A stretch of DNA of 28,088 nt from Promethearchaeota archaeon Loki_b31 (GTDB taxonomy: Archaea > Asgardarchaeota > Lokiarchaeia > Sigyniarchaeales > SOKP01). Positions within the stretch are counted from its first letter, which is position 1, and each line of letters opens with the position of its first letter. The stretch is from contig NJBI01000047.1 of the NCBI GenBank assembly GCA_005222975.1, forward strand, positions 1 through 28,088, in the 5' to 3' direction. The translations under genes were made by a program, and so were the position numbers. This document shows positions 1 through 28,088 of the stretch, in pieces. Below the pieces are notes generated by a model. It was not told the origin of the DNA and made no database searches. It saw only the letters and a program-made list of their open reading frames with translations.

Positions 1-40
1 TAACCCAAAATATATAGGACGTCCTATATATTTTGGGTTA
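1..40. repeat. Perfect 40-bp palindrome
   Basis: TAACCCAAAATATATAGGAC followed directly by its reverse complement GTCCTATATATTTTGGGTTA. Confidence 0.97.
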
Positions 41-880
41 TCTCGTGCCTCAAAAGAAGTAATGGAGATTGTTAATTCCTATTCAGATATGTTTCAAAAA
101 GTAAGTATTGACGAGGCATATATAGACATATCAGATAAGTGTATAAATTATAAAGAAGTTAGAGATTTAGCTGAAAAATTAAAAAACGAAGTTCAAAAAA
201 AAGTGGGTATTACAATCTCGATTGGATGTGCTTCGACTAAATCTATAGCAAAAATTGCCTCTGATTGTAATAAACCTAACGGAATTACCGTAGTTGAACC
301 TGGAAATATAAAACTCTTTCTAAAAGATTTGGATATTACTCGTATTCCCGGAATTGGAAAACAAACTAAATTGTATTACAATAAAAAAGGCATTAATACG
401 ATTGGTGATATTATTAATACTCCGCTCCATAAAATGATTCAATTGTTTGGCAAAAATGGTGAATGGGTATGGAAAGTTGCTAACGGTTTTGATGATAGAG
501 AAGTGAAAGAGTTTCACGGTGATAGAAAATCTATTAGCAAGGAACGAACCTTTTATGAGGATACGGATGATTTCAAAGTAATATTGACTAAACTTGAAGA
601 ATTAAATAATAAAATTCATAAAAATGTAATTAAAAATAAGATATTTTATCGGACGGTAACTTTAAAAATAAGACTTGAAGGATTTTTAACATACACTCGC
701 TCAAAATCTTTTACTCATCATATTCAAGATAAGAACAAAGTAATGAGAGTAATTGTTGATTTATTAAATCAATTTTCAATAATGAACAAGAAAGTTAGAC
801 TCGTTGGCATTAAATTGTCAAATATAGAAAAAGCTCCTAGCGCTATACAAACTACATTAATAAATTATTTAGCAGCTTAA
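2..880 (+). CDS. dinB: DNA polymerase IV (DinB/Dpo4, Y family), 5'-partial/rearranged
   Basis: SIDEAYID catalytic motif, AKIASDCNKPNG, HhH IPGIG, little-finger RKSISKERTF/TVTLKIR and C-terminal PIP-like QTTLINY. The frame is open from nt 2 (NPKYIGRP...). The N-terminal DxDAF motif is not in the window. Confidence 0.93.
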   Translation, partial: NPKYIGRPIYFGLSRASKEVMEIVNSYSDMFQKVSIDEAYIDISDKCINYKEVRDLAEKLKNEVQKKVGITISIGCASTKSIAKIASDCNKPNGITVVEPGNIKLFLKDLDITRIPGIGKQTKLYYNKKGINTIGDIINTPLHKMIQLFGKNGEWVWKVANGFDDREVKEFHGDRKSISKERTFYEDTDDFKVILTKLEELNNKIHKNVIKNKIFYRTVTLKIRLEGFLTYTRSKSFTHHIQDKNKVMRVIVDLLNQFSIMNKKVRLVGIKLSNIEKAPSAIQTTLINYLAA

Positions 881-890
881 CTCAGATTTT

Positions 891-1827
891 TTAACTACTT
901 TTTATGATTTTGCTTGATTTTAGTGCGTTTAATAAATCCTTATGCAAAACCCCATTGGAAGCAATGACCCGGAGCGGTAACTATACATTTCTCGTTTAAA
1001 TATATTATTGAATTCCCATTTAGATCTGTAATGGTCCCTCCCGCTTCTTTAACCAGTAAATCTCCCGGTAAAAAATCCCACGTAAATGAACGATTTATAT
1101 TCAAAGGTTTAATGTAAAGATCGGCTGTACCATCAGCAACCATGCATAACTTCGCCATACTGTCCATTGGAACAAAGTAGGTTATATCAAGCGAGCGAGC
1201 GAAATTTTTTACCCAAGGTTTATTGTAATGTAATGAATGACACATACGAAAATTCTTAAATATTTTATTCTCACTTACTTTAATTGGAGTAAAGTTTTGG
1301 TTTCCATAAGAAACTTTGGCTCCGTGGTTTTTTTCCGCTGAAAAAATCGTCAGATTCCGTTCAATATAGTTTGGTACAGATATTGCGCAAACTGTTGGTT
1401 CAGATTGAACCATAAAGCCAATCCCAATAGCATACGCTAAATGTTTTTGGAACCCTTTTGTACCATCGATGGGATCTATTGTCCATTGACGTTTAGAAAC
1501 AAGACCTCGGTAATTTAAAGTATCTGTAAAGTCATCCTCAATCACTAGATTCAGCGAATTATAACACTTTTTTATAATATCTTCAGCATTTAAATTTATA
1601 AAAGCACCACTACCACTATCTTCTTCCGCAATAATTTGGTCTTCGGGAAAAAGCTCCTTTATTTTGGATATAATAAAGATTTGGGAAGCAAAATCCGCTA
1701 AAGTTACAGGCGATTCATCTTCTTTCTTAAATGATAAAATTTTTTCTTTTCTAAACCATTCTGTAATTTCTGAGGCTTTTTTAACCAATTTGATTGCTAG
1801 CGATAATTCTTTATTAAAACTTGACAT
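891..1827 (-). CDS. 3'(2'),5'-bisphosphate nucleotidase / inositol monophosphatase family (HAL2/CysQ-like), frameshift near the 3' end
   Basis: K.D.SPVTLADF.SQ, IIAEE, WTIDPIDGTKGF and WD.LPG..LVKEAGG motifs. The called ORF ends at 940, but the family-type tail VIASNGVLHKDLLNAL continues in another frame to the stop at 891-893. Confidence 0.88.
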
Positions 1828-2072
1828 AAAAATTAAACCATCTACGCAAATTGTATTCTTTCTCTCTTTTTTATTAGAAAATTTTTAAAACAGAAAGTTA
1901 AATTATTATATGTTATTAAGAAATTAAATTTTAGTTAAATTTATTAAAGGATTTGGCAATACATTGAGAATTAAATTATCTTTTTCATCAATCAGATTTA
2001 TTTCTTTGAAACTTAAAGTATAAATACTTCTACTTTTTAATAATTTATATTGCTGACTTACAATTCGTTGGG

Positions 2073-2792
2073 ATGGTCTTCGAAACTTTTATTATTTTAG
2101 TAGCTTTAATTTTTCTGGTCTTAATCCTAATGAAATATTACCAAAAGAAACACCAGTTAACTTTGTATCTCTTCTTAATTTTCCTAAATTACGTAATCGC
2201 AATTGTTTTTTCTTGGTTATCGAAGGTTTTTGTGCTTTATTCTGGAATCGATTATGTATATAACACAATCCTTCCAGATCCGGGTACACTATTGTCTTGG
2301 ATTCTACTTAGAATAACTGATTTTAGAATAAGTTTTGTATTCTTGTCTATTGGTATCTATCTCTCGTACATTTTCAAAGTAAAAATTTTCGGAAAAGGAT
2401 ACAATAAGGTTTTGAGAATTATCGTAACACTGTATGCGATTATTACCGCAGGATTTGCTTTATTTGTATACCAGAGAGGAAATACGCTATACGATGTTTT
2501 TGCTTTTCTATTTATTTTCGTATTTATGGCAGTAATTTACATACCCTTTTTCATTGGATCCTTTAAATCTTATAAAGATACAGATAATAAGGTTTTTAAA
2601 ACAGCCTTTTTATCTTTGGCAATAATGGCTATATTCTTTATTCTTGTACCGCTAAGTTTTTTAATTGATCGAATACTGATTTTAGCAGGAGGGCCGGGAT
2701 TTTCGTTATTCTACTTTTTAGCCTGGATTTTTGTTATTTTCGCCATTTTAGGTGCTTACTTTGGATACATTAGACCAAAAAGTGAAAAATAG
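2073..2792 (+). CDS. Integral membrane protein with about 7 TM helices, function unknown
   Basis: Seven hydrophobic segments counted by eye in the 239-aa ORF, with short loops and a basic C-terminus. Confidence 0.8.
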   Translation: MVFETFIILVALIFLVLILMKYYQKKHQLTLYLFLIFLNYVIAIVFSWLSKVFVLYSGIDYVYNTILPDPGTLLSWILLRITDFRISFVFLSIGIYLSYIFKVKIFGKGYNKVLRIIVTLYAIITAGFALFVYQRGNTLYDVFAFLFIFVFMAVIYIPFFIGSFKSYKDTDNKVFKTAFLSLAIMAIFFILVPLSFLIDRILILAGGPGFSLFYFLAWIFVIFAILGAYFGYIRPKSEK

Positions 2793-2866
2793 ATTAAATT
2801 TAAACCTTTTTTTTCTTATTATATTATAAAAAGACTAATGTTTGAATTTGGATGAGATGATCACCC

Positions 2867-3277
2867 ATTAAAGTCTTACAAGATATTTGGATTCTAACCG
2901 AAACTGGAATCGTTCTTTATCATCGTAAATTTGACGAAAAAGTGGACGATCAACTTTTTGGTGGGTTAATGGCTGCGTTAAATTCATTTGCTGAAGAACT
3001 TGTTAATAAAGGTTTATCTAATTTTGAATTACAAGATAAACGATTTACTCTGTTAAAAAAAAATGAAATATTATTTATAGCAAATTCAGCGAAAAAAGTA
3101 AGAGAAAAAAAAGTTATGCAAGAAATGTTATTTATTGCTAACAAATTTTTCGACCTATATTCAGAGGACATTTTGCTTAACTGGGATAATGATGTAAGCG
3201 TTTTTGTGAATTTTGAAAGAGAAATCGAAGATAGTTTAGAAGTAACTATTAAAAAATTCCAAGATGCTTTTTGGTGA
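2867..3277 (+). CDS. Small longin/roadblock-like (profilin-fold) protein
   Basis: The frame is open upstream of the called GTG (2942), giving IKVLQDIWILTETGIVLYHRKFDEKVDDQLFGGLMAALNSFAEEL. This matches the beta-beta-helix pattern of Asgard longin-like proteins. Probable ATT start at 2867, after GAGATGA. Confidence 0.7.
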   Translation: MKVLQDIWILTETGIVLYHRKFDEKVDDQLFGGLMAALNSFAEELVNKGLSNFELQDKRFTLLKKNEILFIANSAKKVREKKVMQEMLFIANKFFDLYSEDILLNWDNDVSVFVNFEREIEDSLEVTIKKFQDAFW

Positions 3278-3439
3278 GCAATTTTATAATAGTTTCTCAA
3301 TCGAATAACCTTCATTATATCTGTTTATTAATTCTTCCATGATTTATAATTATAATGCGAAAATGTTTAATCTTTTATGGAATATAATCTAAACTTATAA
3401 TAAAGGTACTTAACTCGATGAATTGGTGAATTTAAAAAA

Positions 3440-3793
3440 ATGAAATCAATTGGACTTGTGTTTTTATACGATAGAAATTTAGGAGCTCCAGATGAAGTCT
3501 CAAAAAAATTTAGTGAATTTTTCTCATTTGTTTCTGAAAACCTCGTACTAGAAGGTTTAGTTGAGTTACCAAAACTGAAGGAAATTATGGATTCAAGAAA
3601 AATATATTGGGCGGGAATTAAACAAAATTTTGAAACAATTCTGGAAGATCATGAAGCTATTGGTAAAATTGCTTGGAAAGTTTTTAGTGATTATTCAGGA
3701 ATTGATCCTTCTGAGGACGTCAAATCACTGGTTTACAGTAGTAATAAATCACCTTGGAAATTTACTTTACTGGCATGTGTTCTTTATGAATAA
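3440..3793 (+). CDS. Hypothetical protein
   Basis: 117-aa ORF with ATG start, GGTGA upstream and protein-like composition; convergent with the next gene. Confidence 0.75.
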   Translation: MKSIGLVFLYDRNLGAPDEVSKKFSEFFSFVSENLVLEGLVELPKLKEIMDSRKIYWAGIKQNFETILEDHEAIGKIAWKVFSDYSGIDPSEDVKSLVYSSNKSPWKFTLLACVLYE

Positions 3794-3795
3794 AT

Positions 3796-5877
3796 TTAGG
3801 AATTAATAATTCTTTCTATTTCGCTTAGATATGAATATTTTAATTTTTCTCTTTCTTTAAATGAATTGGAACCTTCTAAATTGGCTAAATTACCATATAA
3901 TGAATTATAATTCTTTAAAAACCATAATAATGAGTAAATATCAAGTTTTTTGAAAAAATCTTGCCCAATCTTACATTTTTTCTTATACCCGTTATAAAAA
4001 GATCCTCTAATATCAATGTTATTTATAGGTTTTAAAGTATAAAATTCCATTTTTACAAAATCTTGTGCCTTAACACCAACTCGCCATTCATCAAAATCTA
4101 TAATCCCATTTATCTGGATTTTGTTAGGGGAATCTTTTACTATTAGATTTGTCCATTGGAAATCGTTATGAAGTACAACGGGTTCGTTTTCTTCTTCTAA
4201 TAAAGAAATATTGTCCTTTAAAAATGTCTTTATTTCATTATCATAACCAAGTTTTTTTCTTCTTGCTTCTTGACTCTCTATTTCAAATTCTGAATTAATA
4301 AGTTTTAACCAATTAATTTCAGACTTTTTACCTATATTATAAATGTGCTCTTGAAATGAATCAAAAGATATTGTATGCAATTTCCCTAAAAGTTCTCCTA
4401 ATTCATTAAACAAAGTTAAGAATTTCGACCTGGAAAATCTGAAATCCTCTTGACTATATTGATTAAACAAATCTTTTAAAGACTTGCCGTGGATATATTC
4501 TTGGATCGTAAAAATATGTGGAATAACTGCTTTAGTTTCATCAAAATAAACTAAATTTGCTACTGGTATAATAGGGGGGGTATCTCTACTAAATTGGTAG
4601 TCTCCTTTCTTGACAGAAACGATTTTTTTTATTTTTTCTCTAAGATCAAAGGAATCGGAATTTAGCGACCCATCTAGGAAAGGAAATAGAAGTTTTTCTT
4701 TTACAATATTTTCATATTGAAAAGATTTTAAGGTACGGAATTTGAAGATTAACTGACTCTTTTCAAAATTTACTCTGTATATTGTGTTTATGTCAGCATG
4801 GAAAGGACCAATAACCTTTTTTATTGTACCTTGAGAAAGGAGGACTTCTACATTAGAAAATATTTTTATCATATCATCTAATTGATATATATTATCTTTC
4901 CCTAAGGAAAATAATTGATAAATGTGTTTTTGGTTTATTAAATAGTTCACATATGCTTCTATTCTTTCTTTTGTGATTTCATCGAGGTTCCCTTTTAAAC
5001 TTGGACTTAAAATATTCAAATCTTCTATTAAATTTGGTGAAAAACTTTTATATAAATATAAAAACGCATATTTCAAGCCTCGTTGTTCTTTTCCATCTTG
5101 AGCTTTAATATCATATATTTTATTTCTAATATCATTTATTTGTTCTTGAAGTTGGTGTAAATCTAAAATCTTTTCCTCAATTGCACAAAAATATAACTTT
5201 GAACTTAAATTAACTAAGTTGCTAACACAGGGAACAATTCCAGCATATTTTCTTAAATCTAAAGGAATTAGTTGAAGGAATTTCTGAAAATTTTCTTCGT
5301 TTTCACACAATAATGAAAAATCTTTGTTTATTAGTTCTATATATGATTTGCAATAATTTATGTTATCACAAGAGTCAATAAATCCAGAAAAATTACTATA
5401 ACCAATCAATTCCTTAACAATAGAAGGATTAATTTCGTTTCCAGCAAATTCCTCACGATTATTGTGGATATAAATATGGTTATCAACCTTAACAGTTCCT
5501 AAAATGTATTCTAAATAGGAATTAACATCTTCAATTTTTTCTAAATAAGGTGGGGCTATTATAAAATTAAGAGTATCAAATTTTTTTCCTAACTCTTCTA
5601 ATTGGTCGACTATTCGATCCTTATTATTTCCAAATATTCCTACAATTAACGGAGTTTTTTTACCGGTGACTTCTAATGTTAAATTTATCAATTTAATCTT
5701 TTCTTTTAATTTATCTGAAAAATAAAACCCAGCACCTTTAGTCCCAAATAAATAAATTGAATCTGCTCCGTTCACGAGTAGATGACGAGTTAGTAATGAA
5801 TGAAGCTCAGTATTAACCTCTAAATCTTTATTAAAAAATGTGAGTGATGGAACAATAACACCACGGATTTTAGTCAT
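3796..5877 (-). CDS. Fusion of a DHDPS/NAL-family TIM barrel (degenerate) and an APH/choline-kinase-like phosphotransferase
   Basis: N-terminus IRGVIVPSLTFF...GADSIYLFGTKG...PLIVG...APPY is DapA-like. C-terminus IQEYIHG, LGKLH, VVLHNDFQWTNLIV and GIIDFDE is APH-like. Confidence 0.85.
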   Translation of the reverse strand: MTKIRGVIVPSLTFFNKDLEVNTELHSLLTRHLLVNGADSIYLFGTKGAGFYFSDKLKEKIKLINLTLEVTGKKTPLIVGIFGNNKDRIVDQLEELGKKFDTLNFIIAPPYLEKIEDVNSYLEYILGTVKVDNHIYIHNNREEFAGNEINPSIVKELIGYSNFSGFIDSCDNINYCKSYIELINKDFSLLCENEENFQKFLQLIPLDLRKYAGIVPCVSNLVNLSSKLYFCAIEEKILDLHQLQEQINDIRNKIYDIKAQDGKEQRGLKYAFLYLYKSFSPNLIEDLNILSPSLKGNLDEITKERIEAYVNYLINQKHIYQLFSLGKDNIYQLDDMIKIFSNVEVLLSQGTIKKVIGPFHADINTIYRVNFEKSQLIFKFRTLKSFQYENIVKEKLLFPFLDGSLNSDSFDLREKIKKIVSVKKGDYQFSRDTPPIIPVANLVYFDETKAVIPHIFTIQEYIHGKSLKDLFNQYSQEDFRFSRSKFLTLFNELGELLGKLHTISFDSFQEHIYNIGKKSEINWLKLINSEFEIESQEARRKKLGYDNEIKTFLKDNISLLEEENEPVVLHNDFQWTNLIVKDSPNKIQINGIIDFDEWRVGVKAQDFVKMEFYTLKPINNIDIRGSFYNGYKKKCKIGQDFFKKLDIYSLLWFLKNYNSLYGNLANLEGSNSFKEREKLKYSYLSEIERIINS

Positions 5878-6126
5878 ACTGATATCCTCATTTCGAAAAA
5901 TAATTTAAAATTATAAATTTATTAATTTATACTGATTTAATGTTTTTATTCATATTGAATTTCTCCCTTCCCTCTGTCCCTATAATTTTATAATTTTTCT
6001 CTTAAAGTAGCATTAAATATTATATTTTAAATTATGAGTTTCAGATTAATAAAGTTAATAAATTATTATTATAATAAAAATGCTAAAAAATACATAAAAA
6101 CGAATTTAAAACTGGATTATGGGCAA

Positions 6127-7809
6127 CTAAATTTTTTTTGATTCTTTGAAAATATCAAATATATCCATTTCATAGTCAATTACATCTTCGGGTAAAAGGT
6201 ATGGTTCTTTAATTAGTTTAGCAAGATAATAGATTTTAGATCCTCTTTCTAAGTATTGTAAAACAGTATAAGCGCCTCCTAAATGACTTCCACAACACAA
6301 ACTTCCATGATTTGCAAGTATTACTGCGTTTCGTTCTTCTAAACTTTTTTTTACATTCTCTGCCAATTCTTCACTACCCGCTTCTCCATATTCTGCACAC
6401 AAAACCTCACCTCCTAAATAAGGAACAAGCTCTTCCATTGCGGGAGGTAACGCTAACTTGAGGGTACTAAGTATTGTTGAGTAAATACCATGAGAGTGAA
6501 TGATTGCGTTAACATCTTCACGTTCTTTGTAAATACCTAAATGTAAGTGTTTTTCTACTGAAGGGTTTCTTTCTCCTTCTACTACTTTTCCCTCAAGATT
6601 AATAATTAAAATATCATCTGGTTCCATTTCTTCATAATTTACATTACTAGGGGTGATTAAAACGAATTCATCGTCTCCACTTTTAACTCTAATACTCACA
6701 TTTCCCGCTGATCCTATCACATGCCCATCATTCAATAATCTCTTACAAGTACTAACAATTTCTTTCTTAAGTTTTTTGATTGGCTGGTCTAAAAACTTAT
6801 TTTCATCTTTAAATTCTTCGAAAACTTCGGGATTCAAGATATGTGAAGGAATACCTTTATCTAACCAAATTGTAATATCTTTCAGCAACATATTTGATTG
6901 TCTATTAATTACTTCAACGGTATTTCCTCCAATATGTGGCATTACTATAACATTTTCTAATTCTAAAAATTCATTATCTTCATCGATAGGCTCTAAAGGA
7001 AAGACATCTAAAGCAGCTCCTGCAATTTTATTGCTTTTTAAAGCATCGTATAACTTTTCATAATCTACAAGACTTCCTTTGGCTAAATTAATTAAAAAAG
7101 CTGAACTTTTCATCATTGCTATTCGTTCTTCGTTAATAAGATTATCATTTTCATCAGTTGCAACAGCGTGAATGGTTATAAAGTCGGATTCTTTCATTAA
7201 CGAATCTATATCTGTTTTTCTACCATACTTCTCAATAATTTCGTTAGAAACAAATGGATCATAAATAAGAAATTTTACCCCAAATGGTTTTAAACGATCA
7301 GCAACTTGTCTTCCGATCTGACCAAAACCAATAATACCGATATTTTTGTTTAATAACTCATTTCCCATAAATCTATTATAACATTTTATCCAATCTTCGA
7401 AATCGATAACTTCAAATTCATCACTATGTAAAAATCGATCTAGCTTTATCAAATTTCTTGCTATTGAAACGATTAGTCCAACGGTCAATTCAGCAACAGC
7501 AACGACATTCCTAAGAGGTGTATAAATCACAGGAATGTTATTTTTAGTAGCAGCATCTAAATCAATGTTAAATGGATCCCCCCGGCAAGACACAATCAAT
7601 TTTAAGCTAGTTTGTTCAAATAATTCAGCTTTTTTTAAATCGTCTGCGGCCGTTATAAAAATATCATAACCTTTTAATTTTTCAACCATTTCTTTGACAT
7701 CAAAATAAATATTTCCTGTATCTCTCCAACTCTCGTAAGTGACATCCATTTTCTTTTTTAATTCTTTTAAAACTTCATCAGATATACTTGCAGTAATAAG
7801 TGCTCTCAT
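6127..7809 (-). CDS. Fusion of a D-2-hydroxyacid dehydrogenase (SerA-like) and a class II aldolase (FucA-like)
   Basis: Dehydrogenase motifs GIIGFGQIG, AALDVFPLEP and PHIGG, followed by aldolase motifs GNVSIR, ITPS, PSVE..LH, IIHSH and ILANHG. Confidence 0.92.
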   Translation of the reverse strand: MRALITASISDEVLKELKKKMDVTYESWRDTGNIYFDVKEMVEKLKGYDIFITAADDLKKAELFEQTSLKLIVSCRGDPFNIDLDAATKNNIPVIYTPLRNVVAVAELTVGLIVSIARNLIKLDRFLHSDEFEVIDFEDWIKCYNRFMGNELLNKNIGIIGFGQIGRQVADRLKPFGVKFLIYDPFVSNEIIEKYGRKTDIDSLMKESDFITIHAVATDENDNLINEERIAMMKSSAFLINLAKGSLVDYEKLYDALKSNKIAGAALDVFPLEPIDEDNEFLELENVIVMPHIGGNTVEVINRQSNMLLKDITIWLDKGIPSHILNPEVFEEFKDENKFLDQPIKKLKKEIVSTCKRLLNDGHVIGSAGNVSIRVKSGDDEFVLITPSNVNYEEMEPDDILIINLEGKVVEGERNPSVEKHLHLGIYKEREDVNAIIHSHGIYSTILSTLKLALPPAMEELVPYLGGEVLCAEYGEAGSEELAENVKKSLEERNAVILANHGSLCCGSHLGGAYTVLQYLERGSKIYYLAKLIKEPYLLPEDVIDYEMDIFDIFKESKKI

Positions 7810-7894
7810 AACTTCTCAACTCAATAATATTATATAAACTAAATAACAATATGTAATAAGAATTTAAAATCAATAAAAAAAATGTATAATTTTT

Positions 7895-8245
7895 TTAAAA
7901 CATTAAACTTTTTAGTTTCATTAAATTTTTAATTTTTCCTTCCACAACCTTTATCTTTCCCGAAGAATATGCTTTAACTGCACCAAGCTCTTTATTGAAT
8001 AAATCCAGCATTGTTTTTTCCGTAATAAAATCAATTTTAACAGGAGCATTTTCATCACTAGCATTATCCTTTACCTCAATGCCTTGATCCTTATTTACTA
8101 AAAGTAAGACGCTCCTATTTGTGTCTAAAAACCTTATTTGTATGGGTTCATCATAATTCGCCAATTTTTTACGCACTTTATCGGTATTAATGTAGCGATT
8201 TTCAATTTCCTTTAAACAAGATTCTATGCTATCAAACTTTGACAA
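7895..8245 (-). CDS. SCP2 sterol/lipid-carrier domain protein
   Basis: C-terminal AVKAYSSGKIKVVEG.I..LMKL resembles the SCP2 signature. TTG start preceded by AGGTGA. Confidence 0.78.
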   Translation of the reverse strand: MSKFDSIESCLKEIENRYINTDKVRKKLANYDEPIQIRFLDTNRSVLLLVNKDQGIEVKDNASDENAPVKIDFITEKTMLDLFNKELGAVKAYSSGKIKVVEGKIKNLMKLKSLMF

Positions 8246-8323
8246 TTTCTTTCACCTAAAAATTAAGAAAACTTTTCTTGAATTAATTAATTAACTTTCG
8301 TTTATAAAAATATAATAAATAAA

Positions 8324-9838
8324 TTACAGATCGTCAATTTTATTTTTTAAATTCTTCCATTCGAGATATACATTTTTGTAATTATCTGAGATGGTAGGAT
8401 TGCTGAAATTTTTTTCATAAGTCAAGAGGTTTTTTATCATAGATCTATAATCCGAATAGTAATTTAAACCTTTTAATGTATTCATCGCTACTCCAATAAA
8501 AGCTGAGTCTTTAGTATATGGAGCCGATATTTCAGTGTTTAAAACACTAGCTAATATCTTACAAAATCCTTCTGATTTGGCCATGCCACCAGCACAATAA
8601 GTTCTTATACTTAAATCAGTAAACCCTTTTATAGCTTGATAATTTTCGAATATACCAAACGCTATATTTTCTAAAACGCTTCTAGCAAAATCTTCTATTT
8701 TAGGAAGTTCTTCAGATATCATTGTAGGCGGTTGAAAAACAAATACACCTCTTTTAATAGAAGTTTGGTTTTTAATATTCATTTTTTCGGGTCCTAAGAA
8801 TGCAAAAGTAGAAAAAGCCCCTGGCGTTGAGTTCTTTAAATATTGTTCTATCGAAGAATCTGAATTATTAGTTAAACTTGATAAAAAGCATTCTTTAAAC
8901 CAATTATACGCAGCACCAGTGTTACCTGCATGGGCTTCAATTAACCATTTTCCCTTTATTGAGTGGCACGATGTCCAATAATTATTATTGGGATCAAAAA
9001 TAGGTTTATTTACGACGAGGTGAACAGGGGCGGTTGTGCCTAAACTAATTCCAATATCTCCATCTTCAATAACGCCCATGCCTAATAATGATGCTTGCGT
9101 ATCACCACCCGATTTTATAATAGGAATATTATTTTGACTAAGGTTGAAACTTTTTACTAATTCAGGTTTTAATTCGCCAACAATCGTCCCAGATTCCACG
9201 ATTTCAGGAAAGAAATCTGGATCAAAATCAAATGTCTGAATTATTTCCGAACTCCATTCTCTCTTCTTTATATCTAATATCTGAGAATCAGCAGCTGATG
9301 ATAAATCAGAAACATAGTTTCCAGTAAGACGATAAACCAACCAATCATCTAACATTAATACTTTATTTATTTTTTTATATGTTTCTTCCTCTTCTTCTCT
9401 GAACCATAATAATCGTGCTAGACAAAATAATAAAGGGGGACTATGACCAGTTATTTCAAACAAATCTCTTTCTGAAAATTCATCATCTATCATATATCCA
9501 GAATCTATTCCCCGTACATCAGTATTGGGACCTCCATAGATTACATCACCCGAATTATCCAAAAAAACCGTAGCAATTCTTTGAGCACAAGTAGAGATTC
9601 CAATTATATTAATATGATGAGATTTACATTTTTTTAATATACGATTTACTCCGATATTTATTTTATTCCATAAGTCATCCATATCAAGTCTTTTAGCAAA
9701 ACCATCGATATCTTCATTTATTACATTAATATTTTGAGATTCGATGAATTCTAATTTTAAATGCTCTGAAACCAATCCAATCTTTACAGAATTAGATGAA
9801 ATGTCAATTGCTATTATCTTATTTTCGGTATTATCCAT
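8324..9838 (-). CDS. FGGY-family carbohydrate kinase (LsrK/XylB-like)
   Basis: IAIDISSNSVK, STCAQR, ARLLWFRE, SGGDTQASLLG, SLGTT and AGGMAKS motifs. Start moved to the ATG at 9838 (MDNTENK) to avoid overlap with the upstream gene. Confidence 0.9.
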   Translation of the reverse strand: MDNTENKIIAIDISSNSVKIGLVSEHLKLEFIESQNINVINEDIDGFAKRLDMDDLWNKINIGVNRILKKCKSHHINIIGISTCAQRIATVFLDNSGDVIYGGPNTDVRGIDSGYMIDDEFSERDLFEITGHSPPLLFCLARLLWFREEEEETYKKINKVLMLDDWLVYRLTGNYVSDLSSAADSQILDIKKREWSSEIIQTFDFDPDFFPEIVESGTIVGELKPELVKSFNLSQNNIPIIKSGGDTQASLLGMGVIEDGDIGISLGTTAPVHLVVNKPIFDPNNNYWTSCHSIKGKWLIEAHAGNTGAAYNWFKECFLSSLTNNSDSSIEQYLKNSTPGAFSTFAFLGPEKMNIKNQTSIKRGVFVFQPPTMISEELPKIEDFARSVLENIAFGIFENYQAIKGFTDLSIRTYCAGGMAKSEGFCKILASVLNTEISAPYTKDSAFIGVAMNTLKGLNYYSDYRSMIKNLLTYEKNFSNPTISDNYKNVYLEWKNLKNKIDDL

Positions 9839-9863
9839 AGCATTCACTATTATTAAGTAAATT

Positions 9864-10502
9864 TTAGTGTGGGGTGAGATATTTCCTAATAACTTCTCCC
9901 CTTGGTTCTTTTTCTTCAAAAAGAATAGCTTGAAATGAAAAAATTTTTGTTTTATTTTCTTTCCAAGCGTCATTTGAGAGCCATGCTTTAACGCAAGTAT
10001 GACCTAAGAATGTTTCTACATCCCATTCTCTCTCATGATCAATTGGTACTTGAGGAAGAAGCAATCCTCTTCTCATACCTTTTTCAGCTATAAGTCCATC
10101 TCTCCCGATAACAATTTTATCAAGATATTCTTTTGGATGATTTACTTTGATTAATTTAGGAGGTGTTAATATAGAAAGCTCAATAACAATATCGTTCATT
10201 TCTTCGAGTGAAACAGATGGAAAACGCGGATCCTCAATTGCTGAACTAATTGAAACTCTATGAATTACATCATATAGTGGAAAAGTTGGTTCAATATATC
10301 CTATACAGCCTCGTAAAGAGTTCCTTGGCGCATTTACTGTATTTAAAGTGACAAATGCTCCATATTTCTCTGAAAATTTATTTTTAATGTCATCTGGAAT
10401 GGGTATCCTTCGATCGTTTTTAAGAAAAAATTCAATATTTTCTCGAGCAAATCTTATTAATGATATACCATCTTCTAAAGAAAAAGAGTTCTCATCAGTC
10501 AT
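9864..10502 (-). CDS. AMMECR1-domain protein
   Basis: GAFVTL, LRGCIG, DPRF, ELSILTPP, GRDGL and GLLLPQV motifs. Confidence 0.95.
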   Translation of the reverse strand: MTDENSFSLEDGISLIRFARENIEFFLKNDRRIPIPDDIKNKFSEKYGAFVTLNTVNAPRNSLRGCIGYIEPTFPLYDVIHRVSISSAIEDPRFPSVSLEEMNDIVIELSILTPPKLIKVNHPKEYLDKIVIGRDGLIAEKGMRRGLLLPQVPIDHEREWDVETFLGHTCVKAWLSNDAWKENKTKIFSFQAILFEEKEPRGEVIRKYLTPH

Positions 10503-10561
10503 AATTTCTACCTCAAGACAGAATTATTAATATATAATTATATTCTTCATACATTTATATT

Positions 10562-11950
10562 TTACATTTTAATGATTTTACCCTTTGGTTCAGATTTTTC
10601 GGTATTAACCTCATTACCTCTTAGAAAAACTTTCCAAATCTGAACAGTGGTTTTATAATCTTCGTAGGGGGAAAATTTTGCTTTTGTTTTAAATTTTTTT
10701 GATTTAATAGGGTATTCTGGAATTTTATCAACTATAATTAGATCGGCATCGTATCCCTCTTTGACAAATCCTTTATTCTTTAAGTTAAAGATCTTTGCCG
10801 GGTTTTCTGAAGTAATCTTAACAAATCTTTCAAGAGAGAGTTCATGTCTACAAACTTTGTCTAATAGCGTTAACGGATATGTTTCAAATCCAGGAAATCC
10901 TGAAGGTGCATCAAGATATCCTTGTCTTTTTTCTTCCAATGTGTGCGGCGCGTGATCTGTGCCTATAAGGCTTATATGTCCTTCTTTAATTTCCTTAAAT
11001 AAATATAAGGAATGTTCTTCATCTCTTAAAGGAGGTAAGACTTTACCATAATTTGGATTGCTTATTTTTATTTTATTAGTTAAAAATAAATGATGTGGTG
11101 TTATTTCGAAGGATATTTTTAAGGTATTATTCATATCTAAAGCTTTTCGTATTAGAGAATAACTATTCTTGCAACTTATATGACAGAAATGGACGATTGG
11201 ATAATCATTCGGGCTTAAATCTAGATCTACTATAATCTTATAATAATTTTCAAGAACAAAATTCACATATTTAGCTTCCATAGAAACGGGGTAAAGATTA
11301 TCATGTAATTCTAAGGTTGGAAATTGTTCCAGCGTGTAATTCTCGTAAATTTCATCCTTTTCTTCTAAAGAAAGAGGCCAATCTGGATGTATAAATATAG
11401 GAATTTGCAATTTAGATGAAATATTAAGAATCTTTTGGACATTTAAGTAATTTATCCAATCGATCTCATTTAATGAACCTATCGGATAAATTTTGAATCC
11501 AATAACGCCTAAATCAATAATCGAAATAATTTCCTCGAAATTCAATTCTCTTGGAACTCCAGCAATAAACCCCACATTCACATAAATGTTATTTTGTGCT
11601 TTTTCCATCCATTTTTTAACTTGATGAGCATTTATAGCAGGAGGTATTGTATTCGGCATATTAAATACTGTCGTTATTCCAGAAAAAGCTGCTGCTAATG
11701 TTCCTGTTAAAAAAGTCTCTTTTTCGCTCTGCCCCATATCTCTTAAATGAGAATGAATATCGATAATACCCGGTAAAACCATTCTCTTTCTGCAATCTAT
11801 CTCTATTCCATCTTCGTTATGATTTCGAATTTCCTTTAAATCTTCCTTCGATTTTTCATTTACAATTGATTTAATAGTTCCATTATGAATTAATAGAGCT
11901 CCCTTCTGAAGCGAACCATCAATATATATGAGCGCATTTTTTAAAATCAT
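10562..11950 (-). CDS. pyrC: Dihydroorotase (cyclic amidohydrolase)
   Basis: PGIIDIHSHLRD, MPNT.P, HFCHIS, EITPHHL, PPLR, GTDHAPH and NPAKIF motifs. Confidence 0.85.
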   Translation of the reverse strand: MILKNALIYIDGSLQKGALLIHNGTIKSIVNEKSKEDLKEIRNHNEDGIEIDCRKRMVLPGIIDIHSHLRDMGQSEKETFLTGTLAAAFSGITTVFNMPNTIPPAINAHQVKKWMEKAQNNIYVNVGFIAGVPRELNFEEIISIIDLGVIGFKIYPIGSLNEIDWINYLNVQKILNISSKLQIPIFIHPDWPLSLEEKDEIYENYTLEQFPTLELHDNLYPVSMEAKYVNFVLENYYKIIVDLDLSPNDYPIVHFCHISCKNSYSLIRKALDMNNTLKISFEITPHHLFLTNKIKISNPNYGKVLPPLRDEEHSLYLFKEIKEGHISLIGTDHAPHTLEEKRQGYLDAPSGFPGFETYPLTLLDKVCRHELSLERFVKITSENPAKIFNLKNKGFVKEGYDADLIIVDKIPEYPIKSKKFKTKAKFSPYEDYKTTVQIWKVFLRGNEVNTEKSEPKGKIIKM

Positions 11951-12612
11951 TTTTCTATTTCTTTATTAATATCCTTACTTTGATCAATTCGAAAATTAAT
12001 ATATAAGATTTTATTTTCAATCCCTTTAATGTTTGAAAGATTAATGTATTTTAAATTGTAGTTTTCTTTAATTACTTGTAAAAATCTCAATGAACTCTGT
12101 GAATTCTGAGAATAAGGAAAAATATAACAATATTCGCTCATATCGTCTAAATCATATAAATTAATGACATCAGGATAAAGATTCTTATCTTCAAATTCGG
12201 CATTAAATACTATTTTGTTATGAAGAATATTATTAATATTTTCTAAAATAGAACCAGAATTTGGTAATCTCTTAACAAAAATACCAGGAGTAGATTTTTC
12301 CCATTCTTGAGTTTTTACTTTTTCATCCCCATTTATTTTCTCTAAAGCTCTTTTTAAAAGTAATGCTTGAGACCTCTCATCAGAACCTAGAAATCTCAAC
12401 TTTTTACCCTTATACTTCATTAGAAGTTGAAGTGATTCAAAATATAAATATAAGTTATTATTTTTTCTGATTGAATAAGATAAACAAAACGATTCCCGCA
12501 TTATAGAACATAAGTTATACACATAAATGGGAGTTTTTCCTACATCTATATCGCTTTTAGAAAATTTAGGGAATTTCTCAATTAGTATTAGAAAATTAAC
12601 CAAATTTATCAA
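11947..12612 (-). CDS. TrmY-like tRNA pseudouridine-54 N1-methyltransferase homolog (divergent)
   Basis: C..MRESFCLSYSIR, LRFLGSDERS and STPGIFV resemble TrmY N-terminal motifs. Lies directly downstream of SRP54. Confidence 0.65.
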   Translation of the reverse strand: MINLVNFLILIEKFPKFSKSDIDVGKTPIYVYNLCSIMRESFCLSYSIRKNNNLYLYFESLQLLMKYKGKKLRFLGSDERSQALLLKRALEKINGDEKVKTQEWEKSTPGIFVKRLPNSGSILENINNILHNKIVFNAEFEDKNLYPDVINLYDLDDMSEYCYIFPYSQNSQSSLRFLQVIKENYNLKYINLSNIKGIENKILYINFRIDQSKDINKEIEK

Positions 12613-12625
12613 ATTCTAATTATAT

Positions 12626-14002
12626 TTAAAATTTAAAATCCTTTCCTAATTTGTTCATAAATTGTGCTCCTTGCTTTCCCATTCCCGGAATACTCGGCAT
12701 TCCTTTACCTTTCTTTTGCATTTGTAAGGCTTTTTTGAAGAACTTTTTCATTTGGTTGTATTGGTCGAGCATTCGATTTATTGTAGCATAATCTGTACCG
12801 CTTCCAAGAGCAATTCTTCTTTTTCTGGTTTTTTTGATAATTTTTGGGTCGAACTTTTCTTCCGAAGTCATAGAATCTAAAACCACACGCCATTTTTCTA
12901 AATTCTTCTCAGCGTCATCAGTTAAAGCGTCAGGAATATTTCCTCCTCCAATCATAGCTAAAATATTTTTCATCTTACCTACTTTTTTTATGCTTTTTAA
13001 TTGTAGGTAAAGGTCATCTAGAGTGAACTTACCCTTCATCATTCTTTTAACCATATCTGGGTCTACATCAATTTCAGCTTCCTCAACTTTTTTTACTAAG
13101 CCTTCTATATCTGGTATACCTAATAAAGTGCCTACAAAAGTACTTGAATTGAATTCTTCAAAATCATCCAGTTTTTCCCCAACACCAATAAATCTTATGG
13201 ATTGATTAGTCGCAGCACAAGCAGAAAGAGCACCACCCCCTTTAGCGGTTCCATCTAATTTTGTTACGATTATACTACCAATATTTGTGGATCTTGCGAA
13301 TTCTTCTGCTTGCGAATAAGCTTGTTGACCTATACTTCCGTCAATTACGAGGATTACTTCGTTAGGCTTTAAATTGCTCTCAATTTTTTCCATCTCTTTC
13401 ATTAATTCTTTCTCTTCCTTATGACGCCCAGCAGTATCCACGATAATTATGTTGTGTCCATCATTTATCGCTTTTTTAGTTTCTCTTACGGCAAGTTTAA
13501 TTGCATTTTTTTCATTAGGATTTCCATAGCATTTCACCCCTATTTGTTCTGTTAGTTGAACAAGTTGTTCATAAGCCCCTGGACGCCATGTATCCGTTGT
13601 GACAGTAGCTACTTTATATCCTTTATTTTTATAAAAGCGTGCTAACTTACCAACAGTAGTAGTTTTACCTGATCCCTGAATTCCGACAAGTAAAATCACG
13701 TTACTTTTCCCTGGTTTTATTCTGATGGGAGCGGATTTCCCTCCGATAGTTTTAACCAATTCATCATGAACAAGTTTAATTATGAAATCTTTTCTTCTTG
13801 CTCTTTTAAGATCAGTGTTCATTGCCTCTTTTTTAATACTTTCAGTCATCTGGAAAACTAATTCAACTTTAACATCAGCACTTAGTAATGCTCTTTGCAA
13901 ATCTTGAACGATTGCGTTAATTACATCTTTATCTATCTTTGGTAAACCTCGTAATTTTCGCATTATGTTCTCTAGATCTTTCCCTAGTTTCTTAAACGCC
14001 AT
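12626..14002 (-). CDS. srp54: Signal recognition particle 54 kDa protein
   Basis: GIQGSGKTTT, DTWRPGA, DTAGRH, TKLDGTAKGGGALS and M-domain RKRRIALGSG. Confidence 0.98.
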   Translation of the reverse strand: MAFKKLGKDLENIMRKLRGLPKIDKDVINAIVQDLQRALLSADVKVELVFQMTESIKKEAMNTDLKRARRKDFIIKLVHDELVKTIGGKSAPIRIKPGKSNVILLVGIQGSGKTTTVGKLARFYKNKGYKVATVTTDTWRPGAYEQLVQLTEQIGVKCYGNPNEKNAIKLAVRETKKAINDGHNIIIVDTAGRHKEEKELMKEMEKIESNLKPNEVILVIDGSIGQQAYSQAEEFARSTNIGSIIVTKLDGTAKGGGALSACAATNQSIRFIGVGEKLDDFEEFNSSTFVGTLLGIPDIEGLVKKVEEAEIDVDPDMVKRMMKGKFTLDDLYLQLKSIKKVGKMKNILAMIGGGNIPDALTDDAEKNLEKWRVVLDSMTSEEKFDPKIIKKTRKRRIALGSGTDYATINRMLDQYNQMKKFFKKALQMQKKGKGMPSIPGMGKQGAQFMNKLGKDFKF

Positions 14003-14158
14003 AACAAATCTATTTTTACTTTTATGTTTTAATAAATAATATTAACAAAAACTAATATTTTTTTTTAAATAAAGATAATATTATATAAAAAAAGATATGT
14101 GAAAATAAAAAATATTTCATATAAACCTAATATTGAAAAAAAAAGGAGAAAATGATTT

Positions 14159-14587
14159 ATGAGCATAAGAAGAACCGAAGTCCAAAAGCTTAAAACTGGT
14201 CAATACATTATGGTTGATGAAGAACCGTGTGTTATAAAAGCTACTGAGAGAAGTAAGTCAGGAAAACATGGACACGCCAAAGTTAGGGTCGTATGTGTCG
14301 GGATGTTTGACAATAACAAGAGATCTCTCACCATACCATCAGGTCATATGGTTTCTATTCCCGAGATAATCAAAGGTGCTGCACAGATTAACTTTATTGA
14401 AGATACATCAATTAATATTATGGATCTTGAATCCTATGAATCAGTGGATGTTGCTTGGCCGGACGAGGAAGATTTAAAAGCAAAGATAAAGGATTTACGA
14501 GCCGATCCCGGAAAAATGTCAATGGCACAAGTAGAATATTGGAAGCTTGCAGGAAGAACTTTAATAAATAGAGTAATTATTAATTAG
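14159..14587 (+). CDS. eif5a: Translation factor IF-5A (hypusine-containing)
   Basis: SKSGKHGHAK hypusine loop; AAGGAG upstream. Confidence 0.97.
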   Translation: MSIRRTEVQKLKTGQYIMVDEEPCVIKATERSKSGKHGHAKVRVVCVGMFDNNKRSLTIPSGHMVSIPEIIKGAAQINFIEDTSINIMDLESYESVDVAWPDEEDLKAKIKDLRADPGKMSMAQVEYWKLAGRTLINRVIIN

Positions 14588-14700
14588 AACGTTATTATAA
14601 TCTTTTTTGAGCAGAATTAGAATATTATTTTCTTACAATTTATTCATTTTTGTAATATATCAATAAAAGTAAAGAAAAGTATAAAAGAAGTCTGAGTTCG

Positions 14701-15627
14701 ATGGAAAAAAAGGCAGTTTCATTAGCTTGTAGAATGGATTCAGAGAGAGCGATAAATTTAACTAAGAGACTTTTTGATTATTTAGTGAAAAAAGGCGAAA
14801 TTATTCAATTGGAAACCAGAATCGCACCTAAAATCTTACCTCATAGTGGTAAAGATTTAAATGAAATGACAAATGAAAATACAAAATTTCTCATATCCAT
14901 TGGTGGAGACGGAACTATTCTGAGAGTGGCAAGTGCCTTATCACAACGCAACGCTCCACCCATTTTGGGAGTAAACATTGGGTCTATCGGCTTTTTAGAC
15001 GAAACTAATGAAAGAAATGTTTTTAATGACATAAATCGTGTATTAAAAGGCGAATATATAATTGAAAAATGCTCTAAATTAGCTCCATATATAATTAAAG
15101 CTTCTGAAGAAATTAAATTAAATAATGCATTGAACGAAGTTCTAATAGTTTCATCAAAAAGCTCTAAAGTATTATTAACATCAGTTAAAATAGATGGTTG
15201 TTTTCTAAATCGAAGTTATTTAGATGGTATTATTATTTCAACTTCAGTAGGCTCTACGGGGTATAATCTAAGTGCGGGAGGCGCTATTGTAAAACCTACG
15301 ATGGATATTATGCAAATAACGCCATTAAATAGTTTTGCGAGATCAGGATTGAAACCAATAGTGCTTCCTATTGATAGCGAAGTTGAAATTCAACTTCTAA
15401 GACCAAGACTAAGTGCAAAAATTATAATTGACGGCCAGAGAACTTTTAAAAATATCCAACCAAATACAGTTATCAAAGTCCGTAAAGCAAATTCCCATAC
15501 AAAATTTATCCGTCTTTCCAGAAGCATAAGCGATAATTATATTAGACGGTTAAGGAAAAAAATTATTGGAACTATAAAGGTTCCGAGAGATGACAGTCCT
15601 GAAGAAGAGTTCAATTCTAGTTTTTGA
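14701..15627 (+). CDS. nadK: NAD+ kinase
   Basis: GGDGTIL, GVNIGSIGFL, ALNE, DGIIISTSVGSTGYNLSAGG and IIDG motifs. Confidence 0.96.
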   Translation: MEKKAVSLACRMDSERAINLTKRLFDYLVKKGEIIQLETRIAPKILPHSGKDLNEMTNENTKFLISIGGDGTILRVASALSQRNAPPILGVNIGSIGFLDETNERNVFNDINRVLKGEYIIEKCSKLAPYIIKASEEIKLNNALNEVLIVSSKSSKVLLTSVKIDGCFLNRSYLDGIIISTSVGSTGYNLSAGGAIVKPTMDIMQITPLNSFARSGLKPIVLPIDSEVEIQLLRPRLSAKIIIDGQRTFKNIQPNTVIKVRKANSHTKFIRLSRSISDNYIRRLRKKIIGTIKVPRDDSPEEEFNSSF

Positions 15628-16147
15628 TACTAACATTTTTTTAAAAGGTATCGATTTCAATTTTTTTAAGGAGACTATTTTCACCACTCCAGAAATTATC
15701 GATGAGATTCAAGTTAAAAGATATAAAGATAAGAATAGAAATATTATACATAGAATAGAAGTGGCAGTTGAACTAGGAAAATTAATTATAAAAAAAGCTA
15801 ATGAAAATTACATTAATATAGTAGACTCAAAATCTAAACTAACGGGAGATATAAATGCGTTATCTAATGCTGATGTGAATTTAATTGCATTAGCTTTAGA
15901 ATTGATGGACACATATAACCAAGAGATTGTTCTCTACACAAACGATTATTCTATGGAAAATTTATGTAGTGAATTAAAAATAAAATTTATGCCTATGTTT
16001 AAGGAGGGTATAAAAGAAAAGATATTTTTTGAGATATATTGCCCCTATTGTAAAACAATTTTCAAACCTAAAGATTTTAATAAAATTTGTGAAATGTGTG
16101 GATGGTCCAAATTAAAAAGAAGACCACTAATAAAAGAAAAAATATAG
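15590..16147 (+). CDS. nob1: Nob1-like PIN-domain endoribonuclease with Zn ribbon
   Basis: VFDTN, DEI, LSNADVNLIALA, TNDYSMEN and CPYC...CEMCG. Confidence 0.9.
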   Translation: MTVLKKSSILVFDTNIFLKGIDFNFFKETIFTTPEIIDEIQVKRYKDKNRNIIHRIEVAVELGKLIIKKANENYINIVDSKSKLTGDINALSNADVNLIALALELMDTYNQEIVLYTNDYSMENLCSELKIKFMPMFKEGIKEKIFFEIYCPYCKTIFKPKDFNKICEMCGWSKLKRRPLIKEKI

Positions 16148-16214
16148 TGCAAAATATATAGGAAAAAATGTAAATAAATATTGGATAATTGGATAAAAAT
16201 AAAAAAGATAAAAC

Positions 16215-17264
16215 ATGGGTACTAAAATAAATGAATTAGTGAAAGATGTAAGAAGGACTATTACATTTGATAATCTATTAAATAAACGCATTGCCATTGA
16301 TGCATTTAACACGATCTATCAATTTTTAGCAATTATTAGGCAAAGAGATGGCACTCCTCTAAAAGATTATAAAGGTAATGTGACTTCTCATCTATCTGGA
16401 TTATTTTATCGAACAATAAATTTTTTAGAGCATAATATCAAACCAATTTATGTGTTTGATGGGACTCCTTCTGAATTAAAATTAGAAACAATAAAAGAAC
16501 GAAGGAGAATTAAAGAAGATGCTAATGAAAAGATGATAAAAGCTCAGGAGAAGGAAGATTTTAGAGAAGCGAAAAAATTCGCTCAGATGACATCTAAATT
16601 AGATACGAACATGATTGAAGATAGTAAAAAATTATTAAAATATCTGGGGATTCCAATTGTAGAGGCGAGCTCTGAAGGTGAGGCTCAATCTGCCTTTCTA
16701 GTTGAAGCTGGTGATGCTTGGGCGTGTGCATCCCAGGATTATGACACATTATTATTTGGAGGAAAAAGGTTAATTAGAAATTTCGCAATAAGCAGAAGTA
16801 AAAAGGTTAGAGATACTACAGTTACTTTAGATATAGAATACATTTCATTATCTAAATTTCTTAAAAATTTAAATATTACTCGAGAACAGTTGATAGAGAT
16901 GGGGATTTTAATAGGAACTGATTTTTTCCCTGGAATTAAGGGAATCGGTCAACATAAGGCTTATAACTTAATCAAGAAATATGGTTCGTTAGAAAATATT
17001 TTAAAAAATAATGTAAAAGTTGGTAATATAGAAATTCAACTAGAAAAAGAATTGATTGACCAAATAAAAGATATTTTTTTATACCCAGATGTAAAAAAAA
17101 AATATCTAAAAATAATCTGGGAAAAAATTAATTACGGTAAAGTTGAAGAATTACTGATAGAGCAACACAATTTTTCAAAAACCAGGGTTGAAAACGCAAT
17201 TGAACGGTTGAAAAAGCAAGACTCTTCTAAAAAACAGGTGTCTTTGGACAACTTCTTCAAATAA
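16215..17264 (+). CDS. fen1: Flap endonuclease 1
   Basis: IAIDAFNTIYQFL, TSHLSGLFYRT, YVFDG, EGEAQ, SQDYDTLLFG, GTDF.PGIKGIG and PIP box QVSLDNFF. Confidence 0.98.
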   Translation: MGTKINELVKDVRRTITFDNLLNKRIAIDAFNTIYQFLAIIRQRDGTPLKDYKGNVTSHLSGLFYRTINFLEHNIKPIYVFDGTPSELKLETIKERRRIKEDANEKMIKAQEKEDFREAKKFAQMTSKLDTNMIEDSKKLLKYLGIPIVEASSEGEAQSAFLVEAGDAWACASQDYDTLLFGGKRLIRNFAISRSKKVRDTTVTLDIEYISLSKFLKNLNITREQLIEMGILIGTDFFPGIKGIGQHKAYNLIKKYGSLENILKNNVKVGNIEIQLEKELIDQIKDIFLYPDVKKKYLKIIWEKINYGKVEELLIEQHNFSKTRVENAIERLKKQDSSKKQVSLDNFFK

Positions 17265-17357
17265 AATTAAAACTTAACATTAGAAAAAAAGGAAAAATTT
17301 TTACAAAATCATTACTTCATATATATTGAAAACTATACTTTATTTATTCGATCAAAA

Positions 17358-19592
17358 ATGTCAACTAAAGAAAAAGATAAAAAGGGACCAAATAGTAAAG
17401 ATTCACAAATAGTAGCACTACGGGTGCAAGAAGCTAAAAAAAGGGATATTGGCCGTAATATTGCTAGAATTGATCAAGAAACTATGGAAAAGTTAAATAT
17501 TCAAACTGGCGATGTCATCGCTCTTTCTGGAAAGAAAGAAAGTGCGGGAATCGCTTGGCCGAGTTATCCCCAAGATAGTGGATTAGGCATTATTCGCATC
17601 GATTCTAGATTAAAAAAAAATACGGGAGCAAGTATAGATGAAACAATCCAAATTCGGAAGGTTAACGCTCACCCCGCTCAAAATATTGTTTTAGCGCCAA
17701 TAAGCGTAAAAATAAAGTCCAATCCCAGATTCGAAACTTTCGTTAAACGAAAATTAAATAATTATCCTGTTACGATCGATGATTTTATATTTATTTCAAT
17801 AGGAATAAGTCGAGAGATTACATTTAAAGTTATAAGCATAAGACCAAGTGGAGTTTGTATAATCAAACCCGAAACAGCTCTACATATTAGCGAACGTATT
17901 ACTGAAGACGAAGAAAGGGGAACTGATTATGTTACTTATGAAGATGTTGGAGGATTAGATCGCGAGATACAAAGGGTTAGAGAAATGGTTGAACTCCCAC
18001 TAAGACACCCCTCTTTATTTAAACGTATAGGTATTGATCCCCCAAAAGGAATTTTACTAAGGGGTCCTCCTGGTTGCGGAAAAACCTTGTTAGCGAGAGC
18101 TGTAGCTAATGAAAGCGAAGCTTATTTTATTTCAATAAACGGTCCAGAAATTATGAGTAAATTTTATGGCGAATCTGAGAAAAAATTACGGAAAATATTT
18201 ATTGACGCTGAAGAAAAGAGCCCATCAATAATATTTATTGATGAGATCGATGCAATTGCCCCAAAAAGAGAAACTGTAACTGGTGAAGTAGAGCGAAGGG
18301 TTGTTGCTCAATTATTAGCCTTGATGGATGGGCTACATAGTAGAGGAAAAGTTATCGTTATTGGGGCAACAAATAGACCTAATAGTTTAGATCCCGCTTT
18401 AAGGCGTCCAGGCCGATTTGATCGCGAAATTGAGATAAAAGTTCCAAATGAAAAAGGAAGAAGAGAAGTTTTTCAAATTCATACAAGAAATATGCCTCTC
18501 GATAAAAAAATATCTTTAAAAGATTATGCTAACATTACTCATGGATTCGTTGGTGCGGATATTATGGCAGTGTGTAGAGAAGCTGCGATGGCAGCTCTTA
18601 GAAGGTATTTACCAAAGATTGATTTAGATTCTGAAATGATAGATCCTGAATTACTTGAACAAATAGAGATAACTAAAGCTGATTTTGAGGAGGCTTTAAA
18701 GGAAGTAATGCCATCTGGAATAAGAGAAGTATTCGTTGAAATACCAAATGTCTCTTGGGATCAGATAGGTGGATTAGAGGAATTAAAACAGAAACTAATA
18801 GAGGCTGTAGATTGGCCTTTATCGCATCCAAAAATTTTTGAGCGTATGGGAATAAATCCTCCTAGAGGAATCTTATTATATGGGCCACCTGGGTGTGGAA
18901 AAACGCTTTTGGCAAGGGCAGTTGCACACGAAAGTAAAGCTAATTTTATCTCTATTAAAGGACCTGAATTGCTATCTAAATACGTAGGAGAAAGCGAAAA
19001 AGCAATTCGCGAAATTTTTCGAAAAGCAAAAATGGCGGCACCATGTATTATCTTTTTTGATGAATTTGATTCAATAGCTCCAAGTAGAGGTAGGCATACT
19101 ACAGATTCGGGAGTATCCGAAAAAGTTCTATCACAATTTTTAACTGAATTGGATGGTTTAGAAGTTAAGAAAGATATTGTGGTGATTGCTGCTACCAACC
19201 GCCCTGATATTTTAGACCCAGCCTTAATCCGACCTGGAAGAATTGATAGGATGCTACTGGTACCCCCACCTGATGAAATAGGAAGACTTGAAATATTAAA
19301 AATATTTACTAAAGATATGCCAATTGCGAGTAATATAGATTTGGATGTCTTAAATAAGATATTAAATGGTTTCTCTGGTGCGGATATTGAGACATTATGT
19401 CGCGAGGCGGGTATGATTGCCCTTAGAGAAAATATAAGAGCAAGAAAAATTACGAAAGAGCATTTTAAACAGGCAACGGAATTAATTAATCCTAGTATAT
19501 TACCCGAAGTAATTAAAGTGTATGAAAATTTTAGAGAAAAATTTAAAAGTAGAATCATTGAACAATCCAAAGAAGATCGAATGTTTACATAA
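17358..19592 (+). CDS. cdc48: Cdc48/p97/VCP AAA+ ATPase
   Basis: N domain plus two AAA modules (GPPGCGKT twice, [25 protein letters not shown]). Confidence 0.98.
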
Positions 19593-19672
19593 TATTCATA
19601 AAGTTAATTTGAGAAAATTCATTTTAATTACAATATACTTTTTTTTATTTGAAATTAATTAAAAGGTGATCA

Positions 19673-19948
19673 ATAATCGAAACACAACGTTGGAATCAAA
19701 AGCCTGTAGTAAATTCTTTAATCGATATTCTGATTAAAAATAAAGGAGAAGTACTAAATAAACGATTGGAAGAATTACTTAAAAAGGAATTCCCTTACAT
19801 TAACCCATTGATGTTAGAAGAATTATTGATGAAATTAGAAAGCCGAAATATTATTAATGTCTTCCGAGTCTCAAAAACCAAAAAGATGATTGTGCTTAAC
19901 AAAAAATCTCAAAGAATTAGAGAAGAAATTCTGAAAGGCTTAAATTGA
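19673..19948 (+). CDS. Small probable winged-helix protein
   Basis: The frame is open upstream of the called start at 19766 (IIETQRWNQKPVVNSLIDILIKNKGE...LMKLESRNIINV). AGGTGA at 19664-19669 precedes ATA/ATC. Confidence 0.65.
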   Translation: MIETQRWNQKPVVNSLIDILIKNKGEVLNKRLEELLKKEFPYINPLMLEELLMKLESRNIINVFRVSKTKKMIVLNKKSQRIREEILKGLN

Positions 19949-21466
19949 TTGGAATTTTTTCCAATTTAAACACACTTGAGCTAAAGATATATTTTCAATT
20001 TGAGATATAAATTTTCTCTCCCTTATTTTTAAAAATATAGGATAGTTTACAGCATTCCCCATCAATAACATTTCACCTACTCCTAAACTTGAAATCATAT
20101 CAGCGTATTCTTTAGTGATAGCTTCTGAACTATCCATTAAATGCTTTAAATCGTATGGGTTCTTAATATTTAGAATTAACTTTGAGTTAATTTGAGATAA
20201 AGCCGTTGTGCTTAACTTTTTTGGTCTTTGGCTTATTAAACATAAACATGCCATGAATTTCCTTCCCTCCCTGGCGACGGTTTCAATTATATATTTAGAT
20301 AGTGCCTTAGAATGAGCAGCTTCAGGACAGAATTGGTGAGCCTCTTCAATAATTAATAAAAAAGGGGGAATTTCATTCATTCTTCTTAGATAAAACAAAC
20401 GACTACAAATATAATCAACTATAATTTGTTTTTTACGAATCGAAATTTCGTTTTGAAGATTAAAAATAGTAATTTCTCCTTGATTTATGACTTTTTTTAA
20501 AATTGGATTTTCTTGCGAGCCAAAAAGGGTTAAATGTTCTAATTCAGAAAGCCATCCTACTAAAGCTTGCTTTGTACTTTTATTACCATCAGTTTCTTTT
20601 TCAATTTCATCTATAATGTTATTTAGATTATATTTATTCTTTAAATCTTTATTTTTTCTTAACATTTTAATGTACTTAGATAATTCTCTTATTTGTACAT
20701 TAGATATTTGCTCTTGGTATTTTTTAAAAGAATAAGCACTCAATCTAGGTACAGAAATTTGAAAATATGAAGTGTCTATAACTTTAACTTTATTTTCTAT
20801 TGTAGAACTTGCATTTAGATATTTGTATTCTCCATGGACATCAATCATTATAATTGCGGGCGTTCCAAAAGTTTTATTTCTTGTTAATAATTCTTCAATA
20901 ATAATAGAAGTAAGATAACTTTTACCACCTCCAGATATTGAAAGAATGGCAAGGTGTTTATTCAATAATCGATTCATGTCTATATAAACATCGATATTTG
21001 ATACCTTTAATTTTCCTAAATTTAAACCATGCACTTTATCAAAGCCTATAAAATTATTGAGAATGTCTTCTTCTACCAAATAAACTTCTTTACCGGGACT
21101 TGCAGGATACATCATCCTTGCTATTAATCTAATTTCTTCTTCGCTATCATCTTTAAACTCTATAATCCCTAAATTCCTAACGATAGCAATAGCATATTCA
21201 AAATCATCACTAGGAAATAGCCCTTTGAGAATATTGGGATTGCTTTCGCTGTTATAAGATTTAATTGTTAAGGCATCCGAGAAATATTCGTTTACTAAAA
21301 CAATTTTCTCAATTATGCCGATTAAATAACCCTCAATTGTTCTAGTGGATACAAACAATCCCTTTTTAACAATTATATGGTCTTTTCGTTTGTTAATTAC
21401 GAATGGGTACTTAGAAACATCAGGTAATTGAAGAAAATTAAAAACAATACCAACCTTAAAGGACAT
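19940..21466 (-). CDS. HerA/FtsK-like ATPase (DUF87)
   Basis: KHLAILSISGGGKS Walker A, IDVHGEY, IIEEAHQF Walker B, AREGRKF and SQRP motifs. Confidence 0.92.
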   Translation of the reverse strand: MSFKVGIVFNFLQLPDVSKYPFVINKRKDHIIVKKGLFVSTRTIEGYLIGIIEKIVLVNEYFSDALTIKSYNSESNPNILKGLFPSDDFEYAIAIVRNLGIIEFKDDSEEEIRLIARMMYPASPGKEVYLVEEDILNNFIGFDKVHGLNLGKLKVSNIDVYIDMNRLLNKHLAILSISGGGKSYLTSIIIEELLTRNKTFGTPAIIMIDVHGEYKYLNASSTIENKVKVIDTSYFQISVPRLSAYSFKKYQEQISNVQIRELSKYIKMLRKNKDLKNKYNLNNIIDEIEKETDGNKSTKQALVGWLSELEHLTLFGSQENPILKKVINQGEITIFNLQNEISIRKKQIIVDYICSRLFYLRRMNEIPPFLLIIEEAHQFCPEAAHSKALSKYIIETVAREGRKFMACLCLISQRPKKLSTTALSQINSKLILNIKNPYDLKHLMDSSEAITKEYADMISSLGVGEMLLMGNAVNYPIFLKIRERKFISQIENISLAQVCLNWKKFQSI

Positions 21467-21581
21467 TGATTTTAGATATGACGCTTAATTAATAAAAATA
21501 GGATAAGAGAGAGAATTTACTGATTTGATTGAAATAAAAATTTAAAATAAAAAATAAGTAGTAAAAAAAATTTGGATTATA

Positions 21582-22187
21582 TTATTTTTCTAAAACGCCC
21601 ATTATTTTTAATATAAGATAATAGCCATTCTTCCAAAAATAGATTAAAAACAATGTGACGGCTAAAACTGCAAATACCGAAACTCCTGTAAATAAAATCC
21701 AATTACCTGATGAAAATGGAGAAAATAATGTAAACAATCCCGAAAAGGGCGAAGTACTACTAGAACCCCCTAATATCTCTTGAATTACAGCTATCATAAT
21801 TCCAATAATAATTGCCATTAAACTTAATAGCAAACCTCCAGCTGCGATTTTAACGTCCAAACGATTTTTATACCTTTCTTCAATTTCTTTTAAATTAAAA
21901 ATAAACGACAAAACCCATTTTCTTCCTTTCTTGAATAACCCAAAGAAAAATATTAAAAGAAAGAACAGTCCTGCTAAAATTCCAGCGATTATTGCGATTT
22001 GGTATCCTAAATTAAGGAATAAAAAAGTTTCAAATTTTCCAGTTGGCATTACAAAGTCAAATATTGACCAAATACCTCCTGTAATTGTAATTAAACACGC
22101 AATAACAATAAAAATATAAAATAATTCTCCTATTGCCCTTTGTTTTGAAGTAAAATTACTTTTATAATCAATATTTGATTCTTCCAT
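21582..22187 (-). CDS. 4-TM membrane protein with apparent internal duplication
   Basis: Four hydrophobic segments in two similar halves; ATG start at 22187 preferred. Confidence 0.78.
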   Translation of the reverse strand: MEESNIDYKSNFTSKQRAIGELFYIFIVIACLITITGGIWSIFDFVMPTGKFETFLFLNLGYQIAIIAGILAGLFFLLIFFFGLFKKGRKWVLSFIFNLKEIEERYKNRLDVKIAAGGLLLSLMAIIIGIMIAVIQEILGGSSSTSPFSGLFTLFSPFSSGNWILFTGVSVFAVLAVTLFLIYFWKNGYYLILKIMGVLEK

Positions 22188-22297
22188 TTTTTTCACTAAT
22201 CTATTTTATTTAAAAAATTTATAATAATCTAAATATATAAAATTGTTTATTGTTGCTTGATTTTAGAGAAGATATATAATATAAAAAAGTATAAGAT

Positions 22298-23866
22298 TTA
22301 ATCTGATTTTTTATTTTGAAGCGTATTGATGTAAGTTTTGTAAAATTTTTTCTCGTTTAAAAGCTTGTATAAATCATTCGATAATTGGTAAATATCTTGA
22401 TAAAACTCATGTCGGTTTAAATCAGGATTCCATTTATTATCTACTTTACACACATTTTCGGCAGCTTTAGCGATATCTGAAAACAATCCCGCTCCCGTAG
22501 CCGCTAATATTGCCGCTCCCAACGATGTAGCCTCTTCAATAACATTTCTGACGCATGTGACACCTAATACATCGGAATAAATTTGATTCCAAAAATCTGA
22601 GCGAGAACCCCCTCCAGTTAGCCTTAATTCTTTTGTTTCAATCCCTAGCTTTCTAAAAACTTCAATATTCTTTTTAACTTCAAATGCTACTCCTTCAAGA
22701 ATCGCTCTAACGATATCTCTTCTTTTATGACCTAAAGATAAACCATAAATTATACCTCTCGCATACGGATTCCAATGTGGTGCTCCAGCACCAACTAAGT
22801 GGGGGATTGCTAATAACCCATTAGCACCAATAGGAGATTTTTCAGCTTCTTCCGTTAGAATTATGTAAGGATCTTGATTTTGTTCTTCAGCTAATATGCT
22901 TTCTTCTTTTCCGAGTTGGTCCCTAAACCACCTTAGAAAAGCCCCACTCGTAAAAATACTCGCTTCTTGGATCCAAGCACCCGGGATTGCGTGACAACTA
23001 CATAGTACTCGCTTTTGGGGATCAAAATTGGGTTTTTCCAAATAAGCTAAAATAAAACTTCCAGTTCCGGTCGTTAATTTTATTCTCCCCGGAGAGACAA
23101 CGCCCACTCCTAGGGCTGCTGCTTGTTGATCCCCGGCACCTGTAATAACCAAGGTTTTTTTATCGAATAAAGTCTCTTCTGTAACGATCTCCCCTATATC
23201 AACTCCGCTTTCAATGGCATCTGGCATTTTATCCAAATCTATTTCTAACTCGGAAGCAATATCTTCTGAATATTTGAGTTTATTTATATCAAATAACATT
23301 GTTCTACTTAAATTACTAAAATCACTAACGAATTTCCCTGTTAGTTTATAGATTATGAAATCTGAAACTAGCAAGAATTTGTGCGTTTTCTGATATATAT
23401 CTGGCTTTTCATCTTTAAACCAAAGAATCTTTGTAGCTGAAAAATACGGATCTATTGTTAAACCTGTAGTGCTATAAATTTTATCTATTCCTATTTTATT
23501 TTTTATAAAGTCTACTTGTTCAGTTGTCCGTCTATCTTGCCAAACTAATGCGTTATGTAATGGCGCCCCTTCTTTATCAACAGGTACGATTGTTTCTCTT
23601 TGACCTTCCAGAAATTAATTTTCTGAAATTTGGTTGGTAATTGAGCAACTTACAATCTCGCTTTTATCTACCCCGCTCTTCTTTACTGCTCGCTCAATCG
23701 TACTTTTAATTGATTTCCACCACACATTAGCATCCTGCTCCACATAAGACGGAGTAGGGTAAAAACTTTCCCATTCTTTATAATCGCTTGCGATTATGGT
23801 TCCAGCTAAATCAAAAATAAATGTTCTACAACCAGTTGTTCCTAAATCTAATGCAGCAACAAACAT
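22298..23866 (-). CDS. FGGY-family kinase (glycerol/xylulose kinase-like), two exons: 23866-23630 and 23599-22298, about 512 aa spliced
   Basis: Exon 1 is MFVAALDLGTTGCR...VEQD...SITNQ. Exon 2 is RETIVPVD...VWQDRR...DPYFSATKILW...SRTMLFD...GDQQAAALG...TGTG...GAPHW...GGGSRS. Both are in the same frame, separated by a 30-nt insert containing TAA. Confidence 0.92.
23600..23629 (-). other. Putative archaeal BHB/BHL-type mRNA intron (30 nt)
   Basis: Insert AUUUCAGAAAAUUAAUUUCUGGAAGGUCAA has a 9-bp stem, a central helix AACC/GGUC and two AAA bulges. Excision restores AAC CAA AGA GAA (NQRE). Confidence 0.8.
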
Positions 23867-23913
23867 AATACACACAATATTTTTTATATAACATATCATA
23901 AAATAATGTTGAT

Positions 23914-24501
23914 TTATTTAATATAATTAGTAAAAAAAGAATTCACTTCATTTTTTATAAAATCTTTAATTCTATTCGGTCTGTTCATTTTCGGGCAGAT
24001 CCAATATGGAAATTCAAAAAGGATAATTCCATTATGATAGAGAAGATAGATTTTAAGAAGATCATTAATTACACCATTTAAAAACGAATCTAGTTGGTTA
24101 ATATTTTTATTAAAATAATTCGGAAAAGTATAATGCTGAATTCCATTATATTCGAATGTTATCCATATAAAATTTTCGCTATGATAATTAAAGGGGATAT
24201 TAACTTCACGATCAAGAAGAAAAATTTTATTATTTTTAATCAAAATCTTGATATAACCAATAGGGAACTGAACTTTTATTACTTTCGAATCAGATTCCAT
24301 TAAATTATCTTTTATTCTATCAATAATCTTCTGAATTTGAAAAGAATTGAAATCATCTATAATATATAAAAACTCGTCAATATCTCTTGATATATCAATA
24401 TCTCTCCTTAACTTATGTCGGAAAGCATTAATTATACATTTTTTTTGTAAAAAAATTTTAACAGCACCATCTGAATGTGCTCGTTGTATGTATTCATCTA
24501 T
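23914..24501 (-). CDS. Hypothetical protein (start uncertain)
   Basis: Called ORF is 23914-24300, but the frame stays open upstream to 24516 (...IDEYIQRAHSDGAVKIFLQ...) with no NTG codon. Confidence 0.5.
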   Translation of the reverse strand: MDEYIQRAHSDGAVKIFLQKKCIINAFRHKLRRDIDISRDIDEFLYIIDDFNSFQIQKIIDRIKDNLMESDSKVIKVQFPIGYIKILIKNNKIFLLDREVNIPFNYHSENFIWITFEYNGIQHYTFPNYFNKNINQLDSFLNGVINDLLKIYLLYHNGIILFEFPYWICPKMNRPNRIKDFIKNEVNSFFTNYIK

Positions 24502-24642
24502 ATATAAAGGAAAATTTTAAGTATCGAATTTTTTCTTTATAAGTTATTATAAGTTATAAGTTAGACTCCAGAACACACTCCCACCAACTTACTTCGCATT
24601 TCCTCAAATTAAACTATTGATATCGCTTATTTGAGTTAAATT

Positions 24643-27027
24643 TTAGAATTTTTTCATTTTTTTTAAAAGTGATATTATTGCTATTGAGAAAATTCCTAAA
24701 AGCATGATAGATATATTATATCCGGGGATTCCGGGGGTTCCAGGTTGAGATGGAATGCTTTTTATAACAATTACACTTTCAATCCCTATATTTCCCGCTC
24801 CATCTTCAGCATAAAATGTAATAGAAATCTCTCCCTGAGGAATACTATCCCATATCCCTTGATTTATTGTGCCAGTTAGACCAGTAAATGAAAAAGTTCC
24901 TGCAACACCTTCTAATGTATACCAAGTTGAGACTAAATTCTCTTCAATAATTGAAATATTAAACTCTGGGGATGTACTCCCGAATATATCATCTTGAATT
25001 GGGGAATTTATCGCAATATTTGGAGCAGTTGTATCTTTTATAACATTTACATCTTCAAATCCTAAATTTCCTAATGAATCATTTGCATAAAACCTTATCG
25101 TTAAGACTCCATCTTCCTTTTGCCCCCATCCTAATTGATTAATAAAGCCTGTTAATCCTGAAAAAGTATAATTTGCTAATCCTCCATCTATTGTATACCA
25201 AGTGGCATTTATTGGAGAAAGATCATTAATTGTAATATTAAAATCGGGGGCGTTAAATCCAAATATTTCGTTCAAAGTTGGTGAAATAATTGCTATCTGT
25301 GGTGTATCATAAGATTTTATCACTTGTACAGTTTCAGAGCCAACGTATCCCTTTGAATCATTCACAAAGAAAGTTAATACTATTTGTCCGGCTCCTTTTT
25401 CATTCCATTCTTCTTTATCGATTACACCATTCAACCCAGTAAATGTAATATTTGTGATTCCATTATCTAAAGTATACCAAGAGTTATTTACATTTCCTTG
25501 ACTTACTGAAATATTAAAAGTGGGACTTAATTCAAATGTATCGTCTTCATTTGGAGAGTTAATTAATATCTGCGGTGAATCCCACCAAATTGGTAAAAAA
25601 TCATATGATCCGCCCAAAATAGCATATGGCGTATCACCAACTCCATCATCGTTCGCATCCACACCTGCGTAAGATGACCAATAATTTCCAATAGAAGAAC
25701 TATTCCATTTATTATTACTACCCAAATCTCTTCCCGGGTTAAATAATGAACTAATAAAATAATTTGCAAAAATCAAATTATTATTTCCACTATAACTAAT
25801 ATAAATTTCAGCGCCATAAGGACCACCTGCATCATCCCTAAAAATATTATTTGAAATATTGTTAAAATTTGATCCGATTCGAACACCATAAGCACCATTA
25901 TCATGAATTTTATTATTTGATATATTGTTAAAATTTGATGATCCGATAATAACACCAGAACCACCATTATTATGTATTTTATTATTTAATATCTTATTAT
26001 AGTCTGTTGTTGCATATACTTCATTTAGGAATAAACCAGAACCAGTATTAAAACTAATTGTATTGTTCAATAATATTATATATCTACTACTTTCAATAAT
26101 AACACCATGATCTCCGTTATTATCACCATTATATGATACTATATTACCTATTACTTCATTATAAAAACCACCTACCAAATACATTGCAGTATCTCCCCCG
26201 TATTTTAGTGTATTGTTTACGATTTTAACGTTATCAGAATTTATTACGTACAATCCATATGCTCCACTTTTACTCCCATTGATTATATTTCTAAAGATCT
26301 TCGAATCGTGGCTATCACCTATCCTTATCCCATATAAGTTTTCTTTTAATATATTATCAGTAATAGTATGATTAACACCTGCAAGATATAATCCATAAGT
26401 ATTTGATATCATCGTATTATTGTAAATTGTAATATTAGAATTGGTAAAGTAAGATTGTACTGCATAATTTCCATTCTTTATAATATTTTTAGAAACATTA
26501 TTATATTGACTGTTCGCATAAAAAAATATACCAATATTAAAACCACCAAGAATGGTATTATTCAGAATAAGGTTGTTATCTGAATTATCTAACCGAATGC
26601 CACTGTAATTATCGTATAGTGTGTTGTTCTCAATTAATCCATTCACAACACCAATCAAACTGATACCTGCATCTCCAAAACTTATTCCTGAATTCCAAAT
26701 TGTAGAATTTTTGATTTTAAAATATATATCTGAATTTTGAATAATAATACAGCTTCCTGACCCTCCTGCGTTAATGTTCAAATCGCTTATAACATAAGGG
26801 TCTGTAGAAGTTCCCTCGCCGGTGCAATTTCCTTCAGCTTTAAAGGTTGCCCAACCGTCATTACCAATTATATGAATCTTTGGTGAAATTTTACTAATTT
26901 TTGGATTTTCAACCATTAAGGTATCTGAATTAAAATTATCACGTAATTGCATATTGTTCACCAAGATTAAGCTTAGAAATATTATGAGTGTAAAAATTAA
27001 ATAAATATTGTTGCTATCTCTCCTCAA
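24643..27027 (-). CDS. Cell-surface protein: right-handed beta-helix (NosD/PbH1), three Ig-like repeats and a Loki-type C-terminal sorting tail
   Basis: N-terminal hydrophobic signal, GxGTxxDPYVI, Asn-rich I..N.I..N repeats, GNYWS.Y.G.D...DGVGDTPY, three ~88-aa repeats and IPGYNI+TM+KKMKKF. TTG start after AGGTGA. Confidence 0.88.
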   Translation of the reverse strand: MRRDSNNIYLIFTLIIFLSLILVNNMQLRDNFNSDTLMVENPKISKISPKIHIIGNDGWATFKAEGNCTGEGTSTDPYVISDLNINAGGSGSCIIIQNSDIYFKIKNSTIWNSGISFGDAGISLIGVVNGLIENNTLYDNYSGIRLDNSDNNLILNNTILGGFNIGIFFYANSQYNNVSKNIIKNGNYAVQSYFTNSNITIYNNTMISNTYGLYLAGVNHTITDNILKENLYGIRIGDSHDSKIFRNIINGSKSGAYGLYVINSDNVKIVNNTLKYGGDTAMYLVGGFYNEVIGNIVSYNGDNNGDHGVIIESSRYIILLNNTISFNTGSGLFLNEVYATTDYNKILNNKIHNNGGSGVIIGSSNFNNISNNKIHDNGAYGVRIGSNFNNISNNIFRDDAGGPYGAEIYISYSGNNNLIFANYFISSLFNPGRDLGSNNKWNSSSIGNYWSSYAGVDANDDGVGDTPYAILGGSYDFLPIWWDSPQILINSPNEDDTFELSPTFNISVSQGNVNNSWYTLDNGITNITFTGLNGVIDKEEWNEKGAGQIVLTFFVNDSKGYVGSETVQVIKSYDTPQIAIISPTLNEIFGFNAPDFNITINDLSPINATWYTIDGGLANYTFSGLTGFINQLGWGQKEDGVLTIRFYANDSLGNLGFEDVNVIKDTTAPNIAINSPIQDDIFGSTSPEFNISIIEENLVSTWYTLEGVAGTFSFTGLTGTINQGIWDSIPQGEISITFYAEDGAGNIGIESVIVIKSIPSQPGTPGIPGYNISIMLLGIFSIAIISLLKKMKKF
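24765..25580 (-). repeat. Three tandem ~88-aa Ig-like domain repeats
   Basis: P.I.I.SP...F....P.FNI.......WYT.......F.GL.G.I....W.......F...D..G..G...V.VIK occurs three times. Confidence 0.9.
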
Positions 27028-27165
27028 TTTAATCACCTAGGATTTTTAAGAAATCATAGTTAACATATCTTTTTAAATCTTCGGTTTTAACCTAACCTAA
27101 TATTATTTTTCCCTTTAATTACTTTCCTTTGTTCCTCTAATTGTATTTTACGATAGTTTTTAGTT

Positions 27166-27843
27166 TTATTTCACTTTTTTAAATCCACATCGTGGACACA
27201 TGAATCCAACTTTGTAATCATTTATCTCTGTTAATGGACCCTTACAAATTGGACATTTTACTTCAGATGTAGGGAACCATTGACCTTTTATGTTAGGTAT
27301 TTGCTTTAGGTCATTAATAAGTTTAAATTTTTCTAAAGCTTTTTTATCAATTTGAATTAATTGTTGTTCCTCAGCGATTGATTTACCTTTAGGTGCTAAA
27401 ACTATTAAAAATTTCATCTTTTTCGGATTATTTAGTAAAGATAAAGTTCGTAATATAGCTCCTTCTTTATATTGATTGAATAATTTACCTAATTCTGGAG
27501 GGGCTAAAGCTACTAATGTTGCCTGTGAGTCTTTAAATTCATTTTTCTCTTTTTGAATTAAGAATTGAAAAATTCTTCCTTCATAATCCATTGCCCATAT
27601 GAAATTCCAAGGCGCGATATCGTAATCTTCATTATTAGGGCCGGTAATTCTTTTAATACATTGAACCAATGAATAATGTTTGAAATTATACAATTTTGAA
27701 AGTAGGTCATCAAAGAATTCTGGTTCAATTACGGGAAATGTTTTGGTTATACTTTTAAGCGATAATAACTTGACTTCAGTTAGCAAATTTTTATTAAGAT
27801 TATCCCAAGGAGTATATGTAAAAACTGAAAAGAATTTATTCAT
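27166..27843 (-). CDS. Hypothetical protein with C-terminal Zn ribbon
   Basis: 225-aa ORF ending CPICKG...FMCPRCG. Confidence 0.82.
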   Translation of the reverse strand: MNKFFSVFTYTPWDNLNKNLLTEVKLLSLKSITKTFPVIEPEFFDDLLSKLYNFKHYSLVQCIKRITGPNNEDYDIAPWNFIWAMDYEGRIFQFLIQKEKNEFKDSQATLVALAPPELGKLFNQYKEGAILRTLSLLNNPKKMKFLIVLAPKGKSIAEEQQLIQIDKKALEKFKLINDLKQIPNIKGQWFPTSEVKCPICKGPLTEINDYKVGFMCPRCGFKKVK

Positions 27844-27974
27844 ATTCTTGTAAAAATGGTTATATTATTTATATTATATTCAGTATCTAAGGAAGTAATT
27901 TTTTTCTATTAATTTTTATTCTTTTCTGAACCGACATTATTCTCACCTTTTTGATACACCGTTGTTAATTTTCT

Positions 27975-28088
27975 TTACGCCTCGAGAAATAAATCAACTA
28001 AAGCGTCTTGGTTGTCTTGTAAGGTCCACTTTTGGCGTATCTTCCCTTTTTTACGACATTTTTTGAGCCACGCCTTGTTAATCTTCCA
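27975..28088 (-). CDS. 3' end of a gene running off the window
   Basis: Open frame WKINKAWLKKCRKKGKIRQKWTLQDNQDALVDLFLEA*. A second frame is also open for about 29 codons, so the frame is uncertain. Confidence 0.35.
   Translation of the reverse strand, partial: WKINKAWLKKCRKKGKIRQKWTLQDNQDALVDLFLEA

What the first reader, a model, noticed from the sequence alone, without database searches (positions are those of the whole stretch)
23592..23649. Candidate bulge-helix-bulge intron in an Asgard protein-coding gene (FGGY kinase)
Seen: the two 'split' FGGY ORFs are one gene in one frame. The family motif TNQRET is broken by 30 nt that read I-S-E-N-stop-F-L-E-G-Q. The pre-mRNA reads GUUGCUC-AAUUACC-AACC-AA^A-UUUCAGAAA-AUUAA-UUUCUGGAA-GGUC-AA^A-GAGAAAC. 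That gives a 9-bp intron stem (one G-U) with UAA in its loop, a 4-position central helix AACC/GGUC (3 pairs plus an A.C mismatch), a 3-nt AAA element 3' of each central-helix strand and an outer helix GUUGCUC/GAGAAAC (6 of 7 pairs). Established: archaeal splicing endonuclease EndA cuts BHB/BHL motifs after the second bulge nucleotide, RtcB ligates, and mRNA introns of this kind are best known from crenarchaeal cbf5. Cutting at exactly those two positions yields AAC CAA AGA GAA = N-Q-R-E. Inference: a metabolic gene depends on tRNA-type mRNA splicing. Pipelines would call it a pseudogene, so such introns may be widely overlooked in this lineage.
Basis: partly seen in the sequence, partly recalled or inferred. 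Interest (0 to 1): 0.95.

Follow-up and report, generated by a model that had tools for sequence, protein, structure and literature searches.

The report
tRNA-type mini-intron in Asgard kinase gene
A sugar-kinase gene of an Asgard (Promethearchaeota) archaeon is broken by a 30-base hairpin shaped like a tRNA intron; comparison with relatives indicates that it is cut out of the mRNA and that it spreads between genomes together with a replacement first exon.

Summary
On the minus strand, one FGGY kinase frame (22298-23866) is broken at TNQ|RET by 30 nt (23600-23629) that carry a TAA.

The insert folds as a relaxed bulge-helix-bulge (BHB) motif: a 9-bp inner stem, two AAA bulges and a 4-position central helix.

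- **Distribution:** 130+ related genomes lack the insert. G021 has the identical 30 nt. Three more distant MAGs carry a 33-nt version at the same site.
- **Covariation:** between the two versions the bulges and helices are kept, with two compensatory pair changes; one pairs an exon base with an intron base. Only the apical loop differs.
- **Selection:** all five interrupted genes are otherwise intact, with dN/dS 0.06-0.16.
- **Machinery:** the genome has two EndA paralogues and RtcB. Three other genes have similar inserts, including its only aIF2-gamma.
- **Mobility:** exon 1 plus intron move as a block, while exon 2 follows the host lineage. A Vsr-like nuclease-type ORF lies just upstream in three of the five genomes.
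- **Gap:** no RNA evidence was obtainable.

Verdict: very probably an EndA/RtcB-spliced mRNA intron, a new variant of the cbf5 kind. Earlier agents of this scan reported the same phenomenon at other loci of this genome.

The parts
23630..23866 (-). Exon 1' of the FGGY kinase gene (79 codons, MFVAALDLG...SCSITNQ). It is a foreign allele.
   Evidence: FGGY_N 3-79. It is 96% identical to G021 but only 60-78% identical to the genomes whose exon 2 is 91-100% identical. dN/dS against G021 is 0.066.
23600..23629 (-). 30-nt mini-intron, phase 0. Its TAA (23615-23617) lies in the apical loop.
   Evidence: Absent from the orthologues of 130+ relatives. 30/30 identical in G021 although dS is 0.16-0.23. 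Removing it restores TNQRET.
23632..23635 (-). Central helix H, 5' strand (AACC), in exon 1.
   Evidence: Pairs with GGUC as 3 pairs plus A.C. In the 33-nt alleles it is AAUC/GAUU, 4 of 4 pairs, with the compensatory change C-G to U-A.
23629..23631 (-). 5' bulge AAA. The predicted cut lies between 23630 and 23629.
   Evidence: Invariant in all five intron-bearing alleles. The cut after the second bulge base follows the rule stated in PMC2738675.
23606..23628 (-). Inner helix h' (UUUCAGAAA / UUUCUGGAA, 9 bp with one G-U) and the loop AUUAA.
   Evidence: Fold. The six outer pairs are kept in the 33-nt alleles with A-U to G-C and U.G to U-A changes, while the apical part differs in sequence and length.
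23602..23605 (-). Central helix H, 3' strand (GGUC), in the intron.
23599..23601 (-). 3' bulge AAA. The predicted cut lies between 23600 and 23599. The third base is the first base of exon 2.
   Evidence: Invariant in the five alleles. The closest intron-less relatives have C, not A, at the first exon 2 base.
22298..23599 (-). Exon 2 of the FGGY kinase gene (433 codons plus the stop). This is the host-lineage allele.
   Evidence: FGGY_N 77-245 and FGGY_C. It is 94-96% identical to intron-less relatives. dN/dS against G021 is 0.095.
23914..24300 (-). 128-aa ORF: a truncated copy of the C-terminal Vsr/DUF559-like nuclease-type domain. Its stop is 48 nt upstream of exon 1'.
   Evidence: In G021 it is the C-terminus of a 1790-aa ORF. 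A 68% identical domain sits directly upstream of exon 1' in SCS4bin.30. The AF2 model has pLDDT 83. The best folds are Vsr (Z 5.9) and I-Bth0305I (Z 5.5). The atlas neighbours carry DUF2726 or DUF559. There is no Pfam hit.
23600..27159 (-). A roughly 3.5-kb block that replaces the native promoter and exon 1 of intron-less relatives. It holds a 797-aa beta-helix surface-protein ORF (24643-27036), the nuclease-type remnant, exon 1' and the intron.
   Evidence: The relatives' upstream neighbour lies at 27160-27880 (94% identical), where in G017 it ends 94 nt before the kinase start. Homology to relatives is lost between 23620 and 27160.
23643..23649 (-). Not supported as part of the motif.
   Evidence: 6 of 7 pairs in G000, but not adjacent to H. 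76% of cells are paired across the alleles, one pair is broken and none is compensated.

Best explanation
The 30 nt at 23600-23629 (minus strand) are an archaeal tRNA-type (bulge-helix-bulge, relaxed HBh') intron inside the coding sequence of an FGGY carbohydrate kinase gene.

**Mechanism.** In the pre-mRNA, exon bases AACC pair with intron bases GGUC, and a 9-bp intron hairpin stacks on this helix. That presents two AAA bulges on opposite strands. The heteromeric splicing endonuclease EndA cuts after the second base of each bulge. RtcB then joins the exons to give ..AAC CAA|AGA GAA.. (TNQRET) and a full-length 512-aa kinase. Unspliced RNA ends at the TAA in the hairpin loop.

**What is shown:**
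- the insert and its geometry;
- its conservation and covariation;
- purifying selection on both exons in five interrupted alleles;
- the presence of the enzyme genes;
- horizontal movement of the exon 1' plus intron block.

**What is inferred:**
- cleavage and ligation themselves;
- the spread of the block by a homing-like double-strand-break repair, possibly driven by the Vsr-like nuclease-type ORF just upstream.
For: 1. The insert lies precisely at a conserved motif and is absent from the orthologues of 130+ relatives.
2. Five interrupted alleles were found in at least three host backgrounds: G000, G021 (ABR02), SCS4bin.30, DZ1B.199 and QM1B.325. All have 79 plus about 432 intact codons. 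dN/dS is 0.066 and 0.095 for G000 against G021, and 0.155 and 0.067 for SCS4bin.30 against DZ1B.199.
3. The intron core is under constraint.
   - G000 and G021 show 0 of 30 changes at dS 0.16-0.23, where about 5 are expected (Poisson P about 0.01).
   - SCS4bin.30 and DZ1B.199 show 0 of 19 changes in the helices and bulges but 3 of 14 in the loop, at an exon 1 dS of 0.63.
4. The 30-nt and 33-nt versions covary.
   - Central-helix pair: C-G to U-A, from a synonymous exon change AAC to AAU matched by an intron change.
   - Inner-helix pair: A-U to G-C.
   - U.G to U-A; both AAA bulges are invariant.
   - 88% of cells are paired, against 35-59% when the partners are slid.
5. BHB geometry at the exact boundaries is expected by chance about 3e-4 of the time.
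6. The genome has two EndA paralogues and RtcB, and 12 of the 23 tRNA genes that aragorn detected have introns. Asgard EndA is described as (alpha-beta)2 with the L1 loop that gives broad specificity (PMC5829648).
7. The same genome holds three further inserts of this kind.
   - An AAA_5 ATPase gene (C45:8619-8648), with central-helix covariation UUCG/CGAA to UUUG/CAAA in relatives.
   - An AMP-binding ligase gene (C83:759-788), with a G-C / G.U / A-U series.
   - The only aIF2-gamma gene, whose P-loop GHVDHG|KT is split by 29 nt with a frameshift.
8. The length (30-33 nt), the relaxed motif and the cut position match the cbf5 introns, which are 16-44 bp (PMC2738675).
Against: - No spliced transcript was seen. 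The RNA runs that hold part of the stretch carry only an intron-less relative's allele.
- In G000 the central helix has an A.C mismatch next to the 3' bulge, and there is no outer helix, so the 3' site is not a closed bulge. Cleavage therefore depends on a broad-specificity enzyme whose range is untested in Asgard archaea.
- The MFE fold prefers another register.
- Only three distinct intron sequences exist, so the covariation statistics are weak (52 of 500 shuffles reach the observed score).
- Exon 2 divergence between G000 and G021 may partly predate the arrival of the intron, because the block moves horizontally.
Confidence: 0.85

Rival explanations
1. The gene is dead. The 30 nt are a scar of an illegitimate recombination or insertion event, and the hairpin has no function.
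For: The insert coincides with a recombination breakpoint and a 3.5-kb replacement of the upstream region. The same intergenic site carries varied insertions and orphan exon 1 fragments in other genomes. G000 has three other FGGY paralogues.
Against: dN/dS is 0.06-0.16 in both exons among five interrupted alleles, and there is no second lesion in about 2,500 codons. The helices and bulges of the insert are invariant or compensated, while the loop and the synonymous sites change. The exon upstream of the stop is under selection too (7 synonymous and 2 non-synonymous changes).
Confidence: 0.05
2. The insert stays in the mRNA and the ribosome deals with it. This would be either programmed bypassing from the CAA before the insert to the CAA at its end (as in T4 gene 60 or mitochondrial byp elements), or stop-codon read-through that adds 10 residues.
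For: In G000 the insert is in frame. It is flanked by matching CAA-A words and contains a hairpin with a stop.
Against: The 33-nt version ends ..GAU UAA, so it has no matching landing codon, and it carries two stops. The similar inserts in this genome include a 29-nt insert that shifts the frame, and the one in the AMP-binding gene has no matching codons. What is conserved is the exon-intron helix and the two bulges. A bypass or read-through has no use for these.
Confidence: 0.03
3. The insert is removed from the RNA, but not by EndA and RtcB. Another nuclease-ligase pair would do it, or an excision at the DNA level in part of the population.
For: No enzyme assay exists for any Asgard EndA. 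The 3' site is not a canonical closed bulge.
Against: The conserved features are exactly those of the EndA substrate: two 3-nt bulges 4 bp apart, with cuts after the second base giving the right frame. DNA contigs of an independent run carry the insert. No other copy of the 30 nt exists in the genome, so it is not a small transposon.
Confidence: 0.05

Closest known systems
cbf5 pre-mRNA intron of Desulfurococcales and Sulfolobales (Watanabe 2002; Yoshinari 2006; Yokobori 2009, PMC2738675)
   Same: A short intron (16-44 bp there, 30-33 nt here) inside a coding sequence, with an unconventional or relaxed BHB. The cut falls between the second and third bulge residues. It needs a hetero-oligomeric EndA and shows gain and loss among relatives.
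   Different: It is in another phylum (Asgard/Promethearchaeota) and in a metabolic kinase. It is one of several interrupted genes in the same genome. It is recent and patchy: 5 of about 190 genomes looked at. It is inherited as a block with a foreign first exon, often with a nuclease-type ORF, whereas the cbf5 paper saw no mobility element. Splicing is shown for cbf5 and not here.
Non-canonical BHB introns of Asgard tRNA genes (bioRxiv 10.64898/2026.10.13.758758; PMC5829648)
   Same: The same predicted enzymes and the same motif rules, including the dependence of half of the motif on exon sequence. These lineages have many introns and repeated gains.
   Different: The host RNA is an mRNA. The exon half of the helix must therefore also encode Asn-Gln, and an exon change seen here is synonymous and compensated in the intron. 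That preprint does not treat protein-coding genes.
Collaborative or trans homing of an endonuclease-less intron with a neighbouring free-standing homing endonuclease (T4 mobE/I-TevIII, PMC2790892; cyanophage F-CphI/psbA, PMC6083498; review PMC3984707)
   Same: An intron without its own ORF lies at a conserved site next to a separate nuclease-type gene, and both are co-inherited with flanking exon sequence. An intron that splits a target site would protect the carrier.
   Different: Those introns are self-splicing group I introns in phages. Here the intron is protein-spliced and the nuclease activity is unproven: the fold match is weak, an acidic residue is replaced and the G000 copy is truncated. 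Two intron-bearing genomes lack the ORF nearby.
HAC1/XBP1 unconventional mRNA splicing (IRE1 cleavage and RtcB/Trl1 ligation; from own knowledge, and RtcB-HAC1 is reference 5 of PMC5829648)
   Same: Protein-only, spliceosome-free removal of a short intron from an mRNA at stem-loop sites, with RtcB-type ligation. The unspliced form gives a truncated or different product.
   Different: Another nuclease and another motif. That splicing is regulated by stress; no regulation is shown here.

Membership tests
Archaeal BHB (EndA-type) intron | [quoted passage not shown] | tested here: met
   AACC-AAA...GGUC-AAA in G000 (3 pairs plus A.C). AAUC-AAA...GAUU-AAA, 4 of 4 pairs, in the 33-nt alleles.
Archaeal BHB (EndA-type) intron | Cuts after the second base of each bulge give the correct mature sequence | tested here: met
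   Cuts after 23630 and after 23600 give AAC CAA AGA GAA, which reads TNQRET as in all intron-less orthologues.
Archaeal BHB (EndA-type) intron | Inner helix h' formed by intron sequence | tested here: met
   9 bp in G000. Six pairs are shared by all alleles, 100% paired, with one compensatory change.
Archaeal BHB (EndA-type) intron | Outer helix h closing the 3' bulge (canonical hBHBh') | tested here: not met
   There is no helix adjacent to H. The distant GUUGCUC/GAGAAAC pairing is not conserved. The motif is therefore the relaxed HBh' form, which broad-specificity (alpha-beta)2 enzymes cut (PMC5829648).
Archaeal BHB (EndA-type) intron | Covariation supporting the helices | tested here: met
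   Two pairs changed on both sides and one changed on one side, among only three distinct sequences. The statistical weight is small (52 of 500 shuffles).
Archaeal BHB (EndA-type) intron | Splicing endonuclease and RNA ligase encoded by the organism | tested here: met
   Two PF01974 paralogues of about 200 aa and one RtcB. The L1 specificity loop was not examined.
Archaeal BHB (EndA-type) intron | Spliced RNA or excised intron observed, or cleavage in vitro | not testable with these tools
   The RNA runs held only an intron-less relative's allele.
FGGY carbohydrate kinase | FGGY_N and FGGY_C domains in one chain | tested here: met
   Pfam: FGGY_N 3-79 before the insert, 77-245 after it, then FGGY_C 3-197. 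The chain is continuous only if the 30 nt are removed.
Homing endonuclease of the Vsr-like / EDxHD / PD-(D/E)xK kind (the upstream ORF) | Nuclease fold and catalytic residues | tested here: inconclusive
   VIA-align: Vsr Z 5.9 and I-Bth0305I Z 5.5, both under the level the tool calls reliable. The atlas neighbours carry DUF2726 or DUF559 at score 0.91-0.92. The motif E-Y-N-G-x-Q-H is invariant in the family, but the Asp of the family's ELD motif is Asn in G000. No hit in Pfam or in the PDB sequence search. The G000 copy is a truncated remnant.
Homing endonuclease of the Vsr-like / EDxHD / PD-(D/E)xK kind (the upstream ORF) | Cuts the intron-less target site and is co-inherited with the intron | tested here: inconclusive
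   The ORF is directly upstream of exon 1' in G000, G021 and SCS4bin.30, but not within the roughly 1.2 kb of upstream sequence available in DZ1B.199 and QM1B.325. In G008 an insertion that carries it begins exactly at the N|Q site. Cleavage cannot be tested here.
Programmed translational bypass (gene 60 / byp type) | Matching take-off and landing codons flanking the gap | tested here: not met
   CAA and CAA match in G000, but the 33-nt version ends GAU UAA.

The most novel reading that the evidence does not exclude
In this group of Asgard archaea, tRNA-type mini-introns are mobile elements of protein-coding genes. A tiny EndA-spliced intron, a replacement first exon with its promoter, and often a Vsr-like nuclease-type gene move together into intron-less alleles by a homing-like gene conversion whose crossover lies at the intron. 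Several genes, among them the essential aIF2-gamma, would then depend on protein-catalysed mRNA splicing in the closest prokaryotic relatives of eukaryotes.
Probability: 0.4. Interest if true: 0.9.

Novelty: new variant of a known kind. Interest (0 to 1): 0.8.

Why it matters
In the papers I could search, EndA-dependent splicing inside an archaeal coding sequence is documented for one gene, cbf5, in Crenarchaeota. None reports it for Asgard archaea.

- **Several mRNAs need splicing.** This locus, with three others I checked in the same genome, indicates that an Asgard archaeon has to cut and rejoin several ordinary mRNAs with its tRNA-splicing enzymes.
- **Annotation.** Pipelines will call such genes pseudogenes or split genes. 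That distorts metabolic reconstructions and completeness estimates for these MAGs.
- **Intron spread.** The mosaic alleles give a concrete, testable picture of how an intron too small to encode anything can still spread. This bears on the open question of how introns colonise coding genes.

Tried and rejected
- **RNA evidence.** Four runs were laid. The RNA-labelled runs X19 and X20 hold contigs of an intron-less relative (207 nt replaced by 177 others), and X18 stops at the insert. Nothing can be said about splicing of this allele.
- **Genome-wide census.** I scanned G000 for BHB-shaped segments whose removal merges two open frames. Counts were no higher than with the 3' cut shifted by 1-2 nt (18 against 12-17 under strict rules), because adjacent genes dominate. 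The scan is not a valid census.
  - Two good-looking hits proved to be adjacent complete genes: C13:12941 lies between two HGD-D genes, and C75:57270 between two TldD/PmbA genes.
- **Small repeated element.** blastn-short finds no second copy of the 30 or 58 nt in the genome.
- **Rfam.** No match at E up to 1 in 23450-23950.
- **The upstream ORF.** No Pfam hit, no PDB sequence match with a 35-sequence profile and no Foldseek match at E 0.001 or better.
- **Exon 1 tree**. It is too short to resolve. The 30-nt and 33-nt intron alleles do not group together, so a single origin of the intron is not shown.
Full report
**What is in the sequence.** The feature lies on the minus strand. Translating 22298-23899 gives one frame with a single stop..SCSITNQ ISEN*FLEGQ RETIVPVD... 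Pfam finds FGGY_N positions 3-79 before the break, then FGGY_N 77-245 and FGGY_C after it, so this is one kinase gene broken in its TNQRET motif. An alignment with 23 orthologues of the same genus shows an insert of exactly 30 nt, 23600-23629. A CAAA repeat leaves the boundary ambiguous by up to 4 nt. The window is the whole contig C8 of a 3.5-Mb MAG that is 92% complete. Records of close relatives are titled Promethearchaeota or Promethearchaeia, so the organism is an Asgard archaeon.

**Geometry.** The RNA reads AACC-AAA-UUUCAGAAA-AUUAA-UUUCUGGAA-GGUC-AAA.
- This is the correct handedness for an EndA substrate. Each strand of the 4-position central helix lies 5' of a 3-nt bulge, the inner helix is made of intron sequence, and the cut falls after the second bulge base. 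That is the rule given for the cbf5 introns (PMC2738675).
- Those cuts give AAC CAA|AGA GAA.
- The central helix has 3 pairs and an A.C mismatch.
- The MFE fold (-12 kcal/mol, z -2.05) contains the 9-bp stem but uses the neighbouring ACC/GGU register.
- In this 31.5% G+C genome, a 30-nt segment with a perfect stem of at least 9 bp, at least 3 of 4 central pairs and cuts at given boundaries (five registers allowed) is expected about 3e-4 of the time.

**The insert is real DNA.** It is present, 30 of 30 identical, in a second MAG (G021, isolate ABR02). A contig of an independent DNA run covers 23574-23861 without a difference.

**More alleles, and covariation.** Of the 135 genomes of the family, only G000 and G021 carry the 30-nt insert. 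A scan of species-representative genomes found three more interrupted alleles at the same codon boundary, each with a 33-nt insert: SCS4bin.30, DZ1B.199 and QM1B.325.
- Aligned with G000 (A2), both AAA bulges are invariant.
- The central helix becomes AAUC/GAUU, 4 of 4 pairs. The C-G pair becomes U-A through a synonymous exon change (AAC to AAU) and a matching intron change.
- One inner-helix pair changes from A-U to G-C and one from U.G to U-A.
- The apical part differs in sequence and length.
- 88% of cells pair, against 35-59% when partners are slid. With only three distinct sequences, 52 of 500 shuffles reach the observed score.
- The outer helix gains no support (76% of cells paired, one pair broken).

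**The interrupted genes are alive.** All five alleles have 79 plus about 432 open codons.

| Pair of alleles | Exon | dS | dN/dS | Changes |
|---|---|---|---|---|
| G000 vs G021 | exon 1 | 0.16 | 0.066 | 7 synonymous, 2 non-synonymous |
| G000 vs G021 | exon 2 | 0.23 | 0.095 | 55 synonymous, 22 non-synonymous |
| SCS4bin.30 vs DZ1B.199 | exon 1 | 0.63 | 0.155 | |
| SCS4bin.30 vs DZ1B.199 | exon 2 | 1.8 | 0.067 | |

 Selection on exon 1, which lies upstream of the stop, makes sense only if the whole protein is made.

The intron core is constrained as well.
- G000 and G021 show no change in 30 nt, where about 5 are expected at the synonymous rate (Poisson P about 0.01).
- SCS4bin.30 and DZ1B.199 show no change in the 19 helix and bulge positions but 3 in the 14 loop positions.

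**Machinery and context.**
- G000 encodes two EndA paralogues of about 200 aa and RtcB.
- Of the 23 tRNA genes that aragorn detected, 12 have introns.
- Asgard EndA is described as (alpha-beta)2 with the L1 loop that confers broad specificity (PMC5829648).

Earlier notes of this scan reported similar inserts at other loci of this genome. I treated them as leads and checked three myself.
- An AAA_5 ATPase gene (C45:8619-8648) and an AMP-binding ligase gene (C83:759-788) are each split by 30 nt of the same architecture. Pfam coordinates are contiguous across the break.
- Most relatives lack these two inserts. Some distant ones carry them, with compensatory changes: UUCG/CGAA to UUUG/CAAA in the central helix of one, and G-C / G.U / A-U in the inner stem of the other.
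- The only aIF2-gamma gene has its P-loop GHVDHG|KT split by 29 nt, with a frameshift.

An organism that needs aIF2-gamma must remove such inserts.

**Rivals.**
- A dead gene with a scar is contradicted by the selection data and by the constrained core.
- Ribosomal bypass fits the CAA..CAA flanks of G000, but the 33-nt version has no landing codon and two stops.
- Read-through fails for the same reason, and because sister inserts shift the frame.
- A two-piece protein is unlikely: the first possible start codon in exon 2 lies 75 codons downstream.
- A small transposon is excluded, because there is no second copy.

**How it got there.** Exon 2 and everything downstream are 91-100% identical to the intron-less genomes G009, G017, G027 and G005. 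From the insert upstream, identity falls to 60-78%, and beyond the start codon it is lost.
- The relatives' upstream neighbour, a 225-aa zinc-ribbon ORF, lies at 27160-27880. About 3.5 kb have therefore replaced the native promoter and exon 1.
- The same mosaic holds for the 33-nt lineage. The nearest exon 1 sequences are other intron-bearers (85.6%, the next only 72%), whereas the nearest exon 2 sequences are intron-less genomes (88%).
- The exon 1' plus intron block has therefore entered at least three host backgrounds, with a crossover at the intron.

**The nuclease-type ORF.** Directly upstream of exon 1' lies a 128-aa ORF.
- In G021 it is the C-terminus of a 1790-aa protein.
- SCS4bin.30 has a 68% identical copy in the same place; DZ1B.199 and QM1B.325 do not.
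- The domain has no Pfam family. It has 93 representative relatives, usually at the C-terminus, and an invariant E-Y-N-G-x-Q-H motif.
- Its model (pLDDT 83) is most like Vsr (Z 5.9) and the homing endonuclease I-Bth0305I (Z 5.5). Atlas neighbours carry DUF2726 or DUF559. All of this is weak, and an acidic residue of the family is Asn here.
- In G008 the old exon 1 survives next to the zinc-ribbon gene. It is cut off exactly at N|Q by an insertion that carries a 1049-aa homologue, while an intact intron-less gene with an exon 1'-type 5' end lies on another contig.

**Reading of the mobility.** This fits a homing-like break at the TNQRET-coding site, with the intron protecting carriers. It would resemble collaborative homing in phages (PMC2790892, PMC6083498). 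An integrative element that brings its own 5' gene end is an alternative. I put the homing reading at about 0.4.

**Verdict.** The missing piece is RNA. The mechanism is of the known cbf5 kind. The host lineage, the number of genes affected and the mobile block are new relative to the papers I could search.

Noticed in passing
L175 (G004:C121:5500-14400), L176 (G138:C95), L177 (G099:C75), L074 (G008:C4): The gap between the zinc-ribbon gene and the FGGY kinase gene is an insertion hot spot. Orphan fragments of kinase exon 1 sit next to the zinc-ribbon gene (matches listed). They are followed by 1.4-8 kb of varied cargo (a subtilase-like protein, membrane proteins, a 1009-aa PAS histidine kinase), then an intact intron-less kinase gene.
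   Followed up: partly
G000:C32, minus strand, about 7170-7272: The only aIF2-gamma gene of the genome has its P-loop GHVDHG|KTT split by a 29-nt insert that shifts the frame. AUGG/CUAU can form the central helix.
   Followed up: partly
G000:C13:12941 (minus strand; L068): A 32-nt segment with a very good BHB shape (central helix AGAG/CUCU, 9 of 10 inner-stem pairs) lies between two complete HGD-D (2-hydroxyacyl-CoA dehydratase) reading frames. Removing it would fuse them in frame. Whether this is a fused, spliced product or a chance hairpin between two genes is unresolved.
   Followed up: partly
L031 3487-8859 (G021:C191): A 1790-aa ORF with an acidic N-terminal tandem repeat (DFDPNDTEE..), several copies of a roughly 150-aa internal repeat, and the nuclease-type domain at its C-terminus. 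G000 keeps only the last ~200 codons or fewer as an open frame.
   Followed up: partly
window 24643-27036 (minus strand): A 797-aa secreted right-handed beta-helix / Ig-like repeat protein with a C-terminal membrane anchor lies inside the block that is absent from the closest intron-less relatives.
   Followed up: no
G159 (SCS4bin.30): C152:1-81, C152:3109-3285, C39:5342-5413: The genome with the 33-nt intron also holds three short orphan pieces of kinase exon 1. At the DNA level some are 82-94% identical to the G000 type of exon 1' (there labelled G112), which suggests repeated invasions.
   Followed up: no
whole genome G000: aragorn finds only 23 tRNA genes, 12 of them with introns. This is far fewer than a full set, so many tRNA genes are probably too interrupted to be recognised.
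   Followed up: no
L101 (DATKTW010000106.1): A contig titled Candidatus Nanopelagicaceae bacterium carries a kinase gene 80% identical to this Asgard gene, with the same neighbours. It is probably a mis-binned or mislabelled Promethearchaeota contig.
   Followed up: no
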